Assembly: GCA_964612055.1 (NCBI GenBank)
Contig: CAZTBI010000004.1
Coordinates: 1-58,844 of the forward strand
Source: an uncultured Bdellovibrionales bacterium
GTDB lineage: Bacteria; Patescibacteriota; Minisyncoccia; Moranbacterales; UBA1568
Reading direction: 5' to 3'
Length of the DNA: 58,844 nt
The notes under the pieces: model-generated
Told to the model about the DNA's origin: nothing
Database searches by the model: none
The model's input: the letters and a program-made list of their open reading frames with translations, nothing else
In this document: in pieces, positions 1 to 58,844 of the stretch
Position numbering within the stretch: the first letter of the stretch is position 1
Layout: every line of letters starts with the position of its first letter
Made by a program: the position numbers and the translations under genes

Positions 1-46
1 TCGCTTGCTTCAGTCAAGGCATCCACACCATGCGTTAAGTAACCTT
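1..46 (-). rRNA. rrl: 23S rRNA gene, 5' end only (runs off the window); exact 5' boundary uncertain
   Basis: Reverse complement reads GGTTACTTAACGCATGGTGTGGATGCCTTGACTGAAGCAAGCGA, matching the conserved 23S 5' segment (GCATGG-TGGATGCCTTG...GCGA). Confidence 0.75.
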
Positions 47-419
47 CTTTTTTCCATTGTCCGCAAACGCTCTGCTTACGCAAAGCACTCACGGACAATC
101 GGTTAACAGTGAAGAATGTTTGCGCATTCAACGCACTGTTTTGTTAGATTGCTTGATCACAAAATCTCTTGCGAGATCTTATGATTTTGACCTTTACATA
201 CATTCTATAGACTATCTCGAAACAACGGCATCGCTTTCCGCAAGCCAGGCGATGATTCACCGTCTCGAAAAAGACATGTAGTTGTTAAGGCGCTTTTGCG
301 GAAATTTCCGTCACCCTCAGAGAGAGAAAGGTCTATTTCTGCAAAAACTCTGACTCAAAGAAAAACCCTTTCAGAGAAACAAAAAAAGCACTTTTGGCAC
401 TTCTTTGTTCGTGATATCT

Positions 420-448
420 ATCTTACGCAATCAAGCGAAACCTGTCAA
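420..448 (-). promoter_or_regulatory. sigma70 promoter upstream of the 23S gene
   Basis: TTGACA-N17-TAAGAT on the minus strand. Confidence 0.7.
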
Positions 449-499
449 GCCCAATAAACCATTCTCAAGAAGAGGCGGGAACTATGGCTCTAAAAAGGG

Positions 500-528
500 A
501 AAAAGACCTCTCAAAAGAGAGGTCTTTT
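500..528 (-). terminator. Intrinsic terminator after the TPR membrane protein gene
   Basis: AAAAGACCTCTC-N4-GAGAGGTCTTTT perfect inverted repeat with U tract. Confidence 0.8.
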
Positions 529-544
529 CGGTGCCTCGGGAAAG

Positions 545-3112
545 CTAGTTTCCAGGCTCCGTGAGCGGCGAAGTATTTGGCCCTACTGGCACTACCGGTA
601 CCACTGGTTCTGTCCCCGATGTCTCTTCGGTAACAGGAAGAGCAGCTGCCTGATTCTTCAGGTTTCCAACACCGCTTCTCACGTTTTCAATCAACTTCTC
701 TACCTGAGTACGAGTTTCTTTGACATTCCCTTCAGCGTCAGCTGGGAGAAGATCAAGAATTTTCTGATATTCCTTCAAAGCATCGTCCCGCTTTCCTTGC
801 TTCTCGTAGAGGAGACCAAGACTCAAGCGTACATCGATGAGATTATCCTTGGCAGAAAGAATATTCATAAAAATATCTTCGGCCTTCTTCTCATCACCAT
901 CTTTGGCACGTAATTGATAGAGTACTCCCAAGTTGTAACGATAGTTCAGATTCTGCTGATCAATATTCAATGCTTGAGTAGCGCTATCAATCGCCTTGTC
1001 AGTTTCCTTGAGACGAGCTTCTATAACTGCAAGGTTGTAATGAGCAATGGCTAGATTACTCTTTTCATCAATTGCTTTTTGATAAAAATCGCGAGCCTCA
1101 TTGAAGAGCGCTGTTCGTTCCGCTCCCTCTGGTTTAGCATCACCATTGACGCGTTTGATTTGGCCGAGCTTGAGATAAAACAATGGGTTGCGCGGTTCCA
1201 GTTCATGCGCTCGTCCGTAAAGCTCTTCAGCCTTCGGAAGGGCATCGCTCGCATACACAGCGCTGTTCTCATAGATGAGGGCCAGTGACTCAGCAGCCAT
1301 GACATCGTTTGGCATCAGACGTCGCCCCTGTTCACCAGACAGTACCGCCTGACGCACATAGGTCGCCACCGTATTCACATCGCGATCTTTTTCACCCTTG
1401 GCAGCCTCTACATTGGCCAGAGCAATATATTCTTGCCCGAGCCGAGTAAAGTAGCGACCTTCCTGTGGATAACGCTGAGCTGCCTGGGCCAAAAGAGTTG
1501 CCCCATCACTACTTGGCTCAGTCGCCGCTAAACGCGCTGCTCTTCCGGCATCGATATCAGCGATAAACACCTTACCCATAAACACGAAAATGAAAGCCAC
1601 GCCAGCAGACACCACCATAAAAATGAAGGCCAGGGCGAGAGCAAACTTTGGCGCTGCCTTGAACGAAAGGTTGAGATATTTTTCTTCTGATCCACTTTCA
1701 AGGAGGAGGATACCCAAACCAAGTGAGGAAAGGAGTACGCACAAGACGAGCAGCGGTCCATTGATCGGCGCAATAAATGAAGCGATGAAGAACATAACGA
1801 TCACCGTCCAGAATCCAAGCGAGTAGACCTTGTTACGCTGCTTTTCATGAGTCAGGAGATACAATCCAACACTGAGAAACGAGAACCCGACAACGAGCAA
1901 GAGGATCGTGCCGAGAGCTCCGATAGTAGCGAGCGACTCAAAAAATATCCCTGTTCCCTGATAAAAACGGAGCGTATAGAGAGAATTGAGATTGTATTCC
2001 GTAGGGCGGAATAGGGAGAAAGCGTAGCCATAGTTTGCTGGGCCAACGCCAATCGCAAAGTGTTCTTTCAGAGCCTCCTGAGCTATCTGCCAAGAGAGAT
2101 TGACATTGGGAGAGACCTCAACTGGAAGCGTGGCGCGTACCAGACTATTACTTCCGATCATGAGAAACCCAAGCACTAAGGCAAAGACTAGCATCGGCAC
2201 CCAAGTCCACTGGTCGGCCGGACGAACAATCTGTGCCAAGATATAGATCATGAAAAATGACAGTCCACCCAGAACCACTACCCACGGTACAAAGGCATAT
2301 AAGGCGAGCAGCAAGAACAGTGTCAACGCGAGTCCGGCAAAAAGAAATCCGGTATAGACTTTCCGCCACTGACTCGTTTCAGCACCCTCTTTCCACAGAG
2401 CAAAGATGGCCGTCAGGAAAAGTGGCACCAAAAGACCAAGGTACATGGAAAGGGTAGAGATAGTACCAATCAAACTGAGCGGCGCATACTGCTCCCAAGT
2501 ACTCGGAATAAAATGAATCCCCATGAGAGCAAGAAAGCTCCAGAAAACCAACAAGAGACTCGAAAGAAGAAATGCTCCGAACATCAGGCGAAAACGCTTC
2601 ATCGAGAAATGACTCAAGATAAAGTAATAGGAAAGAAGAAGCGCCGTGATGGAGACAGCTCCGCGTGATGGATCCCCGAAAAATCCCCAGAAACTATGCC
2701 ACCGATCAACAGAAAGAGAGGCTCCGACAACATAGAACAGCCAGAAAAGAAGAATCGGGATATCGAGCGGTGTTCTACGAATATGCATTTCTCCACTACT
2801 GACACTTTTCGAAACCCAAGCTACGACACCAATCAAGAGCCAGAGATAGAAATACATCTGCTTTTCAAAAGCAATCCCCTGGAATGTCGCCCCGGTAAAG
2901 AAAAGAGGGAGGCCGAAGAAGAGCGCTACCAAAGAAACTGAGATAATCATCTCAAAGAGACGCACCGTCCTTTGGGAAGATCCCCCTTCAGAGGAAGAAG
3001 CGTGAGAAGCTTCAGCGCCACGAATGGTTGGGGCAGGATGCGCGGCAACATCAGAGGGAACGGAATTCATACTTCTTCCAAAACGAGCAAATGAAGGCTT
3101 TTCAGATTGCAT
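545..3112 (-). CDS. Polytopic membrane protein, O-antigen ligase/Wzy_C-like, with C-terminal TPR repeats
   Basis: About 12 hydrophobic helices, a loop with GVGPANYGYAF, then TPR helices (AHYNLAVIEARL, YRYNLGVLYQ, VRLSLGLLYE). Start set at ATG 3112 by AAGGA spacing; ORF track gives 3118. Confidence 0.7.
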   Translation of the reverse strand: MQSEKPSFARFGRSMNSVPSDVAAHPAPTIRGAEASHASSSEGGSSQRTVRLFEMIISVSLVALFFGLPLFFTGATFQGIAFEKQMYFYLWLLIGVVAWVSKSVSSGEMHIRRTPLDIPILLFWLFYVVGASLSVDRWHSFWGFFGDPSRGAVSITALLLSYYFILSHFSMKRFRLMFGAFLLSSLLLVFWSFLALMGIHFIPSTWEQYAPLSLIGTISTLSMYLGLLVPLFLTAIFALWKEGAETSQWRKVYTGFLFAGLALTLFLLLALYAFVPWVVVLGGLSFFMIYILAQIVRPADQWTWVPMLVFALVLGFLMIGSNSLVRATLPVEVSPNVNLSWQIAQEALKEHFAIGVGPANYGYAFSLFRPTEYNLNSLYTLRFYQGTGIFFESLATIGALGTILLLVVGFSFLSVGLYLLTHEKQRNKVYSLGFWTVIVMFFIASFIAPINGPLLVLCVLLSSLGLGILLLESGSEEKYLNLSFKAAPKFALALAFIFMVVSAGVAFIFVFMGKVFIADIDAGRAARLAATEPSSDGATLLAQAAQRYPQEGRYFTRLGQEYIALANVEAAKGEKDRDVNTVATYVRQAVLSGEQGRRLMPNDVMAAESLALIYENSAVYASDALPKAEELYGRAHELEPRNPLFYLKLGQIKRVNGDAKPEGAERTALFNEARDFYQKAIDEKSNLAIAHYNLAVIEARLKETDKAIDSATQALNIDQQNLNYRYNLGVLYQLRAKDGDEKKAEDIFMNILSAKDNLIDVRLSLGLLYEKQGKRDDALKEYQKILDLLPADAEGNVKETRTQVEKLIENVRSGVGNLKNQAAALPVTEETSGTEPVVPVVPVGPNTSPLTEPGN

Positions 3113-3166
3113 AAGCATCCTTGTCTTTAAATGAATAAGATTCGCTAGTACACACCTTGCTCCTCT

Positions 3167-3195
3167 ATTATAGAGAAAAACCAGTCTCTAAGCAA
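3167..3195 (-). promoter_or_regulatory. sigma70 promoter
   Basis: TTGCTT-N17-TATAAT. Confidence 0.6.
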
Positions 3196-3287
3196 AAAGG
3201 ATGTCAACTCTCATCCTTTATTTACTCTATATATAGAGTATTCCAAACAAAAACGGGAAAAAGCCTCTATAAAGCCAATATATTGGA

Positions 3288-6200
3288 TTATGGAGTAGGG
3301 ATACTGTCTTTCTGCTCTACCAGCCACCAATCAAGCTTCGTCTCTTCCGTGACCTCATCCGAGAGACGAATCTTGAATCCAACGTACTCACCGTCACCAT
3401 TGCGTATCTTTTCAACCCACGAGAAGGCCCCTGGGTTATTCTTGAAACTTGTGAAGATGCGTGACCCTTTGACCATTGGAATCATTGCCTTTGTCATTAC
3501 ATCTATTGATTTTCCATCTGAGCCAGTCTCATCGTCTTTGCCGTCATGATCTTCGTCAAACAAAATCGGTAGAATAGAGGCGGTACCAATGGTCGGAGCC
3601 TCAGGATCAACCACCTCAATAGTCAGCGCCCCTGTTTCCAAAATTTTAGCCTTCAGTTTCCCTTCTAATAGATCGACATTTCCTTCGGTGTCTCTGGCTA
3701 CCAATGTCCCCAAGTTGAAAGTGGCATAGAAATCAGTCAGGGTATTTACCTGCTCAGTCAGCGTTTCTACTTCTGTTTCGAGCGCTGCCGTCTTGGAAGC
3801 TTGAACATTGGCATCGAGTGAAAGCTGTGCCGAAACTGTTTCCAAAGTCGAGAGACGACTCTGATCGCTGGCAAAGTAGGTCTCATACTCAGCTAATTTC
3901 GCATCGATAGCCGTATCTTTCTCAGCGAGACCATTGAGTGAGTTTCCTACAACAATCAGCTGGTCATCCACAGACACCTGTAATTCTGCCAAACTGCTGA
4001 CATTTTGGTTCGTCTGAAGGGTCAACTGAGCAATCTGCGTCTGCTCTTCACCAAAGAGCTTACTTTTCACATCGTCAAAGCGGGCGTAGAGGCCGTGCAC
4101 CGCGCCATCATCAAGGTACTCATCAACATACGGAATGAGAAATTCGCCCGGCTCAAGGCGCTTGGTTAAGTATTCAGGATAACTTGAACTATCAAATGGA
4201 AGAGCATTCGCCTGCTCTTCTTCAGCAGCGTCAGTCAATTTACTCTGCGGAGCCGTCTCATAGCTCGGAATCTGGAAACCAGCCGTCTGGGCTGTATAGT
4301 GCCACGCCCCACCATAGCGATAATAGATACGACCATTTGTCGAGTCGACACAAAGCGTTCCGTTCGTATCACGGTTGAAAGTCGAGTCACTACAGGCGCC
4401 AGCGTTTACCTTGGTAACCAGTCCATCAGCTGTCGCATCAAGCTGAACATCGGCCTTTACTGCCGAAGCAGTGCTTGTGAGCCCACCAGAGCCGTCAGCC
4501 TCAGCATAGATGGTAAGGAAGTTACTGCCGTCAATCTGCGCGGAATAGCTCTCCACCGTCGCTGCTGCTGGAGTAGTAGAGACCTGGAGGTCTGTCCAAG
4601 AAACAATACCAGCATCTTCATCAAAACTGGTAGCTCCAAGGTTGAGATTGGCAATCGTCGTGACGCCATTTGAATCAATCACAAATTCATCGCCACTTCC
4701 TAAGCCATCACCCGAATAAATTTTGAACTTGTCAGAATCAGAGTTGTCGACACCAAGACTAAACTGTACCGCTGGAGTAGAACCCGTACGGAATTTCACA
4801 ATCGGATCATAGGTAGCATCTGGAGCCGTCAGAGTCGCCACCAGGTCGGCGCTGCCAGTACCATATGTCTCAAACATACTCGCTGGAGCTGTTGTCCCAA
4901 TACCCACCGCTCCCGTTCCGTCCACTACGAAAGGCGTCGTGTCACCAGAGACATCATCGATGCGGAAAGCCAAGTTGTTCGTTCCTGTAGCGTAGTGCCT
5001 GAGGTAGAAAGAGGTATTAGCATTGGCGGTACCAGAGTTCGTAAGCGAGAGGAGGGAGCCAGTATTGGAGGAGGCACCGGTACCATCAGAGAGGTTGATG
5101 TTGACGAGAGAACCAGTGAAGGCGCTCGCCGCAGAAGAGCCAATAGTATAGGCAGAGCCACTCGTCAGGCTGTTCGCTGCATAGGTGTACCCTGTCGTCG
5201 TCGTTCCGGTGAAGGTCTGGCTCCAGGTATTGGTCGTTTGATTCAAGGTAAGAGCGGCATCTAAGTCGAGAGTGTCTTCAAATTCGGTGAAATCAAACGT
5301 GTCCGCGGTCACGTCAGCGGCCACGACCGAGCCGAAAGAAGGCGTCGTTCCGCCATGAAGAATCTGGGTGGAGGTGCCAGCCGTAACCTGAGCCAAGACT
5401 CCTGAACCATTGGTATACAGTGGTCCGCCATTAGAAGTGAAGCCAGAGAAGGTGATGGTGCCGGAAGAGGTGATACCGGCTGCTGCCGCAATGACTCCAC
5501 TGCTATTTACCTGGAAAAGGTCTCCGGAACCGACAGTCAGGAGGGCAGCCGGAGAAGCATCGCCAAAACCGGTATTGCCCGCGAAGTAGTTGACGTCATT
5601 CGACCCGGTCTGATAGACGCCATAATCAGTTGTACCGGCGATATCCCCAAGGTAAAGACCATAGCCAGTAGTCACCGTACCGCCACCAGTATTGGTGACA
5701 TTTACTCGAACCCCGTAAGCGCTGGCGATGGTCCCCGTACTAGTATTGTCTGTAGCGGCATCAACCGCATAGGCATCAGTGATTGTGGTCGTCGTACCCG
5801 CATTATTCACTCGCGCTCTCACTCCAACACCCTCAGTCACAGTACCACCAACCGTGTAGAAGTAGCTCGAAGTGGCTATACCAAGGCTAAGCGTACCAGT
5901 TGAGTGATGCTCTAACCAATCATAGCCTGCCAGAGCATTGTTCTTATTTCCAGAACCATCGATCGCAAGATCGTTATAACTGTTTATAATCGTACCAGTA
6001 TTAGTAGTACTGCCATTATAAATAGAGACATTTAAGAAGTTACTGTAGTCTCCTGTTTCAGTCCAGGGGTTGGTCTGAAGAGTGAACTTTGTTCCTGAAG
6101 CTGCCGTAGCACTACCCACTACAACATTCCCAGCTGCATCAATAAGGAACGGCTCCGTGTCACTCGCTTCATCATTCACCCGGAAACTCGTTCCTGATCC

Positions 6201-9200
6201 AGTATTTTCAATAAGAGCAGCCACTTGAGTCGCCGCGCCAGCGGCTGTGACCTTAAACGGCGTAGTGGTATTGAGCGCTCCTGTATCAGCAATAAGGAGG
6301 AGATTGCCAGTATTCGCAGCATTGGAGCCAGAAAGGGTGATGCTTTCAAGAGAACCGGTCATGCCGACAGATGAAGAAGCAATAGCTACAGCCGTACCAC
6401 TCGTGAGACTATTGGCCGCATACGTATACCCCGTTGTCGTCGTTCCTGTAAACGTCTGACTCCAGGTGTTGGTGGTTTGATTCAAGGTAAGAGCGGCATC
6501 TAAGTCGAGAGTGTCTTCGAATTCCGTGAAGTCTAAGGAGTCGGCATCAAGCTCAGTATCTTGGATGGAAGTACCTAAAGTAGCATCGATAGTGATCGTG
6601 TCCGTCGCCCCACCAGTGGTTGTAATACCCGTACCAGCAGCAATAGTAAGCGTGTCTCCTTGAGAGATGGTTTGGTTACTACCTGAAGTTCCAGCAGCTG
6701 TGAAAAGCGTACCTCCTGAGAGAAGAACAGTACCAGACGTATCTGGGAAGGTGTAGGTTCTATCAGCTGACAGATCAGTGACATCAAAGATACCGTAGAA
6801 AGTAGCGCCTGCTGATTCCAGAATCTTGAGTTCACTTGATGCATTGTTTAGGGCAATATCGAAAGCACCAGTTTGATTCCAGTCTCCAGTCAAGGCAGCA
6901 AGAGCGATGGTGGGGGTCGAACCTTCGCCAGTAGCAGTGGCTGAGATACCGCTACCTGAGGTAAGAGTGGCGACGTAGTTGCCAGACGTTTCTGTACTCA
7001 AGACAACATCACCGTAGGTTGGCGTGGTACCTCCGTGGAGGAGTCCACTACTCGTTCCCGCACCTGTCTGAGCTAAGACTCCTGATCCATTGGTGTACAA
7101 GAGTCCACCGTTGGTAGAGAAACCAGAGAAGGTGATGGTACCGGAGCTCGTGATACCCGTCGCACCGGTGATGACACCCGCTGCTGAGATGTCTAAGGTT
7201 GGAGTGTTCAAGAAGTTGGTGAAGCTTGATCCACCTGAGTTCGTGATACTGATGGCGTCAGTGACAACAGTGGTGCCGGTACCGGTCGTGTCAGCGTTGT
7301 CTAAGAGGAGGAGTGCCGCGACCGCATTGTCCGTAGTGTTCGTCGTGTCCTGATTCTGAATCCGGAAGGCGTACTCGGTGTTACCAGAGATACTTGGGTT
7401 GTTGGTGAAGTTGACCGAGACACCAGTAATACCGTTGGTATTGGCAAGCGTACTCTGGGCATTAGTCAGGTTGAACTGCACTGCTTGGAGAGCGGTGTTC
7501 CCAGTGGCGGTGTTGGTCGTGGTGACATTGAGGGCTGATCCGGTAGTCAGTGAGCTTGCCGTATACGAGAGGCCAGTGCCCGTGGTACCCGTATACGTCT
7601 GAGACCAATCAAACGTCGTTTGGTTCAAGGTGAGAGCGGCATCAAGATCCAGGGTATCTTCGAATTCAGTGAAGTCTAAGGTATCCGCATCAACTTCACT
7701 GGCTGCGATAGAAGTGCCGAGGGTACTGGCAATCGTCACCGTATCCGTCGCGCCTCCGGTAGTCGTAATGCCAGTCCCAGCAGCGATGGTAAGCGTATCA
7801 CCATTGCTAATCGTTTGGTTACTCCCGGAGGTACCAGCAATATCAAAAAATGCAGTGGTCGAAAGAAGAATGGTGCCAGAGCCATTTGGAAAAGTGTAAG
7901 TTCGATCCGCCGACAAATCAGTGACATCAAAGATACCGTAGAAGGTAGCACCAGATGATTCCAGGATCTTGAGTTCGCTCGATGCATTATTCAAAGTAAT
8001 ATCGAAAGCGCCGGTTTGATTCCAGTCTCCGGTCAAGGCAGAAAGAGCAATGGTCGGAGTCGAACCTTCACCAGTAGCAGTCGCTGAGATACCGCTGCCT
8101 GAGGTCAGAGTAGCGACGTAGTTGCCAGTGGTGTGAGTGCCGAGAGTGATGAGATCCGTAAGTGAAGTGGCACCCGTACCACCATTTCCGACTGGGAGAG
8201 TACCGGTAACTTCACTGGTCAGATCAACAGATGTCCCAAGTGTACTCGCAATAGTGATCGTTCCTGATCCTTCGGTCACGGTGATACCGGTACCGTCCGT
8301 GATGGTAGTCAAGGTGTAGCCGGTGCCATTTCCGATAAGAAGCGTTCCATTGGCAGCAGCTGAACCGTCGACTCCGGTGCCACCTCGTGAAGTGGCGAGT
8401 TGAGCCTCACTTCCAAGTGAAGTCGTGCCGCTCCAATACGTGACATGTCCGGTCGTTCCTGTTCCAGAAAGCCCGCTCGAAAAACTCGCACACTCCCAGA
8501 CACCACTCGCATCATTCCAAGAAATTCCCTGGCCATTGGCACAACCCTGGAGAAGCGCTAACTCATTGGAGCTCGCCCCCTGAAATTCGAGACCAGAGTT
8601 ACTTGAAGTCGATCCCGTACCGTCAGCTGAGTCCAGAAGATCAATCGCAAGAGTCAGAGACGCGCCTTCCGATCCAGCTGAGCCACCAGTAATACCATTA
8701 CCATTGGCAACATTGCCTACATAATTTCCTGTCGTATCGGTCCCGAGAGCCACGGCATCGGAAGCGATAGTAAGTGTACCGTTACTCGCAAGCGTGGCAT
8801 CACCAGCAAGCACTGAAAGTGTGTAGCCGGTACCATTACCGATCAAAAGTGCGCCACTTCCGGCCGCTGATCCATCAACTCCAGTACCTCCACGAGAAAC
8901 CGCCAACTGCGTCTCACTCGCCAGTGTTGACGCGCCAGTCCAGTAAGCAACTGATCCACTTACTCCTGTGCCAGTCAAACCACCTCCACCACCAGAAAGA
9001 TCCGTGAACGTCGAACCATCATTTGAAAACTGCCATGCCTGGGTCGTCCCATTGAACCGCAAAGCCGGCGGCGTTGCCGAGCTCGACACCGTCAGATCAA
9101 AATTCGTACTCGTCACTGCAGTTCCAGAGCCGATGTTAAATACTTCAGAGTCAGTACCAATATCGGTATTTTGCTGATGGATATCACTCAGTCGAGAGTC

Positions 9201-9794
9201 ATTAGCAAGAAAAAGTTTTTTTCCACTCGTACCGGTAGGTAAATTCTTAATATCAATTTTTCCACCATTCCCCAAAAGAGGAATATTCCCCGCACCGGTA
9301 CCGATGCTTTTTCCCTGAAGGAACTGCGAGTTGATAGCGCGTGGCACTGATCCGAGTTTCTTGCGCGGTATCATTTCTGAGTCGGTACCGATACGAACAC
9401 CGACATAGTAATTTCCCGTCTCGAAGTTGAGCGTACCAGGGAGAGGCGTCACCGATCCCAAGAACACCCGGAATACCCCGCCCTTTACTGCAACCTCTTG
9501 TGTTTCTTCCCAGACACGACTACCGGAATCAGTGTTTGATGGGTATGGATCCGCGGAAGTTCGATCCGTAGTATAAATTCCGAAGCGTACCTGGTATGTC
9601 CCATTGGTTACAAGACGGTTTTCACTGTTAAAAAGCGAGGCTGAAAGGCTTATTTGTTGGATTTGATCTGTTGTAGACTGCGCAAAACTGGGTCGTAGAT
9701 CAAACCACCCTAGTACGAGGACCCCTACCGCGAGTGCGGAAATGAGGGATTTATATGCTGTTTTTCTATTTTTATTTTTTACATATATCGGCAT
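3288..9794 (-). CDS. Giant (2168 aa) secreted T/S/G-rich fibre/adhesin-like surface protein with internal repeats and a C-terminal coiled coil
   Basis: Signal peptide ending SFA-Q. N-domain with VWEETQ..V.V.GGVFRVFLGS..EMIPRKKLGSVP. Fibre-like motifs GTLPVGNGGTG and GAVGIGTTAP, repeated modules, heptad region, terminal DWWLVE domain. Confidence 0.75.
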   Translation of the reverse strand: MPIYVKNKNRKTAYKSLISALAVGVLVLGWFDLRPSFAQSTTDQIQQISLSASLFNSENRLVTNGTYQVRFGIYTTDRTSADPYPSNTDSGSRVWEETQEVAVKGGVFRVFLGSVTPLPGTLNFETGNYYVGVRIGTDSEMIPRKKLGSVPRAINSQFLQGKSIGTGAGNIPLLGNGGKIDIKNLPTGTSGKKLFLANDSRLSDIHQQNTDIGTDSEVFNIGSGTAVTSTNFDLTVSSSATPPALRFNGTTQAWQFSNDGSTFTDLSGGGGGLTGTGVSGSVAYWTGASTLASETQLAVSRGGTGVDGSAAGSGALLIGNGTGYTLSVLAGDATLASNGTLTIASDAVALGTDTTGNYVGNVANGNGITGGSAGSEGASLTLAIDLLDSADGTGSTSSNSGLEFQGASSNELALLQGCANGQGISWNDASGVWECASFSSGLSGTGTTGHVTYWSGTTSLGSEAQLATSRGGTGVDGSAAANGTLLIGNGTGYTLTTITDGTGITVTEGSGTITIASTLGTSVDLTSEVTGTLPVGNGGTGATSLTDLITLGTHTTGNYVATLTSGSGISATATGEGSTPTIALSALTGDWNQTGAFDITLNNASSELKILESSGATFYGIFDVTDLSADRTYTFPNGSGTILLSTTAFFDIAGTSGSNQTISNGDTLTIAAGTGITTTGGATDTVTIASTLGTSIAASEVDADTLDFTEFEDTLDLDAALTLNQTTFDWSQTYTGTTGTGLSYTASSLTTGSALNVTTTNTATGNTALQAVQFNLTNAQSTLANTNGITGVSVNFTNNPSISGNTEYAFRIQNQDTTNTTDNAVAALLLLDNADTTGTGTTVVTDAISITNSGGSSFTNFLNTPTLDISAAGVITGATGITSSGTITFSGFSTNGGLLYTNGSGVLAQTGAGTSSGLLHGGTTPTYGDVVLSTETSGNYVATLTSGSGISATATGEGSTPTIALAALTGDWNQTGAFDIALNNASSELKILESAGATFYGIFDVTDLSADRTYTFPDTSGTVLLSGGTLFTAAGTSGSNQTISQGDTLTIAAGTGITTTGGATDTITIDATLGTSIQDTELDADSLDFTEFEDTLDLDAALTLNQTTNTWSQTFTGTTTTGYTYAANSLTSGTAVAIASSSVGMTGSLESITLSGSNAANTGNLLLIADTGALNTTTPFKVTAAGAATQVAALIENTGSGTSFRVNDEASDTEPFLIDAAGNVVVGSATAASGTKFTLQTNPWTETGDYSNFLNVSIYNGSTTNTGTIINSYNDLAIDGSGNKNNALAGYDWLEHHSTGTLSLGIATSSYFYTVGGTVTEGVGVRARVNNAGTTTTITDAYAVDAATDNTSTGTIASAYGVRVNVTNTGGGTVTTGYGLYLGDIAGTTDYGVYQTGSNDVNYFAGNTGFGDASPAALLTVGSGDLFQVNSSGVIAAAAGITSSGTITFSGFTSNGGPLYTNGSGVLAQVTAGTSTQILHGGTTPSFGSVVAADVTADTFDFTEFEDTLDLDAALTLNQTTNTWSQTFTGTTTTGYTYAANSLTSGSAYTIGSSAASAFTGSLVNINLSDGTGASSNTGSLLSLTNSGTANANTSFYLRHYATGTNNLAFRIDDVSGDTTPFVVDGTGAVGIGTTAPASMFETYGTGSADLVATLTAPDATYDPIVKFRTGSTPAVQFSLGVDNSDSDKFKIYSGDGLGSGDEFVIDSNGVTTIANLNLGATSFDEDAGIVSWTDLQVSTTPAAATVESYSAQIDGSNFLTIYAEADGSGGLTSTASAVKADVQLDATADGLVTKVNAGACSDSTFNRDTNGTLCVDSTNGRIYYRYGGAWHYTAQTAGFQIPSYETAPQSKLTDAAEEEQANALPFDSSSYPEYLTKRLEPGEFLIPYVDEYLDDGAVHGLYARFDDVKSKLFGEEQTQIAQLTLQTNQNVSSLAELQVSVDDQLIVVGNSLNGLAEKDTAIDAKLAEYETYFASDQSRLSTLETVSAQLSLDANVQASKTAALETEVETLTEQVNTLTDFYATFNLGTLVARDTEGNVDLLEGKLKAKILETGALTIEVVDPEAPTIGTASILPILFDEDHDGKDDETGSDGKSIDVMTKAMIPMVKGSRIFTSFKNNPGAFSWVEKIRNGDGEYVGFKIRLSDEVTEETKLDWWLVEQKDSIPTP
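5155..8130 (-). repeat. Internal module repeats in the giant gene: long module at about 7540-8130 and 6400-6990, its distal part again at 5155-5300, second module at about 7000-7160 and 5320-5480
   Basis: FTEFEDTLDLDAALTLNQTT x3; GNYVATLTSGSGISATATGEGSTPTIAL x2; SGTITFSGF..NGG.LYTNGSGVLAQ x2. Confidence 0.9.
8310..8980 (-). repeat. Two copies of an N-proximal fibre module (about 8815-8980 and 8310-8470)
   Basis: YW.G...L.SE.QLA.SRGGTGVDGSAA..G.LLIGNGTGYTL x2. Confidence 0.85.
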
Positions 9795-9849
9795 GTAATT
9801 TCTTCCGAATATCTTTCATATTTTACCATATTTCCCCCTAATCCGAAAA

Positions 9850-10563
9850 TCAATTTTTCTTCACAGCCCAGCCAAAAACCTCACCTACCGCATTGGCAAT
9901 CAAATCAAACAACGAGACAGTTCTGGAACCCGTAAATACCGCATGTGATTCACTCACTTTTTCACCCCCAAAACGATCCCGGCTGGTAATGTCGTAAACG
10001 TAAGTGGAAGCCTGATCCAGCCCTGGAATAATCACACTGTGATTCAGACTGTAATCCTCCTCTTCAATGCTCTTCTTCGCCTGACCCACACCTTTGGAAT
10101 AAGAAACGGTTGACTTTGCCAACTTGTTCGTATGCCAGCTCACTACCAGCTTCACTTCCTGCTTATTTTTTTCAGTAAAGGCCTCTCCCCGAATCGAGCT
10201 CACTTCAAGCGGCTCAGGACTATCCTCACTCAAAAGAAATTCCGCTTCTCCGCCAATAGAAATTTCCCCCACACGAAAGTTTTCACTCTGATAATCCGCG
10301 CCACTCGGAAGATTCTCCTGATTGGATACCGCTGCCGTATCGATATTCTGAATGACTGCCGCATTCCCTACCTCAGAAGGCTGTGAGACATCACCCGTTG
10401 TTTCCACTGGAGTATTTTTTTTGATAAAAAAAACATACCCCCCGACCCCTGAAAGTATCAGGATAAGAGCGAGAGAAAGAATGATATTTTTCCGTCCAAT
10501 TTTTTTGAAGAATCCCGCCTTTTCTTGGGAGACGAATATTCCTGGCATTTCCCCTGCTGCCAT
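9850..10563 (-). CDS. Membrane-anchored fibronectin type III-like protein
   Basis: N-terminal TM helix; VVSWHTNKLAKSTVSY...HSVIIPGLDQASTYVYDITSRD is FN3-like. Confidence 0.65.
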   Translation of the reverse strand: MAAGEMPGIFVSQEKAGFFKKIGRKNIILSLALILILSGVGGYVFFIKKNTPVETTGDVSQPSEVGNAAVIQNIDTAAVSNQENLPSGADYQSENFRVGEISIGGEAEFLLSEDSPEPLEVSSIRGEAFTEKNKQEVKLVVSWHTNKLAKSTVSYSKGVGQAKKSIEEEDYSLNHSVIIPGLDQASTYVYDITSRDRFGGEKVSESHAVFTGSRTVSLFDLIANAVGEVFGWAVKKN

Positions 10564-10783
10564 ATGTAGTTTTTGTCTTTTTCAAGCTAAAATATCGCTC
10601 TTCTTTTTCTTTTTCTAACACCCTAAATATACCACGAAAACACGTTTTTAGAAAGGCAAAAAATGATGGTCTTTTTTCGAGCAAAAAGAACCGAAAAAAA
10701 CTTTGGTTTTATAGGTCAATATTTGTCCAAAATCGTCGAAGCAAGGTATACTGTAGGCGCTAAAGAATCTCAGAAAGAAATCT

Positions 10784-11908
10784 ATGCCTTCCATCCCGAA
10801 AAAAGAACTCCCTCACTGCTATATCGTCATCATGGCTGGTGGTTCCGGCACAAGACTCTGGCCACTTTCACGCAAAGCTATACCAAAACAATTCCAGGCG
10901 TTCACTTCTCCTCAAACCATGATCCAGGAGACCTTTGCTCGGGTCGCCCAAGTCATTCCAAAAGAAAATATCTTTATTTCGACAACCAAAGACTACGCTC
11001 CGCTCGTCAGAAAACAAATTCCAGAAATAGCTGAAGAAAGGCTTATTCTAGAGCCAGAAGCACGAAATACCGCCCCCGCTATCGCTCTGGTAGCGGCCAT
11101 GATTCGGGCTCACGACCCATCAGGCATCGTAGCCACTATCGCCTCCGATCACGCTATTGAGAACGACGCAGAATTCGTCGCCACTCTCCAGGCCGCACTT
11201 GAAACAGTCATCTTAAATCCTGACCAGCTCGTCACGGTCGGTATCAACCCTACTCGTCCTGATACCGGTCTCGGATACATAAAGATGGGGCGAGAATTTT
11301 CTCTCATCAATGAAAAACGGATTTTCGAAGTTGATGCCTTCAAGGAAAAACCAGACCAAAAAACTGCCGAGGACTATGTCGCCAATTGGCAGTATCTGTG
11401 GAATGCTGGATATTTTATTTTCTCCGCAGAGACATTTGCTACCTGGACAGAGACATTCGCGCCCGAGCTTCATGCCATCATGAGTGATATCGGGGAACAG
11501 AAAAAATCTGGTCACCTCGATGAGGCAACGCTTGCGACGTTGTACAAAAAAACAACGAGTGAACCAATCGAACCACTCATCGTTGAAAAACTTTCACCCG
11601 AAAAACGTCTCGTCATTCCAAGTTCTATGAAGTGGAGCGATGTCGGAAATTGGGAAACACTGTATGATTTTTTGAGTGAAAAAACAGGAACAACGCTCGT
11701 GACACGTCACGACAACACTGTCCATGTAGGGAGCAAAAATTGCTTTATTTATGGGGAAAAAAGACTTATCGCGACTCTCGGGATAGAGGATCTCGTTATC
11801 ATTGACACTGATGATGCGCTCTTCGTCGCTCGACGCGATCAGGCCGGAAGTGACATGAAAAAATTGATCGAAAAATTGAAAGAGGAGAGAAAAAATTCGT
11901 ACTTGTAA
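10784..11908 (+). CDS. manC: Mannose-1-phosphate guanylyltransferase
   Basis: IMAGGSGTRLWPLSRKAIPKQF, RNTAPAI, FKEKPD, WNAGYFIF, WSDVGNW. Confidence 0.9.
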   Translation: MPSIPKKELPHCYIVIMAGGSGTRLWPLSRKAIPKQFQAFTSPQTMIQETFARVAQVIPKENIFISTTKDYAPLVRKQIPEIAEERLILEPEARNTAPAIALVAAMIRAHDPSGIVATIASDHAIENDAEFVATLQAALETVILNPDQLVTVGINPTRPDTGLGYIKMGREFSLINEKRIFEVDAFKEKPDQKTAEDYVANWQYLWNAGYFIFSAETFATWTETFAPELHAIMSDIGEQKKSGHLDEATLATLYKKTTSEPIEPLIVEKLSPEKRLVIPSSMKWSDVGNWETLYDFLSEKTGTTLVTRHDNTVHVGSKNCFIYGEKRLIATLGIEDLVIIDTDDALFVARRDQAGSDMKKLIEKLKEERKNSYL

Positions 11909-11909
11909 C

Positions 11910-12845
11910 CTATTCCTCCAAACGACGGAGTAGTCCGTCGAGGTCTTCTGGAGAATAATATTCAATAACCACTTTCCCTCCCTTACCAGAAGGTGCGATT
12001 CTTACTTTTGTTCCCAAAACCTGCGTGAGATGTTCGGTACGCTCCAATATTTCTGGTTGCAAACTGATAGCACTGCGCACATGCGGCTTCACAGCAATGC
12101 TACGTACTTTGAGCTCCGTCTCACGTACCGTTAATTCTTCTTTGATGATGAGATCAAAAACGGCGCGTTGCTTTTCTCCATTTTCAATACTCAGCAATGC
12201 TTTAGCATGCCCTTCACTAATCTTGCCTTCAGAAACAGCACGCTGAATTTCTACCGGGAGACGAAGCAGACGCAATGTATTTGCCACCGCACTCCGACTC
12301 TTTCCCATTTTTTCAGCCACTTTTTCCTGTGGTAAATTAAATTCATCTACCAGGCGAAGGAACGCCTTGGCTTCCTCTATCGGATTCAAGTTATGACGCT
12401 GGATATTTTCAATGATGGCCAGTTCTAACTTTTCTTGCTCCGTGACATCCCGCACGATCACTGGCACTGTCGCCAGTCCAACTCTTTTTGCTGCTTGAAA
12501 GCGCCGTTCACCGGCAATCAGTTCATACTGATCACCTGTTTTCGTCACCACGAGCGGCTGAAGAATACCGTGCTCTTTGATAGAATCTGCCAACTCTTTC
12601 AACTTTTCTTCATCGAAGTGAAGTCGTGGCTGGTGTGGATTCGGCACAATCTTTTCTAATGACACCTCCTCCAGAGTATCCTTGGCTGGAACTGATACCG
12701 CAGAAGGAGCGGCTTCAGGTGCTGAACGCAGAATCGGAGAGATCACGAAAGGCGAAGTACCAGCAATACTGCCACCTTCCTCAGTTTTTTTCTTCGGAGG
12801 AATGAGCGATGCCAACCCTCTTCCTAAACCGTATTGTTGAGACAT
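11910..12845 (-). CDS. parB: ParB/Spo0J partition protein
   Basis: PNPHQPR, GILQPLVV, LIAGERRFQAA, IENIQRHNLNPIEEA; follows parA. Confidence 0.95.
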   Translation of the reverse strand: MSQQYGLGRGLASLIPPKKKTEEGGSIAGTSPFVISPILRSAPEAAPSAVSVPAKDTLEEVSLEKIVPNPHQPRLHFDEEKLKELADSIKEHGILQPLVVTKTGDQYELIAGERRFQAAKRVGLATVPVIVRDVTEQEKLELAIIENIQRHNLNPIEEAKAFLRLVDEFNLPQEKVAEKMGKSRSAVANTLRLLRLPVEIQRAVSEGKISEGHAKALLSIENGEKQRAVFDLIIKEELTVRETELKVRSIAVKPHVRSAISLQPEILERTEHLTQVLGTKVRIAPSGKGGKVVIEYYSPEDLDGLLRRLEE

Positions 12846-12863
12846 AGGCTATGTATTCAAAAA

Positions 12864-13658
12864 TCAGAGTACCTTCAACTTTTTCTTCTCCTCTTCCTCC
12901 CGAGCCAGAAGTTCTCGTACTACCCCTTTGTAAGCACGAGCTCCCTTGGAAAAAGCATCGAAATCAAGAATAGACTTTCCAAAACTTGGAGCTTCAGCGA
13001 GACGTACTGAACGTGGAATGACGTTCTCAAAAACTGGTCCAGGGAAATGAGCTCGCACTTCGGACACCACTTGGCGCGCCAAACGATTTCGCCGATCATA
13101 CAGCGTCAGGAGAGCGCCACCAATCTTCAAATTTGGCTGCAGGTGTTCGCGTACCAGCTCAATAGTTCCCAGAAGTTGACTCAGCCCTTCCAGGGCATAA
13201 TACTCCGTCTGAACAGGAATAACGACCTCATCAGAAGCCACGAGACCATTGATTGTCAGAAGACCGAGCGATGGTGGACTATCAATCAAAACATAATCGT
13301 AGTATGGTCGAACCTGTCGCAAAACTCCGTGCAATCGAAATTCGCGATTCTCAATGTGCACCATTTCAATCTCCGCACCAGCCAAATCCTGAGCCGCGGG
13401 AATAATATGGAGCCCTTCCGTTTCTGTACGAAGAATAATTTCCTGTGCGGGCAAACCAAGAATCATGGCGTGATACAAATTCTTCTCCAAACGACGTGCA
13501 TCAATACCAAGCCCTGATGAAGCATTTCCTTGTGGATCCAAATCAACGAGAAGCACTTTCTTCCCGGCCTCAGCTAAATAACGAGCAACATTAATCGTCG
13601 AAGTAGTTTTCCCTACTCCACCTTTCTGATTTACAAAACCAATAATTTTAGCAGCCAT
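12864..13658 (-). CDS. parA: ParA/Soj ATPase
   Basis: NQKGGVGKTT Walker A, DLDPQGNASSGLG, IDSPPSLG. Start trimmed to MAAKIIGF. Confidence 0.95.
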   Translation of the reverse strand: MAAKIIGFVNQKGGVGKTTSTINVARYLAEAGKKVLLVDLDPQGNASSGLGIDARRLEKNLYHAMILGLPAQEIILRTETEGLHIIPAAQDLAGAEIEMVHIENREFRLHGVLRQVRPYYDYVLIDSPPSLGLLTINGLVASDEVVIPVQTEYYALEGLSQLLGTIELVREHLQPNLKIGGALLTLYDRRNRLARQVVSEVRAHFPGPVFENVIPRSVRLAEAPSFGKSILDFDAFSKGARAYKGVVRELLAREEEEKKKLKVL

Positions 13659-13766
13659 TTTGAAAAAGAGTACGCGGTGGACGACCTTTCTAGTATAGTC
13701 TATTGGAGGACGATTATCAATTTTCTGACAACAAAAAAACAGCATGTTCTGCTGTTTTGCTTTTCA

Positions 13767-13788
13767 AGTGCCGAGGGAGGGACTGAAC
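13767..13788 (-). repeat. Direct repeat of the tRNA-Leu 3' end (att-like duplication)
   Basis: AGTGCCGAGGGAGGGACT at 13767-13784 is identical to 13895-13912, then GAAC versus TGAAC. Confidence 0.85.
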
Positions 13789-13896
13789 AGTCCCGTATTT
13801 CTTCGGGACTCCGAGAACCCCTCAGTTCTCAGCGGACTTTGTCCTGCTCTCTGCAACGGAAAAACTCCCGTTTTTCCGACCCTTTTCCCGTTCCAG

Positions 13897-13979
13897 TGCC
13901 GAGGGAGGGACTTGAACCCTCATGATATTGCTATCGCGGGATTTTGAGTCCCGTGTGTCTACCATTCCACCACCTCGGC
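13897..13979 (-). tRNA. tRNA-Leu(CAA), CCA not encoded
   Basis: GCCGAGG/CCTCGGC acceptor stem, D-loop GGAATGGTAGAC, anticodon loop CT-CAA-AA, long variable arm, T-arm GAGGG-TTCAAGT-CCCTC. Confidence 0.95.
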
Positions 13980-14077
13980 ATATCTTATGCACATTGTATC
14001 ATTCTCCGCCCGTCTCAGAATTTTGCTTTTCTCAAGCCTTAGATACAGGGACATGATAAAGAATCAACGCCTCTTTG

Positions 14078-14914
14078 TCAATCTTCTGAAAGTGCTGCAT
14101 CTGTTACCCGGCTGAGGAGCGTGGCCACTGTTACCGGTCCGACACCACCAGGCACCGGGGAAAGAAAGGCTATTTTCCGCTCTACTTCGTCACGTTTCAC
14201 ATCGCCTTGGACTTTCTCATTCACATGCACATTTCCCCCGTCAATAACAATCGCATCAGAAGCAAGCATGGAAGCGTCGATCAAGTCTGGTATACCGCAA
14301 GCCGTGACGACCACGCGAGCCTCCTTGGTCTTTTGAGCAATAGCCTCCCGGCCCTGCGAACTCAAAACAAAATCAGCGTCGAGTCCCTCGAGCGAAAGAG
14401 CAAACGACAGAACCTTTCCTATCAGTTCGGAATTGACTACAGCGACAGCTTTTTCTCCATGAAAGAGCGTGCCCACGGAACGAAGCAACTCGATGATAGC
14501 CCGCGGAAAGACCGGGCACGATACACTCTCGCCCAAAAGGAAACGCTTCAGTGTCTCTTGATGAAAGCCGTCAGTATCTTTCTTCGAATCGATGTGCGCG
14601 ATGATCTCATCTGTCGGAAATCCGTCGGGGAGCGGGAGTTGGACAATGATACCGTGAATATCTTCTCGATGATTTAGCTGCTCAATGATGTCAAAAATTT
14701 CTTCATGAGCCACCGTCTCTGGGAAAAGATGTTTTTCGAAATAAATCCCTACCTCGTGAGCCCGCGCCTCCTTGAGCCCCACATATTTCTGCGATTCCAG
14801 GTCATCACCGACTAAAATAACAGCCAATCCTGGCCGAACTGAAGCATACTCCACGCGGTTTTTCACCTCTGAGAGTATCCGATCCGCCACTGGCTTCCCG
14901 TACAATAGCGCCAT
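14078..14914 (-). CDS. folD: Methylene-THF dehydrogenase/cyclohydrolase (divergent)
   Basis: GLAVILVG, YVGLK, HGIIVQLPLP, KDTDGFH, PVPGGVGPVTV. Start trimmed to MALLYGK. Confidence 0.9.
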   Translation of the reverse strand: MALLYGKPVADRILSEVKNRVEYASVRPGLAVILVGDDLESQKYVGLKEARAHEVGIYFEKHLFPETVAHEEIFDIIEQLNHREDIHGIIVQLPLPDGFPTDEIIAHIDSKKDTDGFHQETLKRFLLGESVSCPVFPRAIIELLRSVGTLFHGEKAVAVVNSELIGKVLSFALSLEGLDADFVLSSQGREAIAQKTKEARVVVTACGIPDLIDASMLASDAIVIDGGNVHVNEKVQGDVKRDEVERKIAFLSPVPGGVGPVTVATLLSRVTDAALSED

Positions 14915-14927
14915 AAGAAAAACTCTA

Positions 14928-15692
14928 TTACAAAACAAAGAGGAAAAAGAGTGCTGCGAGTATCATGCGATACACTCCAAAGACGACAAAGGTATGCGTC
15001 TCAACAAAACGGAGAAGGAATTTCACGGCCGCAATGGCAACCAGAAAAGAAGTTATGAAACCAACGAGTAAAAGCGAGAGGTTATCCGAAGAAAGCGCAT
15101 CGGCATTCTTCCAGACATCCAGCGTCGTTGCCGCCACCATAGTCGGTACTGCCAAAAGAAAAGAAAACTCCACGATAGCGGTACGCTTCATACCAAGAAA
15201 CAATCCCCCAAGAAGTGTCGCCCCTGCTCGCGAAACCCCTGGAACCACTGAAAGTGTCTGAAACAGCCCTACAAGAAAAGCTGTCTTATACGTCATCGTT
15301 TCAAGTTCTATCGTCGCTTGTTCTTTTTTATACCACCGCTCGAACAAAACCAGAACAAGACCGCCGACAAAGAGCGCCACCACGACCACTAGGCTTGATT
15401 CAAAGAGGTCTTTTATGGCTTTGTAGAAGAGAAAACCAATACCCAGAGCTGGAATAAGCGCAACTACTAATCGTTTCATGATTTCCTGATCAAGAAACAA
15501 TTTTCGCCAGTACAAAAAAACTATAGCTAAAATCGCTCCGAGCTGAATAGCAATCTGAAAGGTCTTCAAAAATTCCGTCTCGGGCAAATGAAGCAGCTCC
15601 GAAGCAAGAATAAGGTGCCCGGTTGATGAAATCGGGAAAAACTCCGTCAATCCCTCAACAATTCCCAGGATAATAGCATCAAAAAAATTCAT
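14928..15692 (-). CDS. uppP: Undecaprenyl-diphosphate phosphatase
   Basis: LGIVEGLTEFFPISSTGH, IQLGAILA, PGVSRAGAT, EFSFLLAVP. Confidence 0.95.
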   Translation of the reverse strand: MNFFDAIILGIVEGLTEFFPISSTGHLILASELLHLPETEFLKTFQIAIQLGAILAIVFLYWRKLFLDQEIMKRLVVALIPALGIGFLFYKAIKDLFESSLVVVVALFVGGLVLVLFERWYKKEQATIELETMTYKTAFLVGLFQTLSVVPGVSRAGATLLGGLFLGMKRTAIVEFSFLLAVPTMVAATTLDVWKNADALSSDNLSLLLVGFITSFLVAIAAVKFLLRFVETHTFVVFGVYRMILAALFFLFVL

Positions 15693-15695
15693 ATT

Positions 15696-16367
15696 TTAGA
15701 AAAGTGTTCCTACCGGCTTAGTATCTGGCATTGGCGCGTGCTCTGTCTTTGTTGACTCGAGAAGTTTTTTACTTCCATGAATATCAGCCAAATATTCCCA
15801 GTTACGAAACTCTGGATATTTCTCAAGCTGTGCTTCGAGCACTTCGATAGTCACTCGCACATCACCCGCTCCCGTATGGGCAGTATTATGTTCTTTGCCA
15901 CAGTACAGCTTGTAGGCAGCAGAAAGATTACGCGCCGCAAACATACTGCGAGCTTCCATCTTATGATACAACACTTTGGCATCGAGCACTTTTTTCTTCG
16001 TAAAATCAAAGTTTTTTCCGACGCTCGCAAACTCACCTTTGAGAAATGACAGGTCGAATCCAGTAATGTTGAATCCACCAACATCTGATCCGTCAAACAT
16101 ATTCCAGAGCTCGTAAGAAAGCTTGGCGAAACTCGGAGCGTCAGCGACATCTTTATCGTAAATGCCATTAATCCGGCTCGCATCCTCAGAAATATGTATA
16201 CCCGGATTGATACGCTGACAATACGCAATCACTTCGCCACTGGGCATTATTTTCTCGTAGGCAAGCTCAATGATCTTGTCCTCACCGATAGAAAGCCCTG
16301 TTGTTTCCAGGTCAAAAATGATGAGGGGCCGATCAAGTGGTAGATAGTCAGAAATGGTAGAACGCAT
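15696..16367 (-). CDS. DEDDh 3'-5' exonuclease (DnaQ-like)
   Basis: FDLETTG, GFNITGFDL, H.GAGDV. Confidence 0.85.
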   Translation of the reverse strand: MRSTISDYLPLDRPLIIFDLETTGLSIGEDKIIELAYEKIMPSGEVIAYCQRINPGIHISEDASRINGIYDKDVADAPSFAKLSYELWNMFDGSDVGGFNITGFDLSFLKGEFASVGKNFDFTKKKVLDAKVLYHKMEARSMFAARNLSAAYKLYCGKEHNTAHTGAGDVRVTIEVLEAQLEKYPEFRNWEYLADIHGSKKLLESTKTEHAPMPDTKPVGTLF

Positions 16368-16414
16368 GGAAGAAATAGCTAAAGAATAGGCTCATCATAG
16401 CACTTTTCCGGAAC

Positions 16415-18244
16415 CTATTCAACCGTCACACTTTTCGCTAAGTTCCGTGGCCGATCCACATCATACCCCAATACCACGCTCATGTGATAAGCAAAAAGTT
16501 GGAGCGGGATAACAGAGAGAATCGGAGTAAGCATCTCCAGTGTTTTTGGGATATAGATCACCGCATCGGCCCGTTTTTCGAGAGCCGTATTTCCTTCAGT
16601 GGTAATAGCCAGTACGGTACCGCCACGCGCCTTAATTTCTTCTAGTCCACTGATGCTTTTCTCATACACACTATCGAGTGGCGCCACAAACACGCAAAGC
16701 GCCTCCTTATCAATAAGTGCAATCGGTCCATGCTTCATCTCACCCGTGGGATAACCTTGTGCTGATACATAAGCAATCTCCTTCACCTTGAGCGCCCCCT
16801 CGAAGGCAATCGGGAAATTATACTTCCGACCCAGATAGAGATAGTTTTTCCGGTTACAGTACTTCTTGGCCAATTTCTTGATAGTTCCTGATTGTTGAAA
16901 TACCCTTTCCATGAGCCCTGGCAGCTTCAGAAGTTCAGCTGCGATACGCTTCCCAGTCACGAGCGACATCCCTCTCCTGCGACCCAAATAAAGCGTCAGG
17001 AGCGATAATACGGCGAGCTGTGACGTGAAGGCCTTGGTCGACGCCACAGAAACTTCTGGACCCGCATGATTGTAGACGCCGGCATCGGTTTCCCGGGCGA
17101 TCGTTGAACCAACCACATTCACAATACCGAGTGACAGCGCTCCCTTACTTTTGGCTTCACGGATTGCGGCGAGCGTATCGGCTGTTTCCCCTGACTGCGA
17201 AAGCGCCAGCACAGCCGTGTGTTTATCAAGGAGCGGTTTCCGATAACGAAACTCCGAGGCAAATTCCACTTCCACTGGAATACCAGCATATTCCTCGAGC
17301 ATGTATTCCCCCACCAACCCGGCATGATAGGAAGTTCCACACGAGACAATTACAATGCGCTTGATACTCTCCAGACGCTTCTCTACTTCGCGTAATCCCC
17401 CGAGACGCGCTGTTCCTTGTTCTATGACTAAACGACCTCGAAGCGCATCAGCGAAGCTCTCCGGCTGTTCAAAAATTTCTTTGAGCATGAAGTGCGGATA
17501 GCCACCGCGGTGTGCTTCCTTTTCTGACCACTCGACATCAGTTTCATTTTTCTCTTGCACCCGGCCACCCGACTTCACCGTATAGTTTTCTCGTGTCAAA
17601 GTCGCCCACTCGCCATCATTTAAGTAGACGACACGCTTGGTATGGGCAAGAATGGCCGAGACATCGGAAGCCACAAAGTATTCGTCTTTCCCAACACCCA
17701 AAAGCAAAGGGCTCCCCATGCGTGCCACGAAAAGTTTCTCTGGCTCCTTGGCGTAGACTACAGCAATACCATACGTCCCTCGCAGATCCTTGAGGGCCTG
17801 AGCAAAAGCTTTTTCAAAACCTTCTTCTTTCTTCAGGTACTCTTCAATCAAATGAGCAATGACTTCTGTATCTGTTTCTGAAGAGAAGCTGTGCCCTTTT
17901 TTCAAAAGTTTTTCTTTGAGCTCAAGGTAGTTTTCAATGATCCCATTATGAACCAGCGCGATCGACTTTGAGCAATCGGTATGAGGGTGAGCATTTTTTT
18001 CCGCTGGTTTTCCGTGCGTCGCCCAGCGAGTATGGGCAATACCAAGAGTGGCTCCGAAATTCAAACTTTCAGTTTTCTTCTCCAGTTCTGCCACTTTCCC
18101 CAAGGCTCGGACCCGTTTCAATTTCCCCTTCTCAAGGAGCGTCACCCCGGCACTGTCATAGCCACGATACTCTAGCCGATGCAGTCCCTCAATCAAGAGA
18201 TCTTTCGCCTGACGCTTTCCAATATAGCCAACAATGCCGCACAT
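16415..18244 (-). CDS. glmS: Glutamine-fructose-6-phosphate transaminase
   Basis: MCGIVG, LEYRGYDSAG, HTRWATHG, RPRNLAKSVTVE. Confidence 0.98.
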   Translation of the reverse strand: MCGIVGYIGKRQAKDLLIEGLHRLEYRGYDSAGVTLLEKGKLKRVRALGKVAELEKKTESLNFGATLGIAHTRWATHGKPAEKNAHPHTDCSKSIALVHNGIIENYLELKEKLLKKGHSFSSETDTEVIAHLIEEYLKKEEGFEKAFAQALKDLRGTYGIAVVYAKEPEKLFVARMGSPLLLGVGKDEYFVASDVSAILAHTKRVVYLNDGEWATLTRENYTVKSGGRVQEKNETDVEWSEKEAHRGGYPHFMLKEIFEQPESFADALRGRLVIEQGTARLGGLREVEKRLESIKRIVIVSCGTSYHAGLVGEYMLEEYAGIPVEVEFASEFRYRKPLLDKHTAVLALSQSGETADTLAAIREAKSKGALSLGIVNVVGSTIARETDAGVYNHAGPEVSVASTKAFTSQLAVLSLLTLYLGRRRGMSLVTGKRIAAELLKLPGLMERVFQQSGTIKKLAKKYCNRKNYLYLGRKYNFPIAFEGALKVKEIAYVSAQGYPTGEMKHGPIALIDKEALCVFVAPLDSVYEKSISGLEEIKARGGTVLAITTEGNTALEKRADAVIYIPKTLEMLTPILSVIPLQLFAYHMSVVLGYDVDRPRNLAKSVTVE

Positions 18245-18440
18245 ATGAACAGGGGTTAGTAGTTAGGGTTTAGAGTTTAGTAAATTTCAGAACCCTTCGC
18301 CTCTATTCTACCACTCTTTTAGGGGACTTGCCCCGCACCCTTTCTAAGGAGAAGCGCTTATTGCTACCCACACAAGCCGCAGGCGGATGCTCCAAAAAAC
18401 CCTGCTTTTGCCTCAAATTTAGCTCAGAAATGGTGCTGGG

Positions 18441-18469
18441 TTGACTTTTCCTCTATTTTGTGCTAAAAT
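18441..18469 (+). promoter_or_regulatory. sigma70 promoter of orphan cassette 1
   Basis: TTGACT-N17-TAAAAT with TGn extension. Confidence 0.75.
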
Positions 18470-18545
18470 AGAACGTTACCAGTGCCTTAACATTTCAACC
18501 CCGTGTCGGATACCCGTCCGGCACACCACCACGAAAGGGTTCACT

Positions 18546-18758
18546 ATGGACCAAAAAATGAACCATCCAGCGAAATGCGCTTTCTACGGCGCCCTGGTCG
18601 TCCTCTCCTTCGGGCTTTTCGGCATCTCCCTGGTCTTCGTGAAGGATTTCACGGCCATCAACTTCGCCAATGTCTTCATGGTCGTTGGCTTGATGAGCTG
18701 TGCCATCTCCACCTTCATGATGATCATGCACGGCTACAAGGCCTTCGGCAGAAATTGA
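18546..18758 (+). CDS. Small 2-TM orphan protein (70 aa)
   Basis: GAAAGGG SD, strongly C-ending codons, two hydrophobic helices. Start MDQKMN. Confidence 0.65.
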   Translation: MDQKMNHPAKCAFYGALVVLSFGLFGISLVFVKDFTAINFANVFMVVGLMSCAISTFMMIMHGYKAFGRN

Positions 18759-18795
18759 CATACCCCCCAACCGCTCTCCGGAGCAAGGAGTTGTC

Positions 18796-18918
18796 ATGAC
18801 CACGGCAAATAATTTCCGAGGTGCTCTCCTGATATGGGTTGGTGGAATGACCGGCGGAAGTCGAACTCAATACCTATCCCGCCCCTGCGCACCGCGCCGG
18901 GGCTTCTTTTTATCCTGA
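18796..18918 (+). CDS. Possible 40-aa ORF or remnant
   Basis: CAAGGAG 5 nt before ATG (MTTANNFRGALLIWVGG...). It runs through the terminator, so doubtful. Confidence 0.25.
   Translation: MTTANNFRGALLIWVGGMTGGSRTQYLSRPCAPRRGFFLS
18881..18911 (+). terminator. Probable terminator of cassette 1
   Basis: GCCCC.GCGC-ACC-GCGC.GGGGC followed by TTCTTTTT. Confidence 0.55.
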
Positions 18919-18932
18919 GCCTGTCGAAGGAT
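18912..18932. repeat. REP-like palindromic unit
   Basis: ATCCTGAGCCTGTCGAAGGAT with inverted ends. Resembles from memory a CCTGAGCnnGTCGAAGG repeat family; not verified. Confidence 0.35.
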
Positions 18933-18963
18933 TCTTGCCCTAAGTTGATCGAAAGGCAGATAC

Positions 18964-21363
18964 TTATCCCACAACGATACTCACGATTTTGCCAGGAATG
19001 TAGATTACTTTGCGAATAGCTTTTCCGGCGATATGCGTTTGTACATTCCTATCAGCCAGCGCCTGCGACTTCACATCTTCTTCGCTCGTGCCAGTAGCAA
19101 TCGCGAGTACCGTACGCACTTTACCATTTACCTGAACAGCAACATTAACACTTTCAGCCACGATTTTTTTCGCATCGTACTTTGGCCATGGTGCGAGAAA
19201 AATGGATTTCTTTTCACCAAGCTGCGCCCACAATTCTTCCGCAATATGCGGAGCAAAAGAACTGATGAGTACTAACAATGTTTTGTAATGCTCTACAGAA
19301 AGCTTTTCAGCCTTTTCCATTTCATTCACGAGAATCATGAGTGAACTGATCGCAGTATTAAATTTGAATGCCTCAATATCTTCTGTTACTTTTTTGATCG
19401 TTTGATGAAGGAGGCTTTCAATTTTTTTCTCTGATGTCTTTGTTATTTTTCCGTGAAGCTTCCATACTTTCTCAAGAAAACGTCTCGTTCCTACCACACC
19501 GTCCGTATTCCAAGCAATCGACTGGGTAAATGGCCCCATGAACATCTCATAGAGACGGAAGGCGTCGGCTCCAAATTGGGCGACCACATCATCAGGATTG
19601 ATGACATTCCCCCAACGTTTGGACATTTTTCGTCCGTCGGAAGCCAGAATCAAGCCAAGAAACTCCAAACGAGTAAACGGTTCGGGCGTTGAAACTATCT
19701 TTTGATCATAGAGGAATTTATGCCAAAAACGAGCATAGATGAGGTGACGAGTAGCGTGATCACCACCGACATAGACATCGACGGGCATCATTTTCTTTTC
19801 CTTCTTCTTATCCACCAGAGCCTTCTTGTTGGCAGGGTCAATGAAACGAAGGTAATACCAAGAAGACCCGGCCCACTGCGGCATGGTATTGGTCTCACGC
19901 TTGGCCGCCCCTTTACACTTCGGACACTTCACATTGACCCATGAAGAAATAGTCGCGAGTGGTGATTCCCCTGTTCCTGCTGGCTGATAGGCCTTCACTT
20001 TTGGCAGTTTCACGGGCAAATCTTTTTCTGGCACTGGAACCACACCACATTTTTCACAGTGAATAATCGGGATCGGTTCTCCCCAATAACGTTGCCGAGA
20101 AAAAACCCAGTCGCGCATTTTATAATTCACCACTTTCTTTCCAATCTTTTCTTTTTTGAGCCACGCTGTCATCTTTTCCCGCGCCTCTTCTGATGTCAGG
20201 CCAGAAAATTCTTTCGAATCAACAAGTATTCCGTCGTCGGTAAAAGGCTTCCCATCAATGGAGGCCTCTTTTCCTCGTACTGATTCTCGAACCTCAAGCT
20301 GATATTTTTTTGCAAAGACACCATCACGCTCATCATGAGCAGGAACACCCATCACTGCCCCGGTACCATACGTAGCGAGTGCATAGTCAGCTATATACAC
20401 CGGGAGGCGCTCTCCAGTAAATGGATGGGCCACCTCAATACCCTCGAGACACACACCAGTCTTTTCCTTATTCAGTTCAGTGCGTTCCAGATCAGTTTTC
20501 TTTTTGGTAACAGCCAGATATTTTTTTACCTCCGAGAGATTTTTCATCTGGGATGCCAGTTTCTCCACCAGTGGATGTTCTGGTGCTACGACCACATACG
20601 TACAGCCGTAGATAGTATCCAGACGCGTTGTAAACACGCGCACCTCTTCTTCGGTGTCTACAACATAAAAAGTAACTTCAACACCTTCAGAACGACCAAT
20701 CCAGTTTTTCTGCGCCTCTTTGACCCCATCTGGCCAATCCAGTTTGGAGAGATCTCGAAGCATTTTGTCGGCATAGGCCGTGATCTTGAGTACCCACTGA
20801 CGCATCGGCCGTTTTTCTACTATACTGTCACAGCGTTCACAGCGACCTTGTTCCAGATCTTCATTGGCCAGTCCTGTCTGACACGATGGACACCAGTTAA
20901 TCGGATCAAATGATTGATAAGCAAGACCCTTGTGGAACATCTGTAAAAAGATCCACTGGGTCCATTTGTAGTACTCCGGGTCGGTGGTATTGATCTCGCG
21001 TTCCCAATCATAGGTAAAGCCAATTTTTTCTAATTGCTTCTTAAACGTAGCAATGTTCTTCTTCACCGCGACTTCTGGATGAACATTGTTCTTGATAGCG
21101 TATTGTTCTGCTGGTAACCCGAAAGCATCCCAACCCATAGGATGAAGTACCCCGTAGCCTTGCAGTTGTTTGAAGCGCGAGTAGACATCAGAAGCAATAT
21201 AGCCTTTGGGATGGCCAACATGAAGTCCTGTTCCCGAAGGGTACGGAAACATATCCAAAACATACTGCTTTTTTGGTCGTTTGTACTGGCGATACGTACC
21301 ATTGGTGTTCCAGTATTTCTGCCATTTTCCCTCAATTTTCTTCGGTTCGTAGGCCTTTTTCAT
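18964..21363 (-). CDS. leuS: Leucine-tRNA ligase
   Basis: MFPYPSG.GLHVGH, NWIGRSEG, RDWVFSRQRYWGEPIP, KMSKR. Confidence 0.98.
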   Translation of the reverse strand: MKKAYEPKKIEGKWQKYWNTNGTYRQYKRPKKQYVLDMFPYPSGTGLHVGHPKGYIASDVYSRFKQLQGYGVLHPMGWDAFGLPAEQYAIKNNVHPEVAVKKNIATFKKQLEKIGFTYDWEREINTTDPEYYKWTQWIFLQMFHKGLAYQSFDPINWCPSCQTGLANEDLEQGRCERCDSIVEKRPMRQWVLKITAYADKMLRDLSKLDWPDGVKEAQKNWIGRSEGVEVTFYVVDTEEEVRVFTTRLDTIYGCTYVVVAPEHPLVEKLASQMKNLSEVKKYLAVTKKKTDLERTELNKEKTGVCLEGIEVAHPFTGERLPVYIADYALATYGTGAVMGVPAHDERDGVFAKKYQLEVRESVRGKEASIDGKPFTDDGILVDSKEFSGLTSEEAREKMTAWLKKEKIGKKVVNYKMRDWVFSRQRYWGEPIPIIHCEKCGVVPVPEKDLPVKLPKVKAYQPAGTGESPLATISSWVNVKCPKCKGAAKRETNTMPQWAGSSWYYLRFIDPANKKALVDKKKEKKMMPVDVYVGGDHATRHLIYARFWHKFLYDQKIVSTPEPFTRLEFLGLILASDGRKMSKRWGNVINPDDVVAQFGADAFRLYEMFMGPFTQSIAWNTDGVVGTRRFLEKVWKLHGKITKTSEKKIESLLHQTIKKVTEDIEAFKFNTAISSLMILVNEMEKAEKLSVEHYKTLLVLISSFAPHIAEELWAQLGEKKSIFLAPWPKYDAKKIVAESVNVAVQVNGKVRTVLAIATGTSEEDVKSQALADRNVQTHIAGKAIRKVIYIPGKIVSIVVG

Positions 21364-21390
21364 GTCATTCTGATAGGTAATTGCTTCCTT

Positions 21391-21419
21391 ACTCTAGCGT
21401 ACTAGCGCCTTTTTTTCAA
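21391..21419 (-). promoter_or_regulatory. sigma70 promoter of leuS
   Basis: TTGAAA-N17-TAGAGT. Confidence 0.5.
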
Positions 21420-21436
21420 TCCCGCACCACTAGAAA

Positions 21437-21467
21437 AAGAAAAAACCGCAGGAGGACTTCCTGCGGT
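21437..21467 (-). terminator. Intrinsic terminator
   Basis: ACCGCAGGA...TCCTGCGGT followed by a U tract. Confidence 0.75.
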
Positions 21468-21486
21468 CTCTTTCAAAAAGGTGTCT

Positions 21487-22518
21487 TTAGCTCACTCTCC
21501 TTTTTACCACTCTCTTCTTTTCTTCGAAGCTACCAGGCCAGAATTTGACGATCATTTTCCGAGCCAACTTGTAGGCAATCCACAGAACCAAGCCGTAGAA
21601 GAAGAACATTGGCAATCCCAAGATGAGGAATATGACAATGCTCTCTAGGAAATGTCCGAGCATGCGGAGAAGCATCACAATCGACTCCTTAAACGTCTGC
21701 GTTGGACGGAATGTCTGATCTGAAGCAATTGTCGTGTCTTCGGTCACTGAAAGCGTGATCGACGCCATATCAGTCTGAGAATTCAAATAACGAAGCTGTC
21801 CTTCGAGAGATTCAATCTCACTCCGAACCATGGAAAGTTTATCGGTAATCTCGATAATATCACTGACCTTCACTGCCTTATCAAGCAGTGTTTGCAGAGC
21901 CGTTTCAGCTGCTTTCTCATTTGTGATGCGAGCCTGGATATCAATATACTGCTCAGTGACATCGGAACCTGACATGTTCTCAGAAAGCACTACGATTGCC
22001 ACTTCCTTGAAACGAGCAAACGCCTCTTCAAATCTGGATACCGGTACAGAAACCGTGATTGATCCTGTTTTCACTGAATCAGCCGACTGGCTGAAATAAC
22101 TATTGGTGATTGTTCCACCCATTTCTTCTGCTATGGATCGAACGGTATTAGTCGTCTCATCAGCATCCTTGACCTCCAGATTCATGCTGCCATTTTTGGC
22201 CATCTTGGTTCCGGCGGCCATCATCGGCGCTGCCTGACCCTCCAGTGCAACAGTGGTAGCGGGGCGAGTCCTCATACCGGTCGTAGCTCCATCAACCGCA
22301 GCGACACTCGGCATTTTCTTTTTATTCGTCGCAGCGACATTCATCGGATTCTTAGCCATCATGCCGGAAGAAACACTCACCGAAGAAACATCCGATCTGG
22401 AGTAACTCCGATGCTGCGAAAAAAACATTACTACAAAGAACACCAGCAAAAAGAAAACAAGGAATCCAACGATACCCACTACTAACGCCTTTCCAAACTT
22501 TTTTGAGACTGGCTGCAT
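21487..22518 (-). CDS. DUF4349-like membrane protein
   Basis: N- and C-terminal TM helices; ITVSVPV..F, DVTEQYIDIQARI, EIESLEGQLRYL. Confidence 0.75.
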   Translation of the reverse strand: MQPVSKKFGKALVVGIVGFLVFFLLVFFVVMFFSQHRSYSRSDVSSVSVSSGMMAKNPMNVAATNKKKMPSVAAVDGATTGMRTRPATTVALEGQAAPMMAAGTKMAKNGSMNLEVKDADETTNTVRSIAEEMGGTITNSYFSQSADSVKTGSITVSVPVSRFEEAFARFKEVAIVVLSENMSGSDVTEQYIDIQARITNEKAAETALQTLLDKAVKVSDIIEITDKLSMVRSEIESLEGQLRYLNSQTDMASITLSVTEDTTIASDQTFRPTQTFKESIVMLLRMLGHFLESIVIFLILGLPMFFFYGLVLWIAYKLARKMIVKFWPGSFEEKKRVVKRRVS

Positions 22519-22589
22519 AATTTTGTTTTAGAAAGTAAAGACGAGAATTATATATCCTCGTCTTTATTCTACTCCTCATTGTCGAAATA

Positions 22590-23039
22590 TCAAAGGCTGT
22601 TTCCGTTCGGAAGAGTCGTACCTCGTCGACTATGATGCTTGCGTGCTACTTTGATTCGGGCAAATTCTTTTTCTATCAGCGCTGCTGTACGAGCATACTC
22701 TTCATCATCCATACTGATTCGTTCTTTTTTCAAATCCTCGGCACGCTTCCTTGCTGCTTCCGCTCGAGCGAGATCGATTTCTTCAGCTCGCTCGGCGGTA
22801 TCAGCCAAGATAGAGAGCGTGCCACCGTGAAACTCTACGAAACCACCAGATGTCGCGAGGCTCGTTTCTTCACCATTCGCCTCTTTGCGGAGAATGATCT
22901 CCCCCGCCTGTAGCGCTCCAATATACGGCATGTGGTGAGACAAAATCGTTACTTCCCCACCTAAAACTGGAAGTGTCGCCTGGTACACCTCTTCTTCAAT
23001 CACGGTCCGTTCGGGAGTAACAACTTTAAATTTGATCAT
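22590..23039 (-). CDS. atpC: ATP synthase epsilon subunit
   Basis: VVTPER, GEVTILSHH, SGGFVE, ILADTAERAEEID. Confidence 0.95.
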   Translation of the reverse strand: MIKFKVVTPERTVIEEEVYQATLPVLGGEVTILSHHMPYIGALQAGEIILRKEANGEETSLATSGGFVEFHGGTLSILADTAERAEEIDLARAEAARKRAEDLKKERISMDDEEYARTAALIEKEFARIKVARKHHSRRGTTLPNGNSL

Positions 23040-23078
23040 AGACTTGAGAATATTTCTTGGCTGTCGACAACCAACCGA

Positions 23079-24479
<1,401 letters not shown>

Positions 24480-24515
24480 TTAAGGGAAAATCTTGATTAT
24501 TTATAGAAAATGCTC

Positions 24516-24544
24516 TTGACTTTTTACTATTCTCATGCTATTAT
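24516..24544 (+). promoter_or_regulatory. sigma70 promoter of orphan cassette 2 (inside atp operon, antisense)
   Basis: TTGACT-N17-TATTAT with TGn extension. Confidence 0.75.
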
Positions 24545-24593
24545 TTTTTGTTAAGTAGTTCATTTCACCTACCACCGACGAAAGGAGCTTGCC

Positions 24594-24872
24594 ATGCTCG
24601 GAGAAGAACCCGTTTTCCCCCATGACAGATCAGGCCAACAACACTTGGAGTACGCTCTCTGGAAATTCTGTGGCTTCTTGCTTCTCTGGACGGTAGCAAC
24701 CATCGCCACCGCCTACTTGGTGAGCAGGTCCCAAGCAGCTTTCTCAGTCGCGTTCTTCCAACAGGAAGCTTTCGTTTCCTTCTGCGCGCTCAGCGGAGCC
24801 ATTGCGAGCATCATTTGCCTCGTTTCGGCAGCAGAGCATGTCAAGTGGGTGTTCAAGAAAATGAGTCCGTAA
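24594..24872 (+). CDS. Small 2-TM orphan protein (92 aa)
   Basis: AAAGGAG SD 6 nt before ATG; two hydrophobic helices. Confidence 0.7.
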   Translation: MLGEEPVFPHDRSGQQHLEYALWKFCGFLLLWTVATIATAYLVSRSQAAFSVAFFQQEAFVSFCALSGAIASIICLVSAAEHVKWVFKKMSP

Positions 24873-24911
24873 ACTCCAAAGAAAAGGGCCGGGCTGAGAC
24901 ACCTTCGATGC

Positions 24912-24945
24912 AAGGCAGTTTGCATAACATGCGACTGCCTTTTTT
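24912..24945 (+). terminator. Terminator of cassette 2
   Basis: AAGGCAGT-TGCAT-AAC-ATGCG-ACTGCCTT followed by TTTT. Confidence 0.8.
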
Positions 24946-25010
24946 CTAATCTTTTTTCCAAACAACTCACGAAATTCAATTTCTTGAATTCCGAATTGTG
25001 GTTTGAAAAA

Positions 25011-25916
25011 TTACCTCTGCACTGCTGCCATGCCCGCCGACAACTCTGCGATCTCTTGGGTGATTTTTTGCTGACGAAGTTGGTTGTAGGCAAGCGTCAG
25101 ATCAGACACCATATCCTTGGCCGCATCAGTCGCATTGCGCATAGCCATCATCCGAGCTGATTCCTGTGAGGCATTACTTTCGAGGACTGCATGGTAGAGC
25201 TCCATCTCAAGCAAACGCGGAATCATCTGCCACAATACTTTCTTTGGTGTCGGTTCAATCAAATACTCGGCCTGGGACAGCTCCTCAGCTTCATTTGCAT
25301 TACCATGGCTACTCATCTCGTTCATAGCTTTCTTAGTGTCTTTGATAGCTACCGGAAGCAATGCCCGCACTTTTACCTCTTGTGATAGCATAGAAATATA
25401 GTCCGTGTAGACCATAACCACACGATCCACTCGTTTTGCTTCAAATTCTTCAATGATAAGTCGCGCGACTGGACGCATTCCCTCAGCAGTCGGCGTCACT
25501 AAAACATCAGGAAATGACGCCACAATCTCACCACCCATTCGTCGTACTGCATTCTCACCTTTTTTCCCCAGAGTGATAAAGATCCGTCCTCGCCCCTCAT
25601 CTTCTTTCAAGGTCTGACGCAGCTTCTTCACGATCTGGGCATTGAAAGCACCGCACAAACCACGATTACTCGTGATCACAACATAGAGTTCCTTCTTCAC
25701 AGGACGTTCGGTTAGGAGCACATGTTCCTCGCTCCCGACAGCGCGCTTCAACTGTTCGAGCAAAGCAATGGCACTCTTCGCATACGGACGAATGGCCAAC
25801 ACGGAAGACACGGCTTTACGCATTTTGACAGCCGAAATCATCTCCATGGCTCGGGTGATTTTTCCCGTACCCTTCACACCCTTAATGCGTCGTCTAATGT
25901 CTCGTGCCGATGCCAT
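25011..25916 (-). CDS. atpG: ATP synthase gamma subunit
   Basis: KITRAMEMISAVK, SNRGLCGAFN, ESARMMAM, RQQKITQEIAE. Confidence 0.98.
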   Translation of the reverse strand: MASARDIRRRIKGVKGTGKITRAMEMISAVKMRKAVSSVLAIRPYAKSAIALLEQLKRAVGSEEHVLLTERPVKKELYVVITSNRGLCGAFNAQIVKKLRQTLKEDEGRGRIFITLGKKGENAVRRMGGEIVASFPDVLVTPTAEGMRPVARLIIEEFEAKRVDRVVMVYTDYISMLSQEVKVRALLPVAIKDTKKAMNEMSSHGNANEAEELSQAEYLIEPTPKKVLWQMIPRLLEMELYHAVLESNASQESARMMAMRNATDAAKDMVSDLTLAYNQLRQQKITQEIAELSAGMAAVQR

Positions 25917-25919
25917 AGT

Positions 25920-27419
25920 TTAGGCTGCAAAACTCTTCTTAAATGTTTCTATGTGTTTCTTCAGTAACCCTTCCACATCTTCAGTCAGTGCCTTCTCCTT
26001 TACAATTGCTTCTCCCACTTCTTTACCCTCATTCTCGAGATAGGAGAGAAACTCACGTTCAAAACGGTTGATCTCAGAAGCGGCGATATCATCGACGTGA
26101 CCACGCGTCAGAGCATAAAGCACGGCTACTTCTTTTTCAACTGAAAGCGGTGCGTACTGTGGCTGCTTCAGCATTTCCACCGCGCGACGACCACGCTCAA
26201 TCAAAGAACGCGTTTTTTCATCAAGATCGGATCCGAACTGCGCAAAGGCTTCCAATTCTCGGAATTGAGCGAGGTCAAGACGGAGTGTTCCCGATACTTG
26301 CTTCATCGCCTTGATCTGGGCCGCCGAACCAACACGCGACACTGAGAGACCGACGTTGAGTGCCGGGCGGATGCCCTTGTAGAACAAATCTGTTTCCAAA
26401 TAAATCTGTCCATCGGTAATCGAGATGACGTTCGTCGGAATATAAGCAGAAACATCACCAGCCTGCGTTTCAATAATCGGGAGTGCTGTGAGTGATCCTC
26501 CCCCATTGTCTTTGTTCAACTTGGCACTCCGTTCCAATAAACGAGAGTGGACATAGAACACGTCTCCCGGATAAGCTTCGCGTCCTGGCGGCCGACGGAG
26601 AATAAGCGAGATCTGACGATAGGCGACTGCGTGTTTCGAAAGATCATCATACACAACCAAGACATCCTTGCCCTGATCCATGAAGTATTCTCCCAAAGCG
26701 CAGCCGGCGTACGGCGCAATAAAGGACAGCGCTGAAGGATCAGAAGCACCGGCGACGACCACGGTGGTATATTCCATAGCCCCACTCTTGGTCAGTTCAG
26801 CCACGATACGAGCCACTTTTGATTCCTTCTGTCCGATGGCGACGTAGATACAAATGACGCCCTGTCCTTTCTGGTTGATGATAGTATCGATCGCGATGGC
26901 GGTCTTTCCGGTTTGACGATCACCGATGATCAGTTCGCGCTGACCACGACCAATCGGAATCAAAGCATCAATCGCCTTGATACCAGTCTGGAGTGGTTGA
27001 TTGACTGACTGACGAGTGATGACGCCAGGAGCAATTTTTTCTACTGGATAATATGCTTTCGCTTCGATATCTCCCTTGCCGTCAATTGGCAGTCCAAGTG
27101 GTGACAGAACACGGCCGATGACACCCTCGCCTACTGGCACAGAAAGGATCTTTCCCGTACTTTTGGCGGTTGCGCCTTCACCAAGCTCGCCCGTTTCACC
27201 GAGCAGCATCACTCCCGCTTCCCCTTCCTCGAGGTTGAGTGCTACTCCCAGTGTCCCATTTTCAAACTCCACCATTTCTCCCGCCATAACCTCGGAAAGT
27301 CCGGCGACACGCGCCACACCATCTCCCACTTCCAGTACCGTTCCCACGGCCTCTTTTTTCGGCTCATGATGAAACTCGGAAATGTGCTTCTTTAGTTCTT
27401 GGATTAATGGGTTGCTCAT
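25920..27419 (-). CDS. atpA: ATP synthase alpha subunit
   Basis: [29 protein letters not shown]. Start trimmed to MSNPLIQ. Confidence 0.99.
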
Positions 27420-27434
27420 AGAAATGGTCATTAC

Positions 27435-27836
27435 TTAGGACTTACGGAGCGCTTGTTTCAAGGCTTTGGCGCGAGTAGCGAGCGTGGCATCGAAGAGCGC
27501 TTCTCGCGTACGAAGGAGAACACCACCGATGACACTCACATCTGTTTGGTATATCAAATCAATCTTCTTCTGCGGAAACGCTTTCTCCGCCACTTCCACC
27601 AAAAGAGTCTTAGTCTCAGGAGAAGCCACGTGCGCCGTGACCGCTGTCACAGAAAGCTCACCGCTTTTTTCTTGAGCCCGCTCTTCCAGACGGCGTACAA
27701 TCGAAGCAAGCTTCTTTGTCTCGCCGCGCCGTTTCAAAAAGCCGAGAAAATTTTTGACAACTTCTTTGACTTCGACGCCTGAGGCATGAGAAAGCTCTTC
27801 AAGTACTTCGGCATATTGTGAGACGGTTGGACGCAT
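27435..27836 (-). CDS. atpH: ATP synthase delta subunit (short)
   Basis: Operon position; QYAEVL, NFLGFL, VIGGVLLR, DATL. Confidence 0.8.
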   Translation of the reverse strand: MRPTVSQYAEVLEELSHASGVEVKEVVKNFLGFLKRRGETKKLASIVRRLEERAQEKSGELSVTAVTAHVASPETKTLLVEVAEKAFPQKKIDLIYQTDVSVIGGVLLRTREALFDATLATRAKALKQALRKS

Positions 27837-27853
27837 GAAAAAAGTAACAGAAA

Positions 27854-28342
27854 TTATTTCGAAACAAGCTTCTTCGTGAGGGTAGCATCCTCTTTGGCAT
27901 CAACTTTCTCACGAAGAATCTTTTCCACAGAGAGCATGACGAGGTCGCTGATTTCTTCCTTTGCAGAAGCCATAACTTTTTCCTTCTCTTCGCGGATCTT
28001 CTCTTCGGCTTCTACAAGTAAGCGGGCTACTTTGGCCTCGGTCTCATTCGCTCGTTCGAGATCACGCTTCTTAGCTCCTTCCTCAGCAGCGGCGATAAGC
28101 GCTCGAGCTTCGGTATGAGCCTGTGCCAGTACCGCTTTTTCTTTGACCTCAAGCTCACCAAGTTTCACCTGTGCGGCTTCTGCATCTTTCAGCCCCTGCT
28201 CAATCTTGGTAGCACGCTGCTCAAGAAAATCAAGCATCGGCTGATAGGCAAAACGACGCAGCACCCAAAAGAGTACTGCGAAGTTTACCGCCTGTGCCAG
28301 GAGGAGTTTCCAATCAACACCGAGTTTTGCTAAGACTTCCAT
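27854..28342 (-). CDS. atpF: ATP synthase subunit b
   Basis: LGVDWKLLLAQAVNFAVLFWVL.RFAYQP followed by coiled coil. Start trimmed to MEVLAK. Confidence 0.95.
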   Translation of the reverse strand: MEVLAKLGVDWKLLLAQAVNFAVLFWVLRRFAYQPMLDFLEQRATKIEQGLKDAEAAQVKLGELEVKEKAVLAQAHTEARALIAAAEEGAKKRDLERANETEAKVARLLVEAEEKIREEKEKVMASAKEEISDLVMLSVEKILREKVDAKEDATLTKKLVSK

Positions 28343-28499
28343 GAGAGTACGTTTACTGAAACAATGCTTCTGAGACAAGGAGCGGAGTTTTTTCTTTGGA
28401 TGCAGATCGAGGCGCAAATGAAGAACAGAGTAAGCTGTATTTCAGAATACAGTGTCGAGTACCGCAATTTGCAACAAAGAGCTGCGCCAAAGAAAAGAA

Positions 28500-28748
<249 letters not shown>

Positions 28749-28813
28749 TTAATTCTACTTATGAGACTGACCTATTATAGAGCCTTTTTCCATATCTGTC
28801 CACTTCATTTTTT

Positions 28814-29566
28814 CTAGTGTTCCGGCGCAAGCGTTGCCATTTTCAGGAAGACCAGGGTCAACATAGCAAAAACCACCGCCTGGATAAACCCAACGAACAC
28901 TTCGAGAAACATGAACGGCAGTGGCAGGAAATACGGCACCAGGTGGAGCATGACCGTAAGGAGCACTTCACCAGCAAAGACGTTTCCAAACAAACGAAAG
29001 GTGAAGGAAATAATTTTCCCTACTTCACTGACGAGCTCTAAGATACCTACTGCTGTACCGATACCGTAAGGCTTATGAAACGGGCTGATGAAAAACTTTT
29101 TGCCATACTTCACGATACCGAGCGCCGCGATACCGGTAAACTGCACCGTGATCACCGTAATGAGCGAAAGTGCCAAGGTAAAATTAAGGTCAGCCGAAGT
29201 ACTGCGAAGAAAGGGAATGATTGTATGATGACCATTGTGTTCACCGTAAATACCAACCGTCCCGAGTCCCGGCAGAAGCCCGGCCCAGTTGGAAATAAGC
29301 ACAAAGAGAAAGATGGTGGCGATGAGCGGGAAAAACTGACGCGCCTGTTTCTTGTCCTGAGTGACACTTTCTACCAATTCCAAAAGTGCTTCAAAAATAA
29401 TTTCCAAAACATTCTGCACACCCCGAGGAACCAGGGTCAAGTTCTTGGTAGCGCGCGTCGTGAGAAAAATAAGAAAGGCGCTGACGATCACGCCAATCAA
29501 AAGCGCATTGGTCACCGGAAGAAACCCAAGGCTAAACAATTTTTCTGCGGCAATAGAGATTTCCAC
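28814..29566 (-). CDS. atpB: ATP synthase subunit a (GTG start)
   Basis: SNWAGLLPG, RSTSADLN, FRLFGNVFAGE, QAVVFAML. Confidence 0.97.
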   Translation of the reverse strand: MEISIAAEKLFSLGFLPVTNALLIGVIVSAFLIFLTTRATKNLTLVPRGVQNVLEIIFEALLELVESVTQDKKQARQFFPLIATIFLFVLISNWAGLLPGLGTVGIYGEHNGHHTIIPFLRSTSADLNFTLALSLITVITVQFTGIAALGIVKYGKKFFISPFHKPYGIGTAVGILELVSEVGKIISFTFRLFGNVFAGEVLLTVMLHLVPYFLPLPFMFLEVFVGFIQAVVFAMLTLVFLKMATLAPEH

Positions 29567-29686
29567 CCCGTTAGAGATAATGATTAAAAACTACGGCACC
29601 CTTCCCTTTCACTCCAATACGTCAGAATCATTTGATTGAATATATCCACCAAAATCTCTAACGGGGTCCATGTCGTTTTAAGTATA
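29565..29686 (-). promoter_or_regulatory. atp operon leader: -10 TATACT, 20-aa uORF (29609-29671) and 14-bp helix covering the atpB start
   Basis: 29654-29667 is the exact reverse complement of 29565-29578. Confidence 0.65.
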
Positions 29687-29710
29687 CAAAAAGAAGGTTT
29701 CCCCTTCTTT
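29687..29710 (-). terminator. Terminator hairpin upstream of atp leader
   Basis: AAAGAAGG-GGAAA-CCTTCTTT-TTG. Confidence 0.6.
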
Positions 29711-29762
29711 TTTGGCGCTTCTATTGTACGTACAAAAGACACTTTCGTCAAACGTCTGATTT

Positions 29763-30512
29763 TCAGCGCTCCTGCACCTGCTTCAGTTCTTTTTCCGTCT
29801 GCTTTAGTTCTTCACTGACCACCAAGCGTTCTCGTTCAAACTGTTGCAGTACCTTTCTCTGAGCCTCTCTCAGGATAACATCTTCCTGTTCCTCGATCTT
29901 AGCTTTCAAGCTAATAATGTCCGTGCTCATCTGAGCATAATCGGCTTCCAGCCGCCCCAAATCAATACGCAGTGCCTCCATTTCTTTTTGAACTTCCTCA
30001 TCGCTTTTCGGTTCCGACAATCTGCGCTCTATTTGGGAATCCGATTCGATAAGATCGCTTTTTACCGCACCACGCAACTCACTTCCATCAGAAGATGGGG
30101 TTTCCGCCACTCTTTTAGCGGCCGCCCAAGCATCTTCTACTCCACTCCCACGAAGCTTACTCGGATCAATACGAAAATCTTCCAATCCCCCTGGACCACG
30201 AGAGATATTTACATCTTTCGCTCTTTGCTCGGCAGCTTTTCGAGGCTCAATACCGGAAGCAAGTAGGTCTTCCTCGCTCCTATCGAGACTGTGAAATTCT
30301 TTTCTCAGGACCATTTCCTTTACACGCTCGTCGCCGTCATCATCTGTCTCAACCCCCTGATCCGTCAGCTCTTGCGGGCTGATCTTAAATTCATCGATGG
30401 CACTTCCTCTAAATTCAAACGCCGGCTCTTTCGACTTTGGCTTCTCAAGCGGCGGCAGATCACTCTTCCCCACATGAAACTCAAAGTCACCTCCCCGTTC
30501 TCTTGCTCCCAT
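29763..30512 (-). CDS. Acidic orphan protein with C-terminal coiled coil
   Basis: 249-aa E/K-rich ORF with heptads; no family recognised. Confidence 0.65.
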   Translation of the reverse strand: MGARERGGDFEFHVGKSDLPPLEKPKSKEPAFEFRGSAIDEFKISPQELTDQGVETDDDGDERVKEMVLRKEFHSLDRSEEDLLASGIEPRKAAEQRAKDVNISRGPGGLEDFRIDPSKLRGSGVEDAWAAAKRVAETPSSDGSELRGAVKSDLIESDSQIERRLSEPKSDEEVQKEMEALRIDLGRLEADYAQMSTDIISLKAKIEEQEDVILREAQRKVLQQFERERLVVSEELKQTEKELKQVQER

Positions 30513-30548
30513 AAAAATATTGCTATTTTTTACTCTCTCAGTATAGCA

Positions 30549-30782
30549 CTATTGGCCCGAACCCTTGTGGAGAAGCTCCTGGCGGCGCATTTCATACTTC
30601 GCCCGCTCATTGATGATCTGAGCCAGTATTCCCTCGAGTTCCCTCGTCCCTTGGTTACTCCGAGCTACATTGTCCAAGTCAACAGTCAACTCACCAATCT
30701 TCTCCTCTATCTCTTGCATTGTCATATCCTCCAGCTTTTTCTCTGGCGGAGTATTAGGCATCATCGGTGGTTGTTCTGGCAT
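30549..30782 (-). CDS. Small coiled-coil orphan protein
   Basis: MPEQPPMMPNTPP start 4 nt after tatD stop; helical E/K-rich. Confidence 0.6.
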   Translation of the reverse strand: MPEQPPMMPNTPPEKKLEDMTMQEIEEKIGELTVDLDNVARSNQGTRELEGILAQIINERAKYEMRRQELLHKGSGQ

Positions 30783-30786
30783 AGGT

Positions 30787-31629
30787 TTAGAAATTAAAGA
30801 CTTTGTGAACATTGATATCAACTACTGTCTCTACCTCCTCCACTCTTTTACCATGAAGTTCCGCTACCTTGGCCACTACTTCGGAAACGTAGGCTGGCTC
30901 ATTACGCTCACCACGATGTGATTGTGGTGTGAGAAATGGACAATCAGTCTCGGTAAAAATCCGATCGAGTGGAATGAGTTTTACTGTTTCCGTCAGATCA
31001 TCCTTCGTCCCTACCACCACCTTCTTCACCGGATAGGTGATATTCCCCGTAAAAGAAAAATAGACGTTTGGAAGAGTGAGAAATTTTTTCGTCACTTCGA
31101 TATCGCCCATGTAGCAATGAAGAATGAAAGGTGAAGGAAAATTTGAAGCCTGGAGAATTTCAAACATATCTTCATAGGCATCGGCCGTGCCGGTAGAGGC
31201 ACGACAATGAAGAATCATTGGGAGTTCCAATTCCTTCGCCAGTTCAATCTGCGCTAAGAAACCGTTTCTTTGCGCTTCTTTTTGTTCTTCTGTAATTGAT
31301 TGTTCCGGATTGTGTGAATAATACTCCAACCCACACTCTCCGATAGCGACCACCTTCTCACTCTTCGCAAGCTCTCGTAAGCCTCTGATCTCTTCCGCTA
31401 ATTGCTGACTGTTCGCCGCTATCTCCTTGTTGTATTCCTGCGGGTGAATACCAATCGCCGCATACATCTCACTATACTTTTCTGCCACCAAAAGCGCTTG
31501 CTTACTCTCATCAATGGTACAGCCAATCACCAGCATTTCTTTCACACCAGCCTCACGTGCTCGTGCGACTACAGCGTCGCGATCCGCATCATAGCTTTCC
31601 CAGTAGAGATGAGTATGAATATCCTGCAT
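30787..31629 (-). CDS. tatD: TatD family nuclease
   Basis: DIHTHL, IGIHP, AIGECGLEY, ILHCR, ILHCY, ETDCPFL. Confidence 0.95.
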   Translation of the reverse strand: MQDIHTHLYWESYDADRDAVVARAREAGVKEMLVIGCTIDESKQALLVAEKYSEMYAAIGIHPQEYNKEIAANSQQLAEEIRGLRELAKSEKVVAIGECGLEYYSHNPEQSITEEQKEAQRNGFLAQIELAKELELPMILHCRASTGTADAYEDMFEILQASNFPSPFILHCYMGDIEVTKKFLTLPNVYFSFTGNITYPVKKVVVGTKDDLTETVKLIPLDRIFTETDCPFLTPQSHRGERNEPAYVSEVVAKVAELHGKRVEEVETVVDINVHKVFNF

Positions 31630-31631
31630 AC

Positions 31632-33062
31632 TTACTTAATTCGCTGAAAGAGTGGTTCAACTTTTCCAGTCTTGAGTGCAGCTTCAATCTTTTCTGATGT
31701 TGAAGGAAGAAAAGGTTTAATCTCAAACGCGATCTGAGCCAGCATTTTTCGCGATTCCTTGAGTACCTGGGTAAACTTTTCTGACTCGCTCTCGAGCTTC
31801 CATGGCTCTTCCTTAGCCAGAAATTCGTTCGCATGCTTCACCGTTACCCATATATTGTTCAATGCTCCAGAGAGGTCGAACTTGAACAAGAATGAATTCA
31901 GACCATCCAATGCAATTCCTTCTGATAAATAGACTTCCTTATCCTCATCTTTCAGTTTTTCACTGAGTTTCACGACACGGGACACCAAATTCCCAAGACC
32001 ATTCGCAAGATCGGCATTATATTTTTCCGTCATTTTTTCCCATGACAAATCGCCGTCTTTACTGTATGGCAAAGCGGTGAGAAGCAAATAGCGTGTTCCA
32101 TCAATACCGAATTTCTCTACCAGTTCATTCGGATAGATCACATTCCCAAGCGACTTCGACATCTTCTGACCATTAATCGTCAGATATTCATGAGCATAGA
32201 TGGTTGTCGGAAGTGGCAGATGAGCTGAGAGAAGCATCGCCGGCCAATAGATGGCATGAAAGCGCAGAATTCCCTTGCCAATGACGTGCACTTTCTCGCC
32301 CTCACCTTTCCAAAACTTCTGATAGAGCTCACCATCCGTTGCATAATCAAGTGCCGTGATGTAGTTCGATAGAGCGTCCACCCAGACATACATAATTTGA
32401 CTTTCGTCACCTGGCACCGGTACACCCCAATTCCTGGCTCGTTCTACAGACCGAGAAATAGAGAAGTCTTCCAGGCCCATCTTGATAAATGACAGAACTT
32501 CATTCCTCCGGTAATCCGGATAGATCTTTATTTCGTTTTCTTCAATGAGTTTCAAAAGCTTATCCTGATAGTTGGAGAGCTTGAAAAAATAGTTTTCTTC
32601 CTCTACCACTTCCGGTTCTTTCTGATGGTCAGGACACTTACCATCAACGAGGTCCTTTTCCGATTTAAATTCTTCGCACCCGACGCAGTACAGTCCCTTG
32701 TATTTTTTCTTATAAATATCTGCGGGATTAAAAGCTTCCCACATTTTTTTGGCACCTTCAAAATGTCGTGCTTCGGTCGTGCGGATAAACTGATCAAACG
32801 AAAGATCAAGTGACTGCGCGAGCGCTTTGAAGCTCTCGGCATTTTCCGCTACAAACTCTTCCGTTTTCCGACCAGCTTTTTCTGCCGCTTGGACGTTCTT
32901 CAAGCTATTCTCATCCGAGCCGGTAAGAAAATATGTTTCATCACCCGAAAGACGATGGTAACGCGCCACTACATCGGTCAACACCTTTTCAACCGCATGT
33001 CCGACATGGGGAGCGGCGTTCACATAATCAATGGCTGTAGTGATGAAAAATGGCTTATTCAT
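31632..33062 (-). CDS. metG: Methionine-tRNA ligase
   Basis: TTAIDYVNAAPHVGH, YVWVDAL, KMSKSLGN. Confidence 0.97.
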   Translation of the reverse strand: MNKPFFITTAIDYVNAAPHVGHAVEKVLTDVVARYHRLSGDETYFLTGSDENSLKNVQAAEKAGRKTEEFVAENAESFKALAQSLDLSFDQFIRTTEARHFEGAKKMWEAFNPADIYKKKYKGLYCVGCEEFKSEKDLVDGKCPDHQKEPEVVEEENYFFKLSNYQDKLLKLIEENEIKIYPDYRRNEVLSFIKMGLEDFSISRSVERARNWGVPVPGDESQIMYVWVDALSNYITALDYATDGELYQKFWKGEGEKVHVIGKGILRFHAIYWPAMLLSAHLPLPTTIYAHEYLTINGQKMSKSLGNVIYPNELVEKFGIDGTRYLLLTALPYSKDGDLSWEKMTEKYNADLANGLGNLVSRVVKLSEKLKDEDKEVYLSEGIALDGLNSFLFKFDLSGALNNIWVTVKHANEFLAKEEPWKLESESEKFTQVLKESRKMLAQIAFEIKPFLPSTSEKIEAALKTGKVEPLFQRIK

Positions 33063-33083
33063 GGTATTTTTAGTTCATTAGTA

Positions 33084-33112
33084 TTGACAAAATCAATTTT
33101 ATGGTATATAAT
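33084..33112 (+). promoter_or_regulatory. Perfect-consensus sigma70 promoter of orphan cassette 3
   Basis: TTGACA-N17-TATAAT. Confidence 0.85.
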
Positions 33113-33168
33113 GTACTGAACAGTGCCTCGTGCCTGTTTTGTTCCCCAACAACCTGAAGAGGTGTCTG

Positions 33169-33501
33169 ATGGAAAAGAAGCTGAATCCGCTCGAGCTGTT
33201 CCTGATGTTCCTGCTCTTTCGCACGATGTGTGCGACGCTTGCGCTCAAGACCTGGTTCAAGAAGACGTTTTCTTCGGCCGCTCCGGCCGGCGAAACGACC
33301 AGCGCGTTCCGGGAGACCTACCCCCACACCCAGAGGCCAGAGATCACGCGGAGTGACATCTGTCTCGTAGCAGGATTCCTGCTCTTCGTGGCAGCGTTGG
33401 TCTTCACTCTCCGATCAATCGCCTGTCTCCACGGCGACGACGTGAGTTGCTCCTTTGCCAGCGCCTGGCTGGGAGAGGTAGTGATGAACCTGATCCGATG
33501 A
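33169..33501 (+). CDS. Orphan membrane protein (110 aa)
   Basis: GAAGAGG SD before MEKKLN; two hydrophobic segments; C/G-ending codons. Confidence 0.65.
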   Translation: MEKKLNPLELFLMFLLFRTMCATLALKTWFKKTFSSAAPAGETTSAFRETYPHTQRPEITRSDICLVAGFLLFVAALVFTLRSIACLHGDDVSCSFASAWLGEVVMNLIR

Positions 33502-33505
33502 ACCC

Positions 33506-33538
33506 GAGCCTGATGACGTCAACGACGTTGTCAGGCTC
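33506..33538 (+). terminator. 15-bp hairpin closing cassette 3
   Basis: GAGCCTGATGACGTC-AAC-GACGTTGTCAGGCTC; no immediate U tract. Confidence 0.55.
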
Positions 33539-33625
33539 AAAACATTTTAGCCTCTTTTTGTATTACTCGCCCCGTTACTTACCCTAAAGCCATTATATCT
33601 AATGGTGACTAAGAATGGTAGCCTC

Positions 33626-34333
33626 TCAAAAGGCAAGTTTTGTAGCTCGATTTTTAGTAACGGGGTAAACCACTATCGTAAACTCGCCCTTCATTTTCCC
33701 AGCCTTACTTTGGAGATACATCTTTACTTCCTCGACACTGCCCCGCACTACTTCCTCAAAGATTTTTGTAAGCTCTCGTCCCAAGACGAGATTTTTTTGT
33801 GGCGAAAGTTCCATGAGAAGCTCTAAGTTTTTGATCACACGGTGTGGTGATTCATAATAGATAACCGGCATTTCAGCCTCGGCCAGTTTCTGGAAAAAAG
33901 TCTGGCGTCCTTTTTTGTGTGGTGGAAATCCGAGAAAGAGAAACTCTCGCATATCAATCCCCGCGACACTGACGATCGCCCCAAGTGCCGAAGCGCCAGG
34001 GATCGGCACCACTTTGATTGCTGCTTCAGCTGCCAGCGCTACCAAGACGTTCCCTGGATCAGAGATCCCTGGTGTCCCAGCATCAGTCACCAGTGCCATA
34101 CTCTCCCCTTTCTTCATCCGCTCAATCAACTTTGCCGCTTTCTCTGCTTCGGTATGTTCATGAAAAGACACGAGCGGCTTTTTGATTTCGAAATGTCGCA
34201 GCAAATTCCCCGTTACTCGAGTATCTTCGGACAACACCACGTCCACTGCTTTCAGTGTTTCCAGAGCGCGGAGCGTCATATCCCCAAGATTTCCAATCGG
34301 CGTCGCCACAATATACAGTATTCCGCTCTCCAT
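33626..34333 (-). CDS. rsmI: 16S rRNA C1402 2'-O-methyltransferase
   Basis: LYIVATPIGNLGDMT.RA, EDTR, DAGTPGISDPG, YESPHR, RELTKIFEE. Confidence 0.96.
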   Translation of the reverse strand: MESGILYIVATPIGNLGDMTLRALETLKAVDVVLSEDTRVTGNLLRHFEIKKPLVSFHEHTEAEKAAKLIERMKKGESMALVTDAGTPGISDPGNVLVALAAEAAIKVVPIPGASALGAIVSVAGIDMREFLFLGFPPHKKGRQTFFQKLAEAEMPVIYYESPHRVIKNLELLMELSPQKNLVLGRELTKIFEEVVRGSVEEVKMYLQSKAGKMKGEFTIVVYPVTKNRATKLAF

Positions 34334-34335
34334 AA

Positions 34336-35367
34336 CTATGCTTGATTACTTTTCTTCAGTAAGAGATCTTCAACGAACACTGAAAGGATCATAGTGATGG
34401 GTACGGAAAGAATAATCCCCAGCGCCCCACCAAGTTCCAGCCCGACCAAAATTGCAATGATGAGGGCTACGGGATTGAGTCCGGCAGAATGTTTCATCAC
34501 CTGCGGCGCCACGATATGCGCCTCTACCTGATGAGCAATAATGTAAAAGGCCAGAGCTGAAGCGCCAAGTACCGGCGAAGAAAGAAGTCCGATGACAATA
34601 GCCGGAACAGCTGCCAAGATCGGTCCGACATACGGCAAAATTTCCATGAAGCCACCGAAGAACGCGATGGCCAAAGCATAGGGTACCCCGAGAAGCGTCA
34701 GTCCCAGATAATAAATACCAAAGGCGATGACCATAAGAAGCATCTGTCCAAACAGCCATTGACTGACCTTGCCCTGCATACGAGTGGCAATGGAAAGCGC
34801 CTGGGCATGATAGTGCTTTGGTGTCAGGAGCAAGAAAAACTTCTCAATACCCTGTTCTTCAAGCGAGAGGTAGAGGGCCAGGAAAAAATATCCAATAAAG
34901 TGAATGAATCCTTGAAACAAGTTCACTGTCGTTGAGAAGATTTGAGAGAACCACGAAGTGATATTGTTCTCGATGTTCTGAGAGAACTCATCCTTACTAA
35001 ACTCAATCCCGATACTCTGAGAATAGGCCTCGACACCACTCATGAAGGTATCCAAACGCTTGGTATATTCCGGCCAATTCTGCAGAAACTGCTTAATTTC
35101 CGAAAAGAACAGCGGCAGAAATACCGACAGGAGCACAATACCGAAAGCGAAAAGAAGTGAATAAGAGATGATCACTGCCGCCGTGCGCGACAAGCCATAT
35201 TTCTGGAGCTTAGCGATTGCTGGCACCAAGGCTGCAGCCGTCAGCACCGCAAGCAACGTCAAAATGACTACATCTCGGATGAGGTAAATGATATAGGCGG
35301 CGCCAATAAGAAGCGCTGCTCGAATGAGCACCTTGGTTCCTACCTCGACGTGTTCAGCAACAGTCAT
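34336..35367 (-). CDS. AI-2E (PerM-like) family transporter
   Basis: Multi-TM; EILPYVGP, QVEAHIVAPQVM, GLNP...IAILVG..LGG.LG..LSVP. Confidence 0.9.
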   Translation of the reverse strand: MTVAEHVEVGTKVLIRAALLIGAAYIIYLIRDVVILTLLAVLTAAALVPAIAKLQKYGLSRTAAVIISYSLLFAFGIVLLSVFLPLFFSEIKQFLQNWPEYTKRLDTFMSGVEAYSQSIGIEFSKDEFSQNIENNITSWFSQIFSTTVNLFQGFIHFIGYFFLALYLSLEEQGIEKFFLLLTPKHYHAQALSIATRMQGKVSQWLFGQMLLMVIAFGIYYLGLTLLGVPYALAIAFFGGFMEILPYVGPILAAVPAIVIGLLSSPVLGASALAFYIIAHQVEAHIVAPQVMKHSAGLNPVALIIAILVGLELGGALGIILSVPITMILSVFVEDLLLKKSNQA

Positions 35368-35377
35368 ATTCTGACAT

Positions 35378-36646
35378 TTAGAACTTCAACAGCTTCTCGA
35401 GCTTCTTTTTGTTGGCTTTTGGTCCAATAACTGCGAGATTTAGCTTTTTGTTGACGAAGATATCCTTGGCGACACGAAGCACGTCATCAGCCGTCACCTT
35501 ATCAATCATCTTGGCCTTTTCTTTTGGTAGAGTAATTTCGCCACGAATCGTTTCCTGGGTTACCAGATATTCGACGACATCATCAGAACCTTCGAGTCCC
35601 ATGGCCATTTTGCCTTTGATATACTCTTTGGCTTTTTTCAATTCTTCGGCATCAACTTTTTCCGTTGCTACTTTTTTGTATTCATCGAGAATCACCTGAA
35701 CTGTTTTCTCTAAATTCTTGTGTTCAATACCAGCATACGCCGCGAGATAACCAGTATCGTGAAAACTCTCAGTCGAAGTATTCACATGGTATGCCAGACC
35801 TCGACGTTCACGCACCGCCATAAAAAGACGACTCGACATACCGCCGCCCAAAATGGTCGCCAGGACAGTGAGGGCATGACGATCTTTGTGATACATATCG
35901 TATGCGCGCACCCCCAGAAGAAGATTCGTCTGGTCCGTTTTTTTGTTCTGTACGAACACCTCTGGTTGTAATTGCTTTTTGGTTGTCTTTTTGAAAGTTG
36001 GCTTCTTACCAGTGCGAATACCGGCAAAGTGTTTTTCGATTTCCTTCTTCACTTTTTTTGGATCAATATTGCCAGCCACTCCGACTACAACGTTTTCGGC
36101 TACATAGCCACGGTTCAGGTATTTGATAAAGTCTTTGCGCATGAAACGTTTCAGGTTTTCTTTTGGTCCGATGATTTCCCAACCCAGCGGGTGATCACCA
36201 TAGAGATGGAGTTCCCAGAGATCACCAATATGGCGCATCGGCATATCTTCGTACATGTTGAGTTCTTGCAAGACTGGGCCACGCTCCCGATCAATTTCTT
36301 CTTGCTCAATTTTGGCGTTCAAAAATAGATCAGAAACAACATCAAGTGCTGTTTCCCAATGATGCGCCTCCACCTTGGCGTAGTACGCTGTGCGATCCTT
36401 ACCGGTATAGGCATTGTACTCAGCACCGATAGCGTCGAGTTCTTTACTGATATCCATGGCAGTCGGACGTTTCTCGGTGCCCTTGAAAAACATATGCTCG
36501 AGGAAGTGCGCCAAACCATTCTCGGCTCGCGTTTCATAGCGTGAACCGACTCCGGTCATGACAATAACCGTCGCGGTACCAGTTTCCTGCATCGGTGCCA
36601 ACAGTATCCGCAAACCATTCTTCAACGTGTGTTTCTGAAATTTCAT
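35378..36646 (-). CDS. M16 family zinc peptidase
   Basis: GSRYE...GLAHFLEHMFFKGT (HxxEH), NAYT, LGGGMSSRLF. Confidence 0.95.
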   Translation of the reverse strand: MKFQKHTLKNGLRILLAPMQETGTATVIVMTGVGSRYETRAENGLAHFLEHMFFKGTEKRPTAMDISKELDAIGAEYNAYTGKDRTAYYAKVEAHHWETALDVVSDLFLNAKIEQEEIDRERGPVLQELNMYEDMPMRHIGDLWELHLYGDHPLGWEIIGPKENLKRFMRKDFIKYLNRGYVAENVVVGVAGNIDPKKVKKEIEKHFAGIRTGKKPTFKKTTKKQLQPEVFVQNKKTDQTNLLLGVRAYDMYHKDRHALTVLATILGGGMSSRLFMAVRERRGLAYHVNTSTESFHDTGYLAAYAGIEHKNLEKTVQVILDEYKKVATEKVDAEELKKAKEYIKGKMAMGLEGSDDVVEYLVTQETIRGEITLPKEKAKMIDKVTADDVLRVAKDIFVNKKLNLAVIGPKANKKKLEKLLKF

Positions 36647-36660
36647 ATCGTGTAGTACTG

Positions 36661-38058
36661 TTACATTTTTTCTGTTAGATACTGCTTCAACTCTTCTATC
36701 TTTACTCTCTCTTGCTGCATGCTGTCGCGATCACGGACAGTGACGGCGCCATCTTCGAGAGAATCGAAGTCGACAGTCACGCAGTACGGCGTACCGATCT
36801 CGTCCTGACGGCGGTAGCGCTTTCCGACATTACCGTTGTCATCGAATTCCACGCGGAAATCTTTTTTCAATGCACCAAATACTTCTCGTGCTTTTTCCAC
36901 TAACTCCGGTTTGTTCTTCATGAGTGGAAACACTGCTACTTGCACCGGCGCTAGTTTTTTCGGAAACTTGAGCACAATACGAGTATCGCTCTCTCCGTCT
37001 TTACCTACTTCTTCTTCGGTATAGGCATCCGTCATCACTGCAAGAAACGTTCGATCGACACCAACCGATGTTTCAACGATCCACGGTGTGTACTTCTCAT
37101 TCGTCTGTGGATCACGATAGGATAAATCTTCCCCAGAAAATTTGGAGTGTTGCGTCAGATCGTAATCGCTCCGATTATGGATACCTTCGAGTTCCTTGAA
37201 GCCAAAGGGGAAATTATACTCAATATCCCAAGCCGCCTTGGCATAAAACACCAGGTTCTCGTGCTGGTGCCAGCGCAGATTCTCCGGCTTGATCCCGAGA
37301 TCGATATAGTACTGGAAACGCTTGGCGCGCCACTCTTCATATACCGCAGCCGCGTCTTCTGGACGAACAAAGTACTGCAGCTCCATCTGCTCAAATTCCC
37401 GCTTGCGGAAAATAAACTGACGCGCTGTAATCTCATTACGGAAAGCTTTACCAATCTGCGCAATACCAAAGGGCACCTTCACGCGCGAAGAATCAAGGAC
37501 ATTTTTGAAATTCACATAGATGCCCTGACAGGTCTCGCCACGAAGATACGTGGGTTCTTTCGTCCAATCACCGGTGAAATTTCCAAGGTTTGATTGTACT
37601 AAGAGATTGAAATTTTTGGCTTCGCTGAAGTTTGACTTCCCACACTTCGGACACTTCACCTTTCCTTTGTTTTCAGAAAAAAGAGCGTTAATCTCGGTCT
37701 CGCTCATCTTTTCATCCGCAAAAACCCCGGCTTCCTCAAGCAGATGATCAACACGGACACGAGAGTGACACTCTTTGCATTCAGCGAGTGGATCAGAAAA
37801 TCCTCCGACGTGTCCCGAGGCTTCCCAAACTTTCGGATGCATGAAGATAGCGCTGTCGAGTCCAACAATATTTTCATGATCGCGCACCATGGCCTGCCAC
37901 CACGCTTCACGAATATTCTTGGCCAACTCCACGCCATACGGGCCGAAATCGTAAACCGCTGCAAAGCCACCGTAGATTTCGGAAGAAGGAAACACAAAAC
38001 CACGCCGCTTACAGAGCGACACTATTTTTTCCATCAAATCATTTTTTTCTTCGGCCAT
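36661..38058 (-). CDS. glyQS: Glycine-tRNA ligase (alpha2 type)
   Basis: LCKRRGFVFPSSEIYGG, YLRGETCQG, FRKREFEQME, YRRQDEIGTP. Start trimmed to MAEEKND. Confidence 0.97.
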   Translation of the reverse strand: MAEEKNDLMEKIVSLCKRRGFVFPSSEIYGGFAAVYDFGPYGVELAKNIREAWWQAMVRDHENIVGLDSAIFMHPKVWEASGHVGGFSDPLAECKECHSRVRVDHLLEEAGVFADEKMSETEINALFSENKGKVKCPKCGKSNFSEAKNFNLLVQSNLGNFTGDWTKEPTYLRGETCQGIYVNFKNVLDSSRVKVPFGIAQIGKAFRNEITARQFIFRKREFEQMELQYFVRPEDAAAVYEEWRAKRFQYYIDLGIKPENLRWHQHENLVFYAKAAWDIEYNFPFGFKELEGIHNRSDYDLTQHSKFSGEDLSYRDPQTNEKYTPWIVETSVGVDRTFLAVMTDAYTEEEVGKDGESDTRIVLKFPKKLAPVQVAVFPLMKNKPELVEKAREVFGALKKDFRVEFDDNGNVGKRYRRQDEIGTPYCVTVDFDSLEDGAVTVRDRDSMQQERVKIEELKQYLTEKM

Positions 38059-38065
38059 AGGACTC

Positions 38066-38094
38066 TTGACAAAAAGGCTTATTTCGTGTATACT
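38066..38094 (+). promoter_or_regulatory. sigma70 promoter of orphan cassette 4
   Basis: TTGACA-N17-TATACT. Confidence 0.8.
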
Positions 38095-38213
38095 GGGGAG
38101 GTTATTCACAAGTTCAGTGTACAGGCAAATAGAGCATTGCTCAAGCCTTTCCACGACTTGTCTGGTCCTTTGTTCAACCCCGGGGAACACAATAACCCCA
38201 TTTTGGAGGCTCC

Positions 38214-38456
38214 ATGAAAACCCCCAATCCCATTGTGCTTGGCATGCTGGCTATCCTGCTCATGCTCGCCTGGCTCATTTGGCGCAACTGGCGCAGACAA
38301 GCAGCCAGTCACTTCATGCCATGCCGGGCGTGCAAACTGGACACCAAGTCAACCTTCGATGAGGTCATCGAGGGTGGTGCGACCACTCGATTCCACTACT
38401 ACTGCCAGTGTGGCCATGCATGGCAAGTGGACACGCCGCGTACCCAAGGGTACTGA
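38214..38456 (+). CDS. TM-anchored zinc-ribbon-like orphan (80 aa)
   Basis: GGAGG SD; N-terminal TM, RNWRR, then CRAC-x23-CQCGHAW. Confidence 0.7.
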   Translation: MKTPNPIVLGMLAILLMLAWLIWRNWRRQAASHFMPCRACKLDTKSTFDEVIEGGATTRFHYYCQCGHAWQVDTPRTQGY

Positions 38457-38475
38457 GAACAGCGCCTGAAGGACC

Positions 38476-38510
38476 GCGCGACGTAGAACCCCTACGCTCG
38501 CGCTTTTTTT
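38476..38510 (+). terminator. Terminator of cassette 4
   Basis: GCGCGA-CGTAG-AACC-CTACG-C-TCGCGC followed by a T run. Confidence 0.8.
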
Positions 38511-38513
38511 ATT

Positions 38514-39635
38514 TCAAGAACGGAGTTTCTCCATGAGCTTCATATAGAAGCGCAGGTTATGCTCTGAGGCCAAACGAAACGCCAAAGATTCTCCAACCCG
38601 GAACAAGTGTCGCAGATGACTTCTTGTATATTTCGTACAAAGCGTACAGTCACAACTCGGATCAACGGGCGTAAAGTCACTCGTAAACTGCTCGTTATTG
38701 ATATTAATGGTTCCGTAAAAATCTAAACTCTCAGCACTGACCGCCTTTCCTTCTTTCCACAAAAATAATCTGCCGTGGCGACCTTCGCGCGTCGGAATCA
38801 CACAATCAAACATGTCCCAACCAACGGCATGAAGCCGCACGATATCCTCTGGCGTTCCCACGCCCAATGCGAAACGAATACTGTCTTCAGGAATAAATGA
38901 CGCTAGAGCAGTAACGAGCTCGCCCAAGAACTTTCCTTCCATATCCACGTGGCGACCACCGAGACCATACCCATCAAAACCGATAGCGACGAGTCCCTCG
39001 GCGCAACGTTTGCGCTCAGCAATCATCATCCCGCCCTGTACCACTCCGAAAAGAAGTGGTCGTGTTTCATCGGTCATTCCTCGTGTAGCTATCTGGCGGT
39101 CATATTCCTCGCGACACCGCTTGGCCCACCGCAGTGTCCGATCAACCGCCGCCACAATTTCCTCTTCCTTCGCATCATTGGGACGCGGATCATCAAGTAC
39201 CACCATCATATCCACACCGAGATCAAACTGGATCTGGATAGCGCGTTCCGGTGTGAGCAAGTGTTTCGAGCCATCAAGAACCGAACGGAACTCCGCACCA
39301 TCTTCAGTAATCTTTCCGAGTTCGGGATTTTTATGAATGAGCGAATAGACTTGATAGCCACCAGAATCAGAAAGGACTGGATGTGGCCAATTCATAAAAG
39401 CATGGATGCCTCCAGCTTCTTTGATCAGTGCTTCACCTGGCTGCAAAAACAAATGATAGGTATTCACTACCAACGCTGTCACGCCCGTCTTTTCCAAATC
39501 TTCCGAGGTCAGTCCGCGTACCGATGCCCTGGTTGCATCCGGCATGAAAAAGGGAGTGTGGAGACTCCCTTTTCTGGTCACTATTTCACCGACACGGCCG
39601 TGTTCGGTTTGTAAACGTTTTTTCCAAAGAGACAT
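38514..39635 (-). CDS. tgt: tRNA-guanine transglycosylase
   Basis: TPFFMP, NTYHL, SDSGGYQVYSL, DMFDCVIPTR, C.C..C...H zinc site. Confidence 0.95.
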   Translation of the reverse strand: MSLWKKRLQTEHGRVGEIVTRKGSLHTPFFMPDATRASVRGLTSEDLEKTGVTALVVNTYHLFLQPGEALIKEAGGIHAFMNWPHPVLSDSGGYQVYSLIHKNPELGKITEDGAEFRSVLDGSKHLLTPERAIQIQFDLGVDMMVVLDDPRPNDAKEEEIVAAVDRTLRWAKRCREEYDRQIATRGMTDETRPLLFGVVQGGMMIAERKRCAEGLVAIGFDGYGLGGRHVDMEGKFLGELVTALASFIPEDSIRFALGVGTPEDIVRLHAVGWDMFDCVIPTREGRHGRLFLWKEGKAVSAESLDFYGTININNEQFTSDFTPVDPSCDCTLCTKYTRSHLRHLFRVGESLAFRLASEHNLRFYMKLMEKLRS

Positions 39636-39641
39636 ACGATC

Positions 39642-41585
39642 TTATCCGCCGTTAGCCTGAACTTTATAGCCCTTACTCCCCACAACAGGATCCTCAGGAA
39701 GATTACTCGTTTTTCTCTCTTTTTCAAGCTTCAGCTCCTGACCAGTAAACGTATCTCTTCCCGTGAAAGTCGCTTTACTCACGAGCGTCATTTCTTGATC
39801 GACACTTCCTGGTGAGGGAACAGCGGCAACCTGGAAGACGAGCTCCCGATTCTTTCCCGGTTCCAAGGTTCCGATATCCCAAACGAGTTCATTGGAACGC
39901 TCATTAAATACCATCTTTTCACTCTCCGGACTTCTCTTGCCAGTGTAGCGGATACCTGTCGGCAAAAGAATACTGACCCGGGCATTTTCAATATTATTGA
40001 GTGAACTAGCCACAGAGTAGTGAAACGTATACGTTGTCTCCTGTCCAACCACAGGAGGCATAGGACCACTATTTGAAAAAGTGGCATCTTGATAATAACC
40101 TTTGAACTCCGTAACAACAGCCGCATTCAATTTGACCGTAAAGGTGCCGCTCGCCACAACCTTCGTCACGCCACCGTTGAGTGCTGGAATATCAGGGCTA
40201 TCAACTTTCGCCACAGACCAAAGGGAGAACTCCCGGACATTTGGAAAACGATCCTTCAAATCACTATAAGTAGCCACAGAAAAGGAAACCGAGCCACTCT
40301 GCCCCGGATCAATTCGGGATAAGGCCGGGACATCAGACGCTTTCCAAAAAATTGTTTTAGAAGATTCCACATACGCTCCTCCAGAACCGAGTTGTAGCGT
40401 ACTCCAATCGATATACGGAGAACCCATTTCTGCCGTCAGAATCGCATCACGAATTCCGACATTCCCTTCATTTTTGTAGGCTATCTGATAAGAAAGTCTT
40501 TGCCCTGGATCGACCGAGAGGGGTGAAGCGCTCCCATTGACTGTTTGCAGGATAATAAAGGGTGAAGCAGCTATACGAGTCCGTCGTTCGTGTTCACGAT
40601 ACGCAACGAAACGACCATCCTCCCGAACTACTCCGATACCACCATGGACTAATTTTTGTTCATCACGCTCCCCTACCAAACGTCCTCGCACAACAATTTT
40701 TCCTTGATCACGAGATTTGAAATCATTAATCAACCACGTGGCGTCACCACTTGATGGACGAGGCTCAGCATCCACAAACGTGAATCCTCGTGGATACTCC
40801 AACCTGATTTGGAGGCCTGAAAAAGTATTCGCGCCCTCATTACCATACTGAATCTCATACTGCACCTCTTGATCAGAAGCGAGTTCCGTCGGCGCTGCGA
40901 TCTCAAAAAAGAGTGGCAGCGAAATCAAGCGTACCTCTTTCTCTGCCTGCTTCTCAAGTGTTTTCCCCGAGCTACCAGAATCAAGATGGAGCGTTGCTAA
41001 GAGAGTTGCCTGGTCTCCGCGTGAAGCATAAAATTTTCCGGATATCTTTACCTGGCCAGTGCCTCTGGACGGTATTTCCCCGACAGTCATCTCGGCCCGA
41101 GTAGGGGCAATAGACAAGCCCGCCGCCGCATCAGGCAGGAACGTCTCCGGATATTCAAAAATAACTTTTCCTCCGCTGATACCCGCTATATTATTGTTCG
41201 TGTATTCAAACGTAAATGTCACCGGCTCAGCACTCGTGGCCGTATCCGAACCACGAAGAGTAACCAGGATACTATCTGCGCTAAAGAACATGAGGTGCAA
41301 CTTCACCGCGACACCAAAAACCAAGAGGAGGAAGGCTATCCCACCTAAAATCAGGGCAATTATTTTCCGACGTGGCCCCCTTTTTTTCTCCGTTATTTTA
41401 CGAGTATCAAAAGCTACCTGAGCGCCCTTTTGCGCAGAGGCTTCCCACGTTTCTGTTTGATGAAATTCAGAAACTGCTGTCGGATCAGTCTGCACGCCCT
41501 GCGGTTCAAAAAGAGTCGGCTTACGCACGCGCTCCAAATGAAGGTCGCGGCTATGCAAAGTATCGTTTAATTCTTCTAGAGCCAT
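39642..41585 (-). CDS. Single-pass membrane protein with repeated Ig/DUF11-like beta domains
   Basis: TM near residue 75; repeated 'Y.I.Y.N.G' beta modules. Confidence 0.65.
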   Translation of the reverse strand: MALEELNDTLHSRDLHLERVRKPTLFEPQGVQTDPTAVSEFHQTETWEASAQKGAQVAFDTRKITEKKRGPRRKIIALILGGIAFLLLVFGVAVKLHLMFFSADSILVTLRGSDTATSAEPVTFTFEYTNNNIAGISGGKVIFEYPETFLPDAAAGLSIAPTRAEMTVGEIPSRGTGQVKISGKFYASRGDQATLLATLHLDSGSSGKTLEKQAEKEVRLISLPLFFEIAAPTELASDQEVQYEIQYGNEGANTFSGLQIRLEYPRGFTFVDAEPRPSSGDATWLINDFKSRDQGKIVVRGRLVGERDEQKLVHGGIGVVREDGRFVAYREHERRTRIAASPFIILQTVNGSASPLSVDPGQRLSYQIAYKNEGNVGIRDAILTAEMGSPYIDWSTLQLGSGGAYVESSKTIFWKASDVPALSRIDPGQSGSVSFSVATYSDLKDRFPNVREFSLWSVAKVDSPDIPALNGGVTKVVASGTFTVKLNAAVVTEFKGYYQDATFSNSGPMPPVVGQETTYTFHYSVASSLNNIENARVSILLPTGIRYTGKRSPESEKMVFNERSNELVWDIGTLEPGKNRELVFQVAAVPSPGSVDQEMTLVSKATFTGRDTFTGQELKLEKERKTSNLPEDPVVGSKGYKVQANGG

Positions 41586-41635
41586 AAAAAGCTTTTGTTT
41601 TCTATTCCCATTGTAGCAAAGAACCTTCTCTTACT

Positions 41636-42358
41636 CTAGCTCTCAATCCACTGAAAGAAACGGGCGCCAATCTGACGGACTTCACGTAATCCCTCTTTTT
41701 CCACGGAAATCTTTGGTAGAGTTTCCAATTTGTTATGAAGAAACAAGCGAATGAGCTTGATAGCGCTCTCGGTCACTGGAAGCGCTCCATGCGCATGATG
41801 GGCATGCTCGCCACGGAGCATACCTCCGGCACTGGGACTAAAGAAGTGACGCTCCCCAGAGGAAAGTTTTTCTCCTGATACCGCACAGACACCGGTTTCG
41901 ATCTCATAACCGAGATGCGCAAAAAGTTGAAAGAGGAACCCTTCTGTGACCAGAAGAACCTTGGTAATCTTCCTCTCCTTGGCAAGATCATTTGTTACTT
42001 CCAGGTATGTTCCTAAAAGTTCAAACAATTCTTTGTCTTGTTGCTCGAAGCCAACTAAACGCTCGAAAACACTCACCGCTTCAAGAACACGTTTATAGAT
42101 ATCGAGATCGTTTCGCAGATGAATGAAACTTTTCTCGGCCACCGCCCCGGCAATCTTGCCCGCGCCACGCCCTTTCACCACGATGATCAGTCCCTGCATC
42201 AAAGTCTCGAGTTGCCCTGCCAATTTGGCTTCTGATTTACGCACTCCTTTCGCGACTAGCATAAGCTTGCCGGCCGTATCAGTGTAGATGGTATACAACC
42301 GATCCGTTTCGCCAACCTCTTTTTTCTTCAAGACAATAGTGTTATAGCGCAGTTCCAT
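41636..42358 (-). CDS. recO: DNA repair protein RecO
   Basis: VGETDRLYTIYT...GKL...AKGVRKSEAKLAG; C..SG...F....GG. Confidence 0.93.
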   Translation of the reverse strand: MELRYNTIVLKKKEVGETDRLYTIYTDTAGKLMLVAKGVRKSEAKLAGQLETLMQGLIIVVKGRGAGKIAGAVAEKSFIHLRNDLDIYKRVLEAVSVFERLVGFEQQDKELFELLGTYLEVTNDLAKERKITKVLLVTEGFLFQLFAHLGYEIETGVCAVSGEKLSSGERHFFSPSAGGMLRGEHAHHAHGALPVTESAIKLIRLFLHNKLETLPKISVEKEGLREVRQIGARFFQWIES

Positions 42359-45225
42359 TAAACGCGTTTCAGAGTAAAAGAAAATTCTTCGCCATCAAGT
42401 TTCACAGTTTCAGAATGTTCCGCATCTGCTAGAGCGCCTCTTTCAACTTTTGTAGCAAGAACTTCTTTGGCAATATCTGTTTCGAACTTCGCGAAGACTT
42501 CATCTTTACCAACATAACCAAGAATAATGCGATCCTCGACATTAAAGCCAGCCTTCTTGCGACCCTCCTGGATCGCGCGCACCACTTCCCGCATCTCGCC
42601 TTCCAGCCTAAGTTCGGGAGTGATTTCCAGATTCAATCCTAATTCCCCTGCTACAATATCTTTTACGTTAAGTTCTTCCTGCAAGATCTCATGCATATCA
42701 CTCGAAAGCTCTGCTGTCCCAATACGGAATTCCGAGAGCGGCTGACGAACTTTGATCTTAGCATCAGCTCGTAATTTCAAACCTTCCGTCACTAAATCGC
42801 GAACGGTATGCATTTGCTCGTTCAACTTCTCATCAATCAAGCTCCCGTCTGCCACAGGATAATCAACCAAATGCACCGACTCTTCTCCTGTTAAGTTCTT
42901 GTAAATTTCTTCGGAGAGGAACGGTGTAAATGGTGCCATCAGTTTCGAGAGAGTAACCAGTACCGTATAGAGCGTCTGGTACGCCTGTTCCTTATCAGCA
43001 TCGTCTTCTGACTTCCAAAAACGCTTGCGACTGCGGCGGATGTACCAATTAGAGAGATTATCGACAAATGGCGCAAAGGCTCGAGTAGCACGATTCAGTT
43101 CGTAAGAACCCATAGCGCTATCCACTTCTTTGATTACCAGTTGTAATTCTGAAAGAATCCAGCGATCAAGCAGGTTGTCCGATAACTTCGCATCTTTCTT
43201 CAGCTCCCAGTTGTCGATACTGGCATACGTAGTGAAAAATGAATACGAATTCCAAAGCATACGAAAGACGTTCCGGACGATATCAGAAAGATCGCGTTCG
43301 GAAAAGTTCAAATTCTCAGCTGCTACGACTGGTGAAGACAAGAGATAGTATCGCAATGCATCAGCGCCATATTTATTCAAAATATCCATCGGATCTGGAT
43401 AGTTTTTCAAGCGCTTCGACATCTTCTTGCCATCTTCTGCCAGCACAATGCCGTTTACAATCACGTTCTGAAAGGCATTACCTTCCTTGATGCCCGTCCC
43501 AATAACATGCTGGTAGTAAAACCAGGCACGCGTCTGATCGATACCTTCAGCAATGAAATTTGCTGGAAACGTCTGTTCAAATTTTTTCTCATTCTCAAAT
43601 GGATAATGGCTCTGAGCGTACGGCATAGAACCCGAATCAAACCAGGTATCGAGAACGTCCGGAATACGATGCATGACCTTGCCACATTTCTCGCACGGCA
43701 CCGTCACTTCATCGACGATGTGCTTGTGAAGATCATCTACCTTTTTTCCACTGGCATCTTCAAGCTCTGCTACTGACCCAAAAACTTTCATCTCACCACA
43801 TTCACATTTCCAAAGTGGCATGACAGAGGCCCAGTAACGCTGACGACTGATTGACCAATCACGTGCTCCTTCGAGCCACTTGCCGAAGCGTCCTTCTTTG
43901 ATGTGCTCCGGTGACCAATGAATGTTCTTGGCCAATTCCAACATCTTTGGCTTGATATCCGTCACCTTCACAAACCAAGACGAAGTAGCATAGTTCAAAA
44001 GCGGCGTATCACAACGCCAACAATGCGGATAGCTGTGTTCGTATTTTTCCTTGGCAAAGAGCGCCCCTTGCTTAGCAAGATATTTAATTATCTCGACATC
44101 CATGGCTTGCGGATCTTCTTTTGATTTCACCGGTTTACCAGCAAAGTCTGTTACTTCCGCTTTCATGGTGCCATCCATATTGACGTGCTGCACCCACGGT
44201 AAGTTGTTTGCCTTCCCCAATTGCATATCGTCCTCACCAAAGGCTGGCGCCTCATGAGCGATGCCCGTTCCCATGTCAGTCGTGACAAAATCTGCATGGT
44301 AGATCTTCCAGCCATTTTCACGATGCTCTAACTTCTCGTCGTTCGCATAGTAATCAAAGAGTGGTTTGTATGATTTGCCAACGAGCTCCTCCCCTTTCAT
44401 CTCTTTCGCAACAGTATATTCTTTGCCAGCAAAAACTTTTTCAGCCAAAGCTTTTGCCACGATGTATTTCACTTCTTCGCATTCCACAACCACATAATCC
44501 AAATCCTTATTCACAGCCAGAGCCACATTCCCCGGCAAGGTCCACGGTGTCGTCGTCCAAGCCAAAACAAAAGTTCCCGGTTCATCAACCAGCTCAAACT
44601 TTGCTGTGACAGCCAAATCCTTCACATCCTTGTAGCCTTCTGCTACTTCTGACTGCGAGAGCGTCGTCTCACAGCGCGGACAAATATGCATGGTTCGGTA
44701 ACTTTCGTAAATCAGTCCCTTGTCCCAGAGTTCTTTGAAGACCCACCAGACACTTTCCATAAAACTCTTGTCCATGGTGGCGTACGGATGTTCCATATCG
44801 GCCCAACGACCGAAACGATTGATGACTTTTTTCCATTCCGCTACATATTCAAGCACCTTGGAACGGCAGATCTCATTAAATTTGGCGACACCTAGAACTT
44901 CAATTTCTTTCTTGTGCGTAATCCCCAGCTCTTTCTCAGCGATGTTCTCGATCGGTAACCCATGACAATCCCAGCCCCACTTACGCTCTACTCGGTAGCC
45001 TTTCATGGTGAAGTAGCGTGGCACAGTATCCTTGATAGCACTCGCCACGATATGACCATAGTGCGGCGTCCCCGTCGCAAACGGCGGCCCATCATAGAAA
45101 CTATAGGGCTTGTCCGCTGGTCGCTGCTCGATCGATTTCTCAAAGATGCGGTTCTCATTCCAGAACTTAAGCACCTCTTCTTCCATCTTCGGAAAACTGA
45201 CTTGCGATTCAACTTTTTTGAACAT
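42358..45225 (-). CDS. ileS: Isoleucine-tRNA ligase, type 2 (HYGH signature)
   Basis: YDGPPFATGTPHYGH, GWDCHGLP, WTTTPWTLPGN, KMSKR. Start trimmed to MFKKVES. Confidence 0.97.
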   Translation of the reverse strand: MFKKVESQVSFPKMEEEVLKFWNENRIFEKSIEQRPADKPYSFYDGPPFATGTPHYGHIVASAIKDTVPRYFTMKGYRVERKWGWDCHGLPIENIAEKELGITHKKEIEVLGVAKFNEICRSKVLEYVAEWKKVINRFGRWADMEHPYATMDKSFMESVWWVFKELWDKGLIYESYRTMHICPRCETTLSQSEVAEGYKDVKDLAVTAKFELVDEPGTFVLAWTTTPWTLPGNVALAVNKDLDYVVVECEEVKYIVAKALAEKVFAGKEYTVAKEMKGEELVGKSYKPLFDYYANDEKLEHRENGWKIYHADFVTTDMGTGIAHEAPAFGEDDMQLGKANNLPWVQHVNMDGTMKAEVTDFAGKPVKSKEDPQAMDVEIIKYLAKQGALFAKEKYEHSYPHCWRCDTPLLNYATSSWFVKVTDIKPKMLELAKNIHWSPEHIKEGRFGKWLEGARDWSISRQRYWASVMPLWKCECGEMKVFGSVAELEDASGKKVDDLHKHIVDEVTVPCEKCGKVMHRIPDVLDTWFDSGSMPYAQSHYPFENEKKFEQTFPANFIAEGIDQTRAWFYYQHVIGTGIKEGNAFQNVIVNGIVLAEDGKKMSKRLKNYPDPMDILNKYGADALRYYLLSSPVVAAENLNFSERDLSDIVRNVFRMLWNSYSFFTTYASIDNWELKKDAKLSDNLLDRWILSELQLVIKEVDSAMGSYELNRATRAFAPFVDNLSNWYIRRSRKRFWKSEDDADKEQAYQTLYTVLVTLSKLMAPFTPFLSEEIYKNLTGEESVHLVDYPVADGSLIDEKLNEQMHTVRDLVTEGLKLRADAKIKVRQPLSEFRIGTAELSSDMHEILQEELNVKDIVAGELGLNLEITPELRLEGEMREVVRAIQEGRKKAGFNVEDRIILGYVGKDEVFAKFETDIAKEVLATKVERGALADAEHSETVKLDGEEFSFTLKRV

Positions 45226-45235
45226 AGGGTTAGAA

Positions 45236-45420
45236 AAACAAAAAATCCTTAACACAAAAATCGTGCTAAGGACGTTCGAAAACGTGGTACCACCTTGCTT
45301 CTCCATCCGCCAGCTGGCGGAGGACTTATTCGCAGCTATTACGGGCTTGCCCGCCAAGGTCTACTCGTCAAAATGACTTTCTTCTTGGAGCTCCGGGGTG
45401 ATTTTCCCCTTCATTGCCTT
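45236..45420 (-). promoter_or_regulatory. Ile T-box riboswitch with ultrashort stem I and intrinsic terminator
   Basis: GGGG-AAAATCA-CCCC specifier (ATC at 45400-45402), AGTA stem II, AAGG-TGGTACC-ACG...CGT-CCTT antiterminator, 10-bp terminator plus U tract. Confidence 0.92.
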
Positions 45421-45429
45421 TACAGGGTA

Positions 45430-45458
45430 ATAGTAGCAGGAGCAATCACTGAAATCAA
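45430..45458 (-). promoter_or_regulatory. sigma70 promoter of the T-box/ileS transcript
   Basis: TTGATT-N17-TACTAT with TGn, placing the start just before stem I. Confidence 0.65.
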
Positions 45459-46159
45459 CCCCTGATACCAACTTTTTTCACGACAACGGAAAAGCGCTCC
45501 ACTAATCCCCGCATCTCTTCATTCGAAAAAGAATGGTACGTTGCGAAAAGCGAATCAAGGGTGTGGCCTGGCCGGAACGTCTGGAGATAGTAACGCTTAG
45601 CACCAGAAAGCATCTCTTCCATATCTTTTAGAACTTTTTCATTATGAATCTCCTTGATCAGCGTGGTTCGGAACTCATAGGGAATACCAGATGCTTTCAG
45701 TAGCCTGATACTCTCTTCGATATTCTCTGGCTTCACCGTGCCACCAACCAATTTCGGATATTCGGCAAGCGAGGTCTTTACATCCATGGCCACATAATCG
45801 ACCAACCCCTGATCGAGAAGTACTCGCAACATCTCCGGATGATTGCCGTTGGTATCGAGTTTTGTGAGAAACCCCTTTTCCTTGATTCTCCGCAGAAACT
45901 CCGGCAGGTCACGCCAAATGGTCGGCTCGCCCCCTGATACCACCACCCCTTCCAAAAGCCCGCGCCGCTTGTCGAGAAAATTGAAAAATGCTTGCTCCTC
46001 GATGAAGTCAGCCTGCAGTTCCTGGATCTTTGCCGGCAGCACGAACTCCGGATTGTGGCAAAAGCCGCAACGCATATTGCACCCAGGAGTGAACGCGATA
46101 CACGCTACCCTTCCTGGGTAGTCGAGCATCGTGAATCGTTGGATAGCTGACAGCTTCAT
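45455..46159 (-). CDS. nrdG: Anaerobic RNR activating radical SAM enzyme
   Basis: GCNMRCGFCHNP (CxxxCxxC), SGGEPT, KLDTNG; adjacent to nrdD. Confidence 0.93.
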   Translation of the reverse strand: MKLSAIQRFTMLDYPGRVACIAFTPGCNMRCGFCHNPEFVLPAKIQELQADFIEEQAFFNFLDKRRGLLEGVVVSGGEPTIWRDLPEFLRRIKEKGFLTKLDTNGNHPEMLRVLLDQGLVDYVAMDVKTSLAEYPKLVGGTVKPENIEESIRLLKASGIPYEFRTTLIKEIHNEKVLKDMEEMLSGAKRYYLQTFRPGHTLDSLFATYHSFSNEEMRGLVERFSVVVKKVGIRG

Positions 46160-46350
46160 GCCTGGCCGTACTGCTTGGTGAAGACGGTATTGTCAGCTAC
46201 ACACTCCTCGAAATGTTTGCGCGAGTAATGCTCAGCCTTCTTGCCGATATTGAAGTGGGAGACGGGGCGATGATAGCCCATAACCCGGGTCCACACTTCA
46301 CAGCGGGTGCGCTTCTCGTTTCGTTCTGCTTGTATTTCTGTCTGCGTCAT
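46156..46350 (-). CDS. Stand-alone glycyl-radical domain of class III RNR (64 aa)
   Basis: RCEVWTRVMGYHRPVSHFNIGK is the NrdD C-terminal radical loop. Confidence 0.88.
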   Translation of the reverse strand: MTQTEIQAERNEKRTRCEVWTRVMGYHRPVSHFNIGKKAEHYSRKHFEECVADNTVFTKQYGQA

Positions 46351-46386
46351 AGATGTAGGGTTATATTTGTTAACTTGGTTGAAAGA

Positions 46387-48501
46387 CTATTTCTCAGCCG
46401 CGGTACTGGCGTAGGTCTTGCGATAAGTCTCGTCGAAACGTTCCCCACTGAGTCCTAGCTCCGTATCACACTTGGGACAAAAGTCATACTCACCGGAAAG
46501 ATAACCGTGTTTCGGGCAGATGGAGAATGTCGGCGTGATGGTGATATATGGCAATCGGTAACGAGTGAGGATTTTTTTCACGAGATTGCGGCAGGCTTCA
46601 GGCGTCGAAATCTTCTCGGTCATGTAGCAATGAAGCACCGTTCCACCCGTATACTTGGTCTGAAGGTCATCCTGCAAGTCGAGCACTTCGAAGACATCGT
46701 CCGTATAGCCCACTGGTACCTGGGAAGAGTTGGTGTAGTATGGCGCATCCGCAGTCCCGGCCTGAAGGATCTTAGGGAAACGCTTCTTGTCTTCCTTGGC
46801 GAAGCGGTAGGTCGTCCCTTCAGCAGGTGTCGCTTCCAGGTTATAGAAGCTCTTGGTCTCTTCCTGGAAGGATTTGATCTTCTCCTGCATATGAACCAGT
46901 ACTTCCAGGGCAAAAGTATGTCCCCAATCGGTCGTGATATTCTCCTTGTCGTCGGTGAAATTCCGGATCGCCTCGTTCAGGCCGTTGATCCCGATGGTCG
47001 AGAAATGATTCTTCAGGTAGCCCAAGTAGCGCTTGGTGTACGGGAAGAGTCCCCGGTCGATCCATTCTTGAATCACTTTGCGTTTGATCTCCAGTGACGT
47101 CTTGGCAAGCTCCATCAAGTGGTCGATCTGGGCATAGAACTTTTCCTTGTCACCTTTGGTAAGATAACCGATGCGAGCCGCATTCAAGGTCACTACCCCG
47201 ATGGATCCCGTCATCTCGGCCGAACCAAAGAGCCCGCCACCGCGCTTGCGCAGTTCCCGCAGATCGAGCTGCAGCCGGCAGCACATGGAACGGACATCGC
47301 CCGGATTGAGACTGGAATTCACGAAATTCTGGAAATACGGCGTGCCGTACTTGGCCGTCATCTGAAACAGCGGCAGATTCTTCTCACTCTCCCAATCGAA
47401 GTCCTTGCCGATATTGTAGGTCGGGATAGGAAAGGTGAAGGCTCGTCCCCTGGCATCGCCCTGGCTCATCACCGCGATGAAGGCCTGGTTGACGACATCC
47501 ATCTCGTGTCCCAGCTCACCAAACGTATACGCGAATGGTTTTCCGCCGAGAAGCAACCGTTTTTCTTTCAGGTCTTCCGGACAGTCCCAGTCGAGCGTGA
47601 TATTGGTGAACGGCGTCTGCGTCCCCCAACGCGAAGGGATGTTCAAGTTGAAAACAAAGGACTGAAGGTTCTGATAAACGTAGGCGTATACCTCGTCCTC
47701 GATGTATTTCTCTTTCGCTTCGTCCGAGATGAAGATCATGCCGTGCCTCTCCATATTCTCACGGAGCTCCAATTCGTACTTCTTCACGAAAGGTGCCATG
47801 TAGGTATCGAAACTGGAAAATGCCTGAGCTCCGGCCCACTCGTTCTGGAGCGTCCCCAAGAAGTTCACCATCTGCGACACAGCTGATGAGAGGTGCTTCG
47901 GAGGGCCGGACTCCACCTTGTTGTCGACACCGTTGAAACCTTCTTCGAGAAGCACACGGAGGCTCCAGCCGGCGCAGTAACCCGAGAACATGTCGAGGTC
48001 GTGGATGTGATAGTCGCCGTTGCGATGCGCCTCCCCAACGCTCTTCGGATAGATATGCGACAACCAATAGTTGGCGATGACGGAGCCTGCTGTATTCAGA
48101 ATGAGTCCGCCGAGCGAGTAGCCCTGATTGGAATTAGCATTGACGCGCCAGTCTGCTCGATTGAGATAATCAGCCACCGTCTTTTCTACCTCGACCACCA
48201 CATTCTTATCTGCTCGAGCCTCCCGACGTTTCTCACGATAGAGAATATAGGCTTTGGCCATCTCGGCATAGTCATAGCGGATGAGCACATCCTCCACGAC
48301 ATCCTGGATCTGCTCGACGGTTGGAATCTGATCGCTATACATATCTTCAAGCTCTACTTCTACTTCTTTGACCAATGTCTCAGGAATCACCTGATCCAAA
48401 TACCCAACTGCCTGTGCGGCCTTGACAATAGCATTCTTGATTTTCCCCAAATCAAAATCAACAATGGCTCCATTTCTCTTCTGTACTTTGTAGAGCGGCA
48501 T
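46387..48501 (-). CDS. nrdD: Class III anaerobic ribonucleotide reductase large subunit with ATP-cone, lacking the glycyl-radical loop
   Basis: KVQKRNG ATP-cone, HIHDL, RSMCCRL, NLEATPAEG, C-terminal CPKHG...CPKCD. Confidence 0.93.
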   Translation of the reverse strand: MPLYKVQKRNGAIVDFDLGKIKNAIVKAAQAVGYLDQVIPETLVKEVEVELEDMYSDQIPTVEQIQDVVEDVLIRYDYAEMAKAYILYREKRREARADKNVVVEVEKTVADYLNRADWRVNANSNQGYSLGGLILNTAGSVIANYWLSHIYPKSVGEAHRNGDYHIHDLDMFSGYCAGWSLRVLLEEGFNGVDNKVESGPPKHLSSAVSQMVNFLGTLQNEWAGAQAFSSFDTYMAPFVKKYELELRENMERHGMIFISDEAKEKYIEDEVYAYVYQNLQSFVFNLNIPSRWGTQTPFTNITLDWDCPEDLKEKRLLLGGKPFAYTFGELGHEMDVVNQAFIAVMSQGDARGRAFTFPIPTYNIGKDFDWESEKNLPLFQMTAKYGTPYFQNFVNSSLNPGDVRSMCCRLQLDLRELRKRGGGLFGSAEMTGSIGVVTLNAARIGYLTKGDKEKFYAQIDHLMELAKTSLEIKRKVIQEWIDRGLFPYTKRYLGYLKNHFSTIGINGLNEAIRNFTDDKENITTDWGHTFALEVLVHMQEKIKSFQEETKSFYNLEATPAEGTTYRFAKEDKKRFPKILQAGTADAPYYTNSSQVPVGYTDDVFEVLDLQDDLQTKYTGGTVLHCYMTEKISTPEACRNLVKKILTRYRLPYITITPTFSICPKHGYLSGEYDFCPKCDTELGLSGERFDETYRKTYASTAAEK

Positions 48502-48538
48502 ACGTTTTCATTACTATAATTACTGTCGAATACAATCA

Positions 48539-49144
48539 CTAGCAACCAAACTGGCCTTCCCCACAGGGAGCGGGAAGTTCTTTGGCTATCGGGATGCCAG
48601 GGGCACTTCCACTTATTACATATTCTTCTGGCTTGGTAATCGCCCACTCATGCTCGTGATTCCATGTCTCCCACCCGTACCGCCATTCGTTCCACCCAAT
48701 ACCCAGGTGCTTCACATAGATATCTTGTTCGGCAAGCATGAGGCCAATTTTTCTCCCTGTCATACAGGCCGTGCTGTAACAGTAGACAATAATATCTTTC
48801 TCTTTCGGAAGTGCCTGAAACTGACCAATGATACGCTCTTCCTCATCATAAGCGCTTGTATCTGGATCGCTATATGCTGGAATATTCACCGCTCCGACAA
48901 TATGCTCTTTCTCATACTCCACCGCACTCCGCAAGTCCACAAGTATAAAGCTCTTGTCCTGCTTGTCCATAAGTTTGCGTAAACCATGGGGACTGACTTT
49001 AACAGCATTTTCTACCCGGTAGTATTCGGCTATAGCATCTTCTTTCACTGGAGTCTTGAAACGCTCGGAAAGGAGTACTATATTTCCTCCCAGTAAAATA
49101 CCAAACAACACCGATACCCCCACTAATTTGATCTGCTCATTCAT
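48539..49144 (-). CDS. Membrane-anchored rhodanese-domain protein
   Basis: N-terminal TM; DLRS..EY...HI.GAVNIP, IVYCYSTAC, LGIGWNEW. Start trimmed to MNEQIK. Confidence 0.85.
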   Translation of the reverse strand: MNEQIKLVGVSVLFGILLGGNIVLLSERFKTPVKEDAIAEYYRVENAVKVSPHGLRKLMDKQDKSFILVDLRSAVEYEKEHIVGAVNIPAYSDPDTSAYDEEERIIGQFQALPKEKDIIVYCYSTACMTGRKIGLMLAEQDIYVKHLGIGWNEWRYGWETWNHEHEWAITKPEEYVISGSAPGIPIAKELPAPCGEGQFGC

Positions 49145-49188
49145 AACAATATTTCTAAGGATTACGAGAAATACTCTACATACTTTAT

Positions 49189-49216
49189 AAACACTAAAAA
49201 CAAAAAAAGGTGTCAA
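49189..49216 (-). promoter_or_regulatory. Bipartite motif TTGACACCTTTT-N9-AGTGTTT upstream of rhodanese-nrd unit
   Basis: Same motif recurs upstream of nirK at 51638-51666. Confidence 0.55.
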
Positions 49217-49226
49217 GACGACACCT
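49201..49226 (-). terminator. Terminator after PAS-ECF gene (overlaps the motif)
   Basis: AGGTGTC-GTCTT-GACACCT followed by a T run. Confidence 0.7.
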
Positions 49227-49253
49227 AAAGATCACGTGCAAGGTTTCTTCTCC

Positions 49254-50336
49254 TTAATTCCAAGCTTGTTTGATTTTTTTGCGCGTTCGACTCAAAATCA
49301 ATTTTACAGCATTTTCTGTCTTCCCTACCTGCTTGGCAATCTCTTTCACTTTGAGATCCTGCTCGTACCTCAGGAGCATAATCTTTCTTTCCATTTCAGA
49401 AAGAGGGGCCAAAAGATACCCTATGTTCCCACCATCTAACCCTGCCTGTTCGTCGAAGAGAGAGAGTGCTCGTTCGTCAGACAGAGGGAGGGTATCACAC
49501 TTTTTTTTGCGGTAGTAATTCACTAAAACACTATGACTCACTCGGAGAAGATAGGTATAGTAAGAAGCGTTCGTAATCCGAAATGAAGGGAGATAGCGGA
49601 AAGCCCTGGCAAATACTTCCTGATTCAGATCCTCAGCCAAAGCCTGATCCCCTCCAAGACGCCGTAAAAAATACTTCTGAAGGGTAGAGTAATATTTTTC
49701 ATAGAGCCGAGAGAAGTGTTCTGGATTTTTTTGAGCAGCCTGAATCAAAGGTGCATCCTCAAAACGTCGGAAAAGTACTTGCTCAGTAGGAGCAATCAAT
49801 TCTTCATAGAAGAACGTGACAGGATTAATGATAGTCTCGCTAAGAGACGAGGTACCCGGTACTAGTACGCCGTCTTTCTTTTTTCGTAGAGCATCAAAAA
49901 CCCAAACAAGCGTTTGACTGTCTGTATGAAATTTCTTTGCCTGTGATAAGAAAGATCGAACAAACGACTGAGACTCTTTTTCTGTCACAAACTCTGGATG
50001 AAAGGCAGCAAAATAACGAGTCGTTCCTGTCTCATCCTTGAGAGGGGCAATGCAAAGTAAATCTTCTTGGAATTGTCCGTTTTTTTTCACGTTCTGTACC
50101 ATGCCCACAAAAGGCCTCCCTTCTGTATCAATAGTTTTCCACAATAACTGATAAAATTCCTTGTTCATGTGACCACCCCAAAGTTCCCCTGGCTTCTTCC
50201 CAACTATCTCGGCCAAAGAAAATCCCGTACGTCGCTCAAAGGCACCGCTCACATACACCACTCGCGATGAGATATCGGTGATTAAAAGCCCGCCCGGTAA
50301 TATATCAAGGACTTGTTTGAATGAAGGGGAAGTCAT
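49254..50336 (-). CDS. PAS domain fused to an ECF sigma factor
   Basis: N-terminal ITD..YVS.AF...TGFS..EIVGKKP...FYQ.LW.TI (PAS); C-terminal AEDLNQEVF.RAF, YL.R.....LVNYYRK (region 2), LS..ER.I..LRY......EIA...G.....VK..LSR (region 4). Confidence 0.9.
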   Translation of the reverse strand: MTSPSFKQVLDILPGGLLITDISSRVVYVSGAFERRTGFSLAEIVGKKPGELWGGHMNKEFYQLLWKTIDTEGRPFVGMVQNVKKNGQFQEDLLCIAPLKDETGTTRYFAAFHPEFVTEKESQSFVRSFLSQAKKFHTDSQTLVWVFDALRKKKDGVLVPGTSSLSETIINPVTFFYEELIAPTEQVLFRRFEDAPLIQAAQKNPEHFSRLYEKYYSTLQKYFLRRLGGDQALAEDLNQEVFARAFRYLPSFRITNASYYTYLLRVSHSVLVNYYRKKKCDTLPLSDERALSLFDEQAGLDGGNIGYLLAPLSEMERKIMLLRYEQDLKVKEIAKQVGKTENAVKLILSRTRKKIKQAWN

Positions 50337-50382
50337 AGTGAAAACTTTCTCCCTATCATATCACAATCACCAAAATCACAGA

Positions 50383-51603
50383 CTAGTGACCGCTGTGTAC
50401 GCTAGGATTTACTGTTCCAGAAAAAATGTCTGGTCTTTCGGCTCCAGAAACGGTGAGCACCCCCCAAGCACCCCTATCTGCCCGAGTCAGAGCATGATCT
50501 ACCAAAATATAGTCTCCGGGTACCTCTGGAACAAACTCCATGATGCCAGCTCCGCCCGGCGGGATAAGGGTGGTTTGGATATTGTGATGCAGATCACTCC
50601 CAATACCACCTTCCGGATAAACAGTATCAAAAATTTCTCCAATAAGATGGAAAGATGATACTAAATTTACTCCACCATTTCCAACAAAGAAGCGTACCGT
50701 TTCTCCTGTTTCCACCTTCATGTTCCGAAGCAAAGAATGGATCTTGCCGTTAAAGAAAATATACTGTGGATGACTATCAAGCATAGCTTGACCATCAAAG
50801 ACTTGCATTCCCTTCTTACCAAGATTTCCTTTGGTATACATCTCCCCTTGCATGATATAAAACTCTTTGTCCACTTTTGAGAGACCCTCCTTTGGTTCCA
50901 CGAGAATCATTCCGTACATTCCATGAGCCATATGAGTAGCTACATTGGTCATGGCGCAGTGATAGACATACAGCCCTGGGTTGAGTGCTTGAAAAGAAAA
51001 AGATTTGCTCTCGCCAGGAAGCACTGTGGTTACCCCTGCTCCCCCGCCCGGCCCAGTCACCGCATGAAAATCTACATTATGAGGATGAACACTTGTTTCG
51101 TGGTTCTTCACGGTCACCTCTACTTGATCACCCTCCCGCACCCGGACAAAGGGTCCAGGGACTTTCCCATTAAATGTCCAGGCATTCATAAAAATCCCGG
51201 GGGCAATTTCCGTAATAACTTCTTTAGTCTCAAGATTGACCCGTACCACTTCTGCGTGATCACGTTCTAGAGGTGCCGGGATATCATTTGGATCATATGA
51301 AATATTACCTACTCGTTCAAAATCATTAAAGTTTTTGAAAAATCGTACCATATGGTCTAGATGAAATGAGGGAGGAATGCCAGGTCCAAAGGTAGTCATA
51401 AACAGAGGGTACTCCATTGTATTAGGAAGTACCTGAGCAGAAAAATAGAAGATGCCCATTCCTACTAAGAAAAGAGTCGTAAAGAACATCCTTGTTTTAG
51501 TAATAAAAAAAGACCGAAAAAATCCAACAACACCTCCTAGCGCCAAAATGATACCAACAATCTGCAAGACTAAAACTCGAAAAAACTGGAGAAAAGAACC
51601 CAT
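50383..51603 (-). CDS. nirK: Copper-containing nitrite reductase with two N-terminal TM helices
   Basis: FNGKVPGP, HNVDFH, YHCA...ATHMAHGMYG, SSFHLIGEIFD, VDHAL: type 1 and type 2 Cu ligands plus catalytic D/H present. Confidence 0.93.
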   Translation of the reverse strand: MGSFLQFFRVLVLQIVGIILALGGVVGFFRSFFITKTRMFFTTLFLVGMGIFYFSAQVLPNTMEYPLFMTTFGPGIPPSFHLDHMVRFFKNFNDFERVGNISYDPNDIPAPLERDHAEVVRVNLETKEVITEIAPGIFMNAWTFNGKVPGPFVRVREGDQVEVTVKNHETSVHPHNVDFHAVTGPGGGAGVTTVLPGESKSFSFQALNPGLYVYHCAMTNVATHMAHGMYGMILVEPKEGLSKVDKEFYIMQGEMYTKGNLGKKGMQVFDGQAMLDSHPQYIFFNGKIHSLLRNMKVETGETVRFFVGNGGVNLVSSFHLIGEIFDTVYPEGGIGSDLHHNIQTTLIPPGGAGIMEFVPEVPGDYILVDHALTRADRGAWGVLTVSGAERPDIFSGTVNPSVHSGH

Positions 51604-51637
51604 ATTTAAAAGGTTAAGAATAAATCTCTATAAAGAG

Positions 51638-51666
51638 AAACACTTTTCTTACCCAAAAGGTGTCAA
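51638..51666 (-). promoter_or_regulatory. Bipartite motif TTGACACCTTTT-N10-AGTGTTT upstream of nirK-PAS/ECF unit
   Basis: 19 nt shared with 49189-49216. Confidence 0.55.
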
Positions 51667-51668
51667 AG

Positions 51669-51702
51669 AAAAAAGCGGCTGGGATCAATGATCCAAACCG
51701 CT
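51669..51702 (-). terminator. Terminator after SLT-like gene
   Basis: AGCGG..GGATC-ATT-GATCC..CCGCT followed by a T run. Confidence 0.7.
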
Positions 51703-51708
51703 CGGTTG

Positions 51709-53106
51709 CTAGCTGCGCCGATGTAATCGCTCGTACCGGCCGAGGTGCGTCCAGTTGCTGACGCATTTCTTGATATAGCCGATGGTCTCGTACTTGAGCA
51801 CCGCTCCCTTGCTCTTGATCCAAGCGATGAACTCCTGCCACGGGAAGGAACCAAAAGCCAGGTGCTTGATCTTCTTGAGATCACCATACTCCACCACTAG
51901 CCGAGCGAGTGCCTTGGCTTGTGACGGTCCGCCATTATAGGCGGCGGCCGGAAACAACAGACCCATCTGGTGATCATCCATGAAGGCTTCCCGTACCCAA
52001 TCAGGTACTCCCCGGGAAGACAGTTCGTAATCGGTCAGGACCGCCGCCGCTTTGACGCTGTTACGAAAACCGCGCGTCCCTCGTTTGAAGTCCGGATCAA
52101 GCTCTGCCAGCGGATAGGCGAGACGCATGGCCTCATAGGTACCCGGGCCGTATTTCCCGTTCTTCTGCCTGACCCGGTTGTTGGTGAACTGGTACGCTCC
52201 GCAAGCTGCTGCGCCCGAGCAGATGTAGCGATAGGCATCAAGACCGTTTATCACGAACTCGGTAAGTACTGCATCTACCACCTGCTCATCTCTCTCGTAG
52301 AGACGTTTCGGCAAAAGCCTCTCACATCCCGGCTCACGCTCTTGGAGCAGACAAGGATCTGTCTGTTCCGTGACGAGGAGATTGAGAAGAGCTCCTGATG
52401 AAACCACATCAGCCACCAACTTGCCCGGATAAGCATCCGAAGGCACTTGCTTCTCCCGAAGCTCGCCCAAGGCCTCTTCGATGGCACGCAAAGCGATGTT
52501 CTGCCCTTGTAGAGCAAACCCTTCATTAGCCAGGTACGGCGGCGTGGCCAGATAGACCACTGCCTCCGCCTCCTGATTCATAATCCTGACGTCCTTCGAA
52601 CGGAACACTGGCGGTACAGAAAGATGTTTCGCCGCATAGACCCGCAGCTCTCGGCCATCCATCGTCACCTCAAAGACCATCTTATTGAACGTCTGACCCT
52701 TGATGCGGATCACCTGGTACGGTGGATCATGCTTGGTACGGATGTTCGGCTGGAACACATCATCACCGACAAGCGGCATGTCGAGCACGATCTTATGGAA
52801 ACCGTCCGTTTCCGGGTCGTACACAACGAGTCCGAATTCACGACGGATACTCCTTTTGCCGATCATTGGCTTTCCGTTCTTGCCGAGATACCGCTCGACA
52901 TTCTCGAACACCTGAAGCGGAATTCTTTCCGCCAAAGACCGGGCTTCACGAAGCTTCCGGCACACGTCGACACGCTGTACGAACGCCTCACACGAAGGCA
53001 GTTTTGTGGCTCGTTCCTGCTCTATCCTCCGTTGGTAATCGATATTCCCCGCCAGCACCTGAGTGGCACTGAGGCAGAGAGCCGCAAGCGTTACAAAGAA
53101 CTTCAT
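51709..53106 (-). CDS. Secreted lytic transglycosylase/lysozyme-like protein
   Basis: CAAGGAG SD, signal peptide MKFFVTLAALCLSATQVLA, LVTEQ (candidate catalytic E), SGAAACGAYQF, AAYNGG, ETIGYIKK. Confidence 0.7.
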   Translation of the reverse strand: MKFFVTLAALCLSATQVLAGNIDYQRRIEQERATKLPSCEAFVQRVDVCRKLREARSLAERIPLQVFENVERYLGKNGKPMIGKRSIRREFGLVVYDPETDGFHKIVLDMPLVGDDVFQPNIRTKHDPPYQVIRIKGQTFNKMVFEVTMDGRELRVYAAKHLSVPPVFRSKDVRIMNQEAEAVVYLATPPYLANEGFALQGQNIALRAIEEALGELREKQVPSDAYPGKLVADVVSSGALLNLLVTEQTDPCLLQEREPGCERLLPKRLYERDEQVVDAVLTEFVINGLDAYRYICSGAAACGAYQFTNNRVRQKNGKYGPGTYEAMRLAYPLAELDPDFKRGTRGFRNSVKAAAVLTDYELSSRGVPDWVREAFMDDHQMGLLFPAAAYNGGPSQAKALARLVVEYGDLKKIKHLAFGSFPWQEFIAWIKSKGAVLKYETIGYIKKCVSNWTHLGRYERLHRRS

Positions 53107-53166
53107 GGACGTCTCCTTGATGTTGTCCAGTGGATGCCGCAAACATACCACGCTCCGGAGAAAATG

Positions 53167-53195
53167 AAAAGAAGTCATTTGTTATGACTTCTTTT
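53167..53195 (-). terminator. Terminator hairpin
   Basis: AAAAGAAGTCAT-N5-ATGACTTCTTTT. Confidence 0.75.
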
Positions 53196-53765
53196 CTAGC
53201 ATTCCCAGACGACTTCGGTACACGATCCTTTCTCTGGATACCAGCCTAGCGCTGCCATTCCTGGACCTTCCTTTGTCAAAATGCCGTGAAGTTGTTCCAG
53301 CGGATCACCATGAGAAACCAAAATCACTTTTTTTCCGATATATTCTTTTTTGAGTTCATCAAGAAATTCTTCGAGCCGGCTCCGGACACCAAGGAAGCTC
53401 TCCATGCCGTCCTCTTCATCTGGACTGATTCTCATCTCTGGTTCTGGATATTTCTTCAAAAGTTCTTCTTGCGTACGCTCGTTAAACTTTCCCATTCCCA
53501 CTTCCCACAATCGATCATCGAAGTGTATCGACAGTCCCGTGGCTTCAGCAATAATCTCGGCCGTTTGCTTGGCCCGCAAGATAGGCGAACTAAAAAGAGC
53601 ATCCGCTCCGACAGAAGCCAGGCTCTTCGCCACAGCCTCAATTTGCTGTTTCCCTTTTTCAGTCAAAGGGTACTCTTTTTTGACAGGCGCAGAATTCAAA
53701 AGGAAACGCACATTGTTTTCCGCTTCGCCGTGCCGCACTAAATAGAATGTAATGTGTCCTGACAT
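53196..53765 (-). CDS. Histidine phosphatase family protein
   Basis: YLVRHGE, LTEKGKQQ, SSPILRAKQTA, LVSHGD. Confidence 0.93.
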   Translation of the reverse strand: MSGHITFYLVRHGEAENNVRFLLNSAPVKKEYPLTEKGKQQIEAVAKSLASVGADALFSSPILRAKQTAEIIAEATGLSIHFDDRLWEVGMGKFNERTQEELLKKYPEPEMRISPDEEDGMESFLGVRSRLEEFLDELKKEYIGKKVILVSHGDPLEQLHGILTKEGPGMAALGWYPEKGSCTEVVWEC

Positions 53766-53769
53766 ATTG

Positions 53770-53925
53770 CTAGTGGATCAAGTGATAAATATCTACTCCG
53801 GCCGCTACGACAAAAAGGAGTGACGTGGAGCCAACAATCTTGAACGCAAAAAACATGAGCTCTTCATCCCAACCGCGTTCCTTTTTGTACTTTTTTCTAT
53901 ACTGTTTCGGTAACCGAGAAATCAT
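53770..53925 (-). CDS. 51-aa single-TM protein below the ORF-track cutoff
   Basis: MISRLPKQYRKKYKKERGWDEELMFFAFKIVGSTSLLFVVAAGVDIYHLIH; stop lies 4 nt before the next start. Confidence 0.55.
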   Translation of the reverse strand: MISRLPKQYRKKYKKERGWDEELMFFAFKIVGSTSLLFVVAAGVDIYHLIH

Positions 53926-53948
53926 TTTGAATACCTTTGTTTTGCTGT

Positions 53949-55541
53949 TTACATTTTTTCCGGAGCACTGATCCCCATGAGCGAAAGCGCCTCCGCAAGC
54001 ACTACCTTCGTAGCCCGAACCAACTGTAACCGCGCCTGGGTCAACGGAATATTTTCCGTATCAATCACTCGACACGCATCATAGAACGAATGGAGCTTGT
54101 CGGAAAGCTTCATGGCATACTGCGGGAGCTTGTGGACAGAAAATTCACTGGCCACCGTATCGATCAACTCGGGGAAAAACATCAGCTCACGCATGAGAGC
54201 TCGTTCTTTCTCGTGCGTCAGAAGTGTGAGGTCGCCTGTCGTTACCGTCATTCCCTCTTCCTCTGCTTTGCGCAAGACACTACACAAACGAGCATGAGCA
54301 TACTGGACATAAAAGACCGGATTTTTCTGCGAGCGCTCTTCCGCTAACCCAAGATCAAAGTTCATGTGTGTTTCAGGCGCATACATGAGGAAAAAGAAAC
54401 GTGCCACGTCATGCCCCACTGTTTCGATCAGCTTATCAATCTCGATGACATTGCCAGCACGCTTGCTCATACGCACCTCCACACCGTCCTTTACGACCTT
54501 TACCATTTGCACGATCAAAAAGCGGACATCACCAGAAAATCCCAACATCTGCGCCGCTGCCTTGAAGCGGTTGATATAGCCATGATGATCAGCGCCCCAG
54601 GTCTCGATGATACGGAGAGAACCGCGCTCCATCTTGTTCAGAATATATCCGCAATCCGAAGCAAAATACGTGAGCGTTCCATCCTGCTTAACAAGCACTC
54701 GATCCTTATCATCGCCATACTCAGTCGTCTTGAGCCACAACGCCCCTTCCGATTCATAGGTCGGGCCTTTTTCTTTCAACAGATTGATGGCTTTTTCACG
54801 ATAGCCTTTTTCCACAATCTCCTTCCGTTCAGAAGTCCACACATCAAAATGAATCTGCATCTTTTCTTCAACAGATTTCTTGATCATCTCTTCGAGTACA
54901 TACTCCGCCGACGCTCGGCCCACTGCCTCGACTCCGCCGATGCCAGCAAATTTCTCAGCCAGTTCATCGATATATTCCCCTCCATACACCGCTTCCTCAT
55001 CCTTCAGAACACTATGACCCAGTTTCAAGACTTGCTCCCCGGCATCATTCACATAGTACTCGTCTACGACCTCATAGCCTACCTTTCGTAAAACATTAGC
55101 CAAAGAATCGGCATAGAACCCACCACGACCATTTGCAACCGTAAGCGGCCCTGTCGGGTTGGCAGAGATGAATTCATTGTTTATCTTAATCCCCTGACCT
55201 GCAACACTCGATCCGTACAATTTTCCCTCCTTCAAAACTTTCTCCAAAACAGAGGCGATGTCTTTCTGGCTCAGAAAGAAATTAATATGGCCAGGCCGCA
55301 CTACTTCGACTTTCTCAAAGGTATCGGAAAGAAGTTTTAATCGGAGGAGCTCGGCTAGTTCCATTGGATTCTGCTTCACTTCTTTAGCAATAACCAAAGC
55401 AATATTGGTGGTATATTCCCCAAATTGTTCATCTTTGGGCCGCTCCACAGTCACTTGGGGTACCAAAAAATCAGGCAACTTTCGTTCCTGTTGGAGTATC
55501 TGTAAAGCTTCTTCAATTTTCTTCTGCAGCATTTGCTTCAT
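53949..55541 (-). CDS. argS: Arginine-tRNA ligase
   Basis: FGEYTTNIA, EFISANPTGP, WGADHHGY, MSKRAG, YVQYAHAR. Start trimmed to MKQMLQ. Confidence 0.97.
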   Translation of the reverse strand: MKQMLQKKIEEALQILQQERKLPDFLVPQVTVERPKDEQFGEYTTNIALVIAKEVKQNPMELAELLRLKLLSDTFEKVEVVRPGHINFFLSQKDIASVLEKVLKEGKLYGSSVAGQGIKINNEFISANPTGPLTVANGRGGFYADSLANVLRKVGYEVVDEYYVNDAGEQVLKLGHSVLKDEEAVYGGEYIDELAEKFAGIGGVEAVGRASAEYVLEEMIKKSVEEKMQIHFDVWTSERKEIVEKGYREKAINLLKEKGPTYESEGALWLKTTEYGDDKDRVLVKQDGTLTYFASDCGYILNKMERGSLRIIETWGADHHGYINRFKAAAQMLGFSGDVRFLIVQMVKVVKDGVEVRMSKRAGNVIEIDKLIETVGHDVARFFFLMYAPETHMNFDLGLAEERSQKNPVFYVQYAHARLCSVLRKAEEEGMTVTTGDLTLLTHEKERALMRELMFFPELIDTVASEFSVHKLPQYAMKLSDKLHSFYDACRVIDTENIPLTQARLQLVRATKVVLAEALSLMGISAPEKM

Positions 55542-55603
55542 GCTCTGTATCGTACCGGAAAAAAGCCAGAAAGGAAAGATTCGAGCGTTATAATTATAAA
55601 AAG

Positions 55604-55639
55604 AAAAACTGCCGGCACCCTCTTTGGGGTACGCGGCAG
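55604..55639 (-). repeat. 36-nt terminator-like repeat, copy 1
   Basis: Plus strand AAAAACTGCCGGCACCCTCTTTGGGGTACGCGGCAG; 33/36 identical to copies 2 and 3. Confidence 0.9.
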
Positions 55640-55656
55640 TGTAGATTCCCTCGAGC

Positions 55657-56325
55657 TCAGCGCCGAAGACAGGCCGGCGACAAGCTCGGCCCCCAAGACG
55701 GCTCTCGATTTGAGCCATACTCGCCACAGTCGATAAGCTCCTGCGTGACTGGCTGATACATAACCCAACGTTGAATGGACCCTTTGTCGCCTTGAAAGGT
55801 AGCTCGTACGATGAACCATCCGTCATGGTATTCGCGAATCTCGCGCACCGCGGCATCATGACCTTCTCCGAGATTCGTTCGAATGTATCGAAGCGATTCA
55901 ATCTCTCGGTCATCGAGAAACACTCTGGAACTACCCGACCAATCCTGTGCAGGCGTGTACTCTGTCACGATGGTGATGATTCCATAAGAGGAACCTCCCC
56001 ACATCAGTGAAACGCCAGGCGTGTAATCACCATTCGGATTGCCATGTACCTTCTGCAAGATTACTCCTCTGAAGGTCACCACTGCATCCCATCTCTTGTT
56101 CAGAGGGTCATAGATGCTCCTCATCTGGACATCCGCAGTTGACGCTTCATCAGGCATGGTATATCCATAGTCGCCCAGAATAACTGGCAATTTATCAAAG
56201 GCCATTTTGACCTCTTCGGCCGTTGAAAGTGGCACGGAATTTTCATCCCCGCCGCCGCAGGCAGCGAGGAGGCTGAGGCACAGCATCGTCAGGGCGATAC
56301 GGAAAGCAGAATAAATCGTGGTCAT
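55657..56325 (-). CDS. Orphan lipoprotein
   Basis: CAAGGAG SD; signal peptide with lipobox LAA-C followed by GGG. Confidence 0.7.
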   Translation of the reverse strand: MTTIYSAFRIALTMLCLSLLAACGGGDENSVPLSTAEEVKMAFDKLPVILGDYGYTMPDEASTADVQMRSIYDPLNKRWDAVVTFRGVILQKVHGNPNGDYTPGVSLMWGGSSYGIITIVTEYTPAQDWSGSSRVFLDDREIESLRYIRTNLGEGHDAAVREIREYHDGWFIVRATFQGDKGSIQRWVMYQPVTQELIDCGEYGSNREPSWGPSLSPACLRR

Positions 56326-56418
56326 GGTGTCTCTCCTTGAGACTTGTTGAAGAACCGGGGTTTCTGTCTCCCCTACAGGAGAAGATTCTCCCCGTAAAGT
56401 GACTTTCTTTTATACAAT

Positions 56419-56445
56419 AAAACCGAACTTTTGTAAAGAGTTCGG
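56419..56445 (-). terminator. Terminator after trhO
   Basis: CCGAACT-N9-AGTTCGG followed by TTTT. Confidence 0.65.
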
Positions 56446-56455
56446 CTGAAATAAT

Positions 56456-57496
56456 TTATGCGGCTATTTTTTCTTTGAAGGCCTCTTGGTTTTTCGGAAG
56501 TACTTTGCCTTTGCGACGTTTGATTTGCTCGGCTAGAGGAAGTGCCACGATAGCCTGACACTGCGCACCACAACAGCCAGAAAATTTTTCTTTACAAGAA
56601 GCACACTGAATAAAAAGAAGATTGCACTCGACATTAGCGCAGTTCGTATAGTCATCGCACATACTGTCACACTGGTGACACTTCGCGAGAACATCGTCCG
56701 TGATCCGTTCACCTAGACGCTCATCGAAGACAAAGTTCTTACCTTTGAATTTTGATGGTAATCCCTCACGTTCAATCTGATGTTTATAGTCAATGATGCC
56801 GCCATGAAGCTGATAGACATTCTTGAAGCCCTGATGCTTCAGATAAGCACTAGCTTTTTCGCAACGAATACCGCCCGTACAATAGAGGAGCACGGGCTTG
56901 TCTTCTTTCCCTTTCAGCTCTTCTTTCACCATTGGGAGTTCTTCGCGGAAAGTATAAGCATTCAATGCCACAGCGTTTTCAAAACGCCCGATCATTGATT
57001 CGTAGTTGTTGCGCATATCCACTACGACTGCTTCTGGTTGTTCCAACATTTCATTAAATTCCCGGGCGGTGAGATGAGTACCGACATTCGTCACATCATA
57101 ATCTTCAGGTGTCAAACCATCCGCCACGATCTGTTTCTTGACCTTGATCGTCAGCTTCCAAAAGGCTTCGTTGTTTTGTTCTACTCCTACTTTAAACGGT
57201 ACATCGGTAAATTCTTTACGCTTATAGAGAAGTTCTTGAAATTTTTCAAAATGTGGTTCTGGGACACTCATCTGAGCATTGATCCCTTCTTTGGCCACAT
57301 AGATTCTTCCCAAGACTCCAAGTTTCTGCCACTCGGTGAAGAGTTCATTACGTAAAGCTACTGGGTCAGCAATAATGACATAGCGATAGAAAGAAATCAC
57401 CCGCCGTGAAAACGACTCGGTAGCTACACGCTTCTGAGCCTCTTCTTTGGAGATATGATTTCGCAGTTGGTGCGGGATATTGATCATACGATTCAT
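56456..57496 (-). CDS. trhO: Rhodanese-domain tRNA U34 hydroxylase (YceA/UPF0176)
   Basis: SFYRY, GRIYVAKEGINAQ, DMRN.YE..IGRF, YCTGGIRCEKAS, GKNFVFDER. Confidence 0.92.
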   Translation of the reverse strand: MNRMINIPHQLRNHISKEEAQKRVATESFSRRVISFYRYVIIADPVALRNELFTEWQKLGVLGRIYVAKEGINAQMSVPEPHFEKFQELLYKRKEFTDVPFKVGVEQNNEAFWKLTIKVKKQIVADGLTPEDYDVTNVGTHLTAREFNEMLEQPEAVVVDMRNNYESMIGRFENAVALNAYTFREELPMVKEELKGKEDKPVLLYCTGGIRCEKASAYLKHQGFKNVYQLHGGIIDYKHQIEREGLPSKFKGKNFVFDERLGERITDDVLAKCHQCDSMCDDYTNCANVECNLLFIQCASCKEKFSGCCGAQCQAIVALPLAEQIKRRKGKVLPKNQEAFKEKIAA

Positions 57497-57534
57497 CCTA
57501 TCGGAAACCTGCTAAAAAGTGAAGTGGAGATAAA

Positions 57535-57570
57535 AAAAACTGCCGGTGCCCTCTTTGGGGTACTCGGCAG
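57535..57570 (-). repeat. 36-nt terminator-like repeat, copy 2
   Basis: AAAAACTGCCGGTGCCCTCTTTGGGGTACTCGGCAG. Confidence 0.9.
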
Positions 57571-57578
57571 CGATCGCG

Positions 57579-57830
57579 TTATCCGCCATTACGGACAATG
57601 CTCAGAGCCATGATGTATCGTTCCAGATCGGGAGGTGTCAGCGGACGCTTCTCCTTGGTCGACATGTTGGTGAGAATCCACCGGCGTTTCTGGGCTTCCC
57701 AGGTCACCCGATAGATGGGGGCCGGCGGGCTCTGCAGCGCATCCTCCGCGAAAGCCAAAGCGATGTAACGGATCTTGGCTCGCAGATCGTCCGTATCCGG
57801 AATACTCTCTCTCAGCTTCTTCAGTTCCAT
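57579..57830 (-). CDS. Orphan protein (83 aa)
   Basis: CAAGGAG SD, own promoter, ends 8 nt before repeat copy 2. Confidence 0.65.
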   Translation of the reverse strand: MELKKLRESIPDTDDLRAKIRYIALAFAEDALQSPPAPIYRVTWEAQKRRWILTNMSTKEKRPLTPPDLERYIMALSIVRNGG

Positions 57831-57880
57831 CTCATCACTCCTTGGGAAACAACCTGAAAACCGAAAAATTCATCTGGCCA

Positions 57881-57908
57881 ATCCTATCATCTCTATCCGA
57901 AAAATCAA
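57881..57908 (-). promoter_or_regulatory. sigma70 promoter of the 83-aa ORF
   Basis: TTGATT-N16-TAGGAT with TGn. Confidence 0.5.
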
Positions 57909-57934
57909 GTCAGCGCTCTGCAGGTTACGGAAAT

Positions 57935-57970
57935 AAAAACTGCCGGTGCCCTCTTTGGGGTACTCGGCAG
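57935..57970 (-). repeat. 36-nt terminator-like repeat, copy 3
   Basis: Identical to copy 2, exactly 400 bp away. Confidence 0.9.
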
Positions 57971-57993
57971 CTTAATGAATGGGAGCGACTGGC

Positions 57994-58140
57994 TCAGCCG
58001 CCGGAGATGGACATGATGGCGTCCCGGAGGAACCAGACCAGGGTCACGGCGATGCCACCGTTGACGAACTTGTCCCAACCGTCGGCCTCCATGATGATGA
58101 GGGTGGCATTGCGGTAGGTACGAAACTTCTGAGCAGGCAC
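57994..58140 (-). CDS. Orphan micro-protein (48 aa, GTG start)
   Basis: CAAGGAG-N6-GTG; MPAQKFRTYRNATLIIMEADGWDKFVNGGIAVTLVWFLRDAIMSISGG; C-ending codons. Confidence 0.65.
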   Translation of the reverse strand: MPAQKFRTYRNATLIIMEADGWDKFVNGGIAVTLVWFLRDAIMSISGG

Positions 58141-58183
58141 AGCTTTCTCCTTGGTAATGTCACGAACAATCTCGCAACACCTT

Positions 58184-58212
58184 ATTATACTCCTTTTTCG
58201 ACCAGAAGTCAA
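58184..58212 (-). promoter_or_regulatory. sigma70 promoter of the 48-aa ORF
   Basis: TTGACT-N17-TATAAT. Confidence 0.8.
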
Positions 58213-58272
58213 CCATGGAGAGCAGAAACTTGCTTATTTGAGCCAAATATGGGAAAGTAAGGGCACAAACTT

Positions 58273-58719
58273 ATGACCAATATCGCCACCAACAAACGAG
58301 CCGGTTTTGATTACTCCCTCGAAGGACGCTTTGAGGCTGGTTTGGTATTGACCGGCGCCGAAGTAAAATCGGTCAAAACTGGCCACGCGAGCCTGAAAGG
58401 CGCTTACGTCACAGTCCATGGAAATGAGCTTTATCTGACGAATGCTTTGATCCCCCGCTACGCCCAGGCTCACCGTGATACGAAACATGAAGATAGCAGG
58501 CCACGAAAGCTTCTTTTACGCAAACGAGAAATCGGCTCTCTCATCGGAAAATATCGTACAGAAGGCTTGACATTAGTCCCGATTCGGTTGTATACTAAGA
58601 AGCAACTTGTGAAGCTTGAGTTTGCTATTGGGAAAGGAAAGAAGGAATACGATCGCCGAACCGATATCGGGAAACGTGAAGCCAAGCGTCGCATCGATCG
58701 CGCCATGCGTGCTCACTAA
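58273..58719 (+). CDS. smpB: SsrA-binding protein
   Basis: IATNKRAGFDY, FEAGLVLTG.EVKS, RKLLLRKREI, GKGKKEYDRR. Confidence 0.97.
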   Translation: MTNIATNKRAGFDYSLEGRFEAGLVLTGAEVKSVKTGHASLKGAYVTVHGNELYLTNALIPRYAQAHRDTKHEDSRPRKLLLRKREIGSLIGKYRTEGLTLVPIRLYTKKQLVKLEFAIGKGKKEYDRRTDIGKREAKRRIDRAMRAH

Positions 58720-58793
58720 AAATCTAGACGATGACGCACTGCGTGTTTGCAAGAATAGGGCCTGCCCCGCACTTCTTGCGAAGCAATTAGTGC

Positions 58794-58844
58794 GGGGTTG
58801 TTTAGACTCGACAGGTTGTACTTTCAAAATACGCAAGCCGACCT
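58794..58844 (+). ncRNA. ssrA: tmRNA 5' end (truncated by window edge)
   Basis: GGGGTTGTTTAGACTCGACAGG fits the tmRNA 5' consensus and lies directly after smpB. Confidence 0.75.

Follow-up and report, generated by a model that had tools for sequence, protein, structure and literature searches.

The same bipartite sequence stands ahead of two transcription units in this locus, one beginning with nirK and the other with a rhodanese-domain gene followed by nrdD, and the gene that lies between nirK and the second copy encodes an ECF sigma factor fused to a PAS domain (here referred to as PAS-ECF). This raises the question of whether the repeated motif is the promoter that this sigma factor reads. 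We consider it very likely (probability of about 0.85) that the motif is recognized by RNA polymerase carrying the adjacent PAS-ECF, in the absence of any transcript or transcription start site (TSS) data. What is shown here is the motif itself, together with how it is conserved, how it is spaced, how it co-occurs with the sigma gene, and how it covaries with the sigma protein. The whole stretch of DNA that was analyzed, 58,844 nt in length, is referred to as the window.

RESULTS

Two copies of a bipartite motif

Both copies are on the minus strand. Copy 1 (TTGACACCTTTT-GGGTAAGAAA-AGTGTTT, 51666-51638) ends 34 nt 5' of the ATG at 51603, and copy 2 (TTGACACCTTTT-TTTGTTTTT-AGTGTTT, 49216-49189) ends 44 nt 5' of the ATG at 49144, with spacers of 17 and 16 nt, respectively, between TTGACA and GTGTTT (see Table 1 for features). 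These copies, coordinates, distances, and spacers had been given in a preliminary description made from the sequence alone, and all of them were confirmed. Its statement that no TANNNT box sits at the right position also held: no TAnnnT (sigma-70-type -10) is found at the right distance at either copy, the region there reading GTGTTT or TGTTTA, and a consensus scan for sigma-70-like promoters returned nothing over copy 1 or copy 2. The motif boundaries had to be corrected, as the conserved parts are xTGACACCTTTT and (G/C)(T/C)GTTTA and not the TTGACA hexamer and AGTGTTT.

The window has two instances of TTGACACCTTTT-N10/N9-AGTGTTT, both on the minus strand, and the rest of the 0.94-Mb genome has none. 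TTGACA-N14-19-GTGTTT has two matches in the window, with 0.06 expected, and none of 100 shuffles reached two. In a genome-wide scan of the kind that the preliminary description had proposed, the strict pattern TTGACACC-N12-16-AGTGTT matched only these two sites in 941,749 bp, and the backwards control pattern matched none. When sites in the genome were ranked with a weight matrix built from relatives only, leaving out the window, copy 2 was the best (30.9 bits) and copy 1 the second best (27.2 bits), followed by a site ahead of a ferric-reductase-like gene. The nirK copy ends in GTTTC and not GTTTA, as do four nrdD sites of relatives. Inferred TSSs lie near 51629-51627 for copy 1 and near 49181-49179 for copy 2; there are no transcript data for either.

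TABLE 1 Positions of the predicted promoters, genes, and terminators of the locus within the window
Feature	Position	Strand	Basis or remark
Terminator (intrinsic) of upstream 489-aa gene	51669..51703	-	Directly 5' of copy 1
Copy 1, predicted PAS-ECF-dependent nirK promoter	51638..51666	-	Pattern scans, weight matrix
Copy 1 -35, GACACCT	51664-51658	-	T tract continuing to 51655
Copy 1 spacer, GACAC-N18	to 51642	-	
Copy 1 -10 core, GTTT	51641-51638	-	Followed by C
nirK, copper-containing nitrite reductase, 406 aa	50383..51603	-	First gene 3' of copy 1
TGATATGAT, sigma-A-type extended -10 of PAS-ECF gene	50355..50363	-	Between nirK and PAS-ECF
PAS-ECF sigma factor, 360 aa	49254..50336	-	Pfam, NCBIfam, PDB matches, AlphaFold, hhalign
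PAS-ECF intrinsic terminator	49198..49226	-	Hairpin AGGTGTC-GTCTT-GACACCT + U tract
Copy 2, predicted PAS-ECF-dependent promoter of rhodanese-nrdD-orf64-nrdG	49188..49216	-	Pattern scans, weight matrix, conservation
Copy 2 -35, GACACCT	49214-49208	-	
Copy 2 spacer, N17		-	
Copy 2 -10, GTTTA	49192-49188	-	
Rhodanese-domain protein, membrane-anchored, 201 aa	48539..49144	-	First gene 3' of copy 2
nrdD-orf64-nrdG, conserved target operon	45455..48501	-	Synteny in relatives
nrdD	48501-46387	-	
orf64, separate glycyl-radical C-terminus	46350-46156	-	
nrdG activase	46159-45455	-	

Genes and terminators of the locus

PAS-ECF consists of a NifL/MmoS-like PAS domain (residues 1 to 115), a helical linker, sigma region 2 (about 205 to 281), and sigma region 4 (about 305 to 359). 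Pfam matches cover Sigma70_r2 (211 to 279) and Sigma70_r4_2 (307 to 355) with no match for region 3, so that the protein criteria for an ECF sigma factor (regions 2 and 4 without region 3, joined by a linker of <50 aa) are met. The protein scores 70.5 against TIGR02937 (cut-off, 42.9), its AlphaFold model has a pLDDT of 84, and hhalign aligns it to E. coli RpoE with 98.6% probability. For residues 5 to 126, the best PDB sequence matches are NifL PAS1 and MmoS PAS (2gj3 and 3ewk; E = 9e-12 and 7e-11), and the best NCBIfam match, a BldN-family model, is below threshold. The nirK product scores 332.6 bits against TIGR02376 (cut-off, 296.3), with Cu-oxidase domains present. A longer, TTG-started rhodanese reading frame reaching 49216 was rejected as an artifact because its TTG belongs to the motif, and alignments with orthologues begin at residue 1 of the 201-aa protein; the orthologues are located between motif and nrdD in G208, G215, and L222, too.

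The PAS-ECF terminator folds with -10.1 kcal/mol (z = -5.4) and has a run of 7 T after the hairpin. Two parts of it belong to copy 2, the 3' arm being the -35 element and the U tract being the T-rich spacer, and hence the proposal that copy 2 doubles as one arm of the upstream terminator held. The 5' arm GGTGTC is present in most relatives and missing in L039, in genus g28, and at the nirK and ferric-reductase sites; a terminator role leaves the sites without this arm unexplained. The terminator of the 489-aa gene has UUUUUU behind a hairpin at about 51703-51674 (-18.3 kcal/mol; z = -4.7).

Conservation of the motif with nrdD

Conservation upstream of orthologues, which the preliminary description had named as a check, was found throughout: xTGACACCTTTT...GTTTA is present in the intergenic DNA of 68/68 public loci in which nrdD follows PAS-ECF. 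The GACAC-N17/18-GTTT spacing is constant while the sigma proteins share just 32 to 58% identity. Across the named loci, the spacer is N17 at 60 motif sites and N18 at 11, and in a 41-site set, GACAC-N17-GTTT accounts for 35 sites and N18 for 6, which satisfies the near-fixed spacing expected of an ECF promoter (two blocks about 16 to 18 nt apart). The conserved -35 is xTGACACCTTTT, with the G of GACACC as position -35, and the conserved -10 is (G/C)(T/C)GTTTA. This meets the sequence criterion for an ECF promoter as well, although the triplet is CAC and not AAC at most sites, with GAAACC in 3 loci. As the sites were gathered by regular expressions fixing GACACCTT and GTT(T), the information content of the fixed columns is inflated.

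Among congeneric loci whose contig extends beyond the PAS-ECF gene, GACACCTTTT...GTGTTTA lies between PAS-ECF and nrdD in 16/16, and the order PAS-ECF > nrdD-orf64-nrdG is kept in all 16 and in other lineages of the candidate phyla radiation (CPR). The motif is also found between the two genes in genera g23, g28, and g33 and in loci titled Magasanik-, Uhr-, Nomura-, and Paceibacteria. In G193, it remains with nrdD behind an inserted gene, and without the hairpin arm it occurs ahead of nirK and of the ferric-reductase-like gene; we read this as the motif tracking the target rather than the sigma gene. The ferric-reductase orthologue has the motif in G002, G013, G015, G020, and G034 as well, and nirK is the last gene of a motif-driven nrdD operon in four PAS-ECF genomes (G034, G211, G215, and G216). 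We conclude that nrdD is the conserved target, with nirK and the rhodanese gene being accessory.

A scan of genome contigs with a single protein yielded only two distant ECFs, and the family was reached by an alignment-based scan, according to which it is apparently restricted to Patescibacteria. Loose pattern matches in L234 to L236 were intragenic (that in L234 lies inside the coding stretch ...DTFLGVPFNIASY..., by our translation), and those in G199 and G213 were unlike the consensus; all were discarded as chance.

Loss of the sigma gene and replacement of the promoter

An intact motif is absent from all seven congeners that have nrdD and lack PAS-ECF (7/7), which retain only decayed remnants such as GATACC... 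and have a canonical sigma-A promoter (TGcTATAAT) together with an NrdR box ahead of nrdD. Where the motif is absent, nrdD, the ferric-reductase gene, and nirK have TGnTATAmT sigma-A promoters. In a family-wide pattern scan, all consensus-like T-rich matches fell in PAS-ECF genomes, including G205, which was confirmed separately; it is of note that the PAS-ECF absence calls depend on a search whose first filter missed G205. The genome analyzed here encodes three further ECF-like sigma open reading frames (C2:55219, C2:162057, and C1:441400), and its sigma-A uses canonical TTGACA and TATAAT. As a separate observation, an NrdR-like palindrome at 3224-3239 of the window is ahead of a TPR protein gene, not a ribonucleotide reductase gene.

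Promoter of the sigma gene

In all relatives, PAS-ECF is preceded by a sigma-A-type extended -10 (TGGTATGAT or GTGTATGAT) without any copy of the motif, and 17/17 congeners examined have cATGGTATGATg or gTGTATGATAg at this place. TATAAT, TATACT, and TTGACA are enriched in the upstream regions of this genome. No terminator between nirK and PAS-ECF was found in the window, where read-through from nirK is the only way in which feedback on PAS-ECF could occur. The autoregulation that the preliminary description had named as frequent among ECF genes failed as conserved logic, because the PAS-ECF gene has its own sigma-A extended -10 promoter; autoregulation is a frequent but not a defining trait of ECF systems, and as a criterion it is not met here.

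Covariation between a region 4 residue and the -35 element

Only three of the sigma factors (L200, L205, and L209) read KLHLHRGRK, and their sites read TGAAACC; about 68 others read ...LSR(A/T/S/G)RK and have TGACACC sites. By hhalign, the Ser/His position (S349) is equivalent to F175 of RpoE, R350 to R176, and K345 to R171. According to the structure of sigma-E region 4 bound to its -35 element (PMC1540707), G-35 is read by R176 and the G opposite C-31 by R171 (R or K), and F175, a position that is F or H in group IV, makes contact with the T opposite A-33. The change S349H in the sigma factor is paired with C to A at -33, matching the sigma-E contact at the same base pair. Since the three His sigmas look like one clade, the covariation likely reflects a single evolutionary event. 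With co-occurrence, adjacency, and this covariation, the criterion for linking a promoter to its cognate sigma factor is met.

DISCUSSION

The preliminary description had proposed the motif as the target promoter of the ECF sigma factor, and this is supported by its conservation in orthologous loci, its co-occurrence with the sigma gene, its replacement by sigma-A promoters, and the covariation of residue and base. It is very likely that region 4 reads GACACCT(TTT) as the -35 element, in the group IV pattern of an upstream G, an "AAC"-type triplet (here CAC), and a T tract, and that region 2 reads (G/C)(T/C)GTTTA as the -10 element 17 to 18 nt past GACAC. PAS-ECF would then drive three units: nirK, with possible read-through into the sigma gene; rhodanese-nrdD-orf64-nrdG; and, on contig C1, the gene for a ferric-reductase-like membrane protein. 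Transcription of the sigma gene would start at the housekeeping extended -10 promoter and end at its terminator, and as the 3' arm of this terminator is the -35 of the nrdD promoter, constitutive sigma synthesis would be insulated from signal-dependent transcription of the targets. The FAD-type PAS domain, closest to NifL PAS1 and MmoS, may gate the sigma factor by O2 or redox state, which is inferred from its sequence alone; for anaerobic genes, the system would then be a functional analogue of FNR made of one polypeptide.

Several other explanations can be put forward. One is an ordinary sigma-A promoter in which TTGACA serves as the -35 and the -10 is unusual or extended (for example, gTG-TTTAAT). 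In its favor, both window copies have a perfect TTGACA, this hexamer is 4.9-fold enriched upstream of genes in the genome, and in part of the genus the -10 region is GTGTTTAAT, which resembles TG plus TTTAAT. However, TTGACA is present at just 3/41 sites, the majority having ATGACA, GTGACA, or CGACA, and no TAnnnT lies 17±1 nt from the hexamer. TTTAAT would require a 19-nt spacer and is missing from the window copies, from genera g28 and g33, and from Uhrbacteria (GTTTAGAAG and GTTTGGGAG). Loci without the motif have a canonical TGnTATAAT in its place, and sigma-A recognition makes no use of the invariant CC-TTTT and GTTT, all of which makes this explanation very unlikely. We judge it similarly improbable that the motif is a true ECF-type promoter read by another of the three ECF-like sigmas, with PAS-ECF a mere neighbor. 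These open reading frames exist and are not formally excluded, but at 68/68 loci in several CPR lineages the motif goes together with a PAS-ECF gene that is present and adjacent, congeners with ECF-like genes and without PAS-ECF have no motif, and the S349H change is in PAS-ECF itself.

The preliminary description had offered an ACAC...GTGT operator as its alternative, here taken as a palindrome (ACACC-N13-GGTGT) for a separate dimeric regulator, such as an NrdR-like or redox repressor, overlapping the real promoter. ACAC/GTGT inverted repeats are present at most sites, NrdR is encoded in the genome, and genuine NrdR boxes lie just 5' of the motif in group 2 congeners and genus g33. This alternative is not supported, and we regard it as very unlikely, because the right half is CACGTTT, ACCGTTT, or TGCGTTT in many loci (GCGTTTG and TTGTTTA also occur), so that the palindrome is not kept, and because the spacing differs by 1 nt between sites. 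The flanks lack symmetry (TG-ACACC-TTTT versus AA-ACAC), and NrdR boxes are palindromes of another kind, 16 bp long (ACACTATATATAGTGT; acaCwAtATaTwGtgt), of which none was found near nrdD in this genome at ≤3 mismatches. Moreover, the short intergenic spaces, some with only about 30 nt from GTTTA to ATG, contain no other promoter, and the covariation partner is a residue of sigma region 4. An element acting at the RNA level, either a terminator only or a terminator/antiterminator in which GACACC pairs with GGUGUC or GGUGUU, can be all but excluded. The GGTGTC/GACACC hairpin with its U tract does exist at copy 2 and most nrdD sites, and pairing with a downstream GGUGUU is possible, but GACACC and GTTTA persist where the 5' arm is missing (nirK and ferric-reductase sites, L039, and g28), and many loci have CACGT or the like instead of the downstream GGTGT. 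The internal inverted repeat of copy 1 folds like shuffled sequence (z = -0.25), and an Rfam search of 48400-51800 gave no match apart from a chance U6 below threshold.

A bolder reading goes beyond recognition by PAS-ECF, and taken as a whole, we see as much reason to doubt it as to accept it. According to this reading, the system is a Patescibacteria-only, one-polypeptide sigma factor that senses O2 or redox state and has a private promoter: a NifL-like flavin PAS would directly gate an ECF sigma reading GACACCTTTT-N-GTTTA and would switch on the class III ribonucleotide reductase, which is oxygen sensitive, along with nirK and the heme-type ferric-reductase-like protein in genomes that have them. 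In switching on these anaerobic genes, it would replace FNR/ANR-type control in minimal genomes. The "absolutely conserved" A at -33 would have been lost because Ser replaces Phe/His at the position of sigma-E F175.

Our searches turned up no previous account of this pairing of sigma factor and promoter, which is conserved in many CPR bacteria. No PAS-fused ECF appeared in the main texts of the ECF reclassification and reviews searched, a supplementary listing not being excluded, and no sigma control of nrdD in CPR was found in the literature searched. Very little is known about how transcription is regulated in these bacteria, which cannot be grown alone, and the locus provides a concrete, testable regulon with a sigma factor, a promoter code, and targets in O2-free DNA-precursor synthesis and nitrite reduction. 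It suggests that streamlined cells may sense oxygen or redox state through a single fused protein. Ser with C-33 versus His with A-33 is a natural specificity pair for the rules linking sigma region 4 to the -35 element, and synthetic biology might gain from it a new orthogonal sigma-promoter part. Letting a terminator 3' arm overlap with a -35 element is a compact design that is maybe general in small genomes.

Similar to E. coli sigma-E promoters (GGAACTT/GTC; PMC1540707 and PMC6648896), the motif is bipartite with a 17- to 18-nt spacer, its -35 combines an upstream G with an xAC triplet and a T tract, its -10 has a short G-T-pyrimidine core (GTT versus GTC), and PAS-ECF retains the residues for reading G-35 (Arg, equivalent to R176) and C-31 (Lys/Arg, equivalent to R171). 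In contrast to sigma-E promoters, the "absolutely conserved" A-33 is C (GACAC), matched by Ser at the F175 position, and the -35 also serves the terminator of the sigma gene as its 3' arm. As in group IV systems, the regulon is small and beside the sigma gene, but this gene is not autoregulated in most genomes and has no anti-sigma gene nearby.

In model bacteria, nrdDG and nir genes are under FNR/ANR-type and NrdR control. The predicted targets of PAS-ECF are likewise anaerobically used genes, a class III ribonucleotide reductase and a nitrite reductase, and NrdR boxes coexist with the motif in some relatives. However, the motif is predicted to be a dedicated alternative-sigma promoter rather than a sigma-70 promoter with a site for an activator or repressor, and the TTGAT-N4-ATCAA box is absent. 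The best PDB matches of the PAS domain, NifL PAS1 and MmoS PAS, are FAD-binding redox sensors, from which cofactor binding is inferred, but here the domain is fused to a sigma factor and not to a kinase-like or antiactivator module. Like the ECFs with fused extensions (ECF41, ECF42, SigC/ECF36, and BldN/ECF121; PMC7826278), PAS-ECF has no adjacent anti-sigma factor, and the extra domain of the polypeptide is the likely regulator; unlike in ECF41, ECF42, ECF36, and ECF121, this extension lies at the N-terminus, has a length of about 200 aa, and includes a bona fide PAS sensor domain.

Motif copies and gene order in the window

The genes of the region all lie on the minus strand, with the gene for PAS-ECF, a sigma factor with an N-terminal PAS domain, between nirK and the rhodanese-nrdD unit and one copy of the motif in front of each (see the table). 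The preliminary description had placed two copies at these positions, with 17 and 16 nt from TTGACA to GTGTTT and with ends 34 and 44 nt before the start codons. All of this held, as did the remark that the second copy doubles as a terminator arm. The genome-wide scan that it had proposed was run: 0.06 matches to the bipartite pattern are expected per window, and nothing in the 0.94-Mb genome matches it apart from the two window copies. The pairing of the motif halves is not due to chance.

Features of the region around the two motif copies (window positions)
Feature	Position	Strand	Remarks
Histidine phosphatase	53765-53196	-	
489-aa secreted protein	53178-51709	-	strong terminator at its end
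Motif copy 1	51666-51638	-	
nirK	50383-51603	-	TIGR02376, 332.6 bits, exceeds cut-off
PAS-ECF sigma factor gene	50336-49254	-	
Motif copy 2	49216-49189	-	begins with 3' arm of PAS-ECF hairpin and T-tract terminator
Membrane rhodanese	49144-48539	-	
nrdD	48501-46387	-	
orf64 (64 aa)	46350-46156	-	glycyl-radical C-terminus of NrdD
nrdG	46159-45455	-	

A mechanical call of the rhodanese ORF (48539-49216) takes as its start the TTG with which the motif (TTGACACC) opens; the start favoured by homology is the ATG at 49144. NrdD is split (46156-46389): in the 704-aa protein, the match to the NRDD profile stops at position 529 of 562, and the separate 64-aa ORF supplies the last 31 profile positions with the glycyl-radical end, an arrangement kept in every relative examined.

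Conservation of the motif and co-occurrence with the sigma factor gene

Full-length PAS-ECF is encoded by 17 of 36 congeneric genomes and lies directly upstream of nrdD-orf64-nrdG in all 16 congeners whose contig extends beyond the gene. The intergenic DNA of all these congeners contains GACACCTTTT(T-rich)GGTGTTTA, usually with a GGTGTC 5' of the motif that forms the terminator hairpin. The same arrangement was found in three other genera of the family (g23, g28, and g33), and the motif is likewise present in loci titled Magasanikbacteria, Uhrbacteria, Nomurabacteria, and Paceibacteria, whose sigma proteins are no more than 32 to 40% identical to that of the window. This answers the proposed check upstream of orthologues: of the named loci whose 3' end is complete (n = 78), 68 have nrdD next to PAS-ECF, and the motif is present in 68/68. 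Spacers in the named loci are GACAC-N17-GTT (n = 60) or N18 (n = 11). The patterns used to gather sites hold part of the motif fixed; among the columns not forced by the search, T precedes GACACC in 36/41, TT after CCTT is also conserved, G and T precede GTTT in 39/41 and 38/41, and A follows it in 37/41.

Two Magasanikbacteria loci (L172 and L173) have a GGTGTC/GACACC terminator with a T tract after PAS-ECF but lack both GTTT at N17 and nrdD; the next gene encodes a small membrane protein, and this site is possibly degenerate or rewired. Many public TPA MAG records with the locus are titled "uncultured Bdellovibrionales," "Gammaproteobacteria," or "Planctomycetia"; contigs under those titles belong to the window's own family (e.g., G009:C9), and the labels look wrong.

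Seven congeners have nrdD (78 to 80% identical) without PAS-ECF. Before nrdD, all seven have a canonical TGcTATAAT promoter that shares bases with an NrdR box (ACACTATATGTAGTGT), and the homologous stretch holds only decayed motif remnants, e.g., GATACCTTTTTC...AGAGAAA. Every consensus-like T-rich match in a family-wide pattern scan came from a PAS-ECF genome, including a seeming exception, G205, which does encode PAS-ECF. Absence calls may include false negatives, and few independent gain or loss events underlie the co-occurrence. In another family genome (G193), a gene is inserted between PAS-ECF and nrdD, and the motif remains at nrdD behind a different terminator, so the motif tracks the target gene and not the sigma gene.

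Predicted regulon

With a weight matrix built from relatives' sites only, the window sites ranked 1 and 2 genome-wide (30.9 and 27.2 bits). Rank 3 (21.0 bits; G000:C1:103945, minus strand, GTGACACCTTTTGGAGAAAATAAACGTTTA) lies 34 nt before the gene for a 268-aa Ferric_reduct (PF01794) membrane protein. Orthologues of this gene in five family genomes (G002, G013, G015, G020, and G034) have the motif, without a hairpin arm and with spacers that are not T-rich; in five others (G004, G005, G006, G016, and G019), a TGnTATAmT sigma-A promoter is located at the equivalent place. nirK is found in 10 of 107 family genomes: it is the final gene of the nrdD operon in four with PAS-ECF (G034, G211, G215, and G216) and has sigma-A promoters in two without it (G030 and G223). 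A rhodanese gene also separates motif and nrdD in G208, G215, and L222. Since a housekeeping promoter replaces the absent motif, the motif acts like a promoter in its own right rather than an operator superimposed on a promoter.

Alternative explanations

That the motif is an ordinary sigma-A promoter is very unlikely. The words most enriched in upstream regions of this genome are TATAAT (7.2-fold), TATACT (6.6-fold), and TTGACA (4.9-fold), and its sigma-A is therefore canonical; the motif contains no TAnnnT at the correct distance, as the preliminary description had noted, and TTGACA occurs in only 3/41 sites. A palindromic ACAC...GTGT operator, which that description had offered as an alternative, is equally hard to sustain: the ACACC/GGTGT symmetry is broken in many loci (CACGTTT, ACCGTTT, TGCGTTT, and GCGTTTG), the spacer differs by one base between sites, and the flanks are asymmetric. 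An element acting at the RNA level is all but excluded, as the 5' hairpin arm is dispensable; no Rfam family matched the motif region. The inference of an ECF target promoter is supported by conservation, co-occurrence, promoter replacement, and covariation, without transcript data.

A single NrdR-box-like palindrome (ATACCATATATGGTG and ACACTATATATAGTGT) directly precedes the hairpin and −35 element in L035-L041, L123-L130, and L222, that is, in group-2 congeners and genus g33, which suggests dual control by NrdR and PAS-ECF in these. No NrdR box was found at nrdD in the window's genome, though nrdR is present (C3:81144-81584). A palindrome with 2 mismatches to the NrdR box (ACTCTATATATAGAGT, 3224-3239) is located just upstream of the TTGACA...TATAAT promoter of a gene for an 857-aa TPR protein (3118-545, minus strand), which is not an RNR. 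Within the nrdD 5' leader of L035-L041, L079, L082, and L084 (group-2 congeners and congeners without PAS-ECF), a hairpin resembling a terminator, with a T run, is conserved (e.g., GACGCTTCAGGGGAGGTCGTTTTTTT). It might serve as an attenuator, and the window has nothing equivalent.

Expression and control of PAS-ECF

The preliminary description had noted that ECF genes are often autoregulated. This failed in the relatives, all of which have cATGGTATGATg or gTGTATGATAg upstream of PAS-ECF and lack the motif there; in the window, TGATATGAT (50363-50355) is retained between nirK and PAS-ECF. With an extended −10 element in place of the motif, the sigma factor is expressed from a housekeeping promoter, and control of its activity must be posttranslational. 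In several relatives (L026, L028, L029, and others), the extended −10 element (TGGTATGAT) lies 6 to 8 nt before the ATG, which implies a leaderless mRNA; the gap in the window is 18 nt. No anti-sigma gene was found near PAS-ECF. AlphaFold gave a confident model (pLDDT 84, pTM 0.64), with the order PAS, helical linker, region 2, disordered loop, and region 4, and the PAS domain is closest to the FAD-binding redox sensors NifL PAS1 and MmoS. PAS-ECF may thus be a one-component sigma factor responsive to O2 or redox state; this is inferred and not shown, and it fits targets that are oxygen sensitive or used anaerobically. No terminator was found between nirK and PAS-ECF in the window, and transcription from nirK could add positive feedback peculiar to this genome. 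Neither a PAS-fused ECF nor sigma control of nrdD in the CPR was described in the ECF literature searched (supplements of the ECF reclassification paper excluded).

Predicted recognition of the −35 element in comparison with sigma-E

In an hhalign comparison of E. coli RpoE with the PAS-ECF family (98.6% probability), RpoE R171, F175, and R176 were paired with K345, S349, and R350 of the window protein. In the crystal structure of sigma-E region 4 with its −35 element, which is made up of a G region, AAC, and a T tract, R176 reads G-35, F175 (F or H in group IV) touches the T paired with A-33, and the G across from C-31 is read by R171 (R or K) (PMC1540707). Numbered by this scheme, the motif reads G(-35)A(-34)C(-33)A(-32)C(-31)C(-30)T(-29)TTT; G-35 and C-31 are invariant, and so are R350 and K345. 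The base at −33 is C where the sigma factor has Ser. His replaces S349 in three family members only (L200, L205, and L209; ...KLHLHRGRK), and TGAAACC sites are found at the same three loci only. This covariation of Ser/His with position −33 probably reflects one evolutionary event, and, by analogy, it coincides exactly with the residue-base contact predicted by the sigma-E structure.

Follow-up and report, generated by a model that had tools for sequence, protein, structure and literature searches.

The DNA analyzed here (the window, the whole stretch of 58,844 nucleotides) encodes an ECF sigma factor that carries a PAS domain at its own N terminus, which raises the question of how such a protein is controlled and which genes it serves. 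ECF sigma factors are normally held in check by separate anti-sigma factors, and the few known one-component ECFs bear SnoaL, TPR, or Cys-rich extensions at the C terminus, for most of which no signal has been established. The evidence points to a one-component sigma factor for anaerobic genes that is gated by O2 or redox state through its own N-terminal sensor, a reading to which we assign a probability of roughly 60%. A narrower version, in which the sigma factor is itself the oxygen/redox sensor and a flavin-binding PAS domain on an ECF core carries the signal to the promoter within one 360-aa protein, is tentative and falls somewhat short of even odds.

The gene occupies positions 49254 to 50336 of the minus strand, as a single uninterrupted open reading frame with its stop codon at 49254 to 49256; all other features described below lie on the same strand. 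The PAS domain covers residues 1 to 115 (49992 to 50336) and is matched by the Pfam models PAS_9/PAS at residues 7 to 112 (E values of 6e-9 and 1.5e-8). It is followed by a helical linker (residues 116 to 191; 49764 to 49991), by ECF region 2 with its N-terminal helix (residues 192 to 282; 49491 to 49763), and, after a second linker of residues 283 to 303 that is disordered in the AlphaFold (AF2) model (pLDDT of <50), by ECF region 4 (residues 304 to 360; 49257 to 49427). Sigma70_r2 matches residues 211 to 279 (E value of 1.4e-11; 44.5 bits, cutoff of 24), Sigma70_r4_2 matches residues 307 to 355 (E value of 1.2e-10; 41.3 bits, cutoff of 25.7), and the ECF superfamily model of NCBIfam, TIGR02937, scores 70.5 bits, above its cutoff of 42.9. 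The best solved sigma structure for the sigma core is 6dxo, an ECF-subfamily sigma factor (E value of 4.8e-12) from an entry that we take to be the sigma-BldN/RsbN complex. According to Casas-Pastor et al. 2021, an ECF sigma factor lacks region 3 and has no more than 50 aa separating regions 2 and 4; here, 27 residues separate the Pfam matches to regions 2 and 4, and a Pfam scan of the protein gave no match to Sigma70_r3.

The initial annotation, made from the letters alone, had described a NifL-like PAS domain ahead of intact sigma regions 2 and 4, and this layout is borne out by Pfam, NCBIfam, AlphaFold, and 118 homologues; the PAS residue pattern that it quoted is present in the sequence. 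Its linker of about 75 aa also exists (residues 116 to 191), but as a structured element rather than a flexible connector. Five helices are predicted across residues 119 to 203, with those at 119 to 133, 140 to 151, 163 to 167, and 172 to 187 lying in the linker, which was modeled with a pLDDT of about 72 to 95; residues F125, F129, P183, and R191 are invariant or nearly so across the 118 aligned homologues. Scanned by itself against Pfam, the linker gave no match at E values of up to 10, and there is thus no evidence that it represents a fused anti-sigma domain. The linker is a candidate signal-transmitting or autoinhibitory module, and the PAS domain together with the first linker helices recurs in histidine kinases of Patescibacteria. 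The pTM of the whole-protein AF2 model (0.70) suggests a compact arrangement of the PAS module and the sigma domains.

The fusion recurs across a large family. A search at an E value of ≤1e-3 found 236 homologues, and almost all of the 120 listed are of similar length, with PAS and sigma domains. In the full-length alignment, 118/118 homologues keep both the PAS domain and the linker at only 35 to 57% identity to the window protein, a degree of retention that places the fusion far beyond chance. Clustered at 50% identity, the best 150 representatives give no fewer than about 115 full-length groups, alongside PAS-less representatives of 181 to 256 aa. Relatives are encoded in 162 species genomes, all of them Patescibacteria/CPR wherever the organism is named.

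The family resembles one-component ECFs with regulatory extensions in its ECF core of regions 2 and 4, in the lack of a conserved anti-sigma partner, and in having a conserved additional domain built into the sigma polypeptide, presumably for intramolecular control. It differs from them in that the extension is N-terminal, is about 190 aa long, and contains a recognizable PAS sensor, and in that the family is as a rule not autoregulated. N-terminal extensions are rarer and generally shorter than C-terminal ones in the ECF literature, and none of those it describes has a PAS domain. The closest named sigma core is that of the BldN family (TIGR02952/ECF121; E value of 1.5e-24), although the score of 86.8 bits lies well below the family cutoff of 206.45. 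BldN is the classic ECF with an N-terminal extension, but that extension is a propeptide that proteolysis cleaves off, and BldN is paired with an anti-sigma factor, whereas the extension of the PAS-ECF sigma factor is predicted to be a folded sensor domain. The initial annotation had named an already characterized ECF group as a finding that would count against its reading; neither such a group nor any description of a PAS-ECF fusion was found in the ECF literature searched.

As the initial annotation had noted, no anti-sigma gene adjoins the sigma gene, its neighbors being nirK upstream and a gene for a membrane-anchored rhodanese downstream. The same holds across the gene neighborhood sample of 79 loci (the window locus and 78 others), in which there is no conserved anti-sigma neighbor; the downstream neighbor is nrdD, and the upstream genes are variable. 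A DUF5667 anti-sigma-like gene was seen in only 7 loci, several of them labeled Uhrbacteria, and in some it was paired with a separate small ECF.

The conserved partner of the sigma gene is the anaerobic ribonucleotide reductase (RNR) system. The nrdD gene follows the sigma gene on the same strand in 65/79 loci, and nrdG is present in 54. In the window, nrdD (46387 to 48501; PF13597 E value of 8.8e-181) encodes a class III anaerobic RNR without its glycyl radical tail, and a 64-aa open reading frame at 46156 to 46350 carries the glycyl radical motif RVMGY and matches PF13597 at positions 532 to 562. This short frame corresponds to the NrdD C terminus, cut off from the rest by an in-frame TAG, as reading through gives a match to profile positions 2 to 562 with 1 TAG. 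The adjoining gene at 45455 to 46159 appears to encode an nrdG-like radical-SAM activase, judged from its CxxxCxxC motif and its position (conserved cluster 2, 54 loci). Preceding nrdD, as the first gene of the putative sigma-dependent operon in the window, is the gene for the membrane-anchored rhodanese (48539 to 49144; 201 aa, ATG at 49144; Pfam Rhodanese), an insertion also seen in locus L016; in the longer listed frame, which starts at TTG 49216, the added codons are promoter sequence. The genome also encodes another RNR (class I or II). Among 401 sampled Patescibacteria genomes, NrdD was present in 5/6 with the full-length fusion versus 109/395 without it (Fisher P = 0.008), and 109 of the 114 NrdD-positive genomes thus had no PAS-ECF sigma factor. 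The two other sampled genomes of the same genus contained neither the sigma factor nor NrdD.

Upstream of the sigma gene, nirK (50383 to 51603) encodes a copper nitrite reductase (TIGR02376; 332.6 bits, above the cutoff of 296.3). As the upstream neighbor in the window it was considered as a conserved regulon partner and rejected, since nirK occurs in only 6/79 loci versus 65/79 for nrdD. The five other loci have nirK after nrdG, with a gap of 9 to 16 nt in three and 135 to 187 nt in two.

A shared promoter-like sequence accompanies these genes. The motif TGACACCTTTT-N-YGTTTA, in which 16 nt separate GAMAC from YGTTT, lies 1 to 92 nt past the sigma stop codon in 63/79 loci, with the 16-nt spacer in 56 of those 63, and it has the form of an ECF promoter, with an "AC" -35 element, a T tract, and a YGT -10 element. 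The copy serving rhodanese-nrdD-nrdG in the window (49188 to 49215) consists of a -35 element TGACACC at 49215 to 49209, a T run, and a -10 element GTGTTTA at 49194 to 49188. A second copy precedes nirK (51637 to 51665), with TGACACC at 51665 to 51659 and GTGTTTC at 51643 to 51637. The strict pattern has 3 matches in the 942-kb genome versus 0 for a reversed-pattern control, with one match each in front of rhodanese-nrdD-nrdG, nirK, and a membrane-protein/HAD pair on contig 1; the nirK and contig 1 copies have a spacer one base longer than that of the nrdD copy. In a position weight matrix scan of the genome with two half-matrices, allowing a variable spacer, the nrdD promoter was the best site (35.7) and the nirK promoter the second best (26.5), with shuffled controls reaching at most 19.1. 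One further match (C1:245781) was set aside, as it has no downstream open reading frame on its strand. The motif was also found upstream of nrdD in the sigma-positive genomes G389, G386, G223, and G095 and in 0/36 genomes that have NrdD without the fusion. This co-occurrence of motif and sigma gene argues that the motif is the promoter recognized by the PAS-ECF sigma factor. An NrdR box was rejected as the identity of the motif; the blocks do not fit the NrdR consensus (ACAC-N8-GTGT, palindromic over 16 bp), and the motif also precedes nirK. Neither this promoter nor the regulon (nrdDG and nirK) was part of the initial annotation; the nrdD/nrdG neighborhood, the promoter motif, its genome sites, its specificity, and the sigma gene's own promoter are new here.

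The NifL model of NCBIfam (TIGR02938) matches residues 5 to 124 at model positions 5 to 123, its PAS1 region, with an E value of 5e-16. Full NifL membership requires a full-length PAS1-PAS2-H-GHKL match above the cutoff, and the score here is 58.3 bits against 242.45, with only model positions 5 to 123 matched. The best solved structure for the N terminus by sequence is 2gj3, the FAD-containing NifL PAS1 of Azotobacter vinelandii (E value of 9.4e-12; 29 to 30% identity), with 3ewk at 6.6e-11, and the AlphaFold model aligns with 2gj3 in Foldseek with a TM score of 0.84 and an rmsd of 1.8 Å. The other high-ranking matches among the 50 fold matches listed are LOV or other flavin-binding domains. 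The PAS fold is nearest to the flavin-binding NifL/MmoS/Aer/AerC clade, and the likeness to the PAS-A domain of NifL that had been proposed from the residue pattern therefore extends to both sequence and predicted fold.

Several residues that contact flavin in characterized relatives are kept. W66, equivalent to NifL W87 and to Aer W70, the F-alpha Trp stacked on the FAD adenine, is present in 117/118 homologues and aligns with the Trp of NifL "...YQALW". N82 is invariant (118/118) and aligns with the Asn of NifL "VNRRKD"; its equivalents Aer N85 and MmoS N164 hydrogen bond to flavin N3/O4 (pocket roles according to Maschmann et al. 2022). Lys or Arg at position 59, the NifL R80 position, is found in 102/118, and the N5-proximal I-beta position 113 is His in 83, Gln in 17, Asn in 7, and Arg in 5 of the 118 homologues. 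Eight PAS positions are invariant across these 118 sequences, and the pocket residues are under stronger conservation than most of the protein. Other invariant positions set the pocket apart from those of characterized flavin PAS domains. Every characterized flavin PAS domain has its reactive or signaling residue at one position on E-alpha over the isoalloxazine ring (Aer H53, MmoS H132, the LOV Cys), and by alignment this position is P49 in 118/118 homologues, where NifL has a Glu that we take to be E70. W53, also invariant, sits at the phosphate-binding Aer R57 position, and M57 is invariant in the family as well; the E-alpha segment reads GKKPGELWGGxM compared with GKNESILSNGTT in NifL. The adduct-forming Cys of LOV domains (GxNCRFLQ) is absent, with Pro49 in its place, and no Cys column reaches 30% in residues 1 to 200 of the 118 homologues. 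Because the pocket differs in this way (P49 and W53), the cofactor or its chemistry may differ from that of characterized flavin PAS domains. A profile search of the genome (99.8% complete) detected neither domain of RibF; since two Pyr_redox_2 flavoproteins are nevertheless encoded, the cell must obtain flavins in some way. The flavin redox gating proposed initially therefore stands as plausible, favored by W66, N82, and position 113 and weakened by P49, W53, and the undetected RibF.

The most serious alternative keeps the same sigma factor and regulon and gives the PAS domain a pocket, built around P49, W53, and M57, that binds a different small ligand or a partner protein, so that a metabolite, and not O2 or redox state directly, would be the signal. 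We regard this as unlikely, though it carries real weight. Besides the three invariant residues, which lie where flavin PAS domains have reactive or phosphate-binding residues, and the undetected RibF, it draws support from the use of the same PAS subtype by histidine kinases of the genome and from the work of Xing et al. 2023, who named the F-alpha Trp the key FAD residue and found it kept in only 53% of the NifL-type PAS cluster, so that membership in this clade alone does not guarantee FAD. Against it, the family retains the whole set of markers (Trp, Asn, and I-beta His/Gln/Arg), the top structural neighbors are all flavin-binding PAS domains, and the functions of the regulon are oxygen related.

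The sigma gene's own control region bears on whether the PAS domain gates the protein at all. An extended -10 element, TGATATGAT, lies at 50355 to 50363 in the 46-nt gap between nirK and the sigma gene and has the form of a housekeeping-type promoter. The 120 nt ahead of the sigma start contain the pattern TGnTAYVRT in 23/78 loci versus 0/78 control stretches. Autoregulation from an ECF-type promoter was considered and rejected, since the ECF-type motif is absent upstream of the sigma gene in all 78 other loci and the housekeeping-type extended -10 element is found there instead. Downstream, the gene ends at an intrinsic terminator (49196 to 49226; AGGTGTC-GTC-TTGACACCT and a T run) whose 3' arm doubles as the -35 element of the promoter that follows; a GGTGYY hairpin arm occurs in 37 of the 63 motif-bearing loci. 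With a housekeeping-type promoter and a terminator of its own, the sigma factor would be expected to be controlled as a protein. The initial suggestion of a self-contained sigma factor is well supported by the conserved fusion, the lack of a conserved anti-sigma gene, the gene's own housekeeping-type promoter where one can be recognized, and the putative cognate ECF-type promoter immediately downstream, in front of nrdDG.

It is improbable, to a clearly greater degree than the use of another ligand, that the N-terminal module serves only folding, dimerization, or stability, leaving a constitutive sigma factor and nrdDG expression set by sigma abundance or by some other factor. In genome G098, a PAS-less orthologous sigma gene stands in the same place before nrdD with a near-identical motif, and PAS-less representatives of 181 to 256 aa exist elsewhere in the family, as this explanation would allow. 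It does not readily account for eight PAS positions held invariant in 118 sequences at 35 to 57% identity, and the housekeeping-type promoter and terminator leave no obvious transcriptional control.

A heme-based O2 or NO sensor of the FixL, DOS, or Aer2 type is very unlikely. Because NirK produces NO, NO would be a natural signal for such a domain, nirK is in the regulon in the window and five other loci, and the invariant Met57 could in principle be an axial ligand; on the other side, the PAS domain has no His or Cys shared by all 118 homologues (H113 in 83, or 70%, and H93 in 42, or 36%), no recognizable heme-PAS entry appeared among the solved-structure matches or the 50 fold matches listed, and nirK is found in only 6/79 loci versus the near-universal nrdDG. 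We give just as little credence to the idea that TGACACC...YGTTTA is a terminator plus a site for another regulator or another sigma factor rather than the PAS-ECF promoter: its left half frequently pairs with a GGTGTC arm upstream to give a hairpin (37/63 loci) and scores as an intrinsic terminator, and the genome holds five other sigma-70-family genes, but what is conserved is two blocks at fixed spacing and not the hairpin (loci such as L052, L062, and L076 have no GGTGTC arm and keep both blocks), the nirK and contig 1 copies do not lie behind any sigma gene, and the motif is missing near nrdD from all 36 fusion-negative, NrdD-positive genomes.

Under the preferred reading of a PAS-gated sigma factor for anaerobic genes, the sigma gene would be transcribed from its housekeeping-type extended -10 promoter, with transcription ending at the terminator. 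The sensor would be the NifL-PAS1/LOV-clade PAS domain with its helical transmitter, controlling ECF regions 2 and 4. In the oxidized state, the PAS-helical module may hold regions 2 and 4 in a compact, inactive arrangement, an autoinhibition that we infer by analogy with NifL, in which oxidized FAD leads to the inhibitory state, and with ECF41-type extensions. The active sigma factor would then bring RNA polymerase to TGACACCTTTT-N-YGTTTA. In nearly all family members, the promoter behind the sigma gene would drive nrdD, the glycyl radical piece, and nrdG, and in the window genome the targets would be rhodanese-nrdD-nrdG, nirK, and probably the membrane-protein/HAD pair on another contig. Glycyl radical RNR is oxygen labile, and nirK serves nitrite respiration. 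Because its targets are useful only anaerobically and a second RNR is present, the sigma factor is presumably active in the absence of oxygen or with the PAS cofactor in its reduced state; the cofactor would most simply be a flavin. A terminator scan found none in the gap between nirK and the sigma gene (50336 to 50383), and read-through from the nirK promoter may therefore add positive feedback. The regulon (nrdDG and nirK) and its promoter are what make an O2 or redox role credible.

In its sensor, the PAS-ECF sigma factor is closest to the FAD redox sensor NifL PAS1, its best sequence and fold match, and to the related FAD-PAS domains of MmoS and Aer; it shares with these the adenine-stacking Trp, the N3/O4 Asn, and, for the most part, the Lys/Arg at the R80 position and the I-beta His. 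It differs from NifL in that NifL E70 is replaced by Pro and in its output, a sigma factor that forms part of the sensor's own chain, whereas NifL is a kinase-like antiactivator. In Escherichia coli and its relatives, nrdDG and denitrification genes are under FNR-type control, exerted by a Crp/Fnr activator with an Fe-S cluster. FNR resembles the PAS-ECF sigma factor in function alone, as both would place anaerobic RNR and nitrite reduction under oxygen control; the protein class and mechanism are entirely different.

If the narrower version, with the sigma factor itself as the sensor, is correct, in no earlier ECF class would activity have been gated by a cofactor-binding sensor at the N terminus. 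The sigma/promoter pair would be a compact, probably portable, O2-responsive unit and a candidate orthogonal oxygen or redox switch, and because its parts are small and self-contained, the idea is directly testable in an E. coli reporter. The short, oxygen-related regulon and the near-invariant promoter make for an unusually readable chain from signal to output. In genome-reduced Patescibacteria, the sigma factor would stand in the functional place of FNR as the anaerobic switch that governs class III RNR and, in certain lineages, nitrite reductase. It would show how genomes of about 1 Mb with very few regulators choose between two RNRs and time nitrite reduction, and the PAS-ECF family would offer a practical marker of facultative oxygen exposure in Patescibacteria.

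The PAS-sigma gene (49254-50336, minus strand) is an uninterrupted open reading frame of 360 aa in the window, encoding a PAS domain (residues 7 to 112), a Sigma70_r2 domain (211 to 279), and a Sigma70_r4_2 domain (307 to 355) as judged with Pfam. The protein scores above the threshold of the NCBIfam model for the ECF superfamily (70.5 bits; cutoff, 42.9), and its N terminus matches positions 5 to 123 of the NCBIfam NifL model (E value, 5e-16) and, over a similar stretch, the model for the phosphodiesterase DibA. The solved structure nearest to the N terminus is 2gj3, the NifL PAS1 domain with FAD (E value, 9.4e-12), followed by 3ewk (MmoS) and then LOV domains; that nearest to the C terminus is 6dxo, an ECF sigma factor. 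An AlphaFold2 model based on 118 homologues (mean pLDDT, 88.5; pTM, 0.70) contains a PAS fold across residues 1 to 115, five helices across residues 119 to 203 (pLDDT of about 72 to 95), and a predicted disordered segment at residues 283 to 303, between regions 2 and 4. In a Foldseek comparison of the PAS part, 2gj3 ranked first or close to first (TM score, 0.84; rmsd, 1.8 Å; 29 to 30% identity), followed by LOV and other flavin-binding domains. The domain description in the initial annotation, a PAS domain joined to an ECF sigma factor, was accurate, except that the stretch it called a linker of about 75 aa is a folded helical module and not a plain linker. The high confidence of this module, together with the model's pTM of 0.70, points to an arrangement that is compact and may be autoinhibited, like that of ECF41-type extensions.

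Assignment to the NifL, LOV, or BldN family was rejected, as the N terminus matches only part of the NifL model, the PAS domain has no Cys column, and the sigma core, although nearest to the BldN family, scores far below the BldN cutoff. According to the ECF reclassification, N-terminal extensions occur less often than C-terminal ones and are mostly shorter, and only BldN, SigC, and SigR' are named; the noncanonical extensions covered in a 2022 review are SnoaL, TPR, Cys-rich, and anti-sigma-like domains, with PAS not among them. Full-text literature searches turned up no account of a PAS-ECF fusion. Because no PAS extension appears in the ECF literature searched and the core lies so far below the BldN cutoff, PAS-sigma is classed here as an ECF sigma factor whose putative regulatory extension is based on a sensor from the flavin-PAS clade, a variant not described before in that literature.

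A word-seeded search found 236 homologues, and among the 120 listed, almost all are full length with an identical domain set and 36 to 58% identity, the named sources being Moranbacteria, Magasanikbacteria, or Gracilibacteria. In a profile search of 1.84 billion representatives at 50% identity, the best 150 included at least about 115 clusters that carry PAS and sigma domains at full length (330 to 385 aa). Relatives are encoded in 162 stretches from one-genome-per-species contigs, the named records belonging to the Patescibacteria lineages Moraniibacteriota, Magasanikbacteria, Uhrbacteria, Gracilibacteria, Peribacteria, Nomurabacteria, and Paceibacter. Among 401 evenly sampled Patescibacteria genomes, 6 encode the fusion at full length. 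Judged by this distribution of sequences, PAS-sigma is a family and not an accident. Many fetched loci (L002, L004 to L006, L008 to L010, and others) carry "uncultured Bdellovibrionales" or "Gammaproteobacteria" titles from TPA assemblies and have a Patescibacteria-like gene content; these titles are probably mislabeled. One locus (L056) encodes two PAS-sigma paralogues of 379 and 383 aa on one strand, separated by one gene, with no nrdD nearby. In seven loci (L066, L070, L073, L060, L071, L074, and L075), several of them labeled Uhrbacteria, a gene for an anti-sigma-like DUF5667 membrane protein lies near PAS-sigma, directly upstream in most and one gene further upstream in L060. A small separate ECF sigma factor of about 160 to 177 aa precedes the DUF5667 gene in L066, L070, L073, and L060, so these four loci hold two adjacent sigma systems.

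NifL, MmoS, Aer, and AerC form one flavin clade, in which the F-alpha Trp is the key FAD residue (Xing et al.). The contacts listed for Aer are those of N85 with flavin O4/N3, of W70 with the adenine (by stacking), and of R57 with phosphate; R115 is close to N5, and H53, which corresponds to the LOV Cys, is positioned above the isoalloxazine ring (Maschmann et al.). Among 118 family sequences matched by alignment to NifL, the F-alpha Trp (W66) is present in 117, the counterpart of Aer N85 (N82) in all, and a Lys or Arg at position 59, matching the Arg of "TPRLV" in NifL, in 102. Position 113 (Aer R115, LOV Gln, NifL His) is His in 83, Gln in 17, Asn in 7, and Arg in 5. Also invariant are P49 (Aer H53, LOV Cys, NifL Glu), W53 (Aer R57), and the family-specific M57. 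With no Cys column and no invariant His in the PAS domain of these sequences, LOV photochemistry, Fe-S, and classical heme ligation are all unlikely. The window's genome (942 kb in 7 contigs; 99.8% complete) has neither the FAD synthetase nor the flavokinase domain of the RibF type but encodes two FAD-dependent Pyr_redox_2 proteins; flavins are thus used and must somehow be obtained. The chance that the PAS domain binds flavin, as first proposed, appears about even or slightly better. The same P-x-LWG-x-x-M subtype occurs in many Patescibacteria sensor proteins and, in the window's genome (as TPALWGxQM...FW...NKRKDG), in a PAS-PAS-HisKA-HATPase kinase (L086, 1372-3078, plus strand) and at the C terminus of a 472-aa membrane sensor (L087, 1520-2938, minus strand), so that its ligand is probably a general signal in these bacteria.

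The neighborhood of the fusion gene was compared across 79 loci, the window and 78 fetched. The class III anaerobic ribonucleotide reductase (RNR) gene nrdD lies 3' on the same strand in 65 and is the immediately next gene in 50; the activase gene nrdG follows in 54. Within the 401-genome sample, NrdD is encoded in 5 of 6 fusion-bearing genomes versus 109 of 395 others (Fisher P = 0.008), and the two sampled genomes sharing the window's genus lack both NrdD and the fusion. In the window (46156-46389, minus strand), nrdD stops at an in-frame TAG shortly past the zinc ribbon, and the glycyl-radical motif RVMGY is carried by a separate 64-aa open reading frame (46156-46350) that comes 12 codons further on. 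About half of the NrdD matches in the 401 genomes stop close to position 530 of the 562-position profile or require stop read-through, and on this basis a class III RNR that is split (or recoded) seems to be widespread in Patescibacteria. In a few loci (L037, L058, and L064), a copy of the sigma-type promoter also precedes the small glycyl-radical frame.

The spacer between the sigma gene and nrdD contains a strikingly conserved two-block element, TGACACCTTTT ... YGTTTA, found with a loose pattern 1 to 92 nt past the sigma stop codon in 63 of 79 loci; the GAMAC-to-YGTTT distance is exactly 16 nt in 56 of these, and extra copies precede nonadjacent nrdD genes. By its sequence the element has the form of an ECF promoter: the -35 contains "AC", a T tract comes after it, and the -10 reads (C/T)GT. 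For comparison, the Bacillus subtilis sigma-W consensus is TGAAAC-N16-CGTA. The terminator of the sigma gene is formed in 37 of the 63 loci by pairing of GACACC with a GGTGTC arm upstream of it, making the -35 the descending arm of the hairpin. Some loci without the arm, among them L052, L062, and L076, keep both blocks, and the conserved unit is thus the promoter blocks.

Of the five other genomes in the sample that bear the fusion, four (G389, G386, G223, and G095, the last with the variant CGACACC) have the motif in the sigma-nrdD spacer or a short distance upstream of nrdD. The motif is near nrdD in none of the 36 sampled genomes with NrdD but without the fusion, where the few pattern matches lie elsewhere at about the control rate. 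In genome G098, an orthologue of the sigma core that is 191 aa long and has no PAS domain (L082, contig C5, 3694-4269, minus strand) is encoded directly upstream of nrdD, with the near-identical promoter TGACACTTTT-N-GTGTTAAA; the sensor could have been lost in this lineage. The gene is preceded by about 890 nt in which no open reading frame reaches 90 aa. It is mainly because motif and sigma factor co-occur across genomes that we infer the element to be the promoter used by PAS-sigma.

A strict pattern, TGAMACCTTN{12,14}YGTTT, has three matches in the 942-kb genome versus none for a reversed-pattern control. The first (49215-49188, minus strand) precedes rhodanese-nrdD-nrdG. The gene for this membrane-anchored rhodanese (48539-49144, minus strand) separates the sigma gene from nrdD, an insertion seen in only one other of the 79 loci, L016, and it would open the sigma-dependent operon. 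Its true start is the ATG at 49144; the listed 225-aa frame from the TTG at 49216 (MTPFFVF...) is the promoter read as codons. The second match (51665-51638, minus strand) lies 61 nt before nirK, the copper nitrite reductase gene upstream of PAS-sigma in the window. In a half-matrix PWM scan with the window excluded from training, the nrdD and nirK sites ranked first and second (35.7 and 26.5; shuffled-genome maximum, 12.7 to 19.1). The third (C1:103917-103944, minus strand; locus L081, 3576-4436) precedes a 268-aa multipass membrane protein without a Pfam match and then a HAD-family hydrolase, both possible extra regulon members. Only 6 of 79 loci contain nirK. In the five others it lies 3' of nrdG, with a gap of 135 to 187 nt in two and of 9 to 16 nt in three, which places it inside the same operon; given the separate promoter copy in the window, the nitrite reductase link is recurrent and built two ways. 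Window NirK (50383-51603, minus strand) has a hydrophobic N terminus of about 60 residues, predicted to form two helices, in place of an obvious signal peptide, and the relatives following nrdG have a similar type of N terminus. Upstream of nirK is a gene for a 489-aa protein (51709-53178, minus strand) that matched nothing in Pfam or NCBIfam and whose hydrophobic N terminus may be a signal peptide; relatives (cluster 20) occur near the sigma gene in 6 loci.

Most ECF sigma factors are autoregulated, whereas PAS-sigma, as a rule, is not. No ECF-type motif was found upstream of the sigma gene in the 78 other loci, and an extended -10 (TGnTAYVRT) lies within 120 nt upstream of its start in 23 of them, mostly at 17 to 41 nt (controls, 0 of 78); the window has TGATATGAT at 50363-50355 (minus strand). 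This lack of autoregulation fits control at the protein level. No terminator was found in the 46-nt nirK-sigma gap of the window, and with nirK and its ECF-type promoter upstream, read-through could add positive feedback.

In the proposed mechanism, PAS-sigma would be made constitutively, and its PAS module would report oxygen or the cellular redox state. Oxidized FAD puts NifL in an inhibitory conformation, and by this analogy, and from the nature of the targets, the reduced or anoxic state is expected to be the active one. Because the window's genome also encodes a class I/II reductase, two alternative reductases are available to it. In the permissive state, the ECF core would bind RNA polymerase and open TGACACC/YGTTTA promoters, switching on the O2-labile glycyl-radical reductase and its activase and, in the window's genome, nitrite reductase as well.

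Follow-up and report, generated by a model that had tools for sequence, protein, structure and literature searches.

A repeated terminator-like hairpin follows unrelated small genes in a hypervariable chromosomal slot of Candidatus Moraniibacteriota

Promoter-early stem-loop (PeSL) regulatory cassettes of T4-type phages are short repeated motifs that contain an efficient stem-loop terminator and separate the small ORFan genes of hyperplastic regions (Arbiol et al., 2010, PMC2839356; Comeau et al., 2014, PMC4122927). About 50 copies are found per genome, insertions, deletions and replacements between relatives map to the motifs, and the proposed engine of this variation is recombination between neighboring motifs without a dedicated recombinase (PMC2839356, PMC4122927). 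Gene content also varies between fixed borders in the minimal mobile elements of Neisseria, slots whose genes differ by strain while the flanks are conserved (Saunders and Snyder, 2002, cited in PMC1538595), and in replacement flexible genomic islands (Lopez-Perez et al., 2014, PMC4033161); exchange in these systems is attributed to transformation and homologous recombination in the conserved flanks (PMC1538595, PMC4033161).

The locus described here lies in a stretch of 58,844 nt (hereafter the window) from a 0.94-Mb genome of Candidatus Moraniibacteriota. The CPR (Patescibacteria) have tiny genomes with almost no classical mobile elements and many lineage-specific orphan genes, which often encode surface proteins. 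The original prediction for this DNA held that one bulged hairpin follows three unrelated orphan genes and is a cassette-end or recombination site that also terminates transcription, integron-like in its logic.

Scanning the window with a degenerate 31-mer gave matches in exactly three places (55609–55639, 57540–57570, and 57940–57970), all on the minus strand, and 100 dinucleotide shuffles gave none. Each 31-nt bulged hairpin consists of a GC-rich stem of 12–13 bp directly followed by a T-run of 5–11 nt; the opposite strand has no T-run. Copy 1 with its T-run (55598–55639, minus strand; hairpin 55639–55609, T-run TTTTTCTTTTT at 55608–55598) is the predicted terminator of a lipoprotein gene and lies upstream of argS; its folding energy is −23.8 kcal/mol (z −4.8; 74.5 bits). 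Copy 2 (57532–57570, minus strand; hairpin 57570–57540, T-run TTTTTTTT at 57539–57532; −18.6 kcal/mol) would terminate an 83-aa gene, and copy 3 (57931–57970, minus strand; hairpin 57970–57940, T-run TTTTTATTT at 57939–57931; −20.0 kcal/mol, z −4.0) a 48-aa gene. The spacers between stop codon and hairpin are 17, 8, and 23 nt for the lipoprotein, 83-aa, and 48-aa ORFs, respectively, as originally described; the identity of copies 2 and 3, also described there, extends over 37 nt, and their start points lie 400 bp apart. Copy 1 differs from the other two at three positions, namely the bulge base and a CA-to-TG change in the 3′ arm that restores two pairs. Similarity between the units ends outside the repeat of approximately 40 nt, with none beyond it. 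Direct reading of the hairpin shows that its ends are CTGCCG/CGGCAG and bears out the earlier statement that the RYYYAAC/GTTRRRY ends of attC are absent. A simple terminator scan missed all three copies because the stem has a bulge.

The hairpins occupy a slot with the order smpB, variable genes, trhO, variable genes, argS. One conserved flank is the divergent smpB (58273–58719, plus strand), followed by a tmRNA-like start at 58794; the other is argS (53949–55541, minus strand). A predicted strong sigma-70-type promoter (58184–58212, minus strand; TTGACT, 17-nt spacer, TATAAT) would drive the first variable gene and is kept genus-wide, with variable sequence past the −10 box. That first gene is the 48-aa ORF (57994–58140, minus strand; GTG start, SD AAGGAG at 58152–58147, GC3 0.84), which encodes a small hydrophobic protein, adjoins smpB in relatives as a 48–51-aa gene, and has a longer homologue in L064. 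The 83-aa ORF (57579–57830, minus strand; SD AAGGAG at 57843–57838, GC3 0.68, pN/pS 0.49) encodes a lineage-restricted small protein with an 88% homologue and, in G098, a probable one of 93 aa; its putative promoter, found by direct reading (57881–57908, minus strand; TTGATT, 16-nt spacer, TAGGAT), is conserved in L063, L077, and L078. Next comes trhO (56456–57496, minus strand), a conserved core gene of the rhodanese-type tRNA hydroxylase family (UPF0176 and Rhodanese domains in Pfam of the orthologue), whose mRNA would be leaderless with a start at the ATG at 57487, the likely true start. trhO has its own terminator, unrelated to the hairpin (56416–56445, minus strand; CCGAAC...GTTCGG TTTTATT) and ~97% conserved in L064. 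The last gene before argS encodes a 222-aa lipoprotein (55657–56325, minus strand; lipobox LLAAC|GGG, SD AAGGAG at 56338–56333), which evolves fast and belongs to a family of lipoproteins that many relatives carry at this locus. A diversity-generating retroelement was considered as the source of its hypervariability; the differences extend beyond a C-terminal repeat. The lipoprotein unit is absent from the close relative L063. The three genes are unrelated to one another, as proposed; given these homologues, they are not all orphans.

Searches of Pfam and PADLOC assigned no family to any cassette protein, and exact look-ups of the SmpB and TrhO of the window returned no record. A sub-threshold AGOG match of a 324-aa protein is the only family hint among the cassette proteins. 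Rfam and ARAGORN gave no match across the region, and the hairpin itself has no Rfam match. Interpretation of the 48-aa unit as a tmRNA or sRNA gene was ruled out by these null results and by the position of the tmRNA-like start on the far side of smpB. Decay of lipoprotein genes was likewise rejected as the origin of the 48- and 83-aa ORFs, as in tblastx nothing but the hairpin and the promoter region next to smpB was shared with other loci. Low divergence of the 48-aa ORF is a non-specific signal and was discarded as a sign of structured RNA, divergence from L063 being patchy everywhere, including inside trhO.

The hairpin has the anatomy of a classical intrinsic (Rho-independent) terminator, a stable GC-rich hairpin and U-tract on the coding strand shortly after a stop codon, and in relatives it likewise lies shortly downstream of stop codons; stem stability, T-run and post-stop position together support the earlier proposal that it terminates transcription. 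In the alignment of the hairpin family, 95.8% of cells are paired and four pairs show compensatory double changes, a number reached by none of 500 shuffles. Diverged members keep the outer stem and the T-run and have an altered loop, bulge, or entire inner stem: the loop measures 4–10 nt, the inner arms can be exchanged for others, and the single bulge is variable in identity and is lost in such members as L066 and G070. This pattern of change argues that selection acts on the structure of the hairpin and not on a core site.

Within its own genome the hairpin is confined to three copies within 2.4 kb at this locus, a purely local distribution that the original prediction had itself named as grounds against a dedicated site. 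At least 13 other genomes, from two genera, carry related copies; the genomes matched by the covariance model are 10 others from the genus and 5 from two further genera, with 1–5 copies per genome, nearly all at one locus. Every examined copy but one lies in the slot between smpB and argS; the exception follows a lipoprotein paralogue (G084:C81). At least six unrelated protein families precede the hairpin, which is found only after variable genes and never after housekeeping genes, so that the expected association with variable genes held. A pattern scan of 185,579 species genomes (own genome left out) found matches only in five genomes of the same genus, and scans of IMG/VR and of JGI metagenome contigs yielded none among the records accessible to the search. 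MAGs and metagenome contigs make up the entire comparison set; the order 48-aa ORF, hairpin, 83-aa ORF recurs in four independent assemblies. Samples that contain this lineage include SRR32414321, SRR13208893, and JGI 3300045502.

The comparative series comprised approximately 25 versions of the slot across two genera, in which different genes lie between the same conserved flanking genes and mobility genes are absent. In these alignments the hairpin appears to mark a hotspot of gene turnover, where the small genes upstream are repeatedly replaced and the hairpin remains almost unchanged. In G084, G097, G098, and G099, the terminator immediately upstream of trhO is by its position orthologous to copy 2. 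In G097 compared with G098 and G104, the trhO-proximal hairpin is orthologous together with ~15 nt upstream of it (GCCGTCAA..CTGA), and the preceding gene differs; in G081 and G056, remnants of an older lipoprotein 3′ end still precede the hairpin. The 83-aa unit is present in some relatives and absent from others, and the break falls within the terminator copies on either side of it: L064, L079, and L080 have one terminator here, which combines the left flank of copy 3 with the right flank of copy 2, and the insertion or deletion of the unit is therefore bounded by the two copies. In L064 and L080 the inner stem of this terminator is a different one, and a simple deletion from hairpin to hairpin hence requires an extra step. 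Two other well-resolved indels, the lipoprotein deletion in L063 and the G097/G104 junction, break outside the hairpin; the anticipated behavior as a cassette end is thus seen for the 83-aa unit but not for these two.

Sequence exchange between copies would account for further similarities. Copies 2 and 3 have in common a CA variant unique to this lineage, and T1 and T2 of L066 have a strongly derived sequence in common, with one difference between them. Averaged over all genomes, copies within a genome differ from one another at 5.3 positions and same-position copies in other genomes at 5.5, which gives no average support to genus-wide concerted evolution; because of this, concerted evolution appears to be confined to some lineages. 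The divergence of trhO from that of L063 is mosaic (0–15 differences per 100 nt), and RecA and ComEC are present in the genome, which points to past recombination and to a predicted capacity for DNA uptake and homologous recombination.

We consider it fairly probable that the hairpin is a reused terminator module of one hypervariable slot that passively serves general recombination. The terminator would belong to the slot itself in a family of Candidatus Moraniibacteriota, and each variable gene would form a self-contained unit with its own sigma-70-type promoter, AAGGAG ribosome-binding site, GC3-rich ORF, and terminator. This much of the predicted cassette end survives; a dedicated, integron-like cassette site is unlikely. 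The terminator would keep read-through out of the following unit and of the core genes trhO and argS, both apparently leaderless, and such insulation may be the selective reason for its retention. As ORFs are replaced, truncated, deleted, or added, the terminator would survive, often with a few nucleotides of the 3′ end of the previous gene, and for this reason the same hairpin would now follow unrelated genes. The copies form direct repeats of 37–46 nt and hence would be passive substrates for the general recombination of the cell, which would explain both identical or co-evolving copies within a genome and whole-unit gain or loss between copies, with no dedicated recombinase involved.

Near-identical terminator doublets also surround unrelated GC3-rich single-gene units at five or more other loci of this genome, among them C1:148145/148749, C3:1445/2205, C1:470703/471701, and C2:184768/185650. 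For the first of these (C1:148), a DNA search in the genus recovered only the downstream glycosyltransferase and its terminator. It is conceivable, though doubtful, that Moranbacteria, and perhaps the CPR generally, have a recombinase-free chromosomal cassette system in which terminators provide portable homology; units would be released as mini-circles by looping between two copies, and Campbell-style re-insertion at any terminator that matches would duplicate that terminator. This system, a cellular analogue of PeSL shuffling in phages, would account for the terminator doublets that surround GC3-rich orphan genes at no fewer than six loci of the genome.

The passive role of the repeats can be disputed. 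The hairpin may be a terminator only, its copies descending from old local duplications of a lipoprotein gene with its terminator, its repeats idle in gene turnover, and the coinciding break points a product of chance or alignment ambiguity. The commonest owners of the hairpin do belong to one lipoprotein superfamily, including the tandem paralogues of G065 and the off-locus paralogue G084:C81, and this account fits the two resolved indels that bypass the hairpin and the lack of an averaged within-genome excess of similarity. We nevertheless regard it as rather unlikely: the ORFs flanking copies 2 and 3 are dissimilar in DNA and protein yet the copies agree down to their lineage-specific variant, the two L066 copies have their heavily derived sequence in common, the indel of the 83-aa unit maps onto two copies, and doublets recur elsewhere in the genome with unrelated ORFs.

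Between genera whose ArgRS is only ~62% identical, the canonical sequence with its loop CAAAGA hardly changes. Such conservation exceeds the needs of structure and could reflect a sequence-specific partner or horizontal spread. An additional sequence-specific role at the RNA level, as a 3′-end stabilizer or as the site of an RNA-binding protein that raises or tunes accessory-gene expression, would explain this conservation in place of recombination, and the association of the hairpin with one style of expression (own promoter, AAGGAG SD, and GC3-rich ORF) is consistent with it. We think such a role improbable, since many members with other loops or inner stems occupy the same positions, and no Rfam match or candidate binding protein is known.

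The genome is 99.8% complete and encodes a single tyrosine recombinase, of the Xer type and on another contig (C2, ~19.0–19.6 kb), that scores 122.8 bits against the integron integrase model TIGR02249 (cut-off, 265); it contains no integron integrase, no serine recombinase, and no PF01797 (Y1/HUH transposase, RAYT) gene. This inventory rules out integron, serine-recombinase, and REP/RAYT readings and leaves the original prediction without the co-occurring dedicated recombinase that it had proposed to look for. Recognition of the hairpin as a combined terminator and dedicated cassette recombination site by a site- or structure-specific enzyme, such as the single Xer-type recombinase (acting as in IMEX or pdif modules) or an unknown protein, is very improbable: although its 13-6-12 inverted-arm layout resembles tyrosine-recombinase core sites, a 400-bp unit is flanked by direct repeats, the units stand in one orientation beside a conserved outward promoter as in integrons, the canonical sequence and loop are conserved across genera, and one Xer-type enzyme exists, these points are opposed by the recombinase inventory, the variable loop and replaceable inner arms, the lack of attC ends, the few copies at nearly always one locus, the two indels that ignore the hairpin, the presence of a promoter in every unit, and the doublets formed elsewhere by unrelated terminators, a pattern that argues against a sequence-specific site.

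The reused terminator module is best placed by comparison with described systems. With integron attC sites, VCR-like repeats, and CALIN arrays it has in common an imperfect hairpin with an unpaired base after each co-oriented, unrelated small gene, near-identical copies within the array, and a conserved promoter at the array head. It differs from attC and CALIN in lacking IntI, R/L boxes, and GTTRRRY, in its length (31 nt vs. 57–141 nt), in its T-run and predicted terminator function, in the promoters carried by its units, in break points that often fall outside the hairpin, and in that its extrahelical bases are not conserved. REP/BIME elements with RAYT are likewise extragenic GC-rich imperfect palindromes of ~35 nt at gene 3′ ends, whereas here three copies with a T-run lie at one locus instead of being dispersed, and no Y1/RAYT gene accompanies them. 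Xer/dif-type sites (IMEX, pdif modules) have a center of fixed length between two arms, in contrast to the hairpin, where the loop varies and the arms can be replaced. Annotation as attC-like or REP-like sites should be avoided for near-identical terminators that follow unrelated genes in these genomes.

Minimal mobile elements and replacement islands resemble the slot in having no mobility genes and a cargo rich in surface or otherwise exposed proteins, which in the present slot are lipoproteins and secreted proteins. The slot differs in being subdivided by an internal conserved terminator that is retained as single genes turn over, and its units are single-gene and GC3-rich, with their own promoters. 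The series of slot versions illustrates this mode of turnover, in which the conserved outward promoter and the terminator stay and the coding cargo is swapped, truncated, or added, with breaks falling in the terminator repeats only sometimes. If the terminators do act as recombination anchors, they would offer reduced genomes a simple, enzyme-free, and testable route of gene gain. PeSL cassettes differ from the present module in their phage setting and copy number (~50 per genome, vs. 1–5 copies at one locus of a cellular CPR chromosome); in the window, moreover, the repeat comprises the hairpin and T-run alone, and the promoters after it have the TAGGAT −10 box in common but cannot be aligned. 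By the PeSL hallmark of indels that map to motifs, the 83-aa unit conforms while the L063 lipoprotein deletion and the G097/G104 junction do not. The likeness between the two lies in a repeated terminator placed between small variable genes, which would prevent spill-over of transcription into conserved genes downstream, and in the turnover of those genes without a dedicated recombinase.

The 31-nt bulged hairpin that follows three genes in the window is best supported as an intrinsic terminator module that has been reused within a hypervariable slot of long standing. Three minus-strand sites of the window match the pattern CTGCCGMGTACCCCAAAGAGGGYRCCGGCAG (55609–55639, 57540–57570, and 57940–57970), and 100 dinucleotide-preserving shuffles gave no match. 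As the original prediction had described, these copies 1–3 follow the ORFs of a lipoprotein (222 aa), an 83-aa protein, and a 48-aa protein, at 17, 8, and 23 nt from the respective stops. Each copy is directly followed by a T-tract, and no T-run lies beyond the stem on the opposite strand; the element is therefore unidirectional. Folded as RNA, each copy has a 6+6-bp stem that carries a single unpaired base and closes on a loop of 6 nt (−18.6 to −23.8 kcal/mol across the copies). Copies 2 and 3 are, as also predicted, identical (over 37 nt) with starts 400 bp apart; copy 1 differs from them at the bulged base and two 3′-arm bases, the latter turning an A·C mismatch and a U-A pair into A-U and U·G, and the flanks of the three copies share no sequence.

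The genome (0.94 Mb, 99.8% complete) holds these three copies and no more, by a pattern search allowing three mismatches and by short-word BLAST. Across 185,579 species represented by one genome each (this genome left out), exact scanning found the degenerate motif in five genomes only, all of the same genus, and IMG/VR gave no match to the motif; with a covariance model derived from 11 copies, hits at E ≤ 1e-4 came from 10 other members of the genus and from 5 genomes in two more genera of the same family. A search of genome and relatives returned only three local copies at home and further ones in relatives. All examined copies but one lie in a slot that runs from the divergent smpB through variable genes, trhO, and more variable genes to argS (trhO is missing in some genomes); the exception, in the related genome G084, is on a different contig and follows a lipoprotein paralogue. 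No housekeeping gene precedes any examined copy, which bears out the expectation that the hairpin follows variable genes. All sequences are metagenome-derived, and the arrangement of 48-aa ORF, hairpin, and 83-aa ORF recurs in four independent assemblies.

In transcription order, starting at smpB and ending at argS, the slot of this genome contains the 48-aa ORF and hairpin, the 83-aa ORF and hairpin, trhO with its own terminator, the 222-aa lipoprotein ORF and hairpin, and argS. The first two units recur in relatives' loci L077, L078, and L063, the last (~94.7% nucleotide identity) without the lipoprotein unit. Locus L064 (75–85% nucleotide identity) has a 48-aa homologue with terminator variant T2, trhO, a 217-aa lipoprotein with hairpin, and argS; L079 and L080 have a 51-aa ORF with variant T2′, trhO, and argS; L066 has a 97-aa ORF with a terminator T1, a 212-aa lipoprotein with its own terminator T2, and argS. 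Among other genomes, G084 carries a 115/172-aa ORF and a 372-aa ORF, each with hairpin, trhO, a 185-aa lipoprotein with a decayed hairpin, and argS; G081, a 183-aa ORF with hairpin, a 177-aa ORF whose hairpin lacks the T-run, trhO, and argS; G099, a 163-aa ORF with hairpin and trhO; G097, a 162-aa ORF with another terminator, a 327+324-aa pair with hairpin, and trhO; G098 and G104, a 392/396-aa lipoprotein, a 324+318/324-aa pair, and a 93-aa or 67-aa ORF, each with hairpin, and trhO; G092, a 196-aa lipoprotein with hairpin and argS; G065, 205-aa and 269-aa lipoproteins, each with hairpin, and argS; and G056, of another genus, a 217-aa ORF, trhO, a 165-aa lipoprotein with hairpin, and argS. The slot proteins sort into six or more mutually unrelated groups (a loose superfamily of lipoproteins, a secreted “EVRCG” family, the 324/327-aa pair, and 372-aa, 177-aa, 83/93-aa, and 48/51-aa proteins), and neither Pfam nor PADLOC gave a family for any of them. 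The two-gene cassette (~324 + 327 aa) common to G097, G098, and G104 (L015 5796–7713, L016 3571–5476, L017 5475–7383) has a downstream gene far more diverged than its partner (48–71% versus 69–94% amino acid identity), with a sub-threshold AGOG/HhH-glycosylase match and no PADLOC match.

When 20 distinct copies were aligned independently with MAFFT, standard pairs filled 95.8% of cells, and compensatory double changes occurred at 4 of 12 pairs, a count reached in 0 of 500 shuffles. The outer CTGCCG/CGGCAG stem and the T-run persist in diverged members, which differ in the loop (CAAG, TAAA, CAAT, or 10 nt), lose the bulge, or have the whole inner stem replaced, as in T2 of L064 and L080. The hairpin is old and under structural selection. 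What nevertheless counts against a purely structural reading is G056, where ArgRS is 62% identical and the canonical sequence is almost unaltered: this conservation exceeds what pairing alone needs.

The hairpin-terminated genes of the window also differ in expression style from their neighbors. All three have an AAGGAG Shine-Dalgarno sequence 7–8 nt ahead of the start, and their GC3 is high against the genome-wide 0.505 ± 0.076 (mean): 0.84 in the 48-aa, 0.68 in the 83-aa, and 0.56 in the lipoprotein ORF. The promoter of the 48-aa unit is near consensus (TTGACT-17-TATAAT), and TTGATT-16-TAGGAT is a plausible candidate for the 83-aa unit. trhO and argS have lower GC3, the trhO terminator is unrelated to the hairpin, and neither gene has a Shine-Dalgarno sequence (57481–57523 and 55524–55565). 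Since a −10-like box ends ~7 nt ahead of the conserved ATG (TAGGAT at 57500–57495 for trhO, ATG 57487; TACGAT for argS, ATG 55541), both transcripts look leaderless, and the listed trhO start at 57496, which overlaps the box, is probably not the one used. The smpB-adjacent intergenic region, with its outward promoter, is conserved genus-wide to the −10 box and variable beyond. On the other side of smpB, a tmRNA-like 5′ end (GGGGTTGTTTAGACTCGACAGG..., 58794–58844) starts 75 nt past the gene and runs off the contig, which accounts for the lack of an ARAGORN call; in G084 (L014) smpB is followed by the same sequence. The genes preceding smpB in L064 and L079 (L20, L35, IF3) lie at the end of contig C2 (~226.3–227.5 kb), so that C2 and this contig (C4, end 58844) are probably joined across the tmRNA gene.

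The original prediction was of a cassette-end or recombination site that also terminates, integron-like in logic but without attC ends. With co-oriented units, a common 3′ hairpin, and a promoter at the head, that integron-like logic is a fair description of the layout; a dedicated recombination site is unsupported. The search for a co-occurring recombinase yielded one tyrosine recombinase in the genome, on another contig, which is of the Xer type (238–250 bits with XerD, XerC, and XerA models; 122.8 bits with the integron-integrase model, cut-off 265), and neither a serine recombinase nor a Y1/RAYT transposase. The hairpin contains no attC boxes, has half the length of the shortest attC, and bears a T-run; that its loop varies in length is further evidence against a tyrosine-recombinase core site. 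A site dependent on one sequence cannot account for other terminator doublets in the genome, each with its own hairpin sequence. Most short, local, same-strand repeats found by self-comparison are terminators, with near-identical doublets one gene apart at C1:148145/148749, C1:470703/471701, C3:1445/2205, C2:184768/185650, and C2:144619/145603; a further near-identical direct repeat pair, also one gene apart, lies at C2:170801/172061. Most of these listed repeats are a terminator hairpin with T-run bracketing a GC3-rich unit; in the doublets checked, the repeat begins at the hairpin base, the unit between comprises promoter, AAGGAG site, and ORF, and the ORFs ahead of the two copies (GC3 0.57–0.75) are unrelated or distantly related. 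The C1:148 terminator is kept in G060 and G071, ahead of the same downstream gene. A process independent of sequence, in which any conserved copies of a terminator recombine with one another, can explain these doublets.

Other repeats were also seen. At least two dispersed families (120–145 nt, 75–100% identical; possibly MITEs or small RNAs) include C1:474626, C1:352020, C1:470564, C1:393809, C1:86097, C3:49190, C3:28861, and C5:22868 in one set and C1:131315, C1:474447, C1:122039, C5:23048, C3:58573, and C2:209886 in the other; some members adjoin the lipoprotein doublet at C1:470–474 kb. In relatives, a small MITE-like element whose ends are the inverted repeats ACCCCGTTAGAGA...TCTCTAACGGGGT (or close variants of them), inserted at TTCAC|TTTTT, lies between terminator and trhO promoter in L079 (6235–6310) and L080 (709–785) and upstream of argS in L066 (2195–2275).

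Gene turnover around the hairpin takes several forms. In L064, L079, and L080 the single terminator between the 48/51-aa ORF and trhO matches copy 3 in its left flank and copy 2 in its right, so that the two terminator copies bound the indel of the 83-aa unit. In G081 and G056, 17–50 nt of an older lipoprotein 3′ end persist between the current ORF and the hairpin; here the gene ahead changed and the terminator was kept. About 10 nt before its stop, the 324-aa gene of G097 is joined to last codons (…AVN*) that terminate unrelated 67- and 93-aa ORFs in G104 and G098 (…AVKN*, …AFKN*), and the orthologous hairpin comes next; this junction therefore lies upstream of the hairpin, within the ORF end. 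L063 lacks an 878-nt block (55582–56459) with the trhO terminator, the lipoprotein unit, and copy 1, and no hairpin is left at the junction, which makes this an ordinary deletion; there, 12 nt (L063 2145–2156) replace the block, trhO abuts argS, and the trhO C-terminus reads KIAAAH* versus KIAA*. The CA variant of copies 2 and 3 was seen in only one lineage (this genome, L063, L077, and copy 3 of L078), and the two terminators of L066, both heavily derived, differ from each other at one position and are also similar over ~25 nt upstream; in G098 and G104 orthologous copies are more alike than copies within one genome, and no within-genome excess similarity appears when averaged over all genomes. 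Homogenization or recent duplication is thus indicated in some lineages only.

trhO (56460–57500) diverges from L063 as a mosaic of 0–15 differences per 100 nt, a footprint of homologous recombination between strains; stretches with 0–1 differences adjoin stretches with 10–15. With RecA and ComEC encoded in the genome, general homologous recombination is available and apparently active. Between this genome (56206–56460) and L064 (5850–6120), the trhO terminator and the lipoprotein promoter, 5′UTR, and signal-peptide region are ~97% identical; trhO itself reaches ~81%, and the body of the lipoprotein gene gives no DNA alignment (43% amino acid identity). The lipoprotein locus is therefore a hypervariable ORF within a highly conserved expression frame.

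As a reused terminator module, the hairpin may have been kept by selection for insulating trhO and argS from strong upstream promoters, and its repeated copies would serve as passive substrates for general recombination, which would yield the identical copies, the bounded 83-aa unit, and the within-genome variants. Among cellular systems, the closest concepts are the Neisseria minimal mobile element (cited in PMC1538595) and replacement flexible genomic islands (PMC4033161). The closest described mechanism is PeSL-mediated modular shuffling in T4-type phages, where terminator-containing motifs lie between ORFans, with break points at the motifs and mini-circles (PMC2839356).
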